Shown: positions 1 through 64,000, numbered from the stretch's first letter. The stretch: DNA of 64,000 nt from an uncultured virus (IMG/VR IMGVR_UViG_3300011906_000001) (IMGVR_UViG_3300011906_000001:124001-188000), one strand, 5' to 3'. The notes: generated by a model from the letters alone, not told the origin. Made by a program: numbers and translations.

Positions 1-660
1 AAGATCGATCAGATCAAGAATGTTATTGAACGCCTTAAAACCCATCCTGATTGCAGACGCTTGATTGTCAGTGCATGGAATGTCGCTGAGATCGAAGAGA
101 TGGCCCTCGCGCCCTGCCATACCCTCTTTCAGTTCTATACCAAACCGATGACTCACACGGAACGTGGGGAATGGTATCGTGCACGCACTACTGAAGCCGA
201 GCAGATGGAAAAAAAGGTATTACCCATTGGCGAAATCGTGCGTTTATCAGTCGAAGAGCAGATATCCGAAGCGCAAGCGGATGACTCGGTAACGGAACTA
301 TACGACTCTCTGGGCGTGCCCTCTCGTAAACTGTCCTGTCAGTTGTATCAGCGGAGCGCTGATACGCCAATCGGTTTGCCGTTCAATATTGTTCAATACA
401 GCTTGCTGACGCATTTAGTTGCTCAGGCGGTTAACATGGTACCTGACGAGTTTATATGGGTAGGAGGCGATACCCATATTTACAGCAATCAACATGAGGG
501 GGTCAATGAACACATCGACCGTCCATTGATTGAGGGTCCTCATCCTAAGGTTAAACTCAATCCTAACATCACCAATATCTTTGATTTCACCTTTGATGAT
601 ATCGAGGTGGTGGACTATGAACCACAAGCGGTGATCAAGTATCCATCAGCAGCTGTCTAA
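1..660 (+). CDS. thyA: Thymidylate synthase, C-terminal part (5' end outside the window)
   Basis: Motifs SAWN, MALAPCH (catalytic Cys), LYQRSAD, GLPFNI and GDTHIY. The frame is open to the left edge. Confidence 0.97.
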   Translation, partial: KIDQIKNVIERLKTHPDCRRLIVSAWNVAEIEEMALAPCHTLFQFYTKPMTHTERGEWYRARTTEAEQMEKKVLPIGEIVRLSVEEQISEAQADDSVTELYDSLGVPSRKLSCQLYQRSADTPIGLPFNIVQYSLLTHLVAQAVNMVPDEFIWVGGDTHIYSNQHEGVNEHIDRPLIEGPHPKVKLNPNITNIFDFTFDDIEVVDYEPQAVIKYPSAAV

Positions 661-679
661 GGATGCGAAGGATTAAATC

Positions 680-901
680 ATGCGTAAGAAACAAGACTAC
701 CCGGATCGCAGACCTACGACACCCATGCCGGATGGTACTACCCACCATGATAACCGCTATTGGTACAAGGATGGTGGGCGAACTTACTGGTCAGATCCCT
801 ATGGGGAGGGGTATGACTGGTATAGCTGTCACTGGGGTGTGATGGACCCACTGGATCATCTATGGGCGATTGATACCCCACTTGCAAGTGAACTGAAGTA
901 A
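680..901 (+). CDS. Hypothetical Trp/Tyr-rich protein
   Basis: ORF with AAGGA RBS directly after thyA. Confidence 0.6.
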   Translation: MRKKQDYPDRRPTTPMPDGTTHHDNRYWYKDGGRTYWSDPYGEGYDWYSCHWGVMDPLDHLWAIDTPLASELK

Positions 902-970
902 CACTCGATGATTTTCAGTGCATGGTATGGGGAGGGTACACTAACTAAGTTATTAGGAGGTCACCTTTCT

Positions 971-1123
971 ATGTCTACTATTCTGATCATTGTCTTAGTG
1001 TTACTGCTTGTGGGTGTTTTACCTATCTTTCCTCACTCCAGAAGTTGGGGGTATATGCCAGGTGGGGTTATTGGACTGATCCTCCTGGTGCTTGTCATTA
1101 TGCTCTTAACAGGGCGATTGTAA
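971..1123 (+). CDS. Small membrane protein, DUF3309-like
   Basis: MSTILIIVLVLLLVGVLP..PHSRSWGYxPGG..LLTGRL; AGGAGG RBS before the ATG at 971. Confidence 0.8.
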   Translation: MSTILIIVLVLLLVGVLPIFPHSRSWGYMPGGVIGLILLVLVIMLLTGRL

Positions 1124-1181
1124 CTGTCATAACTGCCTGCCCTTCGGGGCAGGCGGTATGCCATCTGATTCGATCAATAAT

Positions 1182-1195
1182 AAAACATATATCAT
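1182..1195 (+). promoter_or_regulatory. Putative early (virion RNAP) promoter
   Basis: AAAACATATATCAT resembles the phiKZ early consensus TATATTAC; it follows a terminator and heads a run of + strand genes. Confidence 0.55.
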
Positions 1196-1232
1196 CGTAG
1201 TGATATCAACCCAGGCAAATAAGGAACTTTAA

Positions 1233-1766
1233 TTGAATCTGTCACTTAGTTTTATTCGCGAGGTGATTCGTGACCAGCTCGTCAAACCGTTTTACCTGCT
1301 AGATCCAAATGGTAATGAACATCAGGTCTATGACATTACGGACGATAAAGACTTTGTCATTGCTGATGAAGATGGGATTCGTAAGGTCGTAGAAGTTCAT
1401 CCTGAAGGGTGTGATTGCGGAGAAACCACCTATCTACTCCCTAGAGTCGTTATGGATCAAGTGATCAATCTTCAAGTCAAGCGCTCAATGCAGGCTGATC
1501 ATCAATTGCTTGATGCCTTTAAAGCTGACATCTTTAAAACAGAAGATGATTTTAAGAAAGGCAGTTATGTCACGCTTAAAAGTGAATACTTTGAAACAGC
1601 AGAAGGTCCTCGTTTTGGGGATCTGGTATTGGTGCATTCACAGTATCGTCCGACTGGCGTTAGCATTAACTTCATTGTGGGCTACACCAACCAAGACCGT
1701 TGTATTGTCATGGTTAAAGATGAAGCATGGCGATATCGAGCAGTTGATCCATCTGAACTGATCTGA
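1233..1766 (+). CDS. Hypothetical protein
   Basis: 177-aa ORF with AAGGA RBS. Confidence 0.7.
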   Translation: MNLSLSFIREVIRDQLVKPFYLLDPNGNEHQVYDITDDKDFVIADEDGIRKVVEVHPEGCDCGETTYLLPRVVMDQVINLQVKRSMQADHQLLDAFKADIFKTEDDFKKGSYVTLKSEYFETAEGPRFGDLVLVHSQYRPTGVSINFIVGYTNQDRCIVMVKDEAWRYRAVDPSELI

Positions 1767-1842
1767 TTGCTTTTACTAAAACCCAATAAATCGTCTGGGA
1801 TTAATATCCCTTTTCTTAAACTGGTACTCTAAGGACCTTTAC

Positions 1843-2139
1843 ATGAGTGACGTACAAACCCAAAAGGCTGAAGCTGTAGATGTCAATACTGATGAGATTC
1901 TTAAAAATGATCAAGACGTCTTGATCGGAAAGCTTAATGACATCGTCGATAACATAGCCGATGAGGAAGGTACTGAAGTAGGGCGTGGGGCACGCCTTGC
2001 TATTGGCCAGGTGTTGGAAGTCGTTGACGGTAAGGATGGCGGTAACGGTTATTTCGTGATCTCTAAAACCTCCGGTATGCTGGAAGGTCCTGATCTGGCT
2101 GGTAACCTAAGCGAGTTGTTTGAAGGCATTAACAGCTAA
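1843..2139 (+). CDS. Hypothetical protein (LxxxFxxIN family member)
   Basis: RBS present; ends GNLSELFEGINS. Confidence 0.7.
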   Translation: MSDVQTQKAEAVDVNTDEILKNDQDVLIGKLNDIVDNIADEEGTEVGRGARLAIGQVLEVVDGKDGGNGYFVISKTSGMLEGPDLAGNLSELFEGINS

Positions 2140-2197
2140 CCATACACGACATAGAAAGGAGGCTTTGATCTCCTTTCTATCACCTTCAAAGCAATAG

Positions 2198-2491
2198 GTG
2201 ATAACCCGCGTGAACGCCAGTGAACAAGAACTTCAAATTGATCTTTGCGTACTTCAGAATCAGTTGAGAACACAGTTTGTCAATGAATTAACCTGCATTC
2301 CCTCAGCGATGGGACAACTAGGGGGTGAGGTAGCTGAGAAGGCTTCACGTTGTACCATTGAATCAATCTTAGAATTGCTTGATAAGGGTCATGGTGATGT
2401 CCGTTATCGACTGATGGCTAAATGTAAAGGAAAACACCCCGTGGTCATCAATGGTGATCTTCTTAAACTCTTTGATGCAATCAACACGTAA
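2198..2491 (+). CDS. Hypothetical protein (LxxxFxxIN family member)
   Basis: Ends GDLLKLFDAINT and resembles 1843-2139. Confidence 0.65.
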   Translation: MITRVNASEQELQIDLCVLQNQLRTQFVNELTCIPSAMGQLGGEVAEKASRCTIESILELLDKGHGDVRYRLMAKCKGKHPVVINGDLLKLFDAINT

Positions 2492-2502
2492 GGACGTGCT
2501 AC

Positions 2503-2793
2503 ATGTCTGAGCAAAATGCCGTTCCCGATGACAATTGGGATTTCGGTCAAGAAAGCGATAGTGTATTAGCTTCGGTGAGTGTTGTGTTGGATCAAGAAGA
2601 GAGCCGCGAGGTAGCCGTGAAGCGTCTCTTACCCACCCTGAAGACGCGTTATGCAATTAGGGTACTTGATCCTAGCCTTATCATAGAAAAACCCATAGCG
2701 GGCTTCCCTGATTTTAAGAACGCAGGAATTAACCTCCGTTTCACTGAAGAGAAACAATGGGTCATTGATAAACCCATCATTGCGTCCTCCTGA
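2503..2793 (+). CDS. Hypothetical protein
   Basis: ORF with AAGGA RBS, within an operon. Confidence 0.65.
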   Translation: MSEQNAVPDDNWDFGQESDSVLASVSVVLDQEESREVAVKRLLPTLKTRYAIRVLDPSLIIEKPIAGFPDFKNAGINLRFTEEKQWVIDKPIIASS

Positions 2794-2823
2794 ATACCCT
2801 CGTTTAAACTAAAAGGACTTAAC

Positions 2824-3156
2824 ATGAAAATATTAATCGGTTTGATGCTCGCCTTCCTTGTTATACCTGCTCAAGCTACCGTCTTAACCAAAACGCATTG
2901 CGTAGTTCTCGCCACTTGGACAGATATAGCGGTACGCCTTAAAGCTGAAGGAATACCTAAAGAGGGTGCATTTAAAGCAATAGCCATGGACATGGCACTC
3001 AGCGAAGACAAATATCGGATTCCGATGGCCGAAGTGTATGACCGGGGTAGGTTACTGGTAAGTGACCTCTATACCACTCCAATTATGGACAGTAAAGTAG
3101 CCGGTAAAGAAATAATGACTGCATGCATAGCTGATATTGGAAGAATATTTAATTAG
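2824..3156 (+). CDS. Putative secreted protein
   Basis: Sec-type signal peptide MKILIGLMLAFLVIPAQA; two Cys. Confidence 0.7.
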   Translation: MKILIGLMLAFLVIPAQATVLTKTHCVVLATWTDIAVRLKAEGIPKEGAFKAIAMDMALSEDKYRIPMAEVYDRGRLLVSDLYTTPIMDSKVAGKEIMTACIADIGRIFN

Positions 3157-3165
3157 AGTAAACGT

Positions 3166-3507
3166 ATGAAAACGATAATTGGGTTATTGCTCGTATTCTT
3201 CGTAATGCCTTCACAAGCAGCGGTCATAAGAACTATCCACTGCGATATTTTAGAGGCCGTGGCTGACTCAACGCTCAAGCTTAAAATGCTAGGTGATTCA
3301 GAAGAAGAGGTTAAAGACACCATGGTAGCGAGTATTGTCAGAGCGCCCAGCGACATTCGCTATCGCATGTTAGAAGTCTACGGTTACATTGATACTGTTA
3401 TCGAGATGGCTTACAAACTTCCTGATGAAGACCTTCCAGGATTACCTGGATCAAGCCGGGCGGCCTGTTTATTAAACCTTGGAAAAACAATTGAGAAGGA
3501 CGAGTGA
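3166..3507 (+). CDS. Putative secreted protein, paralog of 2824-3156
   Basis: Signal peptide MKTIIGLLLVFFVMPSQA; Cys positions conserved with the neighbour. Confidence 0.7.
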   Translation: MKTIIGLLLVFFVMPSQAAVIRTIHCDILEAVADSTLKLKMLGDSEEEVKDTMVASIVRAPSDIRYRMLEVYGYIDTVIEMAYKLPDEDLPGLPGSSRAACLLNLGKTIEKDE

Positions 3508-4559
3508 TGACTCAATCGAAACTGGCTGACCTTGTAGAGAAAGCCAAAACCTACATTCGTGAACACAACACCAGTAAAGCGCCTTATCACAGCAACCGAC
3601 ACATGTTGGAAATGTGTGGAATCGCCACTACGCTTTACACCAATTCCTCTGAACGGGAATACGAAACGAGCCAGGAACTCTACCACCTGCAACTCGCCTG
3701 CTTGTTCCATGACTTCGGTCATACAGGTGGTCATTTAACAGATCGTGAGAACATCACGATCGCCACCGAAGTCTTCCGGCAATGGGCTAAAGCCGAGAAT
3801 ATCTATCAAGGCGATATCGAACGCATCGTTCAGATGATCGAAATCACGGAATACCCGTTCAAGGAAAACCCACTGACTTTCGCCGAATCCTGTATCCGCG
3901 ATGCGGATGTGCTTTATCCCACACTGTCGGAAGATCCACGCATCATCATGGAACACCTGCGCGCTGAGATCGAGGTTTCCAGCAGTTGTCCTGTGTCTCA
4001 TCAAGCCATGCTCGATGGACAGTTTGCCTTTTCCGAGAACATCGTCCTGTTTACTAAACTTGGTCAAAAGTTCTGGGATCAGGCTATGCCACCCTATATG
4101 GCTACGCTTAAGGATTATGTACGTTACGCGCAGAGCGACTGCGATGTTAATTACGATTGTTTCTGCTACAAGGAAGAGCAAATCAAAGCTGAAGACATTC
4201 GAACGCTGTGGTGGCATCAAGCGGTTATCGAATACACCACACGGGAATACCGAACACCTCATCCTCTGTCAGTCGGTCTTCCTTCAGACGCTAATCTTGG
4301 GCCTGACCTTGAATGGCTGACATATCTGAAGCGGGTACAGACGTACTTGGGTCCAGATCGCGTCAATGCTTATCCTGCCACTATAGAAAAGCTTGATGCG
4401 CTTTATCGTGAGGCAGAAGCCGCATTCAACGAATACCCGTATGCCAATGAAACCCGGAGTCCTCGACGGTTCAAACAGGTTCATGGCAGTTGTGTCTATC
4501 GGTTTCGGGAACTTAAAGATAAAATCCGCTATATGGATCGTCCTCGGTACTGGGCTTAA
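3504..4559 (+). CDS. HD-domain metal-dependent phosphohydrolase with extra C-terminal domain
   Basis: PYHSNRH...LFHDFGH...IRDAD motif set. Confidence 0.85.
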   Translation: MMTQSKLADLVEKAKTYIREHNTSKAPYHSNRHMLEMCGIATTLYTNSSEREYETSQELYHLQLACLFHDFGHTGGHLTDRENITIATEVFRQWAKAENIYQGDIERIVQMIEITEYPFKENPLTFAESCIRDADVLYPTLSEDPRIIMEHLRAEIEVSSSCPVSHQAMLDGQFAFSENIVLFTKLGQKFWDQAMPPYMATLKDYVRYAQSDCDVNYDCFCYKEEQIKAEDIRTLWWHQAVIEYTTREYRTPHPLSVGLPSDANLGPDLEWLTYLKRVQTYLGPDRVNAYPATIEKLDALYREAEAAFNEYPYANETRSPRRFKQVHGSCVYRFRELKDKIRYMDRPRYWA

Positions 4560-4606
4560 TCATAAACCTCTTCATAAACCTATTCGGGCATTGCTAAGGA
4601 ATCCTC

Positions 4607-4861
4607 ATGAGCGTGGTTACAACCTACATTAAAGCCATCGAAAAAGACTTGGCTGCCTTAGAGGACGTGGTTCAGTTGGGTATGACCTTAACCCCTTCAG
4701 ATATAGCCACATTAAGAACCATCAAAGATGGCTTCATTAAGCTTCGGGACATGGACATTCGTAATGAAGCGATGCAGGGTTCAAACCTAAAGAAAATTGC
4801 GGACAAATGGGGAATCACAGATGCCAGGGCATCTGAGATCTGGAATGAATTCGATCGTTAA
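4607..4861 (+). CDS. Small HTH protein
   Basis: C-terminal NLKKIADKWGITDARASEI is an HTH-like pattern. Confidence 0.6.
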   Translation: MSVVTTYIKAIEKDLAALEDVVQLGMTLTPSDIATLRTIKDGFIKLRDMDIRNEAMQGSNLKKIADKWGITDARASEIWNEFDR

Positions 4862-4870
4862 GGACGATTC

Positions 4871-5326
4871 ATGAGTATTTACATTGCAGCCTCACGGGCG
4901 GATGGTATCCAACCTAAAGTCGATGACGCCTTGTTTTACATAGGGCACGTCCCAGCCTTTAAAGGTAAAGTCATCAATGGTCTGACTGAAAGTATTCACC
5001 GTGAGGATGGGGTAATTAAGACCTCCATCTTCAGGGTATTGGATGACATCCTTCATTCAGATATCTTCTACCATGTCATGGCTTTTAGTCAAGCCGATGA
5101 ACACAGTCCTATTACCGACCAGATGGCGTTTGCTTGGCTTGACCATAAAGACGATTTGACCGCGCTGCTTCAAAGCTTTCACGATATCTTAAAACTTGAA
5201 AATAAGCTTAATGCCATTCAGTTGAATAACGGCAATATGCTCACCGAGTATTTAGGCAATATCGATGGGGTTAAAGCGCTGTTTGTTAAAACCAATCGTC
5301 ATCAATTAAAAGTGGTCCCTTTATAA
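4871..5326 (+). CDS. Hypothetical protein
   Basis: ORF with RBS. Confidence 0.65.
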   Translation: MSIYIAASRADGIQPKVDDALFYIGHVPAFKGKVINGLTESIHREDGVIKTSIFRVLDDILHSDIFYHVMAFSQADEHSPITDQMAFAWLDHKDDLTALLQSFHDILKLENKLNAIQLNNGNMLTEYLGNIDGVKALFVKTNRHQLKVVPL

Positions 5327-5389
5327 ACTTAAGTAGATATAAAGATCTTTCCCGTTAAGGAAAGGGCTTTACCCCAATAAGGATAATCC

Positions 5390-5677
5390 ATGCCCAGAAC
5401 AACGAACAATGAATTAGATGCCCTTCCGGGCTTTTTCTATTACCCAAAGGATGCTGAGGGTTTAGAGATTTTAAGCATTGAAGAAAGAAAACAGCTTCTT
5501 CATAATCAAGGGTTAAACCAGGTCGTTGATCATCTTGATGTCAACGATCCCAAACAGTTTACTGATTTGTTTAATGCGCTTGATAATAGACGCATTCCAA
5601 CCCATCGTCGTCCTGGAACCCCTTTTCTTGGATATGGTGAAGTCCCTGTTGATCTTCGCGTTATCATAGAACTCTGA
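5390..5677 (+). CDS. Hypothetical protein
   Basis: ORF with RBS, followed by a terminator hairpin. Confidence 0.65.
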   Translation: MPRTTNNELDALPGFFYYPKDAEGLEILSIEERKQLLHNQGLNQVVDHLDVNDPKQFTDLFNALDNRRIPTHRRPGTPFLGYGEVPVDLRVIIEL

Positions 5678-5780
5678 TTCATATCCCTCTCTTTAATAGA
5701 GAGGGATTATGTTCCCCTTTTATTTTTTTTGATTTAATATTTACTCATGAGGGGGAACCTATGTTAATGAAAAAGGTAGA

Positions 5781-6965
5781 TTGGATATCATGGTAGAAGA
5801 GAATTGGAAACCCATTGAGGGATTTTCTAGATACCTAATTAGTAATCTTGGACGCATCAAAACAATTATAACAAACAATATTCTAAAAGCACACCCAAAC
5901 GCCAAAGGTTATTTGATTGTAAAAGCTAGAAACGATTCAGGCCTACTAAAAAATCTTAAACTACATAGATGTGTAGCCATGGCTTTTATTGGTGACCCCA
6001 CTGATGATAGAAATAAAGTCAATCACAAAGATGGGATTAAAACCAATAACCGATATGATAATCTTGAATGGGTTAACACGGCGGAAAATAATAAACACGC
6101 TTGGGATAACAATCTAATTGGATCACGAGTCCCCATCACTGTAACTGATTTATATACTGGCGAAAAATTAAGATTTAAGATGGCTTCGCACTGCGCGACA
6201 TATTTTAATATTTTACAAAAACGATTGAATCGACTTTGTCGCAATCATGAAATCGAACCATGGAAAGATCGTTATCTATTCAAAATAGAAGATGTAAAAC
6301 GTCGAAGAGGTACTCTTATACGTTGTATTGATTTAAGAACACAAGAGTTAATCATTGCCAACAGTTACGCCGATATGGAACAACGTATAAAGTTACCATT
6401 TAAAGCAATGATAAAAACATTAAGAAAAGATGGGTTATGTAATGGTTACTATTTTTGGATTGGTGATAATACAACAGACGCTTTGGCGAGAATTGCTAAA
6501 TTCACAAAATCTGAGATAGAAGAATCTATTTCGCGTTATTCTTGTAATGGAGCACCAGTAGCAAGAGAATATACAGTTTACAACTATAAGACGAGGGAAC
6601 GTAAAGTAATCAGAGGTTTCAAAGAAGTTGCGAAACATATTGGTATAAACCAATGGAAAATTCAAAACTTTTTAAGGATTAAAGCTATTCATCCAATTCA
6701 TGGATATTTTGTAACGGAGGGTGACATTACCGAATATCCTACATTTAGTGAGGATTTGATTGAAGCGAGTCTAAATGGCTTAATAATCAAAAATAAACCT
6801 GGGGTTAAATTCACCGATTTAACAACTGGAATAACTACTTGTTGGCCCACTTTGAGTAAAGGTTCAGTTGCCTTAAATACCACACTAATAAAAATAAAAG
6901 AGCGCATTAATAAACCGGAATTATATTTGGATTATAAAACTGAGCTTATTCCTTATTCGGTTTAA
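5781..6965 (+). mobile_element. Free-standing HNH homing endonuclease (NUMOD4 + HNH + repeated NUMOD1-like DNA-binding modules)
   Basis: WKPIEGFSRYLISNLGRIK (NUMOD4); LHRCVAMAF..VNHKDGIKTNNRYDNLEWVNTAENNKH (HNH). Visibly more AT-rich than its flanks. Confidence 0.92.
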
Positions 6966-7032
6966 TAGCAGAAGTAGACATAATCCCTTCCCATGACCGG
7001 GGAGGGGGTTTATGCCTTATTTAAATAAGATT

Positions 7033-7046
7033 AAAGCCTATATTAC
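7033..7046 (+). promoter_or_regulatory. Early promoter
   Basis: AAAGCCTATATTAC contains the exact phiKZ early core TATATTAC. Confidence 0.7.
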
Positions 7047-7125
7047 TGTTGTGATCATAGCAGTACATTCGAAAGGAAAGTTGAGTGTAACTCATCATTA
7101 ACTTCATTTAAAGTAAGAGGGAGGG

Positions 7126-7755
7126 TTGGACATGGATGATAATAACGGGCTTCCTCATGGCCTTGCTTTAGGGTACAGTAAACGCATGCAAGTCACGCAT
7201 GCCGCCTACAGACGCATCAGGCAACACATTAAAGGATTAGATGACCCAAGCTATGCCTTACTCGATAAAGCCTTAGAATCCTTTCTAAGCACTAATGATC
7301 AAGGCTGTATTGCCGCTGTATTGCCTGATATTGACAAAGGCCATTCAGGGCATTGGCATCTTTGGGGGTATAGCAACTTAAGATGGCTTTATGATGGAAA
7401 AGATTATATTCCTAAAAAACTGTATGAAGTTGACTATCAGTCTCCACCTAAGGCCTTTTACATGCAAGGCTTTAGACGGCTTTATAAGCTAGACACCTTA
7501 AATGAATTGCTAAAGGCCTATGCCTTTAATGATAGTGATTGGGTGAATTTGCCTAATTGCCTTTATCATGAATTCAAAGACGTCTATCAAGACATCTTCT
7601 ACAAACGAGAAGGGGCGTGTTTGACAATTAAAATGATTGGCGCTAAAGGCGGTCTAGAACTTAAGCTTTACCCTAACCATTATGAATCTGAGCATTTAAA
7701 TTTGATTAACATGGTTGAAGCCTATAAACGAAAACATGACAAGGAGATTGCTTAA
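7126..7755 (+). CDS. Hypothetical protein
   Basis: 209-aa ORF with GAGG RBS. Confidence 0.7.
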   Translation: MDMDDNNGLPHGLALGYSKRMQVTHAAYRRIRQHIKGLDDPSYALLDKALESFLSTNDQGCIAAVLPDIDKGHSGHWHLWGYSNLRWLYDGKDYIPKKLYEVDYQSPPKAFYMQGFRRLYKLDTLNELLKAYAFNDSDWVNLPNCLYHEFKDVYQDIFYKREGACLTIKMIGAKGGLELKLYPNHYESEHLNLINMVEAYKRKHDKEIA

Positions 7756-7816
7756 AAACACTTAAGTCGCTAGATACTGTGCAACAAACCCAATAATCGA
7801 TTAGGACTGATTACTA

Positions 7817-8128
7817 ATGAGCACTGAACAAACTGTTGATGCCAACATCCCGTTTGATACCGCAGCTGAGCGTGCGCCTGAGCTTGCAGCAGGCGTTGAA
7901 CTGCCTGAAGTGGAACAATCCCCTAGCTTCTTTGAAAACATCACGCACAAGCGCGCTGAGGCCATTGCTGAAGGCCTAGATGAGAAGGCGTTGGATAAAG
8001 GCATCGAATGCGTGCTGAAGAGCCTGGAAGAATCGGTTGAATCGATTCACTATAAAGGCGCCGCCGAAGGCCTGATAGGCAACACCGTTGGAATGACCAC
8101 TGAGTTTTTCCATTCGATCAATAACTGA
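7817..8128 (+). CDS. Hypothetical acidic protein
   Basis: RBS present; ends EFFHSINN. Confidence 0.65.
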   Translation: MSTEQTVDANIPFDTAAERAPELAAGVELPEVEQSPSFFENITHKRAEAIAEGLDEKALDKGIECVLKSLEESVESIHYKGAAEGLIGNTVGMTTEFFHSINN

Positions 8129-8201
8129 TCGATCAAAAGGAAGAGCCGTTAAGGCTCTTCCTTTATGCCGCTTTTTAATAAACCAATTTAGGATAAAGCC
8201 C

Positions 8202-8729
8202 ATGAATTCCATGAACTCTCTCGTGTTTGATCAGAAGACCACCGATGTTGCCAAGCTCGATGCAGGCCAAGCGGCTAAAGAGAAGCTAACGGTTAAACAA
8301 GCGGCGATTAAAACTGCGTACATGGTTCGATTCACCATTTTGTCGTTTATCGGATTCTTTCTGTTGGGCTTAGCCGGTTATGGTGCCTGGGCGTGGGAGC
8401 ATCGGGTTCAATCGGCGTTTACCGATTACAGAACCTGTAGCGTTAAAGTGGGTAATAAGGAAGTTACCGGTACGCGAAGCTTCACCTACCCTTTTACTGA
8501 AGTATTGGGTTATCGCTTTATTGATACCAAACACATCCATCAAGAAACCAAGATTGATATCAGAGGCGATGCCATTACGATTGTGGGGACGCAAGGTGAT
8601 AAGTGGTGGGCCATCCCGGTTGGAACAGGGGAGCGGGGTGTTCAACTCCTAAAACCTGCTGATGCCTACACCTTTGTCATTGACGGTAAAGACGCTGGGG
8701 TAATTGAGTACAACAGCTTCTGTCGATAA
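8202..8729 (+). CDS. Single-pass membrane protein
   Basis: Hydrophobic segment FTILSFIGFFLLGLAGYGAW. Confidence 0.7.
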   Translation: MNSMNSLVFDQKTTDVAKLDAGQAAKEKLTVKQAAIKTAYMVRFTILSFIGFFLLGLAGYGAWAWEHRVQSAFTDYRTCSVKVGNKEVTGTRSFTYPFTEVLGYRFIDTKHIHQETKIDIRGDAITIVGTQGDKWWAIPVGTGERGVQLLKPADAYTFVIDGKDAGVIEYNSFCR

Positions 8730-8773
8730 GACAGGATGATGATGCTATGAGTTCAGCGACTTAAGGCATCATC

Positions 8774-9025
8774 ATGACCCGCGTGCCGAAGTTTTGGAAA
8801 GAGCATTCATTGAGCATTGTCATCATTTCAATATTTGTGGTGATGCTCATTGCAAGCTGGCCATTAGGAAAGCATTCCTGGGATGGTAAGAGTCCTTATT
8901 ATCTCTACTGGCTAAGCGAGACGATATTCTCTTTGGAGGCAGATGTTGGCGGGATGATCCTTATTGTTCTTTTCACCAAATGGTTTCGTGAAAAAGGCTC
9001 GTCTGAAGATAAAAACAACGACTAG
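8774..9025 (+). CDS. Small membrane protein (DUF6766-like)
   Basis: FWKEHSLSIV...VLFTKWFREKGSSED with two hydrophobic helices. Confidence 0.55.
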   Translation: MTRVPKFWKEHSLSIVIISIFVVMLIASWPLGKHSWDGKSPYYLYWLSETIFSLEADVGGMILIVLFTKWFREKGSSEDKNND

Positions 9026-9036
9026 AGAGCGTTATA

Positions 9037-9285
9037 ATGAACTGGCTTAATCTTGGGGAAATTCCTTTATCGAATGCAGCGTTGGATGTTCTTTCTCACC
9101 TCAAGCATAAAGGCCCTCTTGAAGATGGCAGCCTTCCCAATGAAATGGGAATGAGTGAGTTGATCCAATCGGGCTTGGCTGAAAAGAATGCCGATAACGC
9201 CAAACCCAATCGTCTCACCAGCAAAGGCACTCAAGCTGCTGCTATCATGTGTCATGAACTTGACTCTAACATCGACTTTCAATAA
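9037..9285 (+). CDS. Small winged-helix-like protein
   Basis: ELIQSGLAE...RLTSKG pattern. Confidence 0.5.
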   Translation: MNWLNLGEIPLSNAALDVLSHLKHKGPLEDGSLPNEMGMSELIQSGLAEKNADNAKPNRLTSKGTQAAAIMCHELDSNIDFQ

Positions 9286-9309
9286 CCCGATTTAAAAGGA
9301 TGATTAAGA

Positions 9310-9900
9310 ATGGGCTTTAAAAGCTTATCGGATATCATGACTGAAAAACGCTTGGTGGCACTCAAGCAAGTCTATTCCAATTATGAAGTCATGCTAAATG
9401 ACCCAAGGACATTGGCTCAACTCAATGACCCTAATAACAAGCGCCCAATGCTGTCGTTTGCCGTCCAAACGCATTTGGATGAAAGCCAGATCAATCAACT
9501 CAAAAAAGAACTGGTAGGCGCAGGTTGGTTCGAGCCTCAAGTCTATCGGAAGACCTCGGGTTCTGGTATGGAGCTCTTTCAGATCGAAGCCTTGAAGAAC
9601 GATCCGAATAAACCCGCAGAGGAGCCTCCTGTGGAACCGGTTCCAGAACCTGAAGTGCCTGAGCCGGTAGAGCCTCCTGTTGATTCTGAGGATGGGGTGG
9701 AAGAACCGCCTGTCGAGGCACAACCACACGAACCGGATGAAGAAGAGCCTCCTCTTCCTGAAGATCCTGAAGGGGGTGAAGAAGAACCTGTAGCAGAAGA
9801 ACCTGAGGCTCCTGTGGAAGAACCCCTTCCTGAGACGCCAGAGGCACCTGTAGAGGAACAAGCCCCTTCAGACGAAGAACCGGTTCAGACCACCCCGTAA
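9310..9900 (+). CDS. Protein with Pro/Glu-rich low-complexity tail
   Basis: C-terminal half made of repeated PVEE/EPE motifs. Confidence 0.75.
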   Translation: MGFKSLSDIMTEKRLVALKQVYSNYEVMLNDPRTLAQLNDPNNKRPMLSFAVQTHLDESQINQLKKELVGAGWFEPQVYRKTSGSGMELFQIEALKNDPNKPAEEPPVEPVPEPEVPEPVEPPVDSEDGVEEPPVEAQPHEPDEEEPPLPEDPEGGEEEPVAEEPEAPVEEPLPETPEAPVEEQAPSDEEPVQTTP

Positions 9901-10023
9901 CCCCATAAAGGAGCCCTTAATAGGGCTCCTTTATGAATCCTTTCTTTTAGCTTGTTAAAGCCAACTAATAACTACTCAAGGCCTCGATGGTGTGTTTAAA
10001 GGTTATAGTCATTTTGGAGCGGG

Positions 10024-10374
10024 ATGATGTTCGAACCACAAGGGGAGGGGTTTCATTGGACCTTCAATCCCTTTTCGAAGGGGCGATTGAAAGGGCGACT
10101 TCAATCGGTTAAAATCGGTTATTATGTGATCGAGCATGTTGCCACTGGAAAGCTGATGACTTACAGTTCTAAAAATGTCAGTGAATCGGTGGATTTGGAG
10201 CTAGGGTTCTTGTTTGATGACAAACATAGCTGTAGAAGCTTCTGTAAGCTTCTACAGGGGGATTCTGAGCTTAGAGTATACGAATACCCTACCGCATCAA
10301 TAAAAGACGCTAAAAGGCGTCTTAAGAGCCTTGAGGAAAGTATCAGTCCTTCTTATCTTTTTATGAATCCATAA
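10024..10374 (+). CDS. Degenerate GIY-YIG-like protein
   Basis: GYYVIEHVATGKLMTYSSKN. Confidence 0.45.
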   Translation: MMFEPQGEGFHWTFNPFSKGRLKGRLQSVKIGYYVIEHVATGKLMTYSSKNVSESVDLELGFLFDDKHSCRSFCKLLQGDSELRVYEYPTASIKDAKRRLKSLEESISPSYLFMNP

Positions 10375-10384
10375 GGAGAATCCA

Positions 10385-10588
10385 ATGAGTTATAAACCGG
10401 GCACTGTGGTCATTGCCTCAATGGATATTATCCAATCGGCGTTAGATGACGGACCATCAGTGACCATGGCTCACAGGGGTGATGAGCTTGTGTTAAATGA
10501 ATCCCTTGATGGGTCTGATCTGTGGATCTGCACCCATCGTAAAACCGGGATTGACGTGGTAGTAGCTGAAGCTGAATTTCACGTCTAA
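10385..10588 (+). CDS. Hypothetical protein (SH3-like)
   Basis: AAGGAG RBS; HRGDELVL...WICT pattern. Confidence 0.55.
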   Translation: MSYKPGTVVIASMDIIQSALDDGPSVTMAHRGDELVLNESLDGSDLWICTHRKTGIDVVVAEAEFHV

Positions 10589-10663
10589 TAAAACTTTTCA
10601 ATCGTTTTCACAAAAGACACTATAAGAAAAACACATGCACACAACAGTTACCGGAGACATCCC

Positions 10664-10948
10664 ATGGGTTCGATACAGACGGACTCGAAAGAAACCTCAT
10701 ATAAGGAACTTCTTTCAGAACTATTAGAATACGCTCCGGGAGGGGGTTCATTTCATCCTGATCGGTTTGATCTAACGGCTTATAAGGCTCAATGCCTTAA
10801 ACTTAAACCCCTGCATATTCAAGAACGTGTAAATGTATTGGGGCATGCTTCATCGATTGAAACCAGTTGGGGGTGGACGGATCAGCAGTGGGTGATGTAT
10901 TTCCTGAGTCCTATTAATTTAACACAAATCAGGATTCAGTTACATTAA
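10664..10948 (+). CDS. Hypothetical protein
   Basis: GGAG RBS. Confidence 0.6.
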   Translation: MGSIQTDSKETSYKELLSELLEYAPGGGSFHPDRFDLTAYKAQCLKLKPLHIQERVNVLGHASSIETSWGWTDQQWVMYFLSPINLTQIRIQLH

Positions 10949-10959
10949 GTGAGGACCGT

Positions 10960-11172
10960 ATGGTTACTAAAGTCATGAGTGCTGAAGAATTCGAACGTAC
11001 AGTGCTACGAAGGACGCGGGCCATCTTAGGCTTAAGGGGTTGTAAGGATGCAGCCTCGATGCCTATCTGCGGTAATGCCCTTGATATTGCCGCCACTCGG
11101 GGCGACTATAGCGAAGAGGCTATTGTTACCACCGCCAAGAAAGTGGCCGATGACACCCAATATTGGATATAA
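10960..11172 (+). CDS. Hypothetical protein
   Basis: GAGG RBS; terminator downstream. Confidence 0.6.
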   Translation: MVTKVMSAEEFERTVLRRTRAILGLRGCKDAASMPICGNALDIAATRGDYSEEAIVTTAKKVADDTQYWI

Positions 11173-11244
11173 CCCAATCATAAAGCCAGGGGGTGCTCCC
11201 TGGCTTTATGGCATCTTCTTATAAACCTTAAGGATTAAATAAAA

Positions 11245-11646
11245 ATGACTAATAACGCATCGCTTCGTTGGGCAATGGATGATCAAGAAGTTAATAAATT
11301 CATTGATTATTTAAAAGCCAAATTTCCGTTGCTCGATACAACAGCTTGGCCGTCGAATGATCCTTATCGGTTAATCGAACTTAAAGATGAACGAGTATGT
11401 GTCTGCATCATTCCAGATACCCTGCTTAGACACTATTACGCCGTCTCCTTTAAAAGTGTCTTTTTAAATGCTCATGCAGCTGAACTCTGTCGATTATTCG
11501 GACCTGCTGAAATTGTTATTGAACAAGAGCTGGATCGGCCTGAGCTTTACGAGGAAGTTAGCAATGAACTTATCCCTGAACGCTCAACTGAACATCCGCC
11601 TCGTATTAAAAAGAAATCGTTCTTAGATAAACTCTTCGGGCGTTAA
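11245..11646 (+). CDS. Hypothetical protein
   Basis: RBS present; ends in amphipathic KKKSFLDKLFGR. Confidence 0.65.
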   Translation: MTNNASLRWAMDDQEVNKFIDYLKAKFPLLDTTAWPSNDPYRLIELKDERVCVCIIPDTLLRHYYAVSFKSVFLNAHAAELCRLFGPAEIVIEQELDRPELYEEVSNELIPERSTEHPPRIKKKSFLDKLFGR

Positions 11647-11656
11647 GGATCAAGTT

Positions 11657-13135
11657 ATGCAGTCGCTATTAGATTCATACAGTCGCTTTATTGAAATCAG
11701 TCAATCCAATCCAGCGATGGCAGGCCTTGTAGGTGTATGGGTGGGAGCAATGATCACCTGGGCATTAAGGAGTGTTCCTCAAAGCCTGTTTAACATGGTG
11801 ATGAGTCAGATCACCTCAACCATCACCCTCACTAATGCGGGGACGGGGGGTAATGACCGACATTTTACAGCCTTTCAGGTCTGGGCAAGATCGCTTAAAG
11901 GCAGTGCCTTTACCAAACGGTATTTTATCAGCGCCCCTGATTACACCGGTAAAGCCAAGCCGGATGTAACTTCAGGCTTTGGGTTTCATTTCTTCATCTA
12001 CCGAGGGCGATTGTTTTGGTATCATAAAACCAAACTGGATTCCTCTGGCAGTGACATGGAGAAATATGAAATCACCGTCAGAGGGTTTACCAGAAGTCGT
12101 TCGTTAATCGATGAGATGATCGAAGACTTCAGGTACCGGGTGGATCGCGAAGGCACGACGGTTGTTGAATGGGAACGCTTTGGATGGGGGGATTCTTTCA
12201 ATATACCTAAGCGGGATATCAATACCGTGATTCTAAACTTAGAACTTAAGGCTAAAATCACAGAAACCATTCGCATGTTTATCAACAGTGAATCCTTTTA
12301 CAGAACACGCTCACTCCCCTATAAGCTGACCTGTATTTTAGAGGGTAAACCTGGGTGTGGTAAGTCCAGTCTCGTCAGGGCGATTGCAGGATGGTTAGGA
12401 CGGGATATCTATACCCTGAACCTGAATCTGGTTACAGATGAATCCTTAATGAAAGCCATTCGAGGGATTGAGAAGAATTCCATTTTATTGATTGAGGACT
12501 TTGATTCAACCAGTGCGGTAAATAAACGTACGGGGATTGAAACAAATCAAATCCCTGACGAAATCGTTGTTGATAAAGAGGCTTTACCACCTGTCGCTCA
12601 CACGCCTTATGGGGATTTTATTTTAAAACAAGACAATAATTCCACGTGGCTTGAGAATGTTAGTCGGACTTATGGTAATCGCCTCATGCCCGAGGGATAT
12701 TCTGACAACGTGATCAAAGCACTCATGCAAGACGAGACCCCGGACTCTAATCAATCGCCTCCTGTTAAAAGCAGCTTAAGCTTATCTGCATTTTTGAATG
12801 CCTTAGATGGGGTGGTGCCGCTGGATAACGTGATTGTCTTTATGACCACTAACGTTATTGATAACATCGATCCTGCTTTACTTCGTAAAGGGCGGGTTGA
12901 TCACATCTTTAATATTCCATACCTGGAAGATGAAGAGGTGATTACCTACATCGAGACGATGTGTCCAGGGTATAGTTATCCGATCGATCGACGTTTTAAA
13001 CCTATTGCAGGATGTGATCTTCAAGCACTCTATCTTGAGCACAAACATGATCCTGCATTGTTTATTGATTCGATTCCGTATGATCGGATTGATGAGAAAG
13101 AATTGCCTAAACTGCACATGTACCCAGTGGCTTAA
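11657..13135 (+). CDS. BCS1-like membrane-anchored AAA+ ATPase
   Basis: N-terminal TM helix, Walker A GKPGCGKS, Walker B LLIEDFD, LSAFLNALDGV, and SRH MTTN..IDPALLRKGRVD. Confidence 0.88.
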   Translation: MQSLLDSYSRFIEISQSNPAMAGLVGVWVGAMITWALRSVPQSLFNMVMSQITSTITLTNAGTGGNDRHFTAFQVWARSLKGSAFTKRYFISAPDYTGKAKPDVTSGFGFHFFIYRGRLFWYHKTKLDSSGSDMEKYEITVRGFTRSRSLIDEMIEDFRYRVDREGTTVVEWERFGWGDSFNIPKRDINTVILNLELKAKITETIRMFINSESFYRTRSLPYKLTCILEGKPGCGKSSLVRAIAGWLGRDIYTLNLNLVTDESLMKAIRGIEKNSILLIEDFDSTSAVNKRTGIETNQIPDEIVVDKEALPPVAHTPYGDFILKQDNNSTWLENVSRTYGNRLMPEGYSDNVIKALMQDETPDSNQSPPVKSSLSLSAFLNALDGVVPLDNVIVFMTTNVIDNIDPALLRKGRVDHIFNIPYLEDEEVITYIETMCPGYSYPIDRRFKPIAGCDLQALYLEHKHDPALFIDSIPYDRIDEKELPKLHMYPVA

Positions 13136-13192
13136 GCTAACCTTATGAAAGGCCTGAGATTCCCTTAGGCCTACAACCAAAGCTTTTGTTAT

Positions 13193-13546
13193 ATGAAACC
13201 TTCAGTCACTGACGTATTAAAGAAGTATATGGCTGATTTTAGTTCAAATACTTCTGTCCCTCAAAAGACCAAAGCGATTTATGCATTTGTAGCGCTTAAT
13301 AATCAAAAAGTGTGGGTGGGTACAACGGGTAATGCCACCAAACGGCTTCAGCTTAAAAACACCTACGACAATCGGATTAATAACCGGGCTCAGTTTCCTG
13401 ATGGTTTTATCCCCTACATCACTAAAGATGAGGAAATCAGGTTCTTCGTTGATCGGCGCTACAGCGCTGAGCGGTTAACCGAAATTAAAGATGCGCTTGC
13501 CGAACATGGTTACCTAATCAATAAAGGCAGGCGATTACACCGATAA
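13193..13546 (+). CDS. GIY-YIG-like protein
   Basis: AIYAFVALNNQKVWVGTTGNATKRL. Confidence 0.5.
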   Translation: MKPSVTDVLKKYMADFSSNTSVPQKTKAIYAFVALNNQKVWVGTTGNATKRLQLKNTYDNRINNRAQFPDGFIPYITKDEEIRFFVDRRYSAERLTEIKDALAEHGYLINKGRRLHR

Positions 13547-13560
13547 GGATAAATTCCAAC

Positions 13561-14475
13561 ATGAAGTGTCTTTACCATAAAAACTGCTTTGATGGCTTAG
13601 GTGCAGCGTTATTGGTTGATCTTAAATTCTCAGGCGTTGAGTTGATTGCTGTTCAATATGGCGATGAGCCTCCAGTAGTTGAATCACATGAGACAGTTTA
13701 CATTGTAGACTTCTCTTACGATCCACAGACGTTGGTGGATCTGGCGAATAAGGCTGGAGAGGTGATTGTGCTTGATCATCACCATACTGCGATCGAGAAA
13801 TGCCTCGCGTATTTTAAGACCCATGACAAACCCCATAACCTGACGCTTGTGTTTGATTATGATCGTTCAGGAGCCGGTTTAGTCTGGGATGTACTCTTTA
13901 GCACTGATGAGAAAAAACAGTGGATAGAACACACTTCATGCTGGAAGCCTTGTCAGGTCTCTGATCTAAGGCCTATCTGGATCGATCATGTGCAGAACAG
14001 GGACCTGTGGCGTTTTAACCATCCAAACCCTGAACGCTTCCCAGACCTTGGAGATACCTTGGCTTTTATGGAACGTTTGAGTTTTGAAGGGATGGATGTT
14101 AAGGCGTGGCGGGAGGCATTGAAAGCGGACTATATGCCCTTTGTTAATGAAGGGTATATTCTGTTTAATTACAAAAGGAACCTGGCTAAAAAGCACATTC
14201 CTGAAAAGCCTTCTTTATTTGAAGAAGGGGATTATAAAGGGGTGTGGTTAAACGTTCCTTACTATTTAGCCTCAGATGTAGGGAACCTTCTTAAAGACCA
14301 GTTTGATTTTATCGCCATGTACCATGATACAGGCCTTGAACGCACCGTCAGTCTAAGGTCTCGTCCAGGCGTTGATGTCAGTAAGTTTGCTAAACGCATG
14401 GGGGGTGGCGGCCACGTCAATGCGGCGGGTTTTAAAACCACTGTGTCCTGGACCCCTTTTGATCAAACGGAATAA
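13561..14475 (+). CDS. DHH/DHHA1 phosphoesterase
   Basis: YHKNCFDG, IVDFS, LDHH, VSLRS and GGGGHVNAAGF motifs. Confidence 0.92.
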   Translation: MKCLYHKNCFDGLGAALLVDLKFSGVELIAVQYGDEPPVVESHETVYIVDFSYDPQTLVDLANKAGEVIVLDHHHTAIEKCLAYFKTHDKPHNLTLVFDYDRSGAGLVWDVLFSTDEKKQWIEHTSCWKPCQVSDLRPIWIDHVQNRDLWRFNHPNPERFPDLGDTLAFMERLSFEGMDVKAWREALKADYMPFVNEGYILFNYKRNLAKKHIPEKPSLFEEGDYKGVWLNVPYYLASDVGNLLKDQFDFIAMYHDTGLERTVSLRSRPGVDVSKFAKRMGGGGHVNAAGFKTTVSWTPFDQTE

Positions 14476-14479
14476 ATCT

Positions 14480-14866
14480 ATGCTCAGTCAACTCATTGTG
14501 GTGGATTTTACCAAAGGGACCTTCCCTGTGGTGTATGATGAGTTGACCCGAGCCTATGATCGGGTGGTCTCGTTTTGTCACATTGAAACCCATGAAGCCT
14601 TTGAGCTTCATTTGTTTAACTATGACAAGAGTTACACGGCAAAGCCTGACATCCGGTTGGTGTTTATTTTAGACCATGAACCTGTAAAGGATGAGCCCCC
14701 CAATCCTTTAGTGAGTGTAATTGATAAAGCCTATAGAGACGCTTTATCAGTGAAGTTGTTTATGGTCACCCATTCAGAACAATATACACATTGTCAATAT
14801 CAGTGCGAGAATCCCCCTGAGAGCTATCCTGTTGATTTTAAGTTTCTAGAGGGAATAATCACTTAA
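14480..14866 (+). CDS. Hypothetical protein
   Basis: Likely start is the ATG at 14480, just after the DHH stop. Confidence 0.55.
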   Translation: MLSQLIVVDFTKGTFPVVYDELTRAYDRVVSFCHIETHEAFELHLFNYDKSYTAKPDIRLVFILDHEPVKDEPPNPLVSVIDKAYRDALSVKLFMVTHSEQYTHCQYQCENPPESYPVDFKFLEGIIT

Positions 14867-14877
14867 TGTGTATATTC

Positions 14878-15100
14878 TATGAAGAATTTCCGTTCTTTAA
14901 CAATTTAGCACGTAACGGCCACGTTCGAGTCGATGGCAACCTAAAGGGAATCTTCTGATTCTACTAAAAAGTATTAAAGCGTACACAGAAAAGCAGCCAT
15001 GCGTAGACTTACGCACATCCCAGATTAGGCTGGCTCAATGGGGTGCGCTTAACATACTTAACTGTTTAAATAAAGTTCCCTCCCTTAAATGGGAGGGCTT
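14878..15100 (+). ncRNA. Candidate structured ncRNA
   Basis: No ORF; nested stems, a T-loop hairpin, TATG at the 5' end and a hairpin terminator at the 3' end. Confidence 0.5.
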
Positions 15101-15129
15101 TATTCCGTCTCCTTAAAACCCAACTTAGG

Positions 15130-15426
15130 ATGATAACCATGGACACTCAAGATACCCCTGTAAACGTAGAGGACAATCAGATCGCCCCGGCCATGGCGGT
15201 GGTGACCGAAGCCCTTCGCACTGATCATGCGTATGCATGGGGGTGGCATTGCAATATTGCCATGTCGATGCGTGATGAAGGCGTTGATTGCATGGTCGCT
15301 CAACGCGGTGCTGCACGCTTCCTTCAGATCCTCACCACGAGCGAAGGGGTTCGTGGGATTGACACCACCACCTTCGATGAATACAAGGCTCTTGAGAATG
15401 CCTATAACGAGGATAAAGACCTGTGA
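15130..15426 (+). CDS. Hypothetical phage protein
   Basis: YAWGWHCNIAMSMRDEG motif; RBS present. Confidence 0.7.
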   Translation: MITMDTQDTPVNVEDNQIAPAMAVVTEALRTDHAYAWGWHCNIAMSMRDEGVDCMVAQRGAARFLQILTTSEGVRGIDTTTFDEYKALENAYNEDKDL

Positions 15427-15686
15427 AGTCATTCATTGAGAAAGTTGTCGAGGAACGCAACAAGGCCTTTGAAGCCTTGAGCGAAGATAGACGTTTCGAT
15501 GCCTTGATCACGCGTGAACAGGCTCAGGATGTGATTGATTCAAACATCGGGCAGTTATTGAACATCCTGTCTAATGGGAATTACACCCTCGTCGAATTAG
15601 TAGGCGAGGATGATGACGGTGAACCCATTGATGTGGAGATCACTCAGAATCTATCGGGTGAATTCTTCAACGCTATTAATAACTAA
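15423..15686 (+). CDS. Hypothetical protein (LxxxFxxIN family member)
   Basis: GTGA start/stop overlap with the upstream gene; ends QNLSGEFFNAINN. Confidence 0.65.
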   Translation: MKSFIEKVVEERNKAFEALSEDRRFDALITREQAQDVIDSNIGQLLNILSNGNYTLVELVGEDDDGEPIDVEITQNLSGEFFNAINN

Positions 15687-15731
15687 TTGTCATAATCCCC
15701 TCCCTTAACTGGGAGGGGGTTTATTTAAGGA

Positions 15732-16238
15732 ATGGATGTGACTGATCTTAAAGATGCCAATCCCTCGGATCGAAAACCGACCGAATCACTCAATGGTGAA
15801 AGTGCTTATAGCCTTTCGCTTGAAGAGCGAGTAGCCCTGGTGCGCAGAGCAGCGGCTAGACGCACAGCCGTGTTTATGGAGCGTTGCTGGATTGAAAAGG
15901 ATGCCGAGGGGTTCACGGGATGGCGTTGGGAGAAGTACAACAAACCCCTTCAGATTGTAGCTGCGGCTAACCGTTATGGCGATATGGTCATTGTAGGGTC
16001 ACGCCATTACTGCGTCAGCATGAACGCTCAGATTGACCTGATTGGCCTTGATGCCTTGCGTGCGTATGCGGCTCTATTTGACAGTCCTGAAGAATATGGA
16101 TACCAACAAGGTTTCATTGACCAATACGGCAAGTTTCATGACCGTAAGCAAGCATTAGCCATTGCCCTTGAAAATGGCCAGGTGAAGAAGGAAGACCTTC
16201 ATACAGGCAATGACCTGTACAGTGAGGATCTCTGGTAA
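15732..16238 (+). CDS. Conserved phage hypothetical protein
   Basis: IVAAANRY..GSRH..QGFIDQYGKFHDRKQA..LYSEDLW pattern. Confidence 0.75.
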   Translation: MDVTDLKDANPSDRKPTESLNGESAYSLSLEERVALVRRAAARRTAVFMERCWIEKDAEGFTGWRWEKYNKPLQIVAAANRYGDMVIVGSRHYCVSMNAQIDLIGLDALRAYAALFDSPEEYGYQQGFIDQYGKFHDRKQALAIALENGQVKKEDLHTGNDLYSEDLW

Positions 16239-16249
16239 CGAGGGACATT

Positions 16250-16477
16250 ATGAATTATGCAATTGAACAACGTCTGCGTCTGATCGACTTTCTGTTCGAT
16301 CATTACGGGTATGTTCGGCGTGAGATGATTATGGATTACTATGGCGTTTCCATTGCTCAAGTCTCACTGGATTTTAAACGCTATCAGGAACTGGCACCTG
16401 ATAACCTTAAATATAACACCAGTGCTAAATACTGGGAACGCACCCAAGCGTTTGTACGAGTTTATAAACCTGAGTAA
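16250..16477 (+). CDS. Stand-alone wHTH resembling the N-terminus of CapW/BrxR WYL repressors
   Basis: EQRLRLIDF..GYVRREMIMDYYGVSIAQVSLDFKRYQELAPDNLKYNTSAKY; no WYL or WCX domain. Confidence 0.75.
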   Translation: MNYAIEQRLRLIDFLFDHYGYVRREMIMDYYGVSIAQVSLDFKRYQELAPDNLKYNTSAKYWERTQAFVRVYKPE

Positions 16478-16586
16478 GTCCTTGCCTATTGGCATTATAA
16501 ATCCCCTCCTTAATTGGAGGGGATTTATGTTCTTTTTTCTTTTGTCTTCTTAAAACCTAAGACGGTATTGAGGATGAGTCCCTCGT

Positions 16587-17504
16587 TTAGCGGACCGACG
16601 CATCGATATACATGGCCAGGGCTTTAATGACTTTAGCCAGGTATTTAAATTCGTTGTACACCTGCGTCATCCCACCCAACTGCATGGTGTTGAAGATGCG
16701 ATGGAGTTCAGCATTAAGGCCTGTGGCATCAGTCACCTCTACATCCGCTTCAGTTTCAATAATCAGGTAATCAAGCTTTTTATAGCAGGGATGCTTATAG
16801 ATGCTTTCAAGGTACTGGTTAAACCCATCAAAGGCCTCTCCAATGTCCATCATCGCTTCAGCAGCTTTAACCACCTCAGCTTGGCTCATCGCTGGAATAC
16901 TGGAGGTGCGAGATGGCTTAAGCGTAATAGTGAGGTCGGTAAGCTCAGCACCCCCTAAGGCGATGGCATGCTTGTAGGTAAAATCAGGGTAGTCCATTCG
17001 ACTTAAGATGCGCTCAAGCCTGAAGGCATCGGTGTAGTTAAGCATCCCTGGGTTTAAGTTCTTAACCAACGGATAGATGTCGTTGTACCAACCAATCGTC
17101 TTAGTCTTATAGAACGTCTGGATGGTGTCCATGGTTTCAAGCATGGTATTGATGCGTTCAAACAGATTGCCATCCCACACGCCATTCAGGCTTAAGGGTT
17201 CTACAAACTTAATGGCCTGAACATTGCCATGGACAAACTTACGCCGATTAATCCAATTAGGATCAAGGTAGGTGGTTTGAAGGGTTTTACGCAAAACGCT
17301 CATGCGATCAAACCAACCGCCTGACATGTTACTAACCGAAGGCTTGCCACTGAAGAAATAGTTTTTAATCGAATCAATAAATTCAGAAATCCCTTCTTGA
17401 GAGACGGCTTCATCCATAAACAAGGTGTTTACATACGCCTCTAAACCGACTTTACAATCGGTGTTTTTATCAAGGTGTTTGGTCAAAAAAGTGTTGATAT
17501 CCAT
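16587..17504 (-). CDS. Virion head protein (phiKZ internal-head paralog family)
   Basis: GLE and SQE processing-type motifs, TYLDPNWI motif, C-terminus YIDASVR. Confidence 0.65.
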   Translation of the reverse strand: MDINTFLTKHLDKNTDCKVGLEAYVNTLFMDEAVSQEGISEFIDSIKNYFFSGKPSVSNMSGGWFDRMSVLRKTLQTTYLDPNWINRRKFVHGNVQAIKFVEPLSLNGVWDGNLFERINTMLETMDTIQTFYKTKTIGWYNDIYPLVKNLNPGMLNYTDAFRLERILSRMDYPDFTYKHAIALGGAELTDLTITLKPSRTSSIPAMSQAEVVKAAEAMMDIGEAFDGFNQYLESIYKHPCYKKLDYLIIETEADVEVTDATGLNAELHRIFNTMQLGGMTQVYNEFKYLAKVIKALAMYIDASVR

Positions 17505-17577
17505 GGGATTTCCTGATGTTGAAGGTAAAACTTAAAATCATACAATAGTCCTCTTTTAGTCGATTGCATTTATTTTT

Positions 17578-17590
17578 AAATCTATATACT
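17578..17590 (+). promoter_or_regulatory. Putative early promoter
   Basis: AAATCTATATACT, a variant of TATATTAC, at the head of a + strand cluster. Confidence 0.5.
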
Positions 17591-17649
17591 CTTTGTGAAT
17601 AAAGGCTCACAAATCCAGAGTCTTAACCTAACTTAAGAGTATATATCCC

Positions 17650-17817
17650 ATGTTCAATATGTTTAAGAAATCCGATCGCCGTGCCCTTAAAGAAGAAATC
17701 GCTAAACGCACCTACCTGATGCGCAAAGCCATGGCTCGTTATGGCATAAACAGCAGTCAAGCCCGTGAGTTTGATAAGCAGATTAACGAGCTTGAATTTA
17801 AACTTCAGATGGCTTAA
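17650..17817 (+). CDS. Small early protein (55 aa, not in the ORF track)
   Basis: MFNMFKKSDRRALKEEIAKR...LEFKLQMA; fills the gap after the promoter. Confidence 0.6.
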   Translation: MFNMFKKSDRRALKEEIAKRTYLMRKAMARYGINSSQAREFDKQINELEFKLQMA

Positions 17818-17845
17818 GCCACAATCTTTAACTGGAGAATAGACC

Positions 17846-18097
17846 ATGTCCATTGAGAACCCAAAGATCTTGATTGCTGAATTTAAAATGCCAGCCTTTC
17901 CTGATCACACCGTGTCTATCTTTCGAATCGAAACCCAAGGCAAGCTTGGCATTAAAACCCGTTATGAGCTTGAGGAGCGGGAAGGTCGCATCGTGGTCTC
18001 GTGCAGTGATGCTGACCTTAATTTGATTTGGACTAAGTTCCAAAGCTGGATCGACCGCCAATACAATCGCAGTGTCACAAACAACGATGAAAAATAA
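17846..18097 (+). CDS. Hypothetical protein
   Basis: GGAG RBS. Confidence 0.65.
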   Translation: MSIENPKILIAEFKMPAFPDHTVSIFRIETQGKLGIKTRYELEEREGRIVVSCSDADLNLIWTKFQSWIDRQYNRSVTNNDEK

Positions 18098-18157
18098 GGC
18101 GTGGGGAGAATAACCCACCCTTAAATAACACTTATAAACCTACGTGGAGCAAGACCC

Positions 18158-18493
18158 ATGAACATTAATAACGTCATGACCTTTGATCAATACGAAGCTC
18201 AAATGAAAGCCATTGGGGCGCAAGCTCAATGTATCATTGCCCAGCTTGAAGAGAAAGATCAGTTGATCAGACAAGCCATGCCTGTGATCGATGAGATGTT
18301 CAACATGGTGGTGTTTTACATCGTGGTTCGACAGATCCATTTTGCTAAAGCCGGGCTTAAGCTGATCTGTGAAGTGATAGAGCAATTTGAGAATGAGATT
18401 GAATCAGTTAAAGCCCTTAACTGCAAGATCAAATTCTTAGATCAGCAAAAAGATAAAGTCCATAATCAATGGAAGAGTCGACTGTTTCGTTGA
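18158..18493 (+). CDS. Hypothetical coiled-coil protein
   Basis: GGAG RBS. Confidence 0.65.
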   Translation: MNINNVMTFDQYEAQMKAIGAQAQCIIAQLEEKDQLIRQAMPVIDEMFNMVVFYIVVRQIHFAKAGLKLICEVIEQFENEIESVKALNCKIKFLDQQKDKVHNQWKSRLFR

Positions 18494-18586
18494 TGCTGAT
18501 TTAAAACATAAGCCCTCCCTAAGGAGGGTTTTATGCAGTTTTCTTTTTCTCGTGATTATATAGCCTACCCACGATGGATATCACTA

Positions 18587-19237
18587 ATGAAGCTTTACCA
18601 TTACTCCAAGGAACGCCACTCTACCCTACTAACCAAACGTGCAGCCAGTGGTGATCGGAATCCTTCTAAATTTGATGGGTTTAAGGAGACCTACAATGAC
18701 CATATCTCCTTTTTCTTTGACCCCATCCCATCGAAGACTGTCGGTCGTCTCTTCGGCAAAGAACATGCTGTATGGTTTCCAGGTAATGTTCTTTACGAAT
18801 ATGTCATTGATACCAATCAGTTTGAGAATGACATATTCTACCATGTAGTTGAGAGTGCTAAGAAAACAGCCTACCTTGATGAATTTTCCATAACTCACGA
18901 TTGGGTAGAGGATAACCCCGCCACATTAGCCTTGTGGAAAAAAGAAATCCTAGAACGCTCCATTAAATGGGGTGAGATAGGTAAGAGCTTAGCGGGTCTT
19001 AACCATCAAATTAAGTTACATCTTGGTACCACTGAGGCGGCGTATTTGAATGCATTCAAAAGGGATGATTGGGAGGATGGTAAACACCGCTATGCATCGA
19101 ATGTACCCCACCTGATGATCTACCCGCGTCGGGGAGAAGTCATATATGAGAAGATTAGCCGATTGGTAATTGGTAACGACCGACGTGTAGGCGTAGCGCC
19201 GTTCGATCCCTTACCGTCGAAATTGTTGAGTTGGTAA
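18587..19237 (+). CDS. Hypothetical protein (possible ADP-ribosyltransferase-like fold)
   Basis: Starts MKLYHYS; HISFFFDPIP and LYEYVID motifs. Confidence 0.55.
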   Translation: MKLYHYSKERHSTLLTKRAASGDRNPSKFDGFKETYNDHISFFFDPIPSKTVGRLFGKEHAVWFPGNVLYEYVIDTNQFENDIFYHVVESAKKTAYLDEFSITHDWVEDNPATLALWKKEILERSIKWGEIGKSLAGLNHQIKLHLGTTEAAYLNAFKRDDWEDGKHRYASNVPHLMIYPRRGEVIYEKISRLVIGNDRRVGVAPFDPLPSKLLSW

Positions 19238-19256
19238 GTGGGATATTGATTGTAGG

Positions 19257-19298
19257 AAAGCATAAAGCCCCTCCCTAATGGGAGGGGCTTTATGCTTT
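19257..19298. terminator. Perfect hairpin between convergent genes (best example of the dispersed CCCTCCC family)
   Basis: AAAGCATAAAGCCCCTCCC-TAAT-GGGAGGGGCTTTATGCTTT followed by a T-tract. Confidence 0.85.
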
Positions 19299-19374
19299 CT
19301 TTTTTTCTTCACTTAGATAAAGTCTACGTTAGCGAACGGTGATCTAACAGCGTTGCTTCTAGCATAATTGCTCC

Positions 19375-19911
19375 TTACGCTAAAAGAATCTGAATGTCTT
19401 TCATACTGAACTTCCCGCGCGGGTATTCGATGTAACTGGCCGAACACACCTCAAGCCCCACTACTCGACGATTGGCGGGTACTTTAAACGAAAGTGGTTT
19501 ATTCACGTAATCAACAAGTTGTCTTTCTGGCGCAAGAACGTCAGATTCACCCTGAAGTAATCGTTGTCCACCCACACTACCCGTCCACGCATCATTCGTT
19601 CCGATATGGTAGTTAAGCCCATCATCGAGTTTAATACGAATGAGATTATATCCCATGGCACCAACAGGGGTGTCATAATAACTTGTGAACACGGCAGAGA
19701 CTGCTCTGACTCGGGTTAACAATGAGGATTCTATTTTAATGGGTTTAAACCCAATTTCTGGAAGCGACCCAGTGATATAGGGGTAGGCTTCAAGGCTTTG
19801 CCAACCTCCATCTGACTCTACAATCCATTTTGACGCATCTTCAACCAAGTCTGATGGGGACTTGAAGGTGAGGATGTTAGGGACTGCATCGAGTAATAAT
19901 GTCTCTAACAT
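19375..19911 (-). CDS. Putative virion protein (MLETLL paralog)
   Basis: MLETLL N-terminus; GTNDAW..GQ shared with the neighbour. Confidence 0.6.
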   Translation of the reverse strand: MLETLLLDAVPNILTFKSPSDLVEDASKWIVESDGGWQSLEAYPYITGSLPEIGFKPIKIESSLLTRVRAVSAVFTSYYDTPVGAMGYNLIRIKLDDGLNYHIGTNDAWTGSVGGQRLLQGESDVLAPERQLVDYVNKPLSFKVPANRRVVGLEVCSASYIEYPRGKFSMKDIQILLA

Positions 19912-19919
19912 AATGATCC

Positions 19920-20435
19920 TTACGCATAGACTAATTTGAAGTCTTTAATCCCTCGAACTGAGAAGGCATAATTAGTACCATTCTCATTATAACCGGCTGA
20001 ACTCAACGTGATGGATTGAACCTTTTTGTTATCAGGGACAACAAAACGCATCACTTCATTAATGACGTTTATGGTCACGCGTTCCTGCGTCCCCTCAAGC
20101 CCTCGATATATTGTTTGTCCCGCTGGTTCCCAGTCCCAGGCATCAGTCGTGCCTAAGATGTATGTACTGTCATCAGTTAGTGTAATTGTCAGATTACATT
20201 TACCGATACTTAACGCAGGGATATCGTAAAAACCTGTAAAGTTAGCTTCGATGGATTTAAGGTTTCCAAGAATAGAAGGCGGTAGCATTAAAGGTTGGGT
20301 AAACGACCATTCGTATCTATTTTTATACCACCCATATTGGGGGTCGTATTCCCACCCTGAAGTGTTCTCTAACAAGTCACTGATCTGATTGGTTTCAAAG
20401 ACCTTTAAAGATGAATGCAGTAAGGTTTCTAGCAT
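19920..20435 (-). CDS. Putative virion protein (MLETLL paralog)
   Basis: MLETLL N-terminus; GTTDAW..GQ. Confidence 0.6.
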   Translation of the reverse strand: MLETLLHSSLKVFETNQISDLLENTSGWEYDPQYGWYKNRYEWSFTQPLMLPPSILGNLKSIEANFTGFYDIPALSIGKCNLTITLTDDSTYILGTTDAWDWEPAGQTIYRGLEGTQERVTINVINEVMRFVVPDNKKVQSITLSSAGYNENGTNYAFSVRGIKDFKLVYA

Positions 20436-20445
20436 GGCGAACCCT

Positions 20446-21339
20446 TCATTTGATTGATCGATCCACCCAATGAGTGATGGCTAATACCAACTCACTGTAA
20501 CAGGTTCGTGTGGTTGTGAATTTACCCGAACTCCAGTAGTTAACGGCGGGGTCTATTCGTTTAGCTAAGGCGACCCACCGTTCAAGCGACAATGCACTAC
20601 CTGATGGAATCGTGGCGTTCTTTGAATGCGCTAATTGATAAAGTTTGGGATTAAAACAGGGCTTAACCGACAACTCAGCTTCTTTAAAGATAAGCTCTTT
20701 AATAGCTTCCGCTTCATTAAGCGTCTTCACCATGGAAGCTACCAAGGTTTTGACCTGGGTTTTATTCAACGCTTTTGTTTTAACCGATGGCGACAGTTCA
20801 CGAATTGGTCTTAAGTTGTTATGTCGTTTAGGCAAGGGTCTTGACTGAACAGGAAATGAACGCGGTGGATATTTGTAAAAGGCTTCGGCGACAGGGATCT
20901 TTTTAAGCAAGGCTTCAGCTTCTATCAGGGCTTCATCTGTCAAGCCTTTAGATAAGACCTTAATCACAGGCTGTAAGCTCTTGTAGTACGCCTTAAGCGA
21001 CGTTCTCCACTCAGTGTATACCTTGATATAGAATGCATTACATTGCGCTAGGATTGCATTAGGATCAACCCGAGATTGTCCCATGGTTAAATAGGGAAGC
21101 ACATCGGAGGCTTTAACAGATCCCATCACCCAGTTTTGTTTATTCAGCCATTGATCATTGCCGTATTGACGCATGATAGCCGTGACCAAGGCTTTGTTGT
21201 TATAGGTGTGTTTCTGTTCAACCGGTTTATAATCTTTGCCCTTATTACTCCCAACCCCAAAGAAATTTTTAACAGGATCAAAAAAGCCTTCTTGAGACAA
21301 CATCAACTGGCTAAGTGGGACGGGGGTTTCTTTATTCAT
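20446..21339 (-). CDS. Virion head protein (paralog family)
   Basis: SQEG motif, YGNDQWL, C-terminus WVDRSIK. Confidence 0.65.
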   Translation of the reverse strand: MNKETPVPLSQLMLSQEGFFDPVKNFFGVGSNKGKDYKPVEQKHTYNNKALVTAIMRQYGNDQWLNKQNWVMGSVKASDVLPYLTMGQSRVDPNAILAQCNAFYIKVYTEWRTSLKAYYKSLQPVIKVLSKGLTDEALIEAEALLKKIPVAEAFYKYPPRSFPVQSRPLPKRHNNLRPIRELSPSVKTKALNKTQVKTLVASMVKTLNEAEAIKELIFKEAELSVKPCFNPKLYQLAHSKNATIPSGSALSLERWVALAKRIDPAVNYWSSGKFTTTRTCYSELVLAITHWVDRSIK

Positions 21340-21381
21340 CTTTCTATTCTCAATTAACCAGTTGATGGATGGATTTACCTG

Positions 21382-22821
21382 TTATTTAATGCTGCGATCA
21401 ATCCAGCGTTCTAAGGCTGAAGCCAATTGATGGTCATCAATAAGATAACTAGGTGGGTAGGCCCAATCAGAATCAGGGCCTTGATAATAAAAGATCGTGT
21501 AATAGTCCATGTACACGTCATTGTCAGCATCGTAAATCCATTTATTGAATTTAGAACCATCTGAATGATCAAGCCATCTTAGCTTGTCCAAAATAGGGTG
21601 CTCTTCAACCAACGGATCTTTATAGCTGTAGCATTTCTTGATCAGCTGGGCGGCTTGTTTAATGCCTTCTTTATCCAATGCTGGAAGTGTATCAACACCT
21701 TTAGGCTCTTTCGCCACCACCACCTTCAGGATTTCCCAACCCGCTCGACCCTTCTCAACAACCAAGGTATGGTTACCGATGGTGGTTCCTGGGAACTTAG
21801 GTGCATCAATCGCCATATGAGAGAGCTTCTCAAACTCTTTGATAACGACTTTAACTTTATCAATGGCGGTTTGATCATCCAATGCGGCACCATTGGTTTC
21901 ATTGGCTAGTTGTTTGTCAAGACGACGAACTTCAGCCTCAACCTTCGCGACCATAGGAAGCCATCGATTTTCATATTGCTTAATCTTCTCAACCGAGGCT
22001 TTAATAGCTGCAAAAGGATCACTGACCTTACCGTCCATTTCGAAGGCTTTACTAAAATCAGACGCTTTAACATCACCTTCAACAAAGATCTGACCATTTA
22101 GCCAATGATCGTTCAGGTAGTATTTATCCAGGGCTTTATTAAGCTCATCAACCGCCGCTTTTCCCTCGGGCGTCCAGCGTGGGTTATCATTGACTTTAGC
22201 ACCGGGCTTACGATCCTGAGGCTTAACCCCATACTCATCTTTATTGGTGAGGGCTTTACGCACTTTATAGAAGAGCTCTTTAAAGCCTTCGTTAGAATAC
22301 GTCATCAACAGATGATCGCGGGGGTAATCCGTTCCTGCCTGCTGAGTCCTATCTAAAAAAGACTCCATGGACGCAATTTCAGCTTTTATGATCTTCTGGG
22401 TTCGATCTTCAGGGATGTCATTTTCATCTGCCATCTCACGGATGCGTCCAATGGCCTCTCCTACGTCTTTCTCTTCAACCCCAAGCCCTCGTGCCACTAT
22501 GGAATCGATCGGCGCACCATGGCGCTCTTCAAGCCGTTTGATCTTATCCTCAATGGGTCTTTGAGGAGGATGAGTGGTGGATCGACCGTTACTGGTCCAA
22601 TCAGAGAAGGCTGCATAAATATCGCTGAACTGAGGACCAGTGGCAGCTACGACCTCGTCTTCTTTAGAAATCTTATCGTGTTTCTTATAGCTCTTATCGT
22701 GCTTATCGGCTTCTACATATTCACACGCTGTTTCTTGATCGATCTTAACCTTATCGGCAAAGTCATCGCTGTGACACGCGGCTGCCATCAAGTTGTGTTG
22801 AGCTTTAGATTTAGAAGGCAT
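21382..22821 (-). CDS. Virion head protein (paralog family) with long N-terminal extension
   Basis: SKE, SME and SNEG motifs, YYLNDHWL, C-terminus WIDRSIK. Confidence 0.65.
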   Translation of the reverse strand: MPSKSKAQHNLMAAACHSDDFADKVKIDQETACEYVEADKHDKSYKKHDKISKEDEVVAATGPQFSDIYAAFSDWTSNGRSTTHPPQRPIEDKIKRLEERHGAPIDSIVARGLGVEEKDVGEAIGRIREMADENDIPEDRTQKIIKAEIASMESFLDRTQQAGTDYPRDHLLMTYSNEGFKELFYKVRKALTNKDEYGVKPQDRKPGAKVNDNPRWTPEGKAAVDELNKALDKYYLNDHWLNGQIFVEGDVKASDFSKAFEMDGKVSDPFAAIKASVEKIKQYENRWLPMVAKVEAEVRRLDKQLANETNGAALDDQTAIDKVKVVIKEFEKLSHMAIDAPKFPGTTIGNHTLVVEKGRAGWEILKVVVAKEPKGVDTLPALDKEGIKQAAQLIKKCYSYKDPLVEEHPILDKLRWLDHSDGSKFNKWIYDADNDVYMDYYTIFYYQGPDSDWAYPPSYLIDDHQLASALERWIDRSIK

Positions 22822-22928
22822 GATAATTCCTTAAATGGAGGCCTTATTGTGACACAGGATAAGACTGTGTAATAACCGAACATAATCCCTCCCTAATTGA
22901 GGGGAGGGATTTATGTTGTTTCAATGGA

Positions 22929-24308
22929 TTATTCCCAGAGATCGTTTTCCATCAAATAGTCACGAACTTCAATCAGATGACTCCAGCGTTTCTTACTGAA
23001 GTTTGTTTTAAGGTAGGTAACCTGAATGTCGAGGTACTTCATTACCCAATCTGTTTTGTCTTCATTTATCTCCCTTGCATATGCTTTTTCTTCATACGAG
23101 ACGAATAACCTAGGAACTTGCTTTTCAGTGTACTCAGCAAATCGTCTAAGGTCATCGCTTGTATTTCGTTTATCATTAAGTTCCAACCGTAACGCTGTAC
23201 GGATGGATGGAAGATCACCCATTGTGATAAAATCAAGCAGGTTCTCAGATATTCTTTCAGATTCTCCAGTGTGTTCATCAGCGTCATCAGTATCATTAAC
23301 GGTAGTAACGACATGCCGGATGACTGCCACATAACGAGAAAGGGTTTCAACCAAATATCGGTTGATGTTAGACAAGGGATTCATTGACGCATTAACAAAC
23401 TTAGACAACGCATCAGAATCACTTGATGATTCAGCAGTGGAGAACAATTGTTCAATGTCTTTACCGATTCGATCGTAAACACCCTTTTGATCCATCCGAC
23501 TGACCATGTCGTTATTGATTTTAATCAATCGATCAACTGCGTTGTTTAACGCCCCGACAAGCGTTGCTTCAACTGAGTCGGACACACCTTCCTGTTCTGT
23601 CTTTTCAAATTTAAGCTTAGGGTATTGCTGTCCGTCATCAAACGATAGCTTGAAATTGCCTGGATAGACGTCCTTACCAAGTTGACGAATAACCCCATCC
23701 ATGAAGGCCTTATATTCACTTGACAAAGAATCAAGGTCTTTATTCTTTTTAATCAGTTTATCCAGTTCTTCTGGGTATTGCTTCTGAATAAAATTCATCA
23801 AGGTGTAAAGGTTATTAAGCGGTTCGATGGCGTTGAGTTTCAGCGAATTCCCCGTTGCCAAATGATACAAACCGTTGACGTTGGTCTTAAGGGTTTTGGA
23901 TTGGGGGTTTAGTGCTTTAAGCTCTTTTTGAAGCGATTCAAGCTTCAGGCTATTTCGCTTAAGGTAATCTTTCAGATCGGCATAGAGCTTACCGATCAGA
24001 TCAAAAAGTTTCTTAATGAGCGCTTTGGCGATCTCTTTAGCTTTCTTACCGTACTCAACCACTTTCTCGGTACTGAACGCTTCCATCGATCCAATCAATA
24101 GAAGCCCTTCTTTTAAGACCAACTCATTAGTTTCTTCTTGATACAATTCAAGGGAGGCTGTGAATTGATTGAGTTTAACCAATTCTTGGGTGCAGCCATT
24201 TAGCTGATTGAATTTATGTTTCAGGTGAATTAAACGATCATCGTCCGAATTAAGAAAAGCTGATTTATTGAGAAAGGCAATCGTGGAAGAGGTTGCGGTC
24301 GACATCAT
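22929..24308 (-). CDS. Putative virion head protein with appended C-terminal domain
   Basis: SLE and SMEA motifs followed by an amphipathic helix; acidic linker before a distinct ~100-aa C-terminal domain. Confidence 0.6.
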   Translation of the reverse strand: MMSTATSSTIAFLNKSAFLNSDDDRLIHLKHKFNQLNGCTQELVKLNQFTASLELYQEETNELVLKEGLLLIGSMEAFSTEKVVEYGKKAKEIAKALIKKLFDLIGKLYADLKDYLKRNSLKLESLQKELKALNPQSKTLKTNVNGLYHLATGNSLKLNAIEPLNNLYTLMNFIQKQYPEELDKLIKKNKDLDSLSSEYKAFMDGVIRQLGKDVYPGNFKLSFDDGQQYPKLKFEKTEQEGVSDSVEATLVGALNNAVDRLIKINNDMVSRMDQKGVYDRIGKDIEQLFSTAESSSDSDALSKFVNASMNPLSNINRYLVETLSRYVAVIRHVVTTVNDTDDADEHTGESERISENLLDFITMGDLPSIRTALRLELNDKRNTSDDLRRFAEYTEKQVPRLFVSYEEKAYAREINEDKTDWVMKYLDIQVTYLKTNFSKKRWSHLIEVRDYLMENDLWE

Positions 24309-24452
24309 TATTCCTTTTTGAGCGATGTAGTTTTTTTGGTCATTTGGCTTACTCCGTTAGACACTTTAGACACCTAAAGGATTGAACGCCGTTTCAGTCA
24401 GTTTATAATGATGCCACATTCCCTCCCCAATTAAGGGGAGGGAGTTATACTT

Positions 24453-24686
24453 TCATTGAACGTCAATTTCTTCAACTATAGGGTCAATAGATTGGCGTAA
24501 CTGCTTTTCAGTTATCGCATCATGCCAGATTGAACACCCTTCACACTCTTCGCGTGTCAGGGCTAAAAACTCACCGGTTTCTGTACAGGTCATAAGCTTG
24601 ACGCCGTACTTTAACTGAAGTTGAATGAATTCCTCAGCAAAGATATTGATGCGTTTCTTTTCAGCCAATGAATAAGACATAGTCAA
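24453..24686 (-). CDS. Hypothetical protein
   Basis: ORF in the nrdJ operon. Confidence 0.55.
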   Translation of the reverse strand: MTMSYSLAEKKRINIFAEEFIQLQLKYGVKLMTCTETGEFLALTREECEGCSIWHDAITEKQLRQSIDPIVEEIDVQ

Positions 24687-24697
24687 CCTTATTTTAA

Positions 24698-25009
24698 TTA
24701 GTTTTCAGTTTTAGTCAAACATCCACGGCATAAACACGAATTTGCATCTACATCGCTTAATACATTGGTGTCTTTTTCAATACCCATACACCAACATAGG
24801 TTCGCACTCTTTCCGGCTTCCATCGCACAATACGCACCACCCCCACAATTCGGGCAATTATGGGTACTGACTTGCCCTTTGATTTGTTTCATCAGTTCCA
24901 TGCGATCGCCCATGGGTAGCTCCCTCCAACTTCTAATCTCAGGTAATGTTCGTAAACACCCCTGACATAAACCCTTTTCTAATTTACACAGTTTAACGCA
25001 AGGACTCAT
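24698..25009 (-). CDS. DUF1289-like + cysteine-rich CWC fusion (predicted metal/Fe-S binding)
   Basis: SPCVKLC..CQGCLRTLPEIRSW followed by CPNCG..C..CWCM..CLCRGCL. Confidence 0.8.
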   Translation of the reverse strand: MSPCVKLCKLEKGLCQGCLRTLPEIRSWRELPMGDRMELMKQIKGQVSTHNCPNCGGGAYCAMEAGKSANLCWCMGIEKDTNVLSDVDANSCLCRGCLTKTEN

Positions 25010-25239
25010 GAGATACTCAGTAAGCTACCGTCGGGATCAAAGACAAAGACTATACCCACATCGACTTTAGGATTTTCATGAGCCTCAATCACCAGTGCAT
25101 ATTGACCTTGATCACCGAAATCTTCAATCACTTTTCGTTCGATTATACCAAGGGCATCTAAGTACATGAGTGTGGTATCGTAAGCACTGGGTACACATGT
25201 GTCAACTCGTCTATTTAAACTCATACAGCCCCTTAACAA
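25006..25239 (-). CDS. Hypothetical protein
   Basis: ATGA overlap with the next gene; real start probably 25224. Confidence 0.55.
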   Translation of the reverse strand: MLRGCMSLNRRVDTCVPSAYDTTLMYLDALGIIERKVIEDFGDQGQYALVIEAHENPKVDVGIVFVFDPDGSLLSIS

Positions 25240-25283
25240 AAAAAGAAAAAAGAGCAGGGGATTTCCCCTGCTCTATCGATTAC

Positions 25284-27515
25284 TTAAAAGGTAATCTCAC
25301 ATACCCCTCCATTACAGGCGGCTGCGCCAAGGGTATCAACTTCAGTATAGTGTTGCTGACTCAATTCTTGACTGAAATCAACAGGTACTAACTTACGGGT
25401 GACTGATTCCCATTTGTGAAGGTTATGGACATCCTTCAAGCAGAAAGACATCTTTGCTTTATCGCCACCAAAATAGGTATTGGCAAATTTGTTAGCCCGG
25501 CGAACCCAATCGCGCATCAATAGGTGAGCTGAATCTTCATCATCAATCTCCAAGCCAAAACCAAGCACTGTATCACAAGCTGTCCAAAGATTACCATTAA
25601 ATGCATGGCATCCATCAACAACTAACCCTGATGCAAACATAGCGGCTTCACCATACAGCTCAAGGATCTGTTCAGCTGTATACACTTCAGTGAAAGGGGC
25701 CTGGGGGTAGGCTCGATCACCATGCGCTGGCAGTAGCGAAATCCCTGCAAAATGATCGCGGTTATCGAAGATGTATTGTTCAACCTCGTCCCAGTTATCC
25801 ACTGTGATGGTATTACTGACATTATGGCTTAGGTTCTTATCCACACACAATGCTTCGACCTTGCCTTCATTGATCCAAACCTGTTGAGCTTTCTTTACAT
25901 ACTCAAGCTGCTTAACCCCAAGCAGATCAGCTTTGAAGATACTGCTAGGATTGGCTACAATGGGGAAGGATACGACCACATCCGTCTTGTTCTGAGACCA
26001 CACTGATTTCTCAACCATTTTAGGATTGGTCTCAGTCAGAAGGCGGGTGACCTCATCATGGGTATTCATCTGAACGTTACGGAAATAACGAGGAGCATGA
26101 TCGCCATGAATACCCGATGCACAACCCAGAAGAACCGATGCATTCCCACTGGGTTTAACCGTGGTGGTACGTGCAGCTTGATTAATACCAATCAATGCCG
26201 CAATAACCTTATTGGTTTCAACAACCAAATGAGCTGCATCGCGCATGTTGTCTTCATCAAACAATACATCGGGATTAGACATCCAACCAGTGATCGATAC
26301 ACCTAACAACGCTTCACGTTCAGTAATCTGTCGAGTGTTCTCATCTAAGAAGGTAAAATTGGTGTAACCCGCTTGGAGGGTTCCCAAAACAGCCGAGGCT
26401 TTAACTGCATATAACAGATCTTTCCGGCTCTTGCAGTAAGCACCGGACGTCTCGGTTAGGTTACAGAATTGAAAGCCTGATTGTCCATCCACCGTATAAC
26501 CACGCAATCCAATTTCAACACACGGGTTAAATCCAGCTTCAGTATCCGATGCAAAGATGAAACCTGGCTCACCGAAATCTTTAACACTCTTCATGATGTT
26601 CGTCCACTCTTCGCGAGTGAGGTCATCACGAACCAAAAGGGCCGAATTATTGGAACGACCGCGCTGAGGGTTGTTTACAAACCAATCTCCCGTTTTGGCC
26701 TTGAGCATGGCTTGATCGTTTTTGCTGAAAATACAAATACATGCGGCACGACGAATCCCACCGGATAGAACTGCATCGGCCATATGCATAACGAAATCGT
26801 AAGCATCAATCGACTGCATTTTAACCGGTTGATCACTTTGACCGACCACTTTATCCAACAGACGGCGACACATGTCCAAGGAACGGGTTAGGCCATCTGA
26901 ACCTGGCGCTTTAAAGCCACCTGAGATAAATGCACCCCGTGGACGGATTTGAGAAGCATCAAAGTGAACTGTTTTGCCTGAATATTCGGGGAAGGTTGCA
27001 TCTTCTGTAAAGTAAGATGAAACCAATACCCCAAAGGCCATTGCCCAACCTTCGATTGAATCTGGAATGACGAAGGATTTAATATCGTCAGCATCAGGCT
27101 TCTTAAGAGAAGGTAATTTTTCGATATGATGGGTTTGAACTGAGAATCCAACGCCACATCCTGCCAGAAGAAGATACATGGCATGCTGGAAGAATACTGG
27201 ACGATCAAGATAGGAGAACGAACAGTTGTACATGCGCGCTTCATGTTTGAAGATCTGCTCACCACCAAATTGGAGAGCACGCTGAGCGCCTAAGGTTGCC
27301 TTTTTCTTATAGGCTTCTTCTGCAAAGTCAATATATGCTGAAAGCTCAGGGGTCATGACATGGGCATACTTTTGCCGATGCATGTTCATCACCCGCTCAA
27401 CGGACTCGTCCCAGCTCTCATAGCGTTGTTTTTCTTCATCCCACCTGGAATAACCCATGTAAAACTTTGAATCCGATAGCATGGATTTAGCAGCTGTGTG
27501 GGCGCTTATAGACAT
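25284..27515 (-). CDS. nrdJ: Class II (adenosylcobalamin-dependent, monomeric RTPR-type) ribonucleotide reductase
   Basis: MYNC, FNPCVEI, FCNLTE, TVKPSG, SLLP..YPQAP and C-terminal CNGGVCE. No class I YY pair; no nrdB in the window. Confidence 0.85.
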   Translation of the reverse strand: MSISAHTAAKSMLSDSKFYMGYSRWDEEKQRYESWDESVERVMNMHRQKYAHVMTPELSAYIDFAEEAYKKKATLGAQRALQFGGEQIFKHEARMYNCSFSYLDRPVFFQHAMYLLLAGCGVGFSVQTHHIEKLPSLKKPDADDIKSFVIPDSIEGWAMAFGVLVSSYFTEDATFPEYSGKTVHFDASQIRPRGAFISGGFKAPGSDGLTRSLDMCRRLLDKVVGQSDQPVKMQSIDAYDFVMHMADAVLSGGIRRAACICIFSKNDQAMLKAKTGDWFVNNPQRGRSNNSALLVRDDLTREEWTNIMKSVKDFGEPGFIFASDTEAGFNPCVEIGLRGYTVDGQSGFQFCNLTETSGAYCKSRKDLLYAVKASAVLGTLQAGYTNFTFLDENTRQITEREALLGVSITGWMSNPDVLFDEDNMRDAAHLVVETNKVIAALIGINQAARTTTVKPSGNASVLLGCASGIHGDHAPRYFRNVQMNTHDEVTRLLTETNPKMVEKSVWSQNKTDVVVSFPIVANPSSIFKADLLGVKQLEYVKKAQQVWINEGKVEALCVDKNLSHNVSNTITVDNWDEVEQYIFDNRDHFAGISLLPAHGDRAYPQAPFTEVYTAEQILELYGEAAMFASGLVVDGCHAFNGNLWTACDTVLGFGLEIDDEDSAHLLMRDWVRRANKFANTYFGGDKAKMSFCLKDVHNLHKWESVTRKLVPVDFSQELSQQHYTEVDTLGAAACNGGVCEITF

Positions 27516-27608
27516 TGATAACTCCTAACATGACTGTGTTATGATCGATAAAGATCGTATTGACTAGAAACCTTTAAAATTGGATTTCCCTTCCCCTTAC
27601 CTATAGCA

Positions 27609-28112
27609 TTATCCCATGCTGATAATTTTAGAAATACAGTCAATAGACAGTTTTTGATCGATGTAAAGTTCATTTAAAGAACGTTCAAAAGACGGCTTTT
27701 GAAGCAACGAAACGCTGACATTAACTTCGATCACCACAGGCTCTGAGAGCTCTCCTGAGAGCGTTTGAGCCACAACCCTAGCCTGTCTATAGGGAATACC
27801 CGTAAAGCGCGTACAGCGTCTTATAAGACGTTCTAAATATTCTCTTTTATGAATCCCTTCACGCTTATAGGTTTCATGATAGGTAATGGCGTCTTTAAAT
27901 GAGGTATAGAACCAAACCCTGCCTTGGCATTCAGGAATATCGGGAGGGACTTCATGAGCTAAGATCTCATGAGGGACATTAAAATAATCCCTCACTTTAA
28001 GGCACAGCTGTTCGTAATCGGTTAAATCAAACCCTAAGGCGCTTTCTAATATCAAATCGGCATTGATTCGATTGGTTAAGTGATACAACGTCACGACAGG
28101 TTCAGGTTTCAT
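27609..28112 (-). CDS. Hypothetical protein, ADP-ribosyltransferase-like fold
   Basis: LYHLT..ILE...VWFYTS...VVIEVNV...NELYI. Confidence 0.5.
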   Translation of the reverse strand: MKPEPVVTLYHLTNRINADLILESALGFDLTDYEQLCLKVRDYFNVPHEILAHEVPPDIPECQGRVWFYTSFKDAITYHETYKREGIHKREYLERLIRRCTRFTGIPYRQARVVAQTLSGELSEPVVIEVNVSVSLLQKPSFERSLNELYIDQKLSIDCISKIISMG

Positions 28113-28202
28113 GGCAGCCTTCCTATCTCTTACAAGTATAGGATTTGAATCGAACAGCGTAACCCTATAGACAACCCCTTTGTAACCCTTAGGAATGCAG
28201 TC

Positions 28203-28718
28203 ATGACTCCATTAAGTATAATTGTAGCACGCAGTAAGAACAACGTTATTGGGTTTAACAACACCATCCCGTGGTCTATTCCTGAGGACATGCGGTTCTT
28301 CAAAGAAACCACCATGAGTTATCCGGTTATCATGGGGCGCAACACCTGGCTAAGTTTTAACGGTAAACCCCTGCCAGGGCGGATGAACATTGTCATCAGT
28401 CAAACCCCTGTTAACCACCCTCAAGTCTACACCTTTAAATCACTGCGTGAAGCCCATGAGTTTGTTACCTTGGGTCGATTTGAGACCGCCTTTGTCATTG
28501 GTGGACAAAGGCTTTATGATGAAGCCATGGCAACGGCTATTGAGCTTTTTCTAACACAATTTGATTTTGAGATTCCAGGTGATACCTTCTTTGATTATCC
28601 CTCACTTGATGATCCTAGAAGCTGGCATAAAGCTGGCAGTAAAACCGTTACCTCTATTTCTAAAAGTCACCCCAACACCAACGTTGTCTTTGAGCGATAT
28701 GTAAGAGTTGGGATTTAA
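28203..28718 (+). CDS. folA: Dihydrofolate reductase
   Basis: IVARSKNNVIG..IPWSIPEDMRFFK, VIMGRNTW, PLPGRMNIV, VIGG and GDTFF. Confidence 0.97.
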   Translation: MTPLSIIVARSKNNVIGFNNTIPWSIPEDMRFFKETTMSYPVIMGRNTWLSFNGKPLPGRMNIVISQTPVNHPQVYTFKSLREAHEFVTLGRFETAFVIGGQRLYDEAMATAIELFLTQFDFEIPGDTFFDYPSLDDPRSWHKAGSKTVTSISKSHPNTNVVFERYVRVGI

Positions 28719-28742
28719 AGCAGGACGCTATTGGAGTACATC

Positions 28743-29267
28743 ATGAGTTCCTTTACGCGCTTTAGTGCAAATCAACAAATTCAGTATGACCCCTATGCCA
28801 GTCGTGTGCTAGGTAAAGATTATTGGCTGATCTGTAACACGTACCGGTATTACGTGGGCAGTTTAACCTCGGGTTGTTATGTCGAAGTCCCTAAAGGGTT
28901 TTTAACCGATGGGGCGTCAGTGCCATGGCTCTTTAAGAATATTCTCCCCGCCTGGGGAGAATATGGACAAGCGGCAGGCTTGCATGACTTTCTCTGTGAG
29001 AATCCCTACTACATCGTAGAGGCCACAGGTAAGAAAGTCTTGCTAACCCGTAAGGAGATCGATGAGATCTTCTATGAGGCCATGCAAGTGGTCGAGGTTG
29101 AACGCTGGAAGTATCTGTTGATGCATGGTGGGGTTGATCTTTATCGCTTCGTCAAAAGGCCTCCTGTGCCCAGTATCAAAAGTAATAAGAAAACCCTTCA
29201 ACATCAATATTTTGATGAAATTGCTCGAACCGGTGATTTAGGCACTTGGCAAGGGTTTCAACATTAA
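28743..29267 (+). CDS. DUF1353 family protein
   Basis: VPKGFLTDGASVP...YGQAAGLHDFLC...TRKEIDEIFYEAM. Confidence 0.85.
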   Translation: MSSFTRFSANQQIQYDPYASRVLGKDYWLICNTYRYYVGSLTSGCYVEVPKGFLTDGASVPWLFKNILPAWGEYGQAAGLHDFLCENPYYIVEATGKKVLLTRKEIDEIFYEAMQVVEVERWKYLLMHGGVDLYRFVKRPPVPSIKSNKKTLQHQYFDEIARTGDLGTWQGFQH

Positions 29268-29306
29268 CGACATAAATCCCCTCCCGTTATGGGAGGGGAC
29301 TATGTC

Positions 29307-31481
29307 TTATGCGGCACTCATTAAATTCACCATACTACTTTGGGTAAACTTGTGGATCTTGCTTCGTCTAATGCGCTCTTCACGAGCCCCTTGAATCATC
29401 GCATCAATCCCTGCTGCGGTTTGATCTCCAAAGTCAACCCGTTTGGAAAGCTGCCTTAACTGCATCTCAAGGCGAGCAACCGCCATGGGATCTTTAGCAT
29501 TCCTAAGTTCAGATAGCATTTCATTAAAGCGTTCCCGATCTTGGTTGTTTCGTTGAGTGCGGTAAAATTCAACCTTACTCATCTCATCTTCTTTGATCAA
29601 GGCCCTGATGAAAATCGAGTTAGGCTTAACGCCATAGTACCCTTGGTTCTTAGCCCTGATACAGAACCAGTGAGCCAATAGCAGGGACACTACCATGTCA
29701 TCGTGTTTACCTGAACTGTGGTCAATGCGTCCATTCTTAATGACCAACGACAGCATCTCATCGGTAAGTTGTTTGTCATGGATGCGCTTAGCGCCATATT
29801 CCAACACTGACTTCAGCGAATCGCCATAGAGCGCGTCACGCGAATGAACCCCTGAACCTGCGGTGTTATACCCAAAGTGACGCTTGCACCGATCATAAAC
29901 GCTTGGATGGCGTGAATGAACGTTGGTTTGGGCTTCCCTGTATTCGGTTTTAAACTCATCAGGCGATTCAACGATTCGGTTGTAGATCCGTTTGAAAGGA
30001 TCAACCCCGGCTTTAACCAAATGAATGAAGATAATATCAAGCAATGCAATGCCTGAAGATTTACGTTCAATCATCAAAGTCACAGAGGGATAGCGAATCA
30101 GGAAGTTAGCAATGAACAGCCCCATGACAGGAATGCTGGTTTCATTATAGCGGCCAGTGGCAACAATATCATGCGTCTCAACATCGATCATCACAAAGCC
30201 TGTGGCATCACTGTTTTGACCCAATGCTTCACTCGGGTCAATCCCCAATACAAAGCGACCTTGCGCCATTCGGCTTGGAATCTCATGGCGATCAATGAAC
30301 CAACGGATGGCATAGCCTTCTGTGGTGATCTCGGTATAAAGCGGTTCTTTCTCCGAGTCTTTAATGCGTTTCTTATCTTCAGGCGTTAAGGGTGATCCAC
30401 CTGCCCCGACTGGCCAGATGTTCAGGTAATCCTTATCGGCGGCTTCTCCTGAGGAGGCCGATTCCTTAAGTTTTTGATAAAGCCATTCATCCGATCGTCC
30501 TAATTGGCGATGGTTGAAGGGGGCGTAGATCAGTGGTTTAAGCCCTGTTGAGTTCTTTTCAATCACCTTCTGAAGGGTTTTCTCATCTGGAAGGTCAAAG
30601 TAATGTTCCGTCCAAGGCGCCCCTCCCGTCATAAAGTCGTGGGCGTATTTGCCATCACGATCGTTCAGTGAGCCTGCCGTGGTTGTGAAGATGTTCCCAT
30701 AAGGCTGCCCTGCTGCTTTAGCTTCATCACGCGCCGCCGAACCCGAAGACAATGCAACAGGGGTTGAAATTTCAACCTGGTTAATGTATGCAAATTCATC
30801 GAAGTGCATAATAGGAACAGTCAAACCGCGACCCAGTTTATCGGCCCCTACGCGGTCATTGCGTCCTACGGCTGTTTTATACCGGTTCCCTAATCGGATA
30901 TTGGTCAGAAGCTCGGTGTTATCAGCATCCAAGGGATTGGCCCAATGGATGTAATCAGGGAGCAACGCCCGCATTTCCTTCAGGCGTTCAATGTTAGCGG
31001 CTCTTAGCTTATTGTCCTTAGTGATCAGATTGATGGTGGTGTTTTCCCCCCAGATATCCATCAAGCCGATCATCAAGGTATCTGTCGATACCGACTTACC
31101 CGTTTGTCGAGGTTGCAGCAGGCCAAAGTCAATATGGTTAAAGAATGACCAAAATAGAGCAATATTACCTCTATTGGCTTTAAAGGGAATTGGGACGGAA
31201 CCTGCGTTAGGGGGGATTCTGCAAATAGACCTGAAATAGTACCAGGGATTGTACTTGGCTTCAAGTGCAATCTTCATTTTAGTACCGTCATCCAAATTAG
31301 GATCGTACGGATCGATACCACTTAATTCAGGTTGAAGCAGTGCTAAAATAAATTCACAGTTTTCAACTCCCATCTTCTTATACAACTTAACAAGATTGAG
31401 GAAGGATTTATTAGGTGTGTTATAATCCACAATAGCCGTGGGGAATAGAGCCCAATCGTTTTTGAAAAGAATTGGCTTCAT
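29307..31481 (-). CDS. terL: Terminase large subunit (phiKZ gp25-like)
   Basis: Walker A QPRQTGKS, Walker B HFDE, nuclease motifs LGIDPS and HDDMV. Confidence 0.92.
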   Translation of the reverse strand: MKPILFKNDWALFPTAIVDYNTPNKSFLNLVKLYKKMGVENCEFILALLQPELSGIDPYDPNLDDGTKMKIALEAKYNPWYYFRSICRIPPNAGSVPIPFKANRGNIALFWSFFNHIDFGLLQPRQTGKSVSTDTLMIGLMDIWGENTTINLITKDNKLRAANIERLKEMRALLPDYIHWANPLDADNTELLTNIRLGNRYKTAVGRNDRVGADKLGRGLTVPIMHFDEFAYINQVEISTPVALSSGSAARDEAKAAGQPYGNIFTTTAGSLNDRDGKYAHDFMTGGAPWTEHYFDLPDEKTLQKVIEKNSTGLKPLIYAPFNHRQLGRSDEWLYQKLKESASSGEAADKDYLNIWPVGAGGSPLTPEDKKRIKDSEKEPLYTEITTEGYAIRWFIDRHEIPSRMAQGRFVLGIDPSEALGQNSDATGFVMIDVETHDIVATGRYNETSIPVMGLFIANFLIRYPSVTLMIERKSSGIALLDIIFIHLVKAGVDPFKRIYNRIVESPDEFKTEYREAQTNVHSRHPSVYDRCKRHFGYNTAGSGVHSRDALYGDSLKSVLEYGAKRIHDKQLTDEMLSLVIKNGRIDHSSGKHDDMVVSLLLAHWFCIRAKNQGYYGVKPNSIFIRALIKEDEMSKVEFYRTQRNNQDRERFNEMLSELRNAKDPMAVARLEMQLRQLSKRVDFGDQTAAGIDAMIQGAREERIRRSKIHKFTQSSMVNLMSAA

Positions 31482-31551
31482 AGGGTTTAAACCTAGAGAA
31501 ATAAAGGGTCTTCACAGAATAAAGGTAAAATCGCATGATTCCAAATAGTTT

Positions 31552-31565
31552 AAAGTCTATATACT
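31552..31565 (+). promoter_or_regulatory. Putative early promoter
   Basis: AAAGTCTATATACT at the head of the accessory island. Confidence 0.5.
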
Positions 31566-31619
31566 CCTGGTGTATGAACCCCTTTATTATCGTTGTTTAA
31601 CTCGTGCTGAGAGCTTAAA

Positions 31620-32051
31620 ATGAACCGTGAAGAGATCGTCCGTGTTTACAACGGTTTCCTGGATGTTACAGGGAGGAACAATGATGAGGTGGTGTTAGGT
31701 TTTGGTGGGGCTTTGGTCATGCATGGATTGCGTGACACCACTAATGACCTTGACCTGGATGTTACCTCTAGCCACTTCAACATGTGGAAGGGTCTGGGGT
31801 CTGTGGTTGAAACCACCCCTCTCGGTGAGCGTTTGATTCTAAACGACAGCATCGATTTACATGCCGGTATTCCCATCGCTGACTACATCACGGTCATTGA
31901 TGGCGTGGCCTGTTACAGTTTGGCGATGTTACTGGTGTGTTATATTAACTTCAGTAAGAACCCTAAGCGTAATCCTGCAAAGCTTGAGCCGGATGCCGAA
32001 GCGGTTAAAATGATTCTTGCGCGTATCAACGAAACACACCGGGTTAATTAA
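31620..32051 (+). CDS. Nucleotidyltransferase-fold protein
   Basis: LGFGGALVMHGLRDTTNDLDLDV (GG..DxD) plus a downstream IDLH. Confidence 0.7.
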   Translation: MNREEIVRVYNGFLDVTGRNNDEVVLGFGGALVMHGLRDTTNDLDLDVTSSHFNMWKGLGSVVETTPLGERLILNDSIDLHAGIPIADYITVIDGVACYSLAMLLVCYINFSKNPKRNPAKLEPDAEAVKMILARINETHRVN

Positions 32052-32116
32052 ACCCACACTTAACTCTACCCTCTCACACTGAGAGGGTATTTAAACCGCG
32101 TCCTAAGGAGGACATC

Positions 32117-32752
32117 ATGACTTACAAAGAACAACTGCGTGCCCTGCAAGAATCCCTGCTTGCTGAAGTACCTGACGCGCGAGTGGTTGCGACGTTAGGA
32201 TCGGCTCTGGTGGTTCATGGGTTTAAGGCTAGCGCATACCCCATGCGGCTGGATGTTAGCGGGAGTCTTTTCCAGCACCTGATCAAGAAGTATGACTGTT
32301 CTATTATCCAGAACAGTGGTGACAAGATCCTCCTGTTTAACGGTGCCTACATAACCGAAGGTACCTTCTCGGATATCGTTAGTGTTGATGCCATCAAGGT
32401 CTATAGCCTGGATGGCTTGCGGACACGGTACGAGGCGCAGAGCCGGGTGGGGAAGCTTGGTTCTATAGCGGCAGGTTATATCGCCGCGGATATCGCCGCG
32501 TTCCAAGCCGAGCAGGCTAAGCCCAAACCTGAGTCTGTAGTGACTGAGGTTAAAGGACCCACCTGGGGTGAGTTGGATGCTGAGGAGCTGGCATTCGAAG
32601 TCGAGTGCAAGAGCGCCGACTGGTACTACAGCTACAGCGACGATCTCAGTGTGTATCGTTGCGGTAAAGCCCAGTGTGAGCAGCTTGAGGCGGTAGCTCG
32701 TAACAAGGGTGGGAACTACGCCCTGATCTACAAGCACTACAGCAGCAAGTAG
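32117..32752 (+). CDS. Degenerate NTase-fold paralog fused to a C-terminal domain
   Basis: TLGSALVVHGFKASAYPMRLDV (first Asp lost); C-terminal DWYYSYSDD domain. Confidence 0.6.
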   Translation: MTYKEQLRALQESLLAEVPDARVVATLGSALVVHGFKASAYPMRLDVSGSLFQHLIKKYDCSIIQNSGDKILLFNGAYITEGTFSDIVSVDAIKVYSLDGLRTRYEAQSRVGKLGSIAAGYIAADIAAFQAEQAKPKPESVVTEVKGPTWGELDAEELAFEVECKSADWYYSYSDDLSVYRCGKAQCEQLEAVARNKGGNYALIYKHYSSK

Positions 32753-32757
32753 TGTAA

Positions 32758-32889
32758 ATGAAAGAGCTTGATGAGGCTCATATGGCCTTCAAAGAACGAG
32801 AAGCCAAACGCAATAAGGTAATCGATCAATTTATCAAGGGTGAACTCACAGCCGTTCAATACAGAACCGCGATAGACGCTTTGATTTAG
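32758..32889 (+). CDS. Small protein (43 aa, not in the ORF track)
   Basis: MKELDEAHMAFKEREAKRNKVIDQFIKGELTAVQYRTAIDALI fills the gap in the operon. Confidence 0.5.
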   Translation: MKELDEAHMAFKEREAKRNKVIDQFIKGELTAVQYRTAIDALI

Positions 32890-32900
32890 GAGAACCTTTT

Positions 32901-33227
32901 ATGTATGCCGAAGGACCTGAAAGCTTTATCCTCTACAACGGCCGAAAGCTGCTGATTGATGACCTCATCAAGGCCTGCGAGAGCCTTGAGGTTATGTGTA
33001 TGAGCACTTACTTTCTCTATCGTTTTGGCACCGGAGATAATAAGACCTTTGATCAAGCGCGAGTGGATCAGGCGGATTTAAACATTCCAGTCATCGTACT
33101 GACTACAGAGGTTGAAGTGTTGCTTCTAGATGGCATGCATCGGTTGGTAAAAGCAATCCAACAACATGAGAATACTATCAAGATTTACATGTTGGATAAA
33201 GAAACTGTTCTATCGCTGCTTAAATAA
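32901..33227 (+). CDS. ParB/Sulfiredoxin-like domain protein
   Basis: ADLNIPVIV...LLDGMHRLVKA. Confidence 0.75.
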   Translation: MYAEGPESFILYNGRKLLIDDLIKACESLEVMCMSTYFLYRFGTGDNKTFDQARVDQADLNIPVIVLTTEVEVLLLDGMHRLVKAIQQHENTIKIYMLDKETVLSLLK

Positions 33228-33278
33228 GGATTGATGAGTTGGCCTTAGTTGTATAAATAAACCTGCTTGGAGAATAGC

Positions 33279-33860
33279 ATGTCTGACAAAACAAACCGTG
33301 GCGTTAAAGCCTCTTCTGTTGTTGTGAACGCTGAAAGTCTGACACTGGATGATGACGGTACTATCAGTCTGTACTTCACTGAAGCATTGGCGCTCCCTGA
33401 ATACCCAGACCACCAAGCAATGTATGCTTGGGCAGAGCGGGCACTTGATCCGAGTCGAGATGGCGAAGCCAATGTTTCAATCGTACTGGATCTACCCGCT
33501 ATGGTTAAAGATCTGCTCGGTACCTGTCATGGTTCTGAAAACGTGCTGGGTGGCTTTACAGTTAAGACCACAGAACAGGTTGCACTGACTAAGGTCAAAG
33601 AGCAACTTCAACAAGCTCTTGCTCTGTTCGATCGAGTAACGTACAGCGATGTAGAAGTAACTGCTGAGATCCGATCTGATGTCTGTCACCCTGCTGTATA
33701 TGAGTATGGTGAGAGTATGGGGATCTTTGCACTCGATAAAAAATCAGCCACTGCTTACTGTGCAGAGCAGACTAAACTCACAGGTCGACTGCATGATTTT
33801 CATTTCGTAGGAGGTCGTGCGCATGTTAAGGCACTTCCCGCTAGCTGGAAACATAACTAA
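33279..33860 (+). CDS. Hypothetical protein
   Basis: GGAG RBS before MSDKT. Confidence 0.65.
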   Translation: MSDKTNRGVKASSVVVNAESLTLDDDGTISLYFTEALALPEYPDHQAMYAWAERALDPSRDGEANVSIVLDLPAMVKDLLGTCHGSENVLGGFTVKTTEQVALTKVKEQLQQALALFDRVTYSDVEVTAEIRSDVCHPAVYEYGESMGIFALDKKSATAYCAEQTKLTGRLHDFHFVGGRAHVKALPASWKHN

Positions 33861-33879
33861 ACCCATTTGGAGAAAAGCT

Positions 33880-34179
33880 ATGAACCTAGGCAAAAACATC
33901 CTCGAAGACATCACCCCTTTCATTGATGCAGTCATCGCTGACGCACTGGATCATCAGGATTGGCCGGATGATGCGGTCTTCAAAATCAGCTATCGGACTA
34001 AGAGCTGGCCAGAATATGCCATGGGCGATACCTATCACAAATACTTCCAGACGTTGGAAGACGTGAAGGCGTGGGAAGCGGATTACGCCAGCTGGTGTCG
34101 ATTAGGCGGTAACAGCATGGAGTACACCCTCTATGAATGGGACCTGGGGCCTAACCTCGTCAAGCACGACTGGCACTGA
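33880..34179 (+). CDS. Hypothetical protein
   Basis: GGAG RBS before MNLGK; terminator follows. Confidence 0.65.
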   Translation: MNLGKNILEDITPFIDAVIADALDHQDWPDDAVFKISYRTKSWPEYAMGDTYHKYFQTLEDVKAWEADYASWCRLGGNSMEYTLYEWDLGPNLVKHDWH

Positions 34180-34241
34180 TATAAATGCCTGCTCTTCGGA
34201 GCAGGCTTTATTCTTTTTTCTTTTCGTATTCTAAGTTTATT

Positions 34242-34255
34242 AAAACCTATATTAC
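34242..34255 (+). promoter_or_regulatory. Early promoter
   Basis: AAAACCTATATTAC. Confidence 0.7.
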
Positions 34256-34287
34256 TCAACCGAATCTTCTTAGCTTGGATAACTCAT

Positions 34288-34887
34288 ATGACAATTTCCC
34301 TCTTGCAACTAAAAGAAATCTTTAATCGGGAATTTCAAAATCATTGGATGCTTAATGATCCAGCTCACCGAGCCTCGCATTTTGAAGAAGTCTTTCAGTG
34401 TGGGGTTTTAATCAACGATAAGTTAAAGTTAGGGTTTGATCCTAAGCTCATTCTTTTCGCCGCTTACTTTCATGATCTCTTTGCTTGGAGTCGAGCGAAT
34501 CATCACATCCTTAGCAGTGAGTTTATATTAGATACATGCCATCCTGTCATTACTAAACATCTTGATGCTTGCGAAAGACAGTTGGTAGCTGCTGCGTGTC
34601 GTCAACATCGAGCGTCATTCATAGGGGATTTTGAAAATCAGTTCTGTGAATTGATCAATTCAGCAGATAGGGGATTGCCATCACCTGCTGAGGTTGCAAT
34701 AAGACGTGCCATTCAATACCGCACTCATCGTTCTCCTGAGTTGAGTGAAGATGAGGTTAAAGCATGTTCTATTGCGCATGTTAAAGAGAAGTTTGGAACG
34801 GGTGGGTATGCTCGTTATCCTGACCTCTATGAGTTGGCATTTGATGCTCAGTTGAGTCGCTACAGAAATCAGATTGACGCACTGTAA
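34288..34887 (+). CDS. HD-domain phosphohydrolase
   Basis: DPAHRASH..AAYFHDL..HH..QHRAS..SADRG. Confidence 0.85.
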   Translation: MTISLLQLKEIFNREFQNHWMLNDPAHRASHFEEVFQCGVLINDKLKLGFDPKLILFAAYFHDLFAWSRANHHILSSEFILDTCHPVITKHLDACERQLVAAACRQHRASFIGDFENQFCELINSADRGLPSPAEVAIRRAIQYRTHRSPELSEDEVKACSIAHVKEKFGTGGYARYPDLYELAFDAQLSRYRNQIDAL

Positions 34888-34898
34888 AGGATACACTT

Positions 34899-35153
34899 AT
34901 GACATACGAAGAAGCAGTTGAACTGTTGAGTAATGCGCATCGTTCTGAACTGGTGGATAAATTCTTCGGGGATAGGGAGGTGTACTTCACAACTCCTGAA
35001 GGCGAGAGTATCGCTGAAGGCTATGACGGTCACTCGAACACCAATATCGTTGTTAAGGGAACTGAGTTTACCGGAGATCAAGCATTGAACCTGATGAAAC
35101 TCGGTAAGCTTGTTGCTCGTGAACGTAACGACTCTCAAGTCGATGAAGAATAG
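34899..35153 (+). CDS. Hypothetical protein
   Basis: AAGGA RBS. Confidence 0.65.
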   Translation: MTYEEAVELLSNAHRSELVDKFFGDREVYFTTPEGESIAEGYDGHSNTNIVVKGTEFTGDQALNLMKLGKLVARERNDSQVDEE

Positions 35154-35233
35154 CTAGTAAATTTTAACTGGCTTGTCAAATGTTGTAATAAACCCTCCCA
35201 ATTGGGAGGTTTCTTTTCCTTAAAAGGATTAAG

Positions 35234-35653
35234 ATGACTATTTTGAAAATCGAAGTGTGTCATAAACACAAAACGCCGTTATCCAGACACGTCGCCTATA
35301 TGCCTAAGTATGTGGCTGAATGTCTACCTAAGGATAGACCCATCAATCTTATCTCTATTGGAGATACTGAATTATCGGACTTCTACTATGGACCTAAAAC
35401 CAATTTTCACTATGTATATTGCAACGTATGGCTTGGGATCATAGATACTGATTTGGAGAACATATTTAAATTCGTAGAACAGTGCAATGGCGAAAACGTT
35501 TATGTCCATTGCGAAATGGGTGTTCGGCGATCGCCTTGGGTGGCTAAGCACATTATGAAACGCTTTGGCTATATCCTAATGCGTTCATTTGAGCTTGAAG
35601 ATGGTTCAATACACGAGGTTGAACGCTACCAAACTCATTGTCAAGGTTTCTAA
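35234..35653 (+). CDS. Protein tyrosine/dual-specificity phosphatase-like protein
   Basis: VYVHCEMGVRRS matches the HCx5R catalytic loop. Confidence 0.8.
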   Translation: MTILKIEVCHKHKTPLSRHVAYMPKYVAECLPKDRPINLISIGDTELSDFYYGPKTNFHYVYCNVWLGIIDTDLENIFKFVEQCNGENVYVHCEMGVRRSPWVAKHIMKRFGYILMRSFELEDGSIHEVERYQTHCQGF

Positions 35654-35674
35654 TTAGGATACTGCAGTAAGCCA

Positions 35675-35962
35675 ATGAACAAAAACGATTTCACACGAGC
35701 GCCTAATGGTCGTTTTCTACCAGGGATTGCTCAGCGCGATGTGGATGCGTTAACACCCGAACATAAGGAGCGACTTCGGGAAGCAGCTAGAATGAGGGCC
35801 GATATGGATTATCGAGCCATCAGTATTAACGGTGTGGTTTATCCTAACCTCACCCGTGCATCAAAAGAACATCAGGTAGCTGCGGCTACCTTAAGACGTT
35901 ACGCCAAATCAGATAAAGCCATTTATAAACACGTTTTCTTCGTAGACCAACAGGAGTATTAA
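35675..35962 (+). CDS. NUMOD1-like DNA-binding protein
   Basis: ISINGVVYPNLTRASKEHQVAAATLRRY. Confidence 0.65.
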   Translation: MNKNDFTRAPNGRFLPGIAQRDVDALTPEHKERLREAARMRADMDYRAISINGVVYPNLTRASKEHQVAAATLRRYAKSDKAIYKHVFFVDQQEY

Positions 35963-35963
35963 C

Positions 35964-36176
35964 ATGGGTAGCAATCCTTATCTGGATCATTTGATCAACA
36001 CCCCAAACGAAGACATTGACCTCGATGCATTGCCTCAGTTTGATGAACGCAACGCAAGTGGGGAATTTGATGGCATGACCAATGATGAAATCATTCTGCG
36101 GTACGTGCAAGAAGCCATCGATGATCAAGAAAATGATGAGCTTCAAGAGATTTATGATGAAATGGATGATGATTAA
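35964..36176 (+). CDS. Very acidic small protein
   Basis: About 23 D/E against 2 R and no K in 70 aa; AGGAG RBS. Confidence 0.7.
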   Translation: MGSNPYLDHLINTPNEDIDLDALPQFDERNASGEFDGMTNDEIILRYVQEAIDDQENDELQEIYDEMDDD

Positions 36177-36239
36177 CCCTTCATTAACTCATTCGGGTTA
36201 CGCTCCATCACCAACATGCCGTAAATTAAAGGGGCTTCT

Positions 36240-36710
36240 ATGTGGTTTAAACTAAAGCAAGGGTTAATGCGTTGGCATATAAAACTGCTGAACGTTCCAT
36301 TCAATCTGCGCTTAATCGTTCTCAATTGGCGTTATGGTCGAGGTAACATCCCTCATGATAAATTACCACAGATCATCACAACCGCTGAGGATGAAGAAAT
36401 CTTTCACCTGATCATAAAAGCCTGCGGTTATCTCAAAACGATCCTGAGCCATTACAAAATCCCCATGGAGGATAGTATTACCGCAGGTGCGCTGTCGCGA
36501 TATATGCGAACAGAAAGTTTGGGGGAGGATGAACACCAAGTAATACATCATATCCTCATGCATGAGCATCCAGCATTGGAATTGCTCAAACTGGTGCAGC
36601 GTACAGGGGAGGTAAGCAAACAAAAACTCGATTTCTTTGGACCCCCGTCGTCCTTTGAATCGATGGAAGCCTGGGCCTTAAGTCTCGAATCACCTAACGT
36701 TAAAAGCTGA
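36240..36710 (+). CDS. Hypothetical protein
   Basis: ORF followed by a terminator. Confidence 0.6.
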   Translation: MWFKLKQGLMRWHIKLLNVPFNLRLIVLNWRYGRGNIPHDKLPQIITTAEDEEIFHLIIKACGYLKTILSHYKIPMEDSITAGALSRYMRTESLGEDEHQVIHHILMHEHPALELLKLVQRTGEVSKQKLDFFGPPSSFESMEAWALSLESPNVKS

Positions 36711-36760
36711 CATAATCCCCCTCCCTTAATTGGGAGGGGGATTATGCTTTTCTTTTTTAT

Positions 36761-38392
36761 TTAAGTGCGTTGTCTGATCGGTAATGCGGTGACGCCTAAT
36801 TGCAATACCGTATCATAATTCTCCCTTTCCCAATGGATGTAAAGGAGTTCTCCATCTTTAAGGTCATTATTAACAGTTAGTACATCAGCCCATTGACTGA
36901 TATTAAACCGATAGCTGTTATGACGGAATTGAAGAATGAAGTGCGTGGGTTCAGGGGCCCGTGGTTCAATTTCGTTATCGAACAGCGGTTCCAGTGGGTA
37001 GTACAACTTATTCAACCACTGTGCACTGGTGTTTACACCCATCTGTAGCCTAAGCTTCCAAATGTTGGTACTCATGTACTCAACATCAGCAAACAGGCCA
37101 CGCCCAAACCCATCGACCTGCTCTGGTGTTTGGTAAATCTCCCAGTTCACCTGAGAACCATCACCTGAATTAAGCAGTGCTAGACGGAACACCTGAACAT
37201 GACGATACGGAGCAAACCTACCATCGACTTTATTCAAGTCCAACGCCATCGTGAAGTTCTGAACCACACCATAGGCTTTAGGGTCAAAGGGATTGGAGTT
37301 AGACCCCAATTCCATATACGGTGTGACATTGTAGTACACCTGACGATCCAGGTTATACAACCAGTATTCCATCCGATAACCGGTAGCTGCATTGACCCAC
37401 AAGGGGAATGCAAAGATCTTAACCTCATAGGCGCCATCAGCTGTTACCGTGCGAGCAATGTAATCCATTGCCAGTCGACGGTTAGCTGTAGGCGTTAGGT
37501 TATAACTGATCTCATCCTCACCGAGATTATAGGTCAAAACCATTGGAAACTCTTGACCCACTTCCGTGGCGATGTAGTCCCTCAGGCCATTTAGGAAGAA
37601 CCGGTTATTGTCGATGGTCGAACGATACCGCGTGCCATCGCTGTAATACACCACAGCCGTAAGCGGTAGCGATTCAACCGTGACGTTAAGCGGGAATTCA
37701 ATGACCTGTTGATCGGCTGAACTGATGAACGGCGATTCCAAGGCAATGGCTTGGATGTACTTCTTAGAGGCATCAGCCTGACGAATGACATTGCTGTTGA
37801 CAATCACCAATTGGGCTTGAGAAACAGCCCCGCCTTGATCATCATAGGCCACAATTGTGACCAATTCACCATTGGGCATCCGCTCACTGGTATAGCCACC
37901 TGCCAGTGCCTTCTCAGCTTCACTGATGGGTTCAACTGGGACATCGGCACCTAAGAAGTTCCCAGCGGTGTCGAACATCGCTGAGATTACCTTGCCATGC
38001 GTCTGACTGATGTCAGCACCCCGGAAGACCTTATAATGATCGACCATGGTGCCATAGAACCGAAGCCTACGATCTGGCGACATGGCATGTGGGGTTACAC
38101 TGGTATCTAAGAACATCCGATAGGATTCAGAACTGTAACCAGGTCCCACCCCAATCAGTTTCCCATCAGCATCTTCTGGGTTGTTATCAGGAGGCGTCCA
38201 GGTTTCCAAGGTTGAATACCCGGTGCTGTAATCAACCTCCATCACCAAGAGAAACCCTTGGTCTTTATCAAAGACCAAATCGCCAGGGTTAGGGACCCAT
38301 TTACCTGTACTGTTAGGAGCGACGAGTTCAGAGCGAGCCCACTGACGGAACCCTCGCTCTGTGTCTCGATAAATAGAATCATCGTAAGCCAT
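36761..38392 (-). CDS. Virion structural protein (phiKZ gp26-like)
   Basis: Size and position in the terminase-gp26-27-28-sheath block. Confidence 0.75.
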   Translation of the reverse strand: MAYDDSIYRDTERGFRQWARSELVAPNSTGKWVPNPGDLVFDKDQGFLLVMEVDYSTGYSTLETWTPPDNNPEDADGKLIGVGPGYSSESYRMFLDTSVTPHAMSPDRRLRFYGTMVDHYKVFRGADISQTHGKVISAMFDTAGNFLGADVPVEPISEAEKALAGGYTSERMPNGELVTIVAYDDQGGAVSQAQLVIVNSNVIRQADASKKYIQAIALESPFISSADQQVIEFPLNVTVESLPLTAVVYYSDGTRYRSTIDNNRFFLNGLRDYIATEVGQEFPMVLTYNLGEDEISYNLTPTANRRLAMDYIARTVTADGAYEVKIFAFPLWVNAATGYRMEYWLYNLDRQVYYNVTPYMELGSNSNPFDPKAYGVVQNFTMALDLNKVDGRFAPYRHVQVFRLALLNSGDGSQVNWEIYQTPEQVDGFGRGLFADVEYMSTNIWKLRLQMGVNTSAQWLNKLYYPLEPLFDNEIEPRAPEPTHFILQFRHNSYRFNISQWADVLTVNNDLKDGELLYIHWERENYDTVLQLGVTALPIRQRT

Positions 38393-38399
38393 CAGGGCA

Positions 38400-41075
38400 T
38401 TACCTCACAACGTATACAAAAGGAGACACATCAGGGCGCTTTCGTAGATACAGATTCAGCACCCGAATGAAGAAGTCGTATTTAGGCATCTGAAGCCCTT
38501 GAGGTGATCCAAACCAATGAGGCAAGATCTGAACGTGGGTTTCATTGTACTCACGGTTACACAGATCAAACTCCAAAAGCCATTCATAAGACGATAGCCA
38601 TTTACGGATATCCATCTCTGAATAATGACTACCCAAGACAGTAGGGTTTAATCTGCCACTTAGGATGTCAGTTAGGATCTTGTTGGCAAAGACCGAATAG
38701 ACATGGTATTGCCTCTCAATCCCATCGGTTGCTTTATACGCCTTAACGGGCCAGTATTCAGTCATGTAGTCAGAAACCAATCGGTCTTTCTCATCGTCTT
38801 CTTGACGAGCGACTTTGTCTGAATCGTACACGTCCTTAAAGCGCACAGGAGGGGTTTGAATCACATAAGGCGATCCATTGCGTTCATTTTCAACAGTAAG
38901 AGCACTGAGCTCTTCACTGTAAACCAGCGACGCTGGATCTCTGAAGTGGCCATCGACCACCACCCGTTGAACTTTGTGGCTGTGAATATTGTAGCGTTCA
39001 TTATTGCTTAGAACGCCTTGCTTGATAAAGCCGATCTCAGAGGCTGTGTTTCGTGACAAATCGTCATTACAGAAACTATAACCTCGGTAGGTGACCGTTT
39101 GAACCGTGTCTTCTAGGTATTCAAGGTTATTGACCACAACCCTTGGCCACTGAACCACATAGTCCAATTCCTCAATCAGAAGCCTTCCGTTTAAAAAGAC
39201 ATCCAATTGCCCAAAAGGAATTTCCATAACGGTGTATTCATCTTGGGTGTCATGCGTCTCTATTCCACCAATGCTAAATTGAATCAACCCATTGGTTTTG
39301 GTAAACGACAAGGTTTCAATCAAGAACGCATCATCAATCCGAACAGCGCCGTATTGGCGTTCTGGATCAAGGGTCCAAACCCAACGATGGACCTCGGTGG
39401 TGTCATCGAGATAGCCGTAGTCACTGAGATTATCCGCTTCAGTGATGTCCACCCAATCCCCTTGTGGACTTCCTCCCCACACCGAGCTTAAATAGAGGCG
39501 TTTGTTATACCCTGTTGGGATGGTCACTGGTCCTGTCCCAAAGACAGTGTTCATGCGATCACCGCCCACCCCTGTGATGGCTTCAACCAACACAGCGTTC
39601 TCATTGACCACGCGGTACTGACGACCCCCGCTGTGATAATGATAACCTAACAATACCCCATTAGCGTCATATTCAAATACCGTGGCATTGAGCCAATGTT
39701 CATACGCAAGGTCTGCATAACGAGCCACCCCTTCCAGATACACCTTAGAAGGCGTCTTGGCTAAGATGGAAGCCGCTGCATGATAACCGTACACATCCCC
39801 TGCAAAGGCTTGGGCGTTGTCTTTGAAGGTGTTGGTCTCATCTGGGTTATTGAAAGCCAGTGGATAGACCACTTCTTTAGATGCTGACATAAACCGAACA
39901 TAAGGACATTGTTCAAGATTAGCCGCTTGCCAAAGAGGATTGGTGGAGAACAAACCTGTCATCGCATTAACGATCTGATCGCTGTTAAGCTTGTACAGCT
40001 CTTGAATCCGGTTAGCATCTGCGATCAAAGGACGGTTATACCCACTCTCTCTGAAATAAAGCCTTAGGGTTAACTGATCAACCGAATCCCAATGGTCTTT
40101 ATTCCAGCGCACTTGATCCAAGATGTTTCGAGGATCATCGGGATGCGCCTCCACAAAGCTCTGAAGCCTTGGAATGGACAGGCTGTAATCTTTGTGGGTG
40201 AGCATCCTTAACCAATCGCCTTTATTGCGATGGTAGGTGACACCCATAAACCGCCCGGCTTGAGGCAGGGGTTTAAAGAGAAAGGCATCCAAATCATCGT
40301 AAAAGCGAATCGACTGAACAGTTGGATCATCGTAATGGATGATGTATTTGCGAGTCTTATCAAGCGTTGAGGTAAAGGTTGGGCATTCGGTCAATTTAAA
40401 ATCACGAAACCCTGTGATCGAGCCATCAATGACATACTCAACGACATCTCCAATCCCTGCGGTCACCAACGAGACTTCTTGAACAAAGCGTCCATTGACA
40501 TAACACTGGGGAAACCCCTTAAGTTCATTAGCCGCTGCATTGAAGGCAACTTGAAACTGAAGCATTGAAGTTTGAGTGTTAACCCTAATCCCTTCAGTCT
40601 TAATAAACCGACGGTTGGCTTCGTTGGAGCGTTCTGTATTGAAATAGGCGTTGGTGTAAAACCTACAGAACAGTGCGTTGTCATTAAGATCTGCGATCAG
40701 GTCATTGGTCTTAACAGCAATGACCACATTGCGATCAGGTTGAATCCGAATGAACGATTCAAAGCGGGGGAACTGAATCCCGCTTTCAATGTACAGCTCG
40801 GTTAACACCAAATGTTCATTAGCCAAAGATGACAACGTCATCCATTGGTTAAACACACGCGGAAGACCCAATCGGATAGGGACGACCTTACCAATCTGAT
40901 AGACATGCCAATAGTCTTTCTCAGAGGGCAAACTGAACTTTTCATAATTGACACTGTAAGCACCCCTCACGCCATAGCGAGGCGTGAGTTTAGCCAACTT
41001 ATAAACAAACTGTCGATCCTGATCGGGGTTACACCACACGGTATCGATAGCATGACGCAGCAGATGTTCGTTCAT
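38400..41075 (-). CDS. Virion structural protein (phiKZ gp27-like)
   Basis: N-terminus LLRHAIDTVWCNPDQDRQ; 891 aa; synteny. Confidence 0.75.
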   Translation of the reverse strand: MNEHLLRHAIDTVWCNPDQDRQFVYKLAKLTPRYGVRGAYSVNYEKFSLPSEKDYWHVYQIGKVVPIRLGLPRVFNQWMTLSSLANEHLVLTELYIESGIQFPRFESFIRIQPDRNVVIAVKTNDLIADLNDNALFCRFYTNAYFNTERSNEANRRFIKTEGIRVNTQTSMLQFQVAFNAAANELKGFPQCYVNGRFVQEVSLVTAGIGDVVEYVIDGSITGFRDFKLTECPTFTSTLDKTRKYIIHYDDPTVQSIRFYDDLDAFLFKPLPQAGRFMGVTYHRNKGDWLRMLTHKDYSLSIPRLQSFVEAHPDDPRNILDQVRWNKDHWDSVDQLTLRLYFRESGYNRPLIADANRIQELYKLNSDQIVNAMTGLFSTNPLWQAANLEQCPYVRFMSASKEVVYPLAFNNPDETNTFKDNAQAFAGDVYGYHAAASILAKTPSKVYLEGVARYADLAYEHWLNATVFEYDANGVLLGYHYHSGGRQYRVVNENAVLVEAITGVGGDRMNTVFGTGPVTIPTGYNKRLYLSSVWGGSPQGDWVDITEADNLSDYGYLDDTTEVHRWVWTLDPERQYGAVRIDDAFLIETLSFTKTNGLIQFSIGGIETHDTQDEYTVMEIPFGQLDVFLNGRLLIEELDYVVQWPRVVVNNLEYLEDTVQTVTYRGYSFCNDDLSRNTASEIGFIKQGVLSNNERYNIHSHKVQRVVVDGHFRDPASLVYSEELSALTVENERNGSPYVIQTPPVRFKDVYDSDKVARQEDDEKDRLVSDYMTEYWPVKAYKATDGIERQYHVYSVFANKILTDILSGRLNPTVLGSHYSEMDIRKWLSSYEWLLEFDLCNREYNETHVQILPHWFGSPQGLQMPKYDFFIRVLNLYLRKRPDVSPFVYVVR

Positions 41076-41097
41076 GGGACAAACCCTTAAAAAGGAA

Positions 41098-42024
41098 TTA
41101 GCCCGAGAACTGCTCGCTAATCAGGCGAGACACCAGGCTAACAAATTGTTTATGATCAGAAAGACGCCCAGCGCTCTCGGCCCGTTGGGTGAGGATGGTT
41201 TTCCGATAAGAGCGTTCACCCAAAGCACTGTAAACCAAAGCGATGAAGGTTGGGATATGTTCTAAGGCAACCCCTACCGTTTCACGAGCCCCGATCCCAA
41301 TCCAGCTTGAAGCAAGCATGCTAAACAGATCGATGAATTTAAAATCACCAAACCGAAGCGAACCTGACAGCTCACTGATTTGCTTAGCAAACGCAGTGGC
41401 ATTGTAAGCCGGCTGTTGGATCATCGCAGCCATATCGAGTACCGTAGCTGATTGAGCTCCGGTTACTCGGGCTACAATAGGTGCCAGTCGGGTACGCGCT
41501 TCTTCATCGATGGTGCTTTGCTTATCGACAAGGCCATAGTAGTAGTAAGCACACAGAATCATCAGGCTCAACTGTTGCTCAAGCGGTAGGTTATAACGTC
41601 GGGCTAATGTTGAACTGATCCAGCGTACAAAGGTCTTAGCCGGGATGTCGCCAAGACGCCCTAAGACCTGAGAACCTTGGTTCATCAAGACCAAAGTTAA
41701 GGCCAGTCGATTGCACAAAAAACTATAGTCGTTGACAGCTGTCAAACGGTATGTATCATTCCGATGATCGTACCGCATATAGGCTCTTGCATCAATGACA
41801 AGCTTGGGGTTATTTTCATCCCCTAAGTTTAGAAATTGAGTGAGTACCGGAACATCTTCGTGTTCCTCACGGGGTGTGATCATCACTGCCTGTTCAATCA
41901 CGTTGCCAGCCGGTGTTGTGACGGTTGGGAAGGGATATTCTATATTGGCCCGTTTTAGTGCCAGGGTTAGACGTTCAACCGAGTGCACCGCACAGATTGT
42001 CGTGTCGTAAGGTAATTTAAACAA
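41098..42024 (-). CDS. Virion structural protein (phiKZ gp28-like)
   Basis: MFKLPYDTT start, ALEHIPTFIALVY motif; synteny. Confidence 0.75.
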   Translation of the reverse strand: MFKLPYDTTICAVHSVERLTLALKRANIEYPFPTVTTPAGNVIEQAVMITPREEHEDVPVLTQFLNLGDENNPKLVIDARAYMRYDHRNDTYRLTAVNDYSFLCNRLALTLVLMNQGSQVLGRLGDIPAKTFVRWISSTLARRYNLPLEQQLSLMILCAYYYYGLVDKQSTIDEEARTRLAPIVARVTGAQSATVLDMAAMIQQPAYNATAFAKQISELSGSLRFGDFKFIDLFSMLASSWIGIGARETVGVALEHIPTFIALVYSALGERSYRKTILTQRAESAGRLSDHKQFVSLVSRLISEQFSG

Positions 42025-42181
42025 ATCCTTAGCTCCGTATCGAGGATCAGGTAAAAAATAACTGAAGGTCTATGTATAAGCAATTACGTTTATATCTATG
42101 GATAGGACCTTGAGTTTAGTTAAGCTCATACCATGTCGGCCTTTATTGATTTGACAACGCTCCACGTCTAGGAGAGAGACT

Positions 42182-44254
42182 ATGCCAGTGACTAACGCCA
42201 CACCGAAAATTGTTTTCGGTGGGATCAATGACAAGTCGCGGGGAACGCTGCGCCGAGGGGATATCACTTATGCCCAGCACACCCCGCTGCTTCGTCTATT
42301 TACCGAAACAGGACCGACCGAAACCACTTACATTGGGAACGATTCGGGCAGTTTCAATTCCGTGTTTGGGGATCAAACCCTAGGTCGTCGCAGCAAGTAT
42401 TACAACCTTCAATCGATGCTGGCTGAAAAGCTTCTGGGTGAAGGCAATGGCTTTTATGTCAAGCGTCTGGTTCCAGACGATGCCAATGACGCCGCGCGTA
42501 TTGTCGTCGCTTTGGAACTGGTAGCCGATACCATTCCAGGTACCATCGAACGCTTGTCTGGTTTTAACTACGACGATCAAGTGGTCATGACTGACGCCAG
42601 TGGTCGTGCCATCGGTGATACCCTCACCGGTTATCGCGCTCGCATCGTCACCATCGCCGATAACAAAACTGAAATCGGCAAGCAGCAAATTCTTCCGGGT
42701 ACTATGTTGGCTGAAGCCGATGGCAGCCAGTCGACGATTTACCCCCTTTTTGAACTGCCGGCCTCCTTTGTAGGTGAGCCTGGTAACCTGCTGGGTATTC
42801 GTTGCTGGGCACCGACCATCGACGATGAGATTCCTGCTGATCAAACCACAGCAGAGAACTTCAAAACCCGGATGTACCGCTTCCAGTTCATGAAGAAGTA
42901 CACAGGCACCACGACTCCGTCTATCATTCAGACGGCAGTGGCTGAAGACTACGTCGATGTCTGCTTCAAAGAAGGCGCTTACAGCCTCAGCACCGATAAG
43001 GATTATTACATCGGTTCTGTCCTGACGCAAGCCTACGAAGATGACGGCATCGAATCGGGTCTGGCACCTCTTTATTCTCCTTTTGAAAAGATCTACGTTT
43101 ACAAGGAGAACATTGAAACGGTTCAGGCGTTGATCTTCGCTAAAGAAAACGAGATCAACCCGGCCACGGCCAACTACATGACCGATGCAGGGCAGGTTGA
43201 CTTCCTGACCATGACCGGTGTGGATGGTGATGCCTATCAGTCGGTACTGCTGGAAGGACCTCTGAGTGGTGGTATCCTGCTGGGTAAAGAGACCACGGTC
43301 TATGCCCAGGGTGGTAGCGATGGGACCATGAATCATGAGACCTATGAAGCATTGGTCACCCGTGAGAACCGTGCCTTTGGTCAACTGGATGACGAATATG
43401 CCAACTTGGCTATTTATCAGTTCAGCCACGTCTACGACACCGGCCTGACCATGGATGGCAAATATGCCATGATGAATATCCTGGGTCAGCGTAAAGACAT
43501 CAAAGCGATCTTCACCACCTATGTGGAAGCTGAAGGCCGCATGCCAACCAAGAGTGAAGAACTCTCTCGGGCGGCTTCGTTGATGACGCGCCTCAAAGCC
43601 TTTCCTGAGTCGACCCTGTATGGGACGCCAGTGTGTCGTGCTGAGATCATTCAGCAATGCGGTTCTCTGATGGGTGGTGGTTACGCCAAGCCTGTTCCTC
43701 AGTTGATCGACTATGCGGTTCGTTGGGCACGCTTCGGTGGTGCCGGTACCGGGATCTTGCGTGAAGGCGCTGACATTGACGTGAGCCCGAACAACCGGAT
43801 CACCGAGATCAAAGACCTGAATGTTAAGTTCTTCAATGATCGCGCCGCCTCTGCTGCATGGGAGAGTGGGGCGACCTATTCTCAGTCCTATGATACTCGC
43901 AGTCAGTATTACCCCTGTGTCCGTTCGGTTTACAGTGACGACACCTCGGTCCTGCTGTCGCCGATCACGGTGAACATCTGCTGCGACATCATTCGCTTGA
44001 TCCACAAGGTGCATGCTGAGTTCTCCGGTAACGCCAAACTCACCAACGAGCAGTTCATTGAACGTTCCGATGAGTTGATCCGTAACCTGACCAACGCCCG
44101 TTACAACGATCGTGTTGAAGTGGTGCCTCAGACTTACTTTACAGCGTCTGATAAAGACAATGGCTTTAGCTGGCATTGTAAGGTTGCTGTTTATGCCAGC
44201 AGTCCTCGCACCACGATGTACTTTGATCTGGAAACCTATTCTCGCGATCGTTAA
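42182..44254 (+). CDS. Tail sheath protein (phiKZ gp29-like)
   Basis: NATPKIVFGGINDKS start, VYDTG and PESTLYGTPVCRA motifs; 690 aa; strong codon bias. Confidence 0.88.
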   Translation: MPVTNATPKIVFGGINDKSRGTLRRGDITYAQHTPLLRLFTETGPTETTYIGNDSGSFNSVFGDQTLGRRSKYYNLQSMLAEKLLGEGNGFYVKRLVPDDANDAARIVVALELVADTIPGTIERLSGFNYDDQVVMTDASGRAIGDTLTGYRARIVTIADNKTEIGKQQILPGTMLAEADGSQSTIYPLFELPASFVGEPGNLLGIRCWAPTIDDEIPADQTTAENFKTRMYRFQFMKKYTGTTTPSIIQTAVAEDYVDVCFKEGAYSLSTDKDYYIGSVLTQAYEDDGIESGLAPLYSPFEKIYVYKENIETVQALIFAKENEINPATANYMTDAGQVDFLTMTGVDGDAYQSVLLEGPLSGGILLGKETTVYAQGGSDGTMNHETYEALVTRENRAFGQLDDEYANLAIYQFSHVYDTGLTMDGKYAMMNILGQRKDIKAIFTTYVEAEGRMPTKSEELSRAASLMTRLKAFPESTLYGTPVCRAEIIQQCGSLMGGGYAKPVPQLIDYAVRWARFGGAGTGILREGADIDVSPNNRITEIKDLNVKFFNDRAASAAWESGATYSQSYDTRSQYYPCVRSVYSDDTSVLLSPITVNICCDIIRLIHKVHAEFSGNAKLTNEQFIERSDELIRNLTNARYNDRVEVVPQTYFTASDKDNGFSWHCKVAVYASSPRTTMYFDLETYSRDR

Positions 44255-44268
44255 GAGAGGATTAATCA

Positions 44269-45132
44269 ATGCCGCGTTATAGCAACCCCTTTGCCACACA
44301 GTCTGGGGCATACAAGGGTCAGGCGGTCAACACCATCAACCTGGCGCAAGCCGGGACGATGCAGTTTGCCCCTGATCTGGCGAACATCGCCAGTAACACC
44401 CCACATGTGGCACGTAACCTCATTCCGTTTCTGATTGAGGCTCCACGGTTCTTTCAATACAGCTCCAACCCGGATCTCATGGTTCGGTGTTTGAAAGCAA
44501 TGATTGAAAACCACACCCGTACCATCGATGGCCTGAACCAGACCATCACCTTGGACACTGCCGATAACCTTGTCGGTGGTTCCGGTGAACGGATTCAGAC
44601 GCCCACCAACGTTACCCGTGCGACCTCCTCCCCAAGCCATGGCATGTGGGAACTTCAAGGACGGGCCATTACCAAATTCATCAAGTGGTGGATTACCTTC
44701 GGCATTGGGGATGAAAACACCAAGGTTCCGCTGGTGGTGGCAGATGGTCAGGTATCGGCTGAAGACTACGATGCGACCTTCTATGGCGCAACCGTACTTT
44801 ACGTTGAACCTGATCCGACCATGACTGAAGTGGTCAGCGCCTACCTGTGCACGAACATGTTCCCAACGGCCACCCCTCCTTGGGAGAACCGTAAGGATGC
44901 CTCGCAGTTGGGTCAGAACATTGACATGAACATTGAGTTCACGGCCACGACCGATGTATCGATCGGGACCATGCTCTATGCGCGTCAATTCTTGCAGTCG
45001 CTGAATTTGGCTGGCATGAACCCCAATGAAACTGAACTGTGGCTTGAAGGCATCAGTGCCGACGTTAAAGCAGCAGACATGGGGATCGCTGAACAGTTGG
45101 AAGAAGGCGCTTCGAGTCGGATCAGCTACTAA
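44269..45132 (+). CDS. Tail tube protein (phiKZ gp30-like)
   Basis: Follows the sheath gene; [15 protein letters not shown] and LCTNMFP motifs. Confidence 0.82.
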
Positions 45133-45147
45133 GGGAGGCCTCTTCCC

Positions 45148-45309
45148 ATGGCCACGACGCAGAACCCTAAAACGGATGAAACGCTACAGCAAACCAAAGG
45201 TCGGGTATTTAATTACACAGACATGGTATCGGCGGATGTGAATAAGGCCAGCAATGGCCTTAAGCATCAGTTGGAGCAAGGCGCTAAGCACCGTTTGAAG
45301 CTGAGTTAA
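45148..45309 (+). CDS. 53-aa protein resembling the tail-tube C-terminus (not in the ORF track)
   Basis: GGGAGG RBS; VSADVNKASNGLKHQLEQGAKHR aligns with tube [23 protein letters not shown]. Confidence 0.7.
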   Translation: MATTQNPKTDETLQQTKGRVFNYTDMVSADVNKASNGLKHQLEQGAKHRLKLS

Positions 45310-45351
45310 GGCATAACGCCCTCCCCTTAATTGGGGAGGGCTTATGTCCGT

Positions 45352-46731
45352 CTAGCGGGTGTAGTGGGCTTTTGTCATCGTCCTCAAAGTGAGGTAGAGC
45401 AAACACCCTGTTCGAACCGATGCAATCACAGCGGCATTACGACTGCCCGTGGCTGCAAAGACCATCTTCTCGGTTAAGCTTCGAAGCTTTAAGACCACAG
45501 GATCAGAGGATCGAGAGGCCATCAGCAGCGCCCTTAGTTTAGACAGCAATAAGGCAAGATCGGTATTGCGACCTAATACGGAGCGATTTGATTGCAGGTA
45601 ATCGAAGGTATACAACAGGTTCTCTTTAACCAGCTCTTCCAAATACCCTTGATGGGGTTGATTGTAATTCCTGGACAGAAAATACAAGGCTTCTTTAAAT
45701 AAAGCCGGAGGCATGGCTGTCATCGTGCTCGCTACGACCTCTAGGAGCTCGTCTCGCACGAAATCTCGCTCAGAGGGTATGACGGTATTGATATAACGCA
45801 AATAGCCCGCATAACCGTTCTTACGGTCTTTTAGGACCATCTCTCCATCAGTGTTAACAAAGGTGTCTGAGGTGCTTCTTATCCGCCCTCCTGATTGAAG
45901 GGTTTCCAAATAGATCGCATAGATCTTTTTAACGACTTCACGAATCCTTCCTTGGGTATCGGTTACTACCCGAATCAACGAAGGATCAGGACTGAAGTTC
46001 AAAATCGTCTTACGGTAAATAGAGTTACTGCTGATCAAATCTTCAGCTCGCGCTTTAAGCAAAGCTCTCCAAGAACCATAACGTCTAATGTCAAAACGTC
46101 CAGACAACGATTGGTATGTCGCTGCTGCCACCTCAGGGTCGGCGGGGTATTTAAACCGCTTGATTAAAAGGCTGGTCAGAAACCTGTAGTGAAGTACCAT
46201 GAAGGCATGAGTCATGGCATCTTTCTTCATGGCTTGGGGTAGGTTTGTTTGCTCAAGCCGGTGACACAGATAGATCGGGGTGTAGTTAAACACATCGCTC
46301 ATGACCTTAAAGTCAAAGTTAATGGATTTAACTTTACGGAACGCATGGTACAGAAGGTCTTCGTCAATATCCAAGACATCCTCATACCAGGTCTCACGAT
46401 CGGTATCTAGAAATCGAATGGGATTAACCCCTAACAGCACCCCACCAAAGAAGGCTGAATGATCGTCATTGCGATTCATGTATTTCAATGAGAACTGAAC
46501 AATGCGCTTGCACAGCTCTTTATCAAACTTCACATGAGAGAAGGCTTCATCGAACACCGTTTTAATGGTGATGGGGTCAATCCCCATGGCTTCTAGGGAA
46601 ACAACAGAGGTTTCGGTTCCTTCTAAAGTCCCCAAGTTAATCCGATTAAAGTCTGCTAAAGCGTGTTCATCGTCATACAGCGCCAAGGGAGGCGCTTGAT
46701 CCATGAGAAGAGTTGAATCGTTAAGGTTCAT
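45352..46731 (-). CDS. Conserved virion protein (phiKZ gp32-like)
   Basis: FFGGVLLGV, VMSDVFN and DTQGRIRE motifs, an SLE site and synteny; start position uncertain. Confidence 0.7.
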   Translation of the reverse strand: MNLNDSTLLMDQAPPLALYDDEHALADFNRINLGTLEGTETSVVSLEAMGIDPITIKTVFDEAFSHVKFDKELCKRIVQFSLKYMNRNDDHSAFFGGVLLGVNPIRFLDTDRETWYEDVLDIDEDLLYHAFRKVKSINFDFKVMSDVFNYTPIYLCHRLEQTNLPQAMKKDAMTHAFMVLHYRFLTSLLIKRFKYPADPEVAAATYQSLSGRFDIRRYGSWRALLKARAEDLISSNSIYRKTILNFSPDPSLIRVVTDTQGRIREVVKKIYAIYLETLQSGGRIRSTSDTFVNTDGEMVLKDRKNGYAGYLRYINTVIPSERDFVRDELLEVVASTMTAMPPALFKEALYFLSRNYNQPHQGYLEELVKENLLYTFDYLQSNRSVLGRNTDLALLLSKLRALLMASRSSDPVVLKLRSLTEKMVFAATGSRNAAVIASVRTGCLLYLTLRTMTKAHYTR

Positions 46732-46799
46732 GCAAGCACCATTGTTCAAAAGAGAATCGATCAGAAGATTGAGGACGAGGTCTAGGGGAAATCCCATGG

Positions 46800-47530
46800 A
46801 CCCTCCAGATCATCACCGCGCGCCGCCGCCGCGCTCGAAGAAGGAATTGTTTTTGGACACTCAGATCTTCATAGAGTGTTTTATTGAATCAATCGATTCA
46901 ATTTCCTTATTCTGCTCTTTTGTTTTTTATAGATTCGTTAGAGTTCATACAGAGTATGAACGGTGATCTCTTATCTTTCACTTTAGTGAAAAAATAAGGA
47001 TTATTGTAATTTCTGGTTTATTGGCTCAAAGCCAATAACCATGGGGGTTTGAGCCAATTTTAAATGGGTCTAAAAACCCATTTTACAATAATAGCGTTAT
47101 AAAATGAACTCTAAGCCCCTGTTTACGGGGCTTTAGCTCGTTTTTTTACAATGGAAAATAATAAATAATGGGGGTTTAGTTAGTTTTTTAACAAAATAAG
47201 AAAAATAAGAAAATGAGTCAAACCCCCATGAATGCTGCTTATAGCTTCAAATTTTACAATAATAAAGAATTTAGTTAAGATTTAGCCATTGAAAATGGCG
47301 TTAAGAATCTTAACTACATTTGAGCCAATATCGCCAATTTAAGCGATATGGCGAGAATGCGCTTTTTTTAGTGATCGTATCCAGTGAAGCCTTTTCAGGC
47401 TGAACGATACGGACATAATTAGCAATGGGGACTTATGGCCGGAGGCCGTCCCCAAATTGCGAACTGTTCTTAGAGAAGTATACAGATTTCATACCATGAT
47501 AATAATAGTATTTTTTTTTATTTAAGAATG
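46800..47530. other. Long non-coding region rich in hairpins and direct/inverted repeats (ncRNA or origin candidate)
   Basis: Largest gene-free interval in the window, with at least 8 hairpins and repeated 11-14-mers. Confidence 0.7.
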
Positions 47531-47592
47531 AAAAAACATTGAAACCTAGATCATGTAGTGTGAAGAGGTATCTACTAGGTAGGGAGGATTCG

Positions 47593-48246
47593 GTGGAATC
47601 AGCCTGGATGATAATAAACCAAAAGGCTTATCACCTTGTACTGAACCCTCATCAGCGTGATTACCTAGACACCATTGCTAAAGCCTGTGTGTATGTACGG
47701 GCTAAGCTGTTAAATGAGTTCTATGATGAGGTGCACACCAGTCGATTAGAAAATCGAGTGGTTAAGAACATTCCCACCCCTCATGCCTTTACCTATAAAC
47801 TTAAACAGTTACTGGATAATCCCTTGTTAGATGGGGTTCCTAGAAATCCACTGTACCGAGAAGCTTGGACATTAGGTGGGGTGTGTGGGACGACACTTAG
47901 ACAAGGGGGTGGGTATCCTGCCCATTATGACCCAAAAGATCCGATTCATTTCATGTTCGATGATCGGGGGTTTAAGGTTGGGAATGGGTGGGTTCAGATT
48001 GCAGGGCTAAAAGAACCGATTTGGCTTAAAGGGCAACCCAAGCAATTGGTCAAGTCTAAATTTCTGTATGTGATCAAAGCCTTCAATGGCGGGTATCGCA
48101 TTTATTTAGTGGGAGGTGTAAAATCTAAAGACATGGTTAAAAACGCCTCAACCTGTGTGTCTAAGCGTTATAAGAAAAAGATTGATGAACTCAAACTCCC
48201 TATTAGGGCTAAAAAGAAATCCCTTAATAAAAAACGGATGAAATGA
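47593..48246 (+). CDS. TnpB-like protein, N-terminal (REC/WED) half only, no RuvC
   Basis: GGAGG RBS plus GTG start. KAYHLVLNPHQRDYLDTIAKACVYVRAKLL..LKQLLDNPLLDGVPRNPL..GGGYP..GFKVGNGWVQIAGLKEPIWLK..GGYRIYL parallels the TnpB N-half. Confidence 0.6.
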   Translation: MESAWMIINQKAYHLVLNPHQRDYLDTIAKACVYVRAKLLNEFYDEVHTSRLENRVVKNIPTPHAFTYKLKQLLDNPLLDGVPRNPLYREAWTLGGVCGTTLRQGGGYPAHYDPKDPIHFMFDDRGFKVGNGWVQIAGLKEPIWLKGQPKQLVKSKFLYVIKAFNGGYRIYLVGGVKSKDMVKNASTCVSKRYKKKIDELKLPIRAKKKSLNKKRMK

Positions 48247-48327
48247 GTGCCAGCATCCTATGCAGAGATTGCAGATGTTATTTGATAAACTCGCTTAAGG
48301 CGTATTGATTTTAAAGGACATGTCATC

Positions 48328-49086
48328 ATGACGAAAACCCCTTCAGTTGTGAGTATTGTGATTCGATCTCAAGACGCCTGCGGTAAAGGTGCTTTGATTA
48401 AAACCCTGGCGACATTGCTGCAAGAACACATTCAAGGCATCTCTGTCACAGTGCCTGAGAGTTTTGATGATGTCAAGCCGTTTGAATTCGATCAGGTCAT
48501 CATTGAATTTAGCGAAGGCAAAGAAGCACCAGGCCTTGGGATGATAAGTTACCGCAATCAGTTTGAAACACCTGTGGATGCATTGACTAAATTCAAAATT
48601 GAAATCAGCCAAATCCTGTCGATGTTTTTAAGCCAAGTTCAGTCAGATGTGTATCAGAACGCTAAAGTTGAATACCCCCTGGCGTTTGGGAGTATCACCA
48701 TTGAAGGGGCGTCTAATAAGAGCCCAATGGGAGGCCTCTATCGGGTGTCGTTATCAGGGGCTAATCCTAGGGCATGGGAAACCAGTGATGTTGACATGGC
48801 CATGGACATCTTCAGGTTCTATTGTTTAGACCAAACCATGCCGCCCATTAAATGGCTGTGGGTTAAGTCCATTGATGATAACGCCATGAACGTTAACTGC
48901 ATCAGCTATGAAACCTTGAAGGGAAAGGTGACGTTCCTTCAAAATCAAGACAGCGGTAACCAAGAGCTTTACGCCTACACAGTTAAAGAGGAGCCTGATA
49001 ACCTGTCGGTGTTAGGCAGTCCTCTGATTACAACCGATTTCCAAAAGGCCATGAACCACTTCATTCGGTTGACTGAAAAGTTGTAA
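48328..49086 (+). CDS. Hypothetical protein with degenerate P-loop-like N-terminus
   Basis: IVIRSQDACGKGALIK. Confidence 0.6.
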   Translation: MTKTPSVVSIVIRSQDACGKGALIKTLATLLQEHIQGISVTVPESFDDVKPFEFDQVIIEFSEGKEAPGLGMISYRNQFETPVDALTKFKIEISQILSMFLSQVQSDVYQNAKVEYPLAFGSITIEGASNKSPMGGLYRVSLSGANPRAWETSDVDMAMDIFRFYCLDQTMPPIKWLWVKSIDDNAMNVNCISYETLKGKVTFLQNQDSGNQELYAYTVKEEPDNLSVLGSPLITTDFQKAMNHFIRLTEKL

Positions 49087-49221
49087 ACGAAATAAGCCCC
49101 TCCCATTATGGGAGGGGTTATGCACGTGGCATTAAATTCCAACCCAATTAGGAGCGTAATGGCTACTCAAGATAACCCTACAGAGTATTATGGATAAATT
49201 CTACATGAATGAGGATCTATC

Positions 49222-49404
49222 ATGAAAAAAGAAGATTCACTCGAATTTAGCTTAGGCCCTATGACCGTGAGTCAAGAGGTCCATAATGGGTCTGATTACA
49301 TCATCGAACTTCAAATCCCAAACACCTACAATCAAACTCAACTTCAGTTAGATTTAAAAACCTTCCTCGCCTCAAAGTACCCAGGCGTTAAGATTCTACC
49401 CTGA
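49222..49404 (+). CDS. Hypothetical protein
   Basis: GAGG RBS. Confidence 0.5.
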   Translation: MKKEDSLEFSLGPMTVSQEVHNGSDYIIELQIPNTYNQTQLQLDLKTFLASKYPGVKILP

Positions 49405-49459
49405 CCCCTTTTAGTATAGCTAAATAAACCCAACCCCAAAAAAAAGGAACTGTTGTATT

Positions 49460-50413
49460 ATGTCCGCTTCTCAAAAAGCCAAGATTGTGGTATACGCCTG
49501 TGGTGGCGCTGCGCTTAACTTAGGCCCTAAGATCAATCATCCTGATGTTGAGGTTTACTATGTAGACACCAGCATGGCCAACCGCAATGATGGCGTTGAT
49601 GCCAGCCAGCTTTATCAGATTCCAGGGGTCGATGGCGCTGGCCAGAATCGTAAGATGATCTATCGTCACGTGCAACCGCACATCGAAGGGATCATTAAGC
49701 AGTTTGAGCCAGGTGATTTTAACATCGTACTGTTCTCAGCTTCGGGCGGCTCGGGTTCCACCGTAGGTCCTCTGATGATCCGTAACCTGCTCGAACAGGG
49801 TCATACCACCATGGCCTCTGTGATTGGGGCATCCGATTCGGCCAAGTTCCTTGAGAACACTATCAACACTCTAAAGTCTTTGGAAGCGATCTCTGCGGCC
49901 ACTGGCGCGCCTGTGCTGATGAACTATCATGAGAACCAGCAAGGGATTCCACAATCGAGCATTGATGCCGAATTGCTCTTTGGTATGGAAACCCTGTTTA
50001 CGCTGGCCGATCAGAATAACCTGGGACTTGACACTCAAGACATTCATAACTGGGTGAACTATAACCTGGTCAGTCCTGTTCAGCCTCAACTAGCCGCCCT
50101 GTCGATCTACGATACGCGTCAGCAGGCTTCTCAAGCCATCGAACCGATCGCAACCTTGTCACTGTATGATGATAAGGATAAAGCCAATGCGTTTGGCAAT
50201 CCGTATTACACCAAAACAGGCTCGCCTCGCACGCCGCGTGACGACATGCCAGATCAGCTTCATTTTGTCATCACCACGAAACTGGTGGAGGAGTTCTTCT
50301 CAGACCTGACATCCAAGCAACTTGAAATGAACAAGGCCTTCAGTGCATACCGCAACCGTAAAGCCCTGGTGGATGTGGATGATGTCGTAGGCGATGACGG
50401 TTTGGTTCTGTAA
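49460..50413 (+). CDS. phuZ: PhuZ phage tubulin
   Basis: YACGGAALN, VDTS, GAGQNR, tubulin signature SGGSGS and acidic C-tail DDGLVL. Confidence 0.95.
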   Translation: MSASQKAKIVVYACGGAALNLGPKINHPDVEVYYVDTSMANRNDGVDASQLYQIPGVDGAGQNRKMIYRHVQPHIEGIIKQFEPGDFNIVLFSASGGSGSTVGPLMIRNLLEQGHTTMASVIGASDSAKFLENTINTLKSLEAISAATGAPVLMNYHENQQGIPQSSIDAELLFGMETLFTLADQNNLGLDTQDIHNWVNYNLVSPVQPQLAALSIYDTRQQASQAIEPIATLSLYDDKDKANAFGNPYYTKTGSPRTPRDDMPDQLHFVITTKLVEEFFSDLTSKQLEMNKAFSAYRNRKALVDVDDVVGDDGLVL

Positions 50414-50496
50414 ATCGTTAATAGTACGGGGGTTGTAAGGATTCTTGCAATCCCCTTCTAACCTTAAAATCAAGCCCAAGCTTGAAAGGAGCGCAG

Positions 50497-51003
50497 ATGC
50501 CTAAATCTGCGAAAGTTAAATACCAAGACGAGGCAATAGCCGATGAGTTAGGGCTTATACTTTCCCCCTTTACGGTTACCTTAAAACACACCGCAGGCTT
50601 TACGGCGTTGGTTAAATCATTAATCTTCAGTTTCATGAAAGACAATGAGGTTTACTATGATAAAGCCACCACCTGGACTCACTGCAATGGACGGCGAGTG
50701 CGTAAACGAAAGTTTGCAATAGCCCCTCATGCCCTAAGCAACCTTCATAACAAGCTTTATAACCGTTGGTATTTTACCGATGGGGTTAATTTGTTTCCAG
50801 TACAACATGCCAAAATGAGTGATGTATTAGACTTCTTCTATTTTGTTGAGGATGACAATCCTCGATTATACACTCACATCGCGTATACACCCAAGGAGAC
50901 CCCCTTCATACGCAAAAAACCACTCATGGCAATGCGTGTTGTTAAAGGAGACTTCGGTCCTCCCGTAAACGTCCAACCAAAGAACAGTTGTATCCGTGCA
51001 TAG
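50497..51003 (+). CDS. Hypothetical basic protein
   Basis: AAGGAG RBS before MPKSA. Confidence 0.6.
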   Translation: MPKSAKVKYQDEAIADELGLILSPFTVTLKHTAGFTALVKSLIFSFMKDNEVYYDKATTWTHCNGRRVRKRKFAIAPHALSNLHNKLYNRWYFTDGVNLFPVQHAKMSDVLDFFYFVEDDNPRLYTHIAYTPKETPFIRKKPLMAMRVVKGDFGPPVNVQPKNSCIRA

Positions 51004-51042
51004 GCCCTCCCATTATGGGAGGGCTTTATGACTTTTCTTTTT

Positions 51043-51840
51043 TTAATTCACGCCAACAATAGTTCTCAGGTAACGTCTCTTAGCTTCTGGATCGGCATAG
51101 ACCATTAGTTTCTTCCATTTCTTTAATTGATCTTGATACATCTGTTCGGCATCCGAAAACCCCATGACAATATCTTGGAAGACCCCCAACGCTTGACCAC
51201 CCGACAAATAAGCCTGACCCATGGGAATGGTGGTGGTGTTGTAGATATAGGCTTTAACCGCCAACACACACAGCTTGGCGAATTCAGGAATGATGGTTGG
51301 CCTGATGTTAGACAACTGTTCATCATTGCCTAAACGACAGCGCATAAAGGCAGCACTATAAGGCATGTAGGCAAATCGACACATGATCGTGTTATGAGCA
51401 ATCAGGTTCAAATAGCTGGTCGCCGCCGGGGGAACTTTCATTGCCGAATCAAGCACTTTGCGCATTTCAGATCCTAAGGTACTGTCGGCATAACTCATGG
51501 CATGCGCGGCATTGGTGTAACCCAAGATACCAAAGTGAATGGAATACGCCTGAACAATGGCACGATTCTGGGTCATCTCATCAGGGATGTAGTAAATCAC
51601 CGTGAATGGATCGATGTATTCGGATCGAACAGGAGCCCTTAGGTCGATAAAGGTTTCAGTACCCCCAATCAAATCCATATCAACCAATACCCGAGGTTCA
51701 AGCACAGCTTCTCGAATACGGGTTTCAAGGGAAATCAATGCCCCACAGGTGGTCATGTCTTGGGTGATGAACGCTTGATTCAACACCTCTTTTGGAATGT
51801 TGTACCGAATTTCATCGATGGCTTTTGTTAAAGGATTCAT
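51043..51840 (-). CDS. Conserved chimallivirus protein
   Basis: MNPLTKAIDEI..IPKEVL and LAVKAYIYN motifs; lies downstream of phuZ. Confidence 0.7.
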   Translation of the reverse strand: MNPLTKAIDEIRYNIPKEVLNQAFITQDMTTCGALISLETRIREAVLEPRVLVDMDLIGGTETFIDLRAPVRSEYIDPFTVIYYIPDEMTQNRAIVQAYSIHFGILGYTNAAHAMSYADSTLGSEMRKVLDSAMKVPPAATSYLNLIAHNTIMCRFAYMPYSAAFMRCRLGNDEQLSNIRPTIIPEFAKLCVLAVKAYIYNTTTIPMGQAYLSGGQALGVFQDIVMGFSDAEQMYQDQLKKWKKLMVYADPEAKRRYLRTIVGVN

Positions 51841-51943
51841 TCTAAGGCTCCTAAATGGCTCTATATGAAACGTTCGCTGTTAATTAATACTTAGGGGCTA
51901 AATACTATACGAAAGCCCGTTAGAAACGATTTAAATAGGTTTT

Positions 51944-51956
51944 AAACATATATCAT
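51944..51956 (+). promoter_or_regulatory. Putative early promoter
   Basis: AAACATATATCAT, same core as at 1182. Confidence 0.55.
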
Positions 51957-52019
51957 CCTTGGAGTAAGCAGGTGTAGGGAACGACGTATGTGTAACCATA
52001 AACGAAGAGTGATACGGGA

Positions 52020-52361
52020 ATGAGTCATCAACAAGCAATGGCCCGTGTCTATGTATACGATGTGGCGACTGTCATCGATGCGTTAGATAAGCATTGTCCT
52101 CACGATGTATCCATGGGACGTTGGTCTTATGAGTATTTCATCGATGGCTTTTTTAAATGGGCGCTTGATAGCTTTCAGTTTCTGGGAATTCGAGATGCTC
52201 GGATTGATCATTTCACGCAAGACATCTTGTTTTGGTATAACCAGCAAGATAACGCTAAACATAAATTGTGGGAGTTATTCAGCATAGAAGAATCCTTCGC
52301 AGGTCGTGAAGCCTTTATCGTCAGGCATAAAACGACCTTATGGATTTTCGTGTTGGTATAA
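52020..52361 (+). CDS. Hypothetical protein
   Basis: First ORF after the promoter. Confidence 0.6.
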   Translation: MSHQQAMARVYVYDVATVIDALDKHCPHDVSMGRWSYEYFIDGFFKWALDSFQFLGIRDARIDHFTQDILFWYNQQDNAKHKLWELFSIEESFAGREAFIVRHKTTLWIFVLV

Positions 52362-52365
52362 ACCA

Positions 52366-53439
52366 ATGGGGGAGTATTACGTGAGTCATAAATTCATTGC
52401 ACTGGAAACCCGCTCATTTTTATCGCGTCTAGGGTTACTCACCGGCCAGTTTTGTAAGTTGATGAATCAGGGAATGATTGAAGAAGTCCCGGCTAAACAT
52501 CGGAAATACCTAAAGCAGCATCCCTTGGTACCCATGAACGAACATCGAGCCTTTGATTGGCTTGTGGGTACAATTGATCAGATGGTTCAATCACGGCTCA
52601 TGTATGTTAAACACACTACAGACCTTGAAATAGTTCGGGCCTTGTTTAACGATGACAGCCTACAGGTTAATAATTCAAACCTGTACTTTGCCCGCGCTTT
52701 CAATCAACTCGAAGAGATCGATAGTCTCATCATCGACCTTCAGTCAATGATTGACAATCACATCCCCTGTAACACCTGGGAGCAATGGAACGTCATCACC
52801 ATTGGGCGTTCGGTGTCATTGATCTCAGATCGGGATTATCGAGTAGTCGAATGGGAGAACCTGACCGGGTATCGAACAGAAGGCGTTCATATCCTTGAAT
52901 TGGACCTGTCGAACATCGTGTCTTACCTGCGCAATAAAATCAATGCAACCGTGGGTGAGATTGAGATGGAACTGCGGGGGACGACGCATCGGGTTAAACC
53001 GGGTAATCTGATTGACTTTAAGCCCATCTTACAAGATGCCCTTACAACCCTGTATCCACGAATTACCTTCCCTAACTACCTGCATTTAAATCCCGAGGTC
53101 AGCCAAACCTTTCAGCCCATTGAGATTGACTTTGATAAGCTCTCGATTGCTGGGGTGACCGATTATGCAATGTTCAGAGATAAGTTTGTATCCCCTGTAG
53201 TTGAAAGTTTTGGCCTCATTCACATGACCCGAAAGTTGGATGAAACCGACTATTATGTGGCCACCTTGGACAACAGTAATATCTTGACGATTGATTATGC
53301 TGATGCCAGTCAATGGCGTGAGCCTAATAATGAGGAAACTGAGCTTAAGCAGTTAGCCGAATCGTTGATTGCAGGCGATTACCTTCCCCCAGATGACCGC
53401 CGGCGCGCTGAAGAATATATTTTAAACCTTCCCCGATAA
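52366..53439 (+). CDS. Hypothetical protein
   Basis: Long ORF; start is 52366 or 52381. Confidence 0.7.
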   Translation: MGEYYVSHKFIALETRSFLSRLGLLTGQFCKLMNQGMIEEVPAKHRKYLKQHPLVPMNEHRAFDWLVGTIDQMVQSRLMYVKHTTDLEIVRALFNDDSLQVNNSNLYFARAFNQLEEIDSLIIDLQSMIDNHIPCNTWEQWNVITIGRSVSLISDRDYRVVEWENLTGYRTEGVHILELDLSNIVSYLRNKINATVGEIEMELRGTTHRVKPGNLIDFKPILQDALTTLYPRITFPNYLHLNPEVSQTFQPIEIDFDKLSIAGVTDYAMFRDKFVSPVVESFGLIHMTRKLDETDYYVATLDNSNILTIDYADASQWREPNNEETELKQLAESLIAGDYLPPDDRRRAEEYILNLPR

Positions 53440-53500
53440 TGTAAGCATAATTCCCTGGGGCTTCCCAGGGGCTTATGCCCTTATACAGAGTAATCGATCC

Positions 53501-53992
53501 ATGGATATTTCGTATGACGTCTTTGGGCGTCCTATCATGCCTGAGGAACACCACCATTACATCACGGATGAAGTGAATGAACAAAGCCCACTTAAGCAGT
53601 TTATTATCAGGCTATCGCGTGATGAGCTATTAGGGCCTAACCATGGTCAGCATGCTAAAGTCATGACGTTTTATAATGACGATGAACGTCTGTTCTTTCA
53701 AGCCGTGTGTCGCATTGCAATGGTGATGGCTGAGGTCACACCCTTTAGTTCGTCACAGGACCTTAACCGCACCCATCAAGCCATCCATTCACGGCTAAGC
53801 TGTAGTTTAATGGACATCGGTCATATGAATCGGATGATCATCGATACTGCCGCGATGAACTTTGTGTTAAAGCATATTGAACAATGTGCGAAGGTGCTTA
53901 AAACAGCCATGCCTAATGGCATTTGGAAATCCTTAAGTCCAGCATGGATCAGGCCGGATCTGCTGTTATTCACAGGTGTGCTTTATGGGTAA
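53501..53992 (+). CDS. Hypothetical protein
   Basis: ORF in a tightly packed operon. Confidence 0.65.
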   Translation: MDISYDVFGRPIMPEEHHHYITDEVNEQSPLKQFIIRLSRDELLGPNHGQHAKVMTFYNDDERLFFQAVCRIAMVMAEVTPFSSSQDLNRTHQAIHSRLSCSLMDIGHMNRMIIDTAAMNFVLKHIEQCAKVLKTAMPNGIWKSLSPAWIRPDLLLFTGVLYG

Positions 53993-54350
53993 AGTAGTGC
54001 CTGTTAAAAAGAACATTGAACAGGGTATTATCTGTATTCCGATTAAGGATGTCTTAGACAATGAACCGGTCTTTGAGTTGGGTGAACAACGAGGGTTTAC
54101 TAAGATCACGGTCATGAGTGCTATCATTGGCGTGGCCGATGGATTGCTAGACAATGACATTGATTACACAAGCTGTTATGAGTTTGTGAATAAGGTTCTT
54201 CCATCAGTTCCCGGTTACAATGACTTGATGGACATGGTGATTCATTGTGCTTTAAGGTTGGTTAAAATACTGCCAGCTAAAGCCTGTGAATTACTCTACC
54301 TTAAAACCGGTCATCGTAACCTGTATCTTAAAGTGAATTTAGAGCCATGA
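53985..54350 (+). CDS. Hypothetical protein
   Basis: ORF in a tightly packed operon. Confidence 0.6.
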   Translation: MGKVVPVKKNIEQGIICIPIKDVLDNEPVFELGEQRGFTKITVMSAIIGVADGLLDNDIDYTSCYEFVNKVLPSVPGYNDLMDMVIHCALRLVKILPAKACELLYLKTGHRNLYLKVNLEP

Positions 54351-54721
54351 ACAAAGCCCCCTGTTCGGTTTTAGTGGTCATCCCGGAGGATGACCTTGCC
54401 GAACTCTATAATCCCTTAAGAGACCTGTATATGCAGTTCTTCGGGACTGCGGATCTAGTGTTCACCTTCGATCAATATTTACTGGGCCTTGAACATTGTT
54501 TGAACACCTACATCACCCAAGGTGCTGAGTGTGTACGAGAAGCCATCGTAGACCTGTATGAAGAGCTGTACATGCATGATTTTCTACCTGAACGGATGAT
54601 CCAGCGCCTTGAGGAACATACCTTCAACCACGGTTTAAAGCTCGCTAAACACACTCATAAGGTGCAATTGATAGCAACCCAAAAAGGGTTGAGTTACTGG
54701 ATCAATGAAACATCCCTATAA
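54347..54721 (+). CDS. Hypothetical protein
   Basis: ATGA overlap with the upstream gene. Confidence 0.65.
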   Translation: MNKAPCSVLVVIPEDDLAELYNPLRDLYMQFFGTADLVFTFDQYLLGLEHCLNTYITQGAECVREAIVDLYEELYMHDFLPERMIQRLEEHTFNHGLKLAKHTHKVQLIATQKGLSYWINETSL

Positions 54722-54741
54722 ACCTACAATGGACTGGATCT

Positions 54742-55113
54742 ATGAACACTGAACCTCATGGGAATACATCGATTATCAGTATTCCCAAACAAACCTTATT
54801 CGAACTCTATGAGGTGATGAAAGAGCTGGCGGATAAACGCGCAGGCCAAACCGGTGAGCCGGCATGTTTTACTGAAGGTAGTTATTGCATGTTGCTTCAG
54901 CACTGCTTTAACGCCTTTATTAAACAAGATTATCCAGGCGATCTGGAAACCACTCTGGCTGATTATTTAGAAAACATCATGGCTGATTATGACATTATCC
55001 ATCTGGATATGTTCATTGAAGATCACTTAAAGAAGTTTCCTCCTAACCTCAGTGGGATTTATTTTATTGCTTTGCGTTATGAAATGACCTACTGGCAGTT
55101 TCAGTTTAAATAA
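54742..55113 (+). CDS. Hypothetical protein
   Basis: Operon context; architecture similar to 54347-54721. Confidence 0.65.
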   Translation: MNTEPHGNTSIISIPKQTLFELYEVMKELADKRAGQTGEPACFTEGSYCMLLQHCFNAFIKQDYPGDLETTLADYLENIMADYDIIHLDMFIEDHLKKFPPNLSGIYFIALRYEMTYWQFQFK

Positions 55114-55116
55114 GCC

Positions 55117-55551
55117 ATGATTAAAATTCCTGTCTTTTTCGATGCAAGGCCTCTGATGAAACATATTCACGAGGTTGAAAATGAAAAGCTGATTGGGTTG
55201 ACGTTTAATCATTACTACGCTTTATGTGTAAAGGCCTCTGAGCGCTCCTATCCGTGCGACTGGGAAGCAATGCTTAAAGACCATGTCCAAGATACCTATT
55301 TGGACATTGCGGTGCATGGTGGGACGTTTAACGTGGTTGACGCCAAAACTGGGGATATCAACACCACCAGTTGTTACACACGGTATTTTGAGTTGATGAC
55401 AATGATTAACCATCATTATAGACTCGATACCATGGCCTTGATTAACAATATCAACCTGATTGGCAAACTCAAAACACTGACCTACGTTCAGCATAATCAA
55501 CATTGCATTATCGCTGAGGTGGGGTACTTAGGACTATTAACCCATGACTAA
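55117..55551 (+). CDS. Hypothetical protein
   Basis: Operon context. Confidence 0.65.
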   Translation: MIKIPVFFDARPLMKHIHEVENEKLIGLTFNHYYALCVKASERSYPCDWEAMLKDHVQDTYLDIAVHGGTFNVVDAKTGDINTTSCYTRYFELMTMINHHYRLDTMALINNINLIGKLKTLTYVQHNQHCIIAEVGYLGLLTHD

Positions 55552-56020
55552 CCCCTCCCAAATCCCCCCTTCTCAAAATTGTGGAGTGATGGTTGACATC
55601 AGTATGATCCATTTTGAAATTAAGAAAATGGTGGATGTCATCTGTGGCCAAGGGTTGGCTAACTCAATCCCTGTGGATGATCTGGCCATCGAATCCTTGT
55701 TGTATGAAGCGTTAAATCATTACTTAAGTTATGTCATCAGTAGGTCCCACGTGAACATAGGGATCGACTATTACTTAGATGAATACTTCGCAGAAATCGC
55801 TCCCTTTATCAAGTCCCATCCTCAGGCCTTAAACTTCTTAGGCACAACCTTCGCCACAGCAGCGGCTAACATCGCCCAACAACTTCATCCGGCCATGACT
55901 AAGCTTGAGTACCTAGGTCAGGATGTCCATGACCTACAGTCATTTCCTGTTCAACCTGGAAAGCTGTCGTTGTATGTGGTTGAAGGTGAAGGGTTCGAAG
56001 GTTGTGAGGATGTCCTTTGA
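55544..56020 (+). CDS. Hypothetical protein
   Basis: Operon context; AGGA RBS. Confidence 0.65.
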   Translation: MTNPSQIPPSQNCGVMVDISMIHFEIKKMVDVICGQGLANSIPVDDLAIESLLYEALNHYLSYVISRSHVNIGIDYYLDEYFAEIAPFIKSHPQALNFLGTTFATAAANIAQQLHPAMTKLEYLGQDVHDLQSFPVQPGKLSLYVVEGEGFEGCEDVL

Positions 56021-56043
56021 TGTAAGTTTAGGATTAATGGTTC

Positions 56044-56400
56044 ATGAACGACCTTGAATATGTAAGCGTCAGTTTCAAGTCACAAGCGCTGGCAACTTAT
56101 GTGCAAGAGTATATTGCCAAGCATTACACCGATCAGGATTTGGATCAATCGTTAAAACACCGAATCCTCTTGAGCATCACCCAAGAATTGATCGATGCCT
56201 ACCTTGACTACCTGGAAAGTGGGATGTCGTTGGTGGACTGGGCTAAGGACGGCGCATGGGAAGATTACTTGTTGTTTAACCTTGAATCTGAGGTTAACAC
56301 CCTTCAACCGGACTACAATCCTTATCTGTTCGTTCCGATGGACCTTAACGGTATGGTACTGGTTGTGTTAACCCCGGTCACAACCAAGGATGTTTCTTAA
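56044..56400 (+). CDS. Hypothetical protein
   Basis: Operon context. Confidence 0.65.
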   Translation: MNDLEYVSVSFKSQALATYVQEYIAKHYTDQDLDQSLKHRILLSITQELIDAYLDYLESGMSLVDWAKDGAWEDYLLFNLESEVNTLQPDYNPYLFVPMDLNGMVLVVLTPVTTKDVS

Positions 56401-56449
56401 TGCATTCCTTAAACTTTATTAATTCATCCTAAGCTTAGGACTTGTTATC

Positions 56450-56863
56450 ATGGCCACTCTTCACGACGTACAAATCGGACAGCGCTTTTCATTTGAAGTG
56501 TATCCCACCGCGATCTTAGGCAATAATTTTAAAGATGTCCGCCTAGAAGGAATCTTAAGTGCACGTACTGCACTGGCCTCAGGCGTTGACATTGAATCGC
56601 TGCATCGTAATGTCTACCCCAGTTTACCGGCAGGGGTTCCTAATGACCCCTTCCAATACAACTTCATCAAGATTCAACATGCCAATGGCGAATACACCTA
56701 CATCGGTGTGCCTTACATTCGAAGTGATTCGATCGAGGTATCAACTGGAGGCACCATCAATTTAGTCTTCCAGGATAAGACCCAAACCGATCTTGATCGA
56801 ATCCTTTTGGCCCTCTCTGCCAGCGGTTACGCCCCCGATAGCACGTCGTTGATCAGAAGCTGA
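56450..56863 (+). CDS. Conserved protein (phiKZ gp49-like)
   Basis: FSFEVYPTAILGNNFK..H..VYPSLP..PNDP..IGVPYI; lies directly before the polymerase. Confidence 0.75.
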   Translation: MATLHDVQIGQRFSFEVYPTAILGNNFKDVRLEGILSARTALASGVDIESLHRNVYPSLPAGVPNDPFQYNFIKIQHANGEYTYIGVPYIRSDSIEVSTGGTINLVFQDKTQTDLDRILLALSASGYAPDSTSLIRS

Positions 56864-56982
56864 TATAAATACTCACGATCCTTATCCCATGTGAAAACGT
56901 TTGTTGTTATGTGACCATTGCATAAGAGCCTCCCATATGGGAGGCTTCTTTTTTCCTTTTTTATTTTCACGGATCACTTCTC

Positions 56983-59139
56983 ATGTCAAATCCTTTCTAT
57001 CTTCCAGCGTCTCATTACAAGCGTGATTTGAATTTTGTAGAAGGGTCTATTCGTGATGCGGCTACGTATATTCATCTTCAAACAGGCGATCCACTGGATC
57101 AATGCATTGAGTTTGTTAAGCAAACCCTAAGGCCGGATGGTGCGCATCCTTTGCAAAGTCCTCCAACGAGGATTCTGAATAAAAATCCTGAAGGGGATCG
57201 TGAAGTTAAAACGGTTAACTTCATGCAGTTTGTTAATCGGGTACAAAAGCAAGACCTTCTACTGTCGCCGTCTATGACTGCCTACATGCCTGAATCTAAG
57301 CGACGCAGTACCCATGCTCAATACATCGAAGAAGGGGTTAAGAACCGTAAGAAGGTTAAAGGTGAGATGTTCGATGCCGAACGCGCGGGCAATAAGGACA
57401 TGTACATCTTTAAGAAAGGTGCGCAAAACAACCTGAAGATCAACAATAACTCCTATTCAGGCGCTACGGTTTCAGCGGCTACTATTTTGCACTATAAGTC
57501 AACCCACAGTTCGTTGACCTCAACCTGCCGTACCGCTACAAGTTATGCTAACGCTTCTAATGAGAAGTTCATTGCAGGCAACCGGCATTACTATGACCCT
57601 GAGATCACCAAAGCCAATCTCATTGCCATTATCAATAACTCAGACATTACGCTCATTGATCAGGTGTGTAAGCGGCTTGGGCTTAAATACCCGACCGCAG
57701 AAGATGTGCTTGAGATGGTCATCTATTCGTCCAATAACTATTGGCAGAGTCAGGAACAAAAAGCATTGATTCTAAAGTTAGCCGAAGGGGCAACGCCTGC
57801 ACAACGGGCAGCGATGCTTTATGTCGGGGATTTGTATCAGCTTTATAATCATAACAAAGCCATCATCACCGATTTCCTATTAAAGCTGTCAGCGGTTGAT
57901 GAATCCAAGCAGCCTGTTGAGGACGCAACCTTTAAAAGCTATGACGGCGATTTAAAGCTGTTGGCCACGTTCTTGTGTTATGAGCAGGTCAAAGGGCGTG
58001 ATATTAATCAATTGATTAATGGAGACCCCAAGCAAGACCCCCCGCTTGCCCCTGAGCCTGAGGTCTATGACCTGCTTAAGGCCACGACTAAACATGCTTC
58101 TGATGTATTGATGGACCATCAGGATTTCCTCACAGCCTTTTTCATGACCAACGTCATGCCAAGTTCCATCCATGCATTCCCAAGCATTTATCGCAAAGCG
58201 GTTCCGGTTTCAGACACCGATTCAACCATGTTCACCCTTCAGTGGTGGGTTGAACAAATCTTTGGGGAGATTGTCTTTACCGCAGAAGCCAAGCGAGTGG
58301 TCTTTGGGTTGGTGTTCTTGATTTCAGAAGTGGTGATGCATCTGCTCGCCTTGCTCTCAACGAATATGGGAGTTAAGGAAGAGAAGTTAAGACTGCTTTC
58401 CATGAAGAACGAATACTACTTCGCCGTCTTGAACCTCACTACGCGTTCCAAGCATTACTATGCCTCTCAGGATGCCCAAGAAGGCATCATGTTTAAAAAG
58501 GCTAAACAGGAAACCAAAGGGGTAGGTCTGCGAGATTCTAAGGTTCCACCTAAAATCAATAAAGCGGCTAAAGCCATGATGAAGGAGATCTTGGATACAA
58601 TCAAGGCAGGCAAGAAACTCAAGATTACCGAACTGCTGACGAGGATTGCTAACCTTGAGCGAGAGATCATTCAATCGCTCTTAAGTGGTCAGTCTGAATA
58701 CCTGACCACAGGCCAGATCAAATCCTTAAACTCATATAAAAGTGAAGACAATGCCACCTTTAAGCAGTATGAGTTGTGGCGTGATGTGTTTGCGCCTTCA
58801 TTTGGTATGGTTCAAGAACCTCCTTATCAGGTCGTTAAAGTTTCGTTAGCCGTCAATAATAAAACCGATATGCAGGACTGGCTTGAGAAGATGAATAATC
58901 CCGCGTTGGCCGATCGGTTTAAGCTTTGGATGTTACAAGAGAAGAAAACCGAAATTGGAACACTCTTAATACCGGCCTCTATTGTAGAGACGACTAACAT
59001 TCCTAAAGAGATCACCTGCGCGATTGATACACGACGCGTTATCAGTAACACCATGGGAACGTTTTATCTCATGCTTGAATCCTTAGGGATCTTCTTGATT
59101 GATAAAAACAACACGCGGTTGGTGTCTGACTTCTATTGA
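56983..59139 (+). CDS. Split family-B DNA polymerase, polymerase subunit (phiKZ gp50-like)
   Basis: KINNNSYSG (motif B), VSDTDST (motif C), KHYY and KGVGL. Confidence 0.9.
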   Translation: MSNPFYLPASHYKRDLNFVEGSIRDAATYIHLQTGDPLDQCIEFVKQTLRPDGAHPLQSPPTRILNKNPEGDREVKTVNFMQFVNRVQKQDLLLSPSMTAYMPESKRRSTHAQYIEEGVKNRKKVKGEMFDAERAGNKDMYIFKKGAQNNLKINNNSYSGATVSAATILHYKSTHSSLTSTCRTATSYANASNEKFIAGNRHYYDPEITKANLIAIINNSDITLIDQVCKRLGLKYPTAEDVLEMVIYSSNNYWQSQEQKALILKLAEGATPAQRAAMLYVGDLYQLYNHNKAIITDFLLKLSAVDESKQPVEDATFKSYDGDLKLLATFLCYEQVKGRDINQLINGDPKQDPPLAPEPEVYDLLKATTKHASDVLMDHQDFLTAFFMTNVMPSSIHAFPSIYRKAVPVSDTDSTMFTLQWWVEQIFGEIVFTAEAKRVVFGLVFLISEVVMHLLALLSTNMGVKEEKLRLLSMKNEYYFAVLNLTTRSKHYYASQDAQEGIMFKKAKQETKGVGLRDSKVPPKINKAAKAMMKEILDTIKAGKKLKITELLTRIANLEREIIQSLLSGQSEYLTTGQIKSLNSYKSEDNATFKQYELWRDVFAPSFGMVQEPPYQVVKVSLAVNNKTDMQDWLEKMNNPALADRFKLWMLQEKKTEIGTLLIPASIVETTNIPKEITCAIDTRRVISNTMGTFYLMLESLGIFLIDKNNTRLVSDFY

Positions 59140-59156
59140 CCTAACGGAGCACGCTC

Positions 59157-59792
59157 ATGTCGGATGATACCTCAAAACCCACCCTTCCTGAGGGGTTTGC
59201 AGATGCGTCTATTAAACCCATTGATTTTAAGACAGCGGCTGAGTTAGAAGCCGCTGGGTTTACAGTCGTCTCGGTTCAGGAAGCTATGGGACCGATCGTC
59301 ACAACCATCGGTAATGGCGATAAGGTGTGGGCTGATAATAATGCATCGCCTTATCAGACCGTTTCACCCATCTCAGACAATCCCATGGATCAACCTCCAG
59401 TCGTTATGGAGAAAGTCACTCCTGAAGAAATGTTGACGTTCTTTCGCATGACTATCAACAAGGGGTACATGCCATCGGCAACGGGTGAGATTGAATATAA
59501 CAGCAAGCCTGAATACACCTATGAGGTTAACTCATGGGTGAAGAACAAGAACACAGTTTCCCCAGGCTATGGGGTTCAGTTCTTTAAAGAGATCGATCGT
59601 TGGTTAGGTGGTACTAACCCAACCGATCCGATTTGGGCCTTTATCGAAATAGATAACATCACTGTCGGGTGCAACTTAAATACCGATGAGTTGTATGTAG
59701 CGTTAGTCGGTAGTGATTGGTATCCGTTCACGACGCCTGCGCCTTTGAATCGTTTGGCCTTAGCAAATCATTCAGATTACTGGCTTAAATAA
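59157..59792 (+). CDS. Hypothetical protein
   Basis: GGAG RBS. Confidence 0.65.
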   Translation: MSDDTSKPTLPEGFADASIKPIDFKTAAELEAAGFTVVSVQEAMGPIVTTIGNGDKVWADNNASPYQTVSPISDNPMDQPPVVMEKVTPEEMLTFFRMTINKGYMPSATGEIEYNSKPEYTYEVNSWVKNKNTVSPGYGVQFFKEIDRWLGGTNPTDPIWAFIEIDNITVGCNLNTDELYVALVGSDWYPFTTPAPLNRLALANHSDYWLK

Positions 59793-59828
59793 CTGCATAA
59801 AGCCCTCCCATTATGGGAGGGCTTTATG

Positions 59829-60905
59829 TCATTTCAATAGTCCAATCACACCTTCAAGCTGTTGCTTAAATAGCTTAGCCAATTCAGGATGACTGATCTG
59901 TCCGTGAAGGTTAGCCCATTTGGCTTCAAGTAACGACACCTGCACCTCATTTAGAGGACTTCGATCGGTACGCTTGGCATCCAGTGCCTTTTGAATCAAA
60001 AACTTCACATAGGGCAATCTAGCCAATGCAAAGGTCCATTCATTCTGACGCGTCACGGGATCTTTAGGCAATTGAATGGCATGACGTAGATTAACTTGAG
60101 TAATCATTGGAACCTCTTCAGTCATGGCCTGAATGTCCTTTGAAAACAAAAGCTTCTCTAATACCCCTTGCGCCACCCGTTCAAGCCTCGGAACCATGTC
60201 AGTGATGTAAAAAGGATGAGGTGAGGGGTAGGTTGGGGTCCCAACTCCATTGGCCATACGGCTGATCCGGTTAAAGAAGGCAATGTCCAAATAACTGTCA
60301 ATGGCATTAGGCAGTACGTAACTTCCAATAAACCGATTAACCGAATCCTTCTGGTCTTGAACGTTAACCTGTTCTCTTAACCAGTATCGGTATTGCACAG
60401 CCATCATCGGAACATTGACCGAGGTAACCCCGTATCCTTTCCCCGCCATGGAATTGTTCATGATGGGGAGGTTCACATCCGTTCGGGTGTGATATAAATA
60501 CTTAACAGGACTTAATCGCCGCCAATTCTTTTTAGCATTTGCATAGTCGAAGTCTTCGTAGGTCGATATCAACACCTCTTGGGTCAAAGGACCTAAGGTG
60601 ATACCTTCATGAACCTTCCCTTTAAAGGAGCTGTTCGTTAACCCAAAACCTCGAATCAACCCATCTGTGATGTCTTCAACAAAACGTGCAAATAGATGAT
60701 CGCTATAATCCATGCGAATTGGAATATGTAGCAGGATGTTAGCGAGCAGGTTTTGGCTGTCCACAGCCTTCGGGGCTTTGGCATAATAGGTTTTAACATC
60801 GTTGATCAAGGTCTGATATACCCTGCGAATATAAATCATCTCAGGGTAGGTATAGTTCCCCTTACCACGGGCAGCTTCATTTCTAAAGAGGGTATATAAA
60901 GACAT
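59829..60905 (-). CDS. Conserved chimallivirus protein (phiKZ gp52-like)
   Basis: Position between the polymerase and chimallin on the opposite strand; NWRRLSPV and QYRYW motifs. Confidence 0.7.
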   Translation of the reverse strand: MSLYTLFRNEAARGKGNYTYPEMIYIRRVYQTLINDVKTYYAKAPKAVDSQNLLANILLHIPIRMDYSDHLFARFVEDITDGLIRGFGLTNSSFKGKVHEGITLGPLTQEVLISTYEDFDYANAKKNWRRLSPVKYLYHTRTDVNLPIMNNSMAGKGYGVTSVNVPMMAVQYRYWLREQVNVQDQKDSVNRFIGSYVLPNAIDSYLDIAFFNRISRMANGVGTPTYPSPHPFYITDMVPRLERVAQGVLEKLLFSKDIQAMTEEVPMITQVNLRHAIQLPKDPVTRQNEWTFALARLPYVKFLIQKALDAKRTDRSPLNEVQVSLLEAKWANLHGQISHPELAKLFKQQLEGVIGLLK

Positions 60906-60998
60906 GGAAGATTGATCCGAAAGTAACTGAAGTCTATATCATTCTTGGGAATTAGAGCAACAAGGCTTTAATCAATAAACCCTACTAAGGAGTAATCC

Positions 60999-61178
60999 AT
61001 GAAGCGTTCGGTTATGACCCCTGCATTGAATAATGCGATTAAGGCGTTCGATGAAGCCTATTGGAATCTTAAGAGTCAATTGGAACAACTCGATGCTGAC
61101 GAATTGGATATTCCTTCCAATGAAGTATTGATAGAACATGAACCCTTGATCCAACCAAATGAATCTACTGAAAAATAA
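60999..61178 (+). CDS. Small acidic protein (59 aa, not in the ORF track)
   Basis: AAGGAG RBS; MKRSVMTPALNNAIKAFDEAYWNLKSQLEQLDADE... Confidence 0.6.
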   Translation: MKRSVMTPALNNAIKAFDEAYWNLKSQLEQLDADELDIPSNEVLIEHEPLIQPNESTEK

Positions 61179-61389
61179 ACAATACTTTTGTATGTATGTT
61201 ATGTGAAGAACAATTCGTTCAACTCAGACCTTGACCTTAGAAGTCAGGTCAGTTGCTATGCCGTTGTTTCTCCAAGGATTCTCTTAAAAAAGAGAAAATA
61301 CTGGTTTGGTGCATTCTATGTAAAAGCACCTTTTGACGATCATGACCCTCCCTCACAGGAGGCTTTAAGCTTATGATCCGAAAAAAAAT

Positions 61390-61403
61390 AAAACCTATAT
61401 TAC
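61390..61403 (+). promoter_or_regulatory. Early promoter of chimallin
   Basis: A-tract followed by AAAACCTATATTAC. Confidence 0.75.
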
Positions 61404-61464
61404 TCACCTGAATCTACAGCGCTGTAGAGTTCGCAACAACCCAACCCAATAGGAATATTCCAAC

Positions 61465-63354
61465 ATGGCAATTCAAGACAACGACAAATCCCAAGCTTCT
61501 CAGCAGGCTGAGCAAACCACTGCTCAACCACAGCAGGGTTACAGCCAATCGCAAGGTTATCAGCAGCCGTCCGGTCAGCCTCAGGTCAATGGCCTGGTGA
61601 ACCTCAACAACATCCTGCGTCGTTCCGGTTCCTTCGATGGCACCGAAAGCCGTAGCGCCGAAGCCCTGCAAGCCCTGCGTGATGCTTCCGAAAAAGCGGT
61701 GGCCGCTCAGGCGCTGACCAACGAGCACGAACTGCTTCGCTTTGATCGCGATGCTAACCGTGTCGGCCTGCCATCCATTCTGGTGGTCAAGACCGTCAAG
61801 CGTGAAGGTCAGATCTATGCGATCGTCCGCACCCTGATGCTCGACACCGATGCCGTGCGTCTGAAGCCGCGTGTTCTGCAACTGGGCAACGAGCGTATCG
61901 AAGTCCCGACTCTGCCGCAGCACGTCTTCAACGAAGCGTACTGGAACCGCATTGCAGGCTTTCTGCGTGATCAGCGTGGCATTGCCAACCTGGTCGTCGC
62001 CGATGCCGGCCCGCTGGTGGTCCCGACTGACTTCGACTTCAAAGACAGCCTGAAGGCCACTGCGCTGCTGGTCTCCTCGGTTAACCGTTGCGATGACATC
62101 ATCGCCAAGCTGGTGGGTGAAACCCCGTTCAGCGTCGCGGCTATCAAAGGTCAGGACGAGTTCTTCACCAGCCGTATGGACCTGACCGGTGCTCCGAAGT
62201 ATGACCTGATGGGTAACCCCAAGCGTTCGGATATCGTCATCTCCATGGGTCGTTCTTCCAAGAACACTCAAGGTGCTGATGACTTCTACGATGCTGACAC
62301 CAGCTTCAACAGCCTGTCCTGCTTCGTAAACCTGGAGTACACCCCGCCGCAGGCTCAGCCTCAGGGTCCATGGAATCCCCAGCCGGTTCCGACCCAGCTG
62401 TTCACTCCGACCATCGTAGTGACTGACGTCAGCCAAGCCGAATGGATCACCGCCAACACCGCTGAGCTGTATCTGCTGGCCCTGTCCAACGCTTACCGCG
62501 TAACGGCCAACACTCAGTGGGCGCGTGCTTTCCTGCCGGTTATGGGTAAGAAGAAAGATCCGCGTGACATCGGTGCGCTGGGCTTCCTGGTTCAGAACCA
62601 GAACGGTCAGCCGGGCACCAAGATCAAGACCAAAGGTGAGTCCTTCACCGATGCTGATTTTGTGACCCTGATGCAAACCCTGATCAAGCCGCTGCCGTCC
62701 TTCCTGATCGACATCGACCCGATGGGTGAGAATGCCGCGATTGAAGGTCTGTTCCTGGAAGCTGCTGGTAATGGTCCGAACAAGGCCAAAGCCTCTGAAG
62801 CCATTCTGCGGGCTGCCAACAACCTGACCAACAACGCCATGAGCGAGTTCTTCGATCACACCAAGTTCCCGATCGTTGTTCCGTACAACGTTGATGTGAA
62901 CCTGGGCTACTATTTCGACGAGCATTCTGAGCGTCGTGATATCCGTGATCTGGGTACGCTGGAAATGCTGAACGCCACTGATGGTGATCTGGGTGCTTTC
63001 ACGGCCTGGTATCGTACCATGTGCGACACCTCCATCCCCACTGATCTGCGCATGAAGCAGCGCGCAGGCTTTGAGGAACTGTACCTGGGCTCCAACCTGG
63101 TGCGCACGGGTGTGGCTACTCGCATCATGTTCCATCCACAGTTCATTCAGGCACTCGATGCTGCATGCAGCAAAGTTGGCGTTAACGTCAACTTCGAGAA
63201 CCTGTCCACTGTGTTTGGTGTTCAGCGCTTCACCGGCAACGACCTGGTCGGTCAGTACACCGTACAGGGTGCTGCTCAGATCAACTACGCAGGTGGTCAG
63301 CAGCAAGCAGGCTATGGCATCAACAGCAACTACAACCCCGGTCGGATTTACTGA
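61465..63354 (+). CDS. chmA: Chimallin (phage nuclear shell protein, phiKZ gp54-like)
   Basis: 629 aa with a Q-rich disordered N-terminus, very strong codon bias, early promoter, and position directly before the nvRNAP beta' gene. Confidence 0.88.
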   Translation: MAIQDNDKSQASQQAEQTTAQPQQGYSQSQGYQQPSGQPQVNGLVNLNNILRRSGSFDGTESRSAEALQALRDASEKAVAAQALTNEHELLRFDRDANRVGLPSILVVKTVKREGQIYAIVRTLMLDTDAVRLKPRVLQLGNERIEVPTLPQHVFNEAYWNRIAGFLRDQRGIANLVVADAGPLVVPTDFDFKDSLKATALLVSSVNRCDDIIAKLVGETPFSVAAIKGQDEFFTSRMDLTGAPKYDLMGNPKRSDIVISMGRSSKNTQGADDFYDADTSFNSLSCFVNLEYTPPQAQPQGPWNPQPVPTQLFTPTIVVTDVSQAEWITANTAELYLLALSNAYRVTANTQWARAFLPVMGKKKDPRDIGALGFLVQNQNGQPGTKIKTKGESFTDADFVTLMQTLIKPLPSFLIDIDPMGENAAIEGLFLEAAGNGPNKAKASEAILRAANNLTNNAMSEFFDHTKFPIVVPYNVDVNLGYYFDEHSERRDIRDLGTLEMLNATDGDLGAFTAWYRTMCDTSIPTDLRMKQRAGFEELYLGSNLVRTGVATRIMFHPQFIQALDAACSKVGVNVNFENLSTVFGVQRFTGNDLVGQYTVQGAAQINYAGGQQQAGYGINSNYNPGRIY

Positions 63355-63374
63355 TCGGTTTGAGCGATGCCTCA

Positions 63375-63410
63375 AGAGAGGAGCCCTTCGGGGCTCCTCT
63401 TTTTTTGTTT
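63375..63410 (+). terminator. Intrinsic terminator after chimallin
   Basis: AGAGGAGCCC-TTCG-GGGCTCCTCT followed by a T-tract. Confidence 0.9.
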
Positions 63411-63438
63411 ATCAATCCACGCAAGAGGATGCTTAACT

Positions 63439-64000
63439 GTGGGGATTTATGCCGAAATGGTCGATATGGACGAGGCGTTTAACGCCTTGCCTTATGACCC
63501 TATCCTGGTTAATCAGTTCAATATCAGCATCCCGGAACAAAAGGAAGAATTCCGTCGGCATCTGTATAGCCATTATAAGGACGCAGAATCGATTGACACT
63601 GCTGCAAGCTGTCACTGCGGAACGATTCGGGATGTGCATCGAAAAGGGGTGATCTGTGATGTCTGTAATACCCCTGTCGAGATCACCAATGAAAAGGCCA
63701 TTACGCCTTCGATGTGGATCAAAGCCCCAGAGGGCATAGCAGCGCTAGTCAGTCCTGAAATATGGATCATGTTGGATGGGGCATTGAGTTCTAAGGAATG
63801 CAATTTCTTAGATTATTTAACCAACACCGACTATAGCGTTCAAGCCGATAAGATTTCTTCTAAGGACACTAAGAAGAAATATGACAAACTGGTTGAGAAG
63901 AACCTAGGACGAGGACTTAATAACTTCATCGAACGATTCGATGAGATCATCGAGTTTCTGTTCAGTGCTAACATCATCGACACGAACAAAGGTGAATTCT
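63439..64000 (+). CDS. Non-virion RNA polymerase beta' subunit, N-terminal part (phiKZ gp55-like; runs off the window)
   Basis: GTG start MGIYAEMVD..; zinc site SCHCG...ICDVC, then MWIKAPEG; open to the right edge. Confidence 0.85.
   Translation, partial: MGIYAEMVDMDEAFNALPYDPILVNQFNISIPEQKEEFRRHLYSHYKDAESIDTAASCHCGTIRDVHRKGVICDVCNTPVEITNEKAITPSMWIKAPEGIAALVSPEIWIMLDGALSSKECNFLDYLTNTDYSVQADKISSKDTKKKYDKLVEKNLGRGLNNFIERFDEIIEFLFSANIIDTNKGEF

Follow-up and report, generated by a model that had tools for sequence, protein, structure and literature searches.

The virus record IMGVR_UViG_3300011906_000001 comprised 233,433 nt, and the window (the whole 64,000-nt stretch of DNA analysed here) corresponded to its bases 124001-188000. 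Genes encoded in the window included those for a nuclear shell protein (phrog_4795, E 1.3e-165), a phiKZ-type tail sheath, a DNA polymerase and structural proteins (PHROG assignments); since the shell protein and phiKZ-type structural genes are encoded, the virus was considered a nucleus-forming jumbo phage (Chimalliviridae, phiKZ-like). The feature under study was a 263-nt spacer (14867-15129). On its upstream side lay an AAA ATPase gene (11657-13135; best match to cultured phages 37.6% identity, 128 records) and, directly before the spacer, a gene of 129 aa (14477-14866, + strand, phrog_16349, PHROG E 5.2e-16), a homolog of phiKZ gp287.1 and the final gene of the block in common with phiKZ. 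The ATPase and this upstream gene were syntenic with phiKZ gp286 and gp287.1 (blastp E 7.5e-98 and 1.2e-13 respectively, the latter against the ortholog of OMKO1). The upstream protein matched 55 phiKZ-like records by tblastn at ~31% identity; the matches listed were all Pseudomonas phages with genomes of ~267-283 kb, Phikzvirus OMKO1 among them.

On the downstream side, a two-gene unit (15139-15686, + strand) was called, encoding proteins of 95 aa (from ATG 15139) and 87 aa (from 15423) for which no Pfam or PHROG family was found. The first in-frame ATG after the spacer was 15130, and ATG 15139, preceded by AGGA 8 nt upstream, was the most likely start of the next gene. These genes were unrelated to those at the same place in phiKZ, and synteny ended at the spacer. 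The genome carried one tRNA gene, Leu(UAA), far from the window, and ARAGORN found 0 tRNA genes within it.

No credible ORF was present in the spacer, in agreement with a preliminary description of this DNA as ~220 nt without an ORF. The + strand ORFs (ATG, GTG or TTG starts) 3' of G14881 were only 9, 8 and 14 aa long and none had a Shine-Dalgarno (SD)-like motif; no ORF of at least 10 aa with an SD was found downstream of 14881, the coding threshold used for phiKZ-type short RNAs (see below). A stop-free frame of 66 codons lacked a canonical start, and an ORF of 30 aa (14866-14958) overlapped the upstream stop codon (TAATG), with GAGG 13 nt upstream. The other sequence elements named in that description were also all present, among them TATG (14878-14881) and the CCCTCCC/GGGAGGG hairpin (15078-15097, extended to 15069-15104), though their statistical weight differed.

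The TATG was embedded in TATTCTATG, within a promoter-like block of 24 nt (14865-14888, + strand) identical at 22 of 24 positions to a second copy (genome 210968-210991) located 36 nt upstream of a homing-endonuclease ORF. The motif TAT[TC]CTATG had 4 copies in the genome, 4/4 in intergenic gaps, and the shorter AT[TC]CTATG had 8 copies, 7/8 in gaps (gaps being 10.1% of the genome); this motif was defined after the site had been seen, and the counts rest on 4 to 8 copies. Three of the four TAT[TC]CTATG copies were 41-60 nt upstream of start codons in the correct orientation: those of two paralogous virion structural genes (phrog_2935) and of a 396-aa GIY-YIG homing endonuclease (phrog_314). 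The early-type motif of the phage (A-rich, then ACCTATATTAC) differs from the TATG motif. In phiKZ, late promoters recognised by the non-virion RNA polymerase carry TATG, with G as +1, and efficient transcription from one of them, P119L, needs DNA 3' of TATG, up to +51 (Yakunina et al. 2015, PMC4666361); many of the mapped phiKZ late promoters end in CTATG, according to the supplement of PMC10914365. By analogy of motif, G14881, the last base of TATG, was taken as the putative transcription start.

A phiKZ-type intrinsic terminator was predicted at 15069-15104 (+ strand; AAUAAAG-UU-CCCUCCC, loop, GGGAGGG-CUUUAUU, then CCGT; pair probabilities 0.9-1.0), its core and tail reading CCCTCCC-TTAAAT-GGGAGGG-CTTTATTCCGT in the DNA. 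It belonged to a family of 39 hairpins in the genome (CCCTCCC-loop-GGGAGGG, flanked by CATAAAG/CTTTATG), 32 of which were at most 41 nt from the end of a convergent gene using crude gene calls; one further copy fell within this distance after correction of a mis-called gene at 15699. The copy in the spacer was 212 nt past the upstream stop codon. Among the other long-gap copies, those at genome 6264 and 90108 appeared by eye to hold small ORFs, and one followed the tRNA; the spacer terminator thus seemed to be essentially the sole one preceded by ~200 nt of ORF-free RNA. According to PMC10914365, more than 70% of phiKZ terminators have the consensus CCYCCCC-loop-GGGRRGG, then YTTATKYYGT; here the 3' arm and the tail CTTTATTCCGT fitted this consensus, the 5' arm differed at one position and the loop was 6 nt vs 4 nt.

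Only 34 nt, with no promoter-like motif, separated the terminator from ATG 15139. There is no room for another promoter before this ATG, and therefore the two downstream genes would be read by terminator read-through, up to the next terminator hairpin (15698-15717, + strand), which closes the unit. An attenuator with an antiterminator was considered and rejected: no leader segment paired with the terminator arm more strongly than 14945-14954 did with 15073-15081 on the 5' side (-9.7 kcal/mol), a value equalled by 41% of 1000 shuffled leaders.

The predicted fold of the leader included the terminator and a long irregular hairpin. The whole stretch (14867-15110) had z-scores of -3.52 (+ strand) and -3.59 (- strand), mostly due to the terminator hairpin, because with this excluded (14881-15070) z was only -1.88 and 13 of 300 shuffles were as good. 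The long hairpin, called Domain 2 in the preliminary description (14969-15059, + strand; MFE -27.9 kcal/mol, pair probabilities 0.8-1.0), was predicted robustly: it consisted of outer stems of 6 and 8 bp, an inner CAGCC/GGCUG and an apical UGCGUA-GACU-UACGCA, with z -2.92 (-2.07 for the - strand) and 0 of 300 dinucleotide shuffles folding as well, and it fell at the 3.1st percentile among all 91-nt windows of the genome after composition correction. Domain 1, the other domain of that description, fared differently. The complementarity of its closing helix exists (10 bp interrupted by a single bulge, with a duplex energy of -10.6 kcal/mol that 1.0% of 1000 shuffles equalled) but its probability in the full-length ensemble was 0.02-0.03, and Domain 1 as a whole was no better than shuffles (z -0.28). 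The helix would rarely form because two local hairpins win: a 5' hairpin of 7 bp with loop UUCC (14881-14898, + strand; pair probabilities 0.80-0.96), which forms first in stepwise folds and is an alternative partner of the Domain 1 helix, and a middle hairpin, GGAAUC-UUCU-GAUUCU (14947-14962, + strand; pair probabilities 0.71-0.96), which competes with it. G-U pairs, previously thought to favour the + strand, were a weak argument, as they made up 5 of the 54 pairs of the predicted fold and the - strand folded as well or better (-49.3 vs -45.4 kcal/mol for 14881-15066); the + orientation is given by the flanking genes and signals.

Between the 5' and middle hairpins lay a T-loop-like hairpin, GCCACG-UUCGAGU-CG(A)UGGC (14918-14937, + strand; pair probabilities 0.64-0.76). 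In tRNAs, the T-loop consensus is UUCRANY, with G53-C61 as the closing pair of a regular stem of 5 bp. The previously reported loop, UUCGAGU, was present together with a G-C closing pair, but the stem was bulged (2 bp, bulge, 4 bp) and the hairpin was no more stable than shuffles (z -0.74). Hairpins of at least 5 bp with TTCRANN loops numbered 34 in the genome vs 22.7 +/- 4.2 in shuffled genomes. It had been suggested that the RNA does not form a tRNA cloverleaf and may be a tRNA mimic or decoy. The first point agreed with ARAGORN, which called no tRNA or tmRNA gene within 14800-15200 when run with default, 90% or 80% thresholds or in its mitochondrial mode; lowering the threshold to 70% gave noise calls only, none using the hairpin on the + strand. 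The search against Rfam proposed at the time was run on 1.4-kb and 251-nt sequences: no tRNA, tmRNA or tRNA-like family was matched at E <= 10, and the only matches were weak, sub-threshold ones to the terminator hairpin.

A decoy role, in which the T-arm-like hairpin would be presented to tRNA-binding enzymes or to host anticodon nucleases, is consequently hardly credible. The loop and its closing pair fit the consensus, and GTTCGAGTC recurs in the phage's own tRNA-Leu, but this 9-mer is expected 1.8 times in the genome by arithmetic and such hairpins arise ~23-34 times per genome by chance. The geometry is also unfavourable: 8 nt lie between the hairpin and the presumed acceptor strand, the D and anticodon arms would have to fit into the remaining 26 nt, and there is no stacking on a terminal helix, the closing helix having a probability of 0.02-0.03. 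ARAGORN, Rfam and geometry together largely refute the tRNA mimic and leave an independently transcribed structured RNA as the plausible part of the earlier interpretation. No report of tRNA-like ncRNAs in jumbo phages was found in a non-exhaustive survey of the literature. The core of the hairpin appears better explained as a 15-nt element common, in inverted form, with the homing-endonuclease locus, and the case shows that a lone T-loop-like hairpin is weak evidence for tRNA mimicry.

This element was revealed by blastn of the spacer against its own genome, which gave two neighbouring matches near 211 kb: the promoter-like block described above and a near-palindromic 15-mer (14922-14936, + strand) matching genome 211025-211039 on the minus strand at 15/15 positions. 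The 15-mer, the core of the T-loop-like hairpin, was the exact reverse complement of codons 3-8 of the GIY-YIG homing-endonuclease ORF. In each of the two loci it began 44 nt beyond the T of TATG, and the 33 nt between the promoter block and the 15-mer were identical at only 5 of 33 positions; that blocks of 22/24 and 15/15 flank a spacer of 5/33 argues that both were kept by selection. No third copy of the 15-mer was found in the genome within 3 mismatches, and neither an endonuclease paralog nor any other similarity between the two loci was found. By exact-match counting, the 15-mer was the longest non-terminator match between 260 start regions and 22.1 kb of gaps; alone it proves nothing, because ~0.5 matches of at least 15 nt are expected in that comparison. 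The chance of finding it together with the promoter block at identical spacing was estimated at ~1e-4 or less (arithmetic), and its significance would rest on this conjunction, for which chance is a very unlikely explanation.

At the RNA level, the duplex between the leader 15-mer and the endonuclease mRNA was predicted at -26.6 kcal/mol, with opening costs of 6.5 and 6.4 kcal/mol and a cofold gain of -15.7 kcal/mol; the net gain of pairing with nt +9 to +23 of the endonuclease ORF was ~-14 to -16 kcal/mol. The leader and the endonuclease transcript shared 13 reverse 8-mers (background 3.8 +/- 2.6), 8 of which came from the 15-mer, and no complementarity was found between them beyond it. The target lay in the 11 N-terminal residues of the endonuclease, which were not conserved with PhiPA3 gp078, so coding constraint does not explain the retention of the 15-mer. 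PhiPA3 showed no counterpart of the antisense pair for its endonuclease homolog.

Relatives of the spacer, whose collection had been proposed for covariation analysis, were searched in phage records, IMG/VR, metagenomes and prokaryote genomes. The region 14300-15700 matched 1 of 50,697 phage records by blastn, over 62 nt inside the downstream gene. In IMG/VR, no related loci were found for the upstream protein, the DHH protein and the ATPase; 13 were found for the downstream protein (33-52% identity), and these contained nothing spacer-like by nhmmer or blastn. Exact scans gave 2 loci for an 18-mer in IMG/VR and 3 loci for a 21-mer in metagenomes, all dismissed as chance hits within G+C-rich coding sequence that showed no similarity beyond the matched letters, and 0 for a Domain 2 24-mer in IMG/VR and a promoter 23-mer in prokaryote genomes. 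The upstream protein had no relative besides itself in a collection of 5.8 billion proteins. In the databases searched, there was neither a homolog of the spacer nor a homolog of the upstream gene closer than 31%.

The corresponding spacer of phiKZ, between gp287.1 and gp288, has been mapped at the transcript level. In the supplement of PMC10914365, the start P129 is placed at 262671, directly after ...CTATTCTATG (...CACTATTCTATG), and the intrinsic terminator T118 at 262760; P129 is typed “early” there and carries no separate experimental validation entry. The same supplement lists TU196, from P129 to T118, with 89 nt and 0 genes, and TU197, a read-through unit covering PHIKZ288. This spacer is among the 17 candidates for 5'UTR-derived ncRNAs (Putzeys et al. 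2024, PMC10914365), and that article attributes such units to premature termination that may be conditional. The criteria given there for short RNAs of this type were a terminator less than 250 nt 3' of the start and within the 5'UTR, no SD-preceded ORF of at least 10 aa, and short and read-through transcripts with the same 5' end. In the phage analysed here, the end of the terminator was 224 nt after the putative, motif-based start and 34 nt before ATG 15139. The leader and the 89-nt phiKZ RNA shared only the promoter core TATTCTATG and the terminator, and their local alignment scored no better than shuffles (27 vs 28.2 +/- 4.6).

Taken together, it is somewhat probable that the spacer encodes a promoter-proximal leader or short RNA of the phiKZ type, from which read-through reaches the next operon, and this leader would be a further case of the known phiKZ-type class. 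According to this model, a TATG-type promoter of the phage RNA polymerase would sit in front of the operon terminator, not behind it, and transcription would start at about G14881. The RNA would form three small hairpins followed by a long one (Domain 2) before reaching the standard intrinsic terminator (15069-15104). Terminated molecules would constitute a non-coding leader RNA of ~220-225 nt, read-through molecules would be the mRNA of the two small genes (15139-15686), and the same terminator hairpin would also end the upstream operon.

The link with the homing-endonuclease gene suggests, beyond this leader model, an antisense RNA or a shared DNA operator. As an antisense RNA, the terminated leader would pair through its nt +42 to +56 with nt +9 to +23 of the endonuclease ORF, blocking or modulating translation; both RNAs would appear together because they have the same promoter type. 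Such regulation is possible, if doubtful. It would account for the 15/15 Watson-Crick complementarity to codons 3-8 and the favourable energies (duplex -26.6 and cofold gain -15.7 kcal/mol); the pairing region is formed by the loop and the 3' stem, with the 7-nt loop available for nucleating pairing. The rank of the 15-mer as the longest non-terminator match between start regions and gaps, the lack of conservation of the target residues with PhiPA3 gp078 and the divergent spacer (5/33) between selectively kept blocks point in the same direction. The identical 44-nt offset and the near-palindromic nature of the 15-mer are left unexplained by it, however, and it has to accommodate a match expected ~0.5 times on its own, complementarity limited to 15 nt and a PhiPA3 homolog with no parallel partner. 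In its fullest form, which we consider unlikely, the leader of ~220 nt would be a trans-acting antisense RNA that restrains a selfish GIY-YIG endonuclease via codons 3-8, and the loop of its pairing hairpin would merely resemble a tRNA T-loop; the origin of such an RNA would probably be a duplication of the endonuclease 5' region, within which the near-palindromic piece was inverted in place. A non-exhaustive literature survey found no jumbo phage for which a trans-acting RNA directed at a homing endonuclease has been reported. The offset and the symmetry are what a DNA-level module would explain: the promoter block would be followed at a fixed distance by an operator, the 15-nt near-palindrome (+42 to +56), to which a dimeric DNA-binding protein would bind; the module would work in either orientation and co-regulate the leader unit and the endonuclease, with the RNA hairpin as a by-product. 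The spacing of 33 nt is identical in both loci despite unrelated spacer sequence, 5 of the 7 symmetric positions of the 15-mer are self-complementary (arithmetic p ~0.013) and phiKZ P119L needs downstream DNA up to +51 (PMC4666361). This module is nevertheless rather unlikely as a whole, in that there are two copies only, no candidate binding protein was found (no family was found for the 95-aa and 87-aa proteins encoded downstream) and an exact 15/15 match, including the central base and the imperfect half, exceeds usual operator conservation.

The spacer may also be passive, either a long 3' UTR of the upstream operon or the decayed remnant of a mobile cassette whose promoter and terminator remained after loss of the homing-endonuclease gene, and have no function of its own. 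It marks the end of synteny with phiKZ, with unrelated genes downstream; its promoter block is otherwise found at a homing-endonuclease gene; Domain 1 and the T-loop-like hairpin are no more stable than shuffles; and 3% of genome windows match Domain 2. This explanation is improbable: tblastn of the endonuclease against the spacer detected no remnant (best E 0.10), the conservation of 22/24 and 15/15 beside 5/33 speaks for selection, no other promoter serves the downstream genes and, as reported in PMC10914365, phiKZ has an active unit at the same place. A micro-protein, with the 30-aa ORF (14866-14958) translated by coupling to the upstream gene and Domain 1 as its coding sequence, is very improbable. 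Its ATG overlaps the stop codon with GAGG 13 nt upstream, and stop/start overlaps occur elsewhere in the genome (e.g. 15423-15426), but the SD spacing is long, there was no PHROG match at E <= 1, and codons 1-8 are the promoter block, which is noncoding at the other locus, where it reads ATG TAT ATC CTA TGA.

In chimalliviruses, transcription takes place inside a protein shell, away from ribosomes, so leaders with promoter-proximal terminators cannot use classical ribosome-coupled attenuation. The promoter-leader-terminator arrangement recurred at the same genomic position despite ~31-38% protein identity to phiKZ-like phages for the genes compared, which argues that the arrangement, not the sequence, has been kept. 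The endonuclease link gives one such leader a concrete, testable partner: should the link be genuine between the RNAs, this would be one of few instances in which a phage curbs its mobile nuclease through a trans-acting RNA, and should it be genuine in the DNA, it would define a promoter-plus-operator module for the phage polymerase.

Several known systems resemble parts of this locus. The leader hairpin shares with a tRNA T-arm the seven-base loop UUCGAGU and a G-C closing pair, but the leader has no cloverleaf, no adjoining acceptor helix and no ARAGORN or Rfam match, and its stem is bulged. The homing endonuclease I-TevI represses its own late promoter through an operator and so offers a model for the operator explanation of the 15-mer; as in that system, a GIY-YIG homing-endonuclease gene here has a site in its promoter region (putative here, protein-binding in I-TevI), but the site is 3' of the putative start and a second copy occurs at an unrelated unit. 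In cyanophage S-PM2, the antisense RNA CfrI connects psbA with a homing-endonuclease gene (Millard et al. 2010, as cited in PMC12197685). Like CfrI as described there, the RNA predicted here is a candidate ncRNA of a lytic phage with antisense complementarity to a transcript associated with a homing endonuclease; CfrI is encoded in cis, on the strand opposite its target, whereas the partner here is 72 kb away and the complementarity is 15 nt.

Resemblance was also seen to the transcription signals and units of phiKZ. Like phiKZ late promoters, the putative promoter has a TATG core after C/T-rich bases, and 2 of the 4 copies precede virion genes; the sharing of sequence 3' of +1 by the two closest copies recalls the downstream DNA needed by phiKZ late promoters, although the extended 24-nt block is limited to two sites of this genome. 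The terminators likewise have the G+C-rich CCCTCCC/GGGAGGG stem of phiKZ, followed by CTTTAT, T/G, pyrimidines and GT. The 39 copies in this genome were mostly directly after stop codons and many were bidirectional; the spacer copy differed from the commoner ones in lying 212 nt after a stop codon and 3' of a promoter-like motif, and in its tail (TATT vs TATG). As in phiKZ TU196, the spacer directly follows the gp287.1-type gene, two to three genes past the conserved AAA ATPase, contains no ORF, has TATTCTATG directly 5' of the start (mapped in phiKZ, putative here) and bears a CCCTCCC-type terminator just before the next gene, which is covered by the read-through form in phiKZ. The lengths differ (89 nt in phiKZ vs ~222 nt here), the downstream genes are unrelated, and TU196 rests on ONT-cappable-seq reads whereas the present unit is predicted from sequence; the likeness, as judged from these features, is one of position and architecture.

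A 66-codon stop-free frame (window 14916-15116, + strand) crossed the leader, the gene-free spacer upstream of the gene for a 95-aa protein, spanning both Domain 2, its long irregular hairpin, and the terminator. This frame had no ATG, GTG or TTG start and was judged to be due to chance. The 95-aa protein encoded downstream (window 15139-15426) consisted of one domain of about 60 aa (YAWGWHCN[IL]AM ... GAA[RL]F), for which no family was found in Pfam or PHROG, and which was also present within much larger, varied proteins encoded by 13 IMG/VR contigs and by two named phages, Rhodoferax phage P26218 and Ralstonia phage RP13.

Three elements were arrayed in sequence 5' of the nuclear shell protein gene (window 61179-61464): a ATTCTATG motif, a degenerate CCCTCCC...GGAGG hairpin 35 nt past it, and an early-type promoter motif (AAAACCTATATTAC). 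The region possibly represents a further promoter-to-terminator unit of very small size. The single tRNA of the genome, tRNA-Leu(UAA), was located outside the window (genome 86650-87470, surroundings included); it was preceded by an early-type motif and TATG, and about 140 nt without an ORF separated it from a standard CCCTCCC/GGGAGGG terminator downstream. Another ORF-free stretch, of several hundred nt, was present upstream of this tRNA.

Two paralogous virion structural genes of phrog_2935, also outside the window (genome 26902-27495 and 30194-30786), each had GGTTATTCTATGTAT 59-60 nt upstream. Both carried a 5'UTR hairpin, TCCTTTT...AAAAGGA, which would sequester the Shine-Dalgarno of each gene.

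The GIY-YIG homing endonuclease (396 aa, phrog_314; genome 211017-212207, outside the window) matched seven phage records, in which the sole full-length homolog was PhiPA3 gp078 (34.9%), represented by two hits that both belonged to PhiPA3. The gp078 gene was flanked by an RNA polymerase beta subunit gene on one side and a virion gene on the other, and harbored a 12-nt inverted repeat in its 5'UTR. A second mobile nuclease, an HNH homing endonuclease (window 5790-6962; phrog_59, E 4.2e-40), was encoded in the same genome.

An early-promoter-like motif, an A-rich tract followed by ACCTATAT[TC]AC, was repeated in intergenic regions across the whole genome (for example, at window 7039, 34248 and 61396). 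This motif was similar to the phiKZ early promoter core, TATATTAC.
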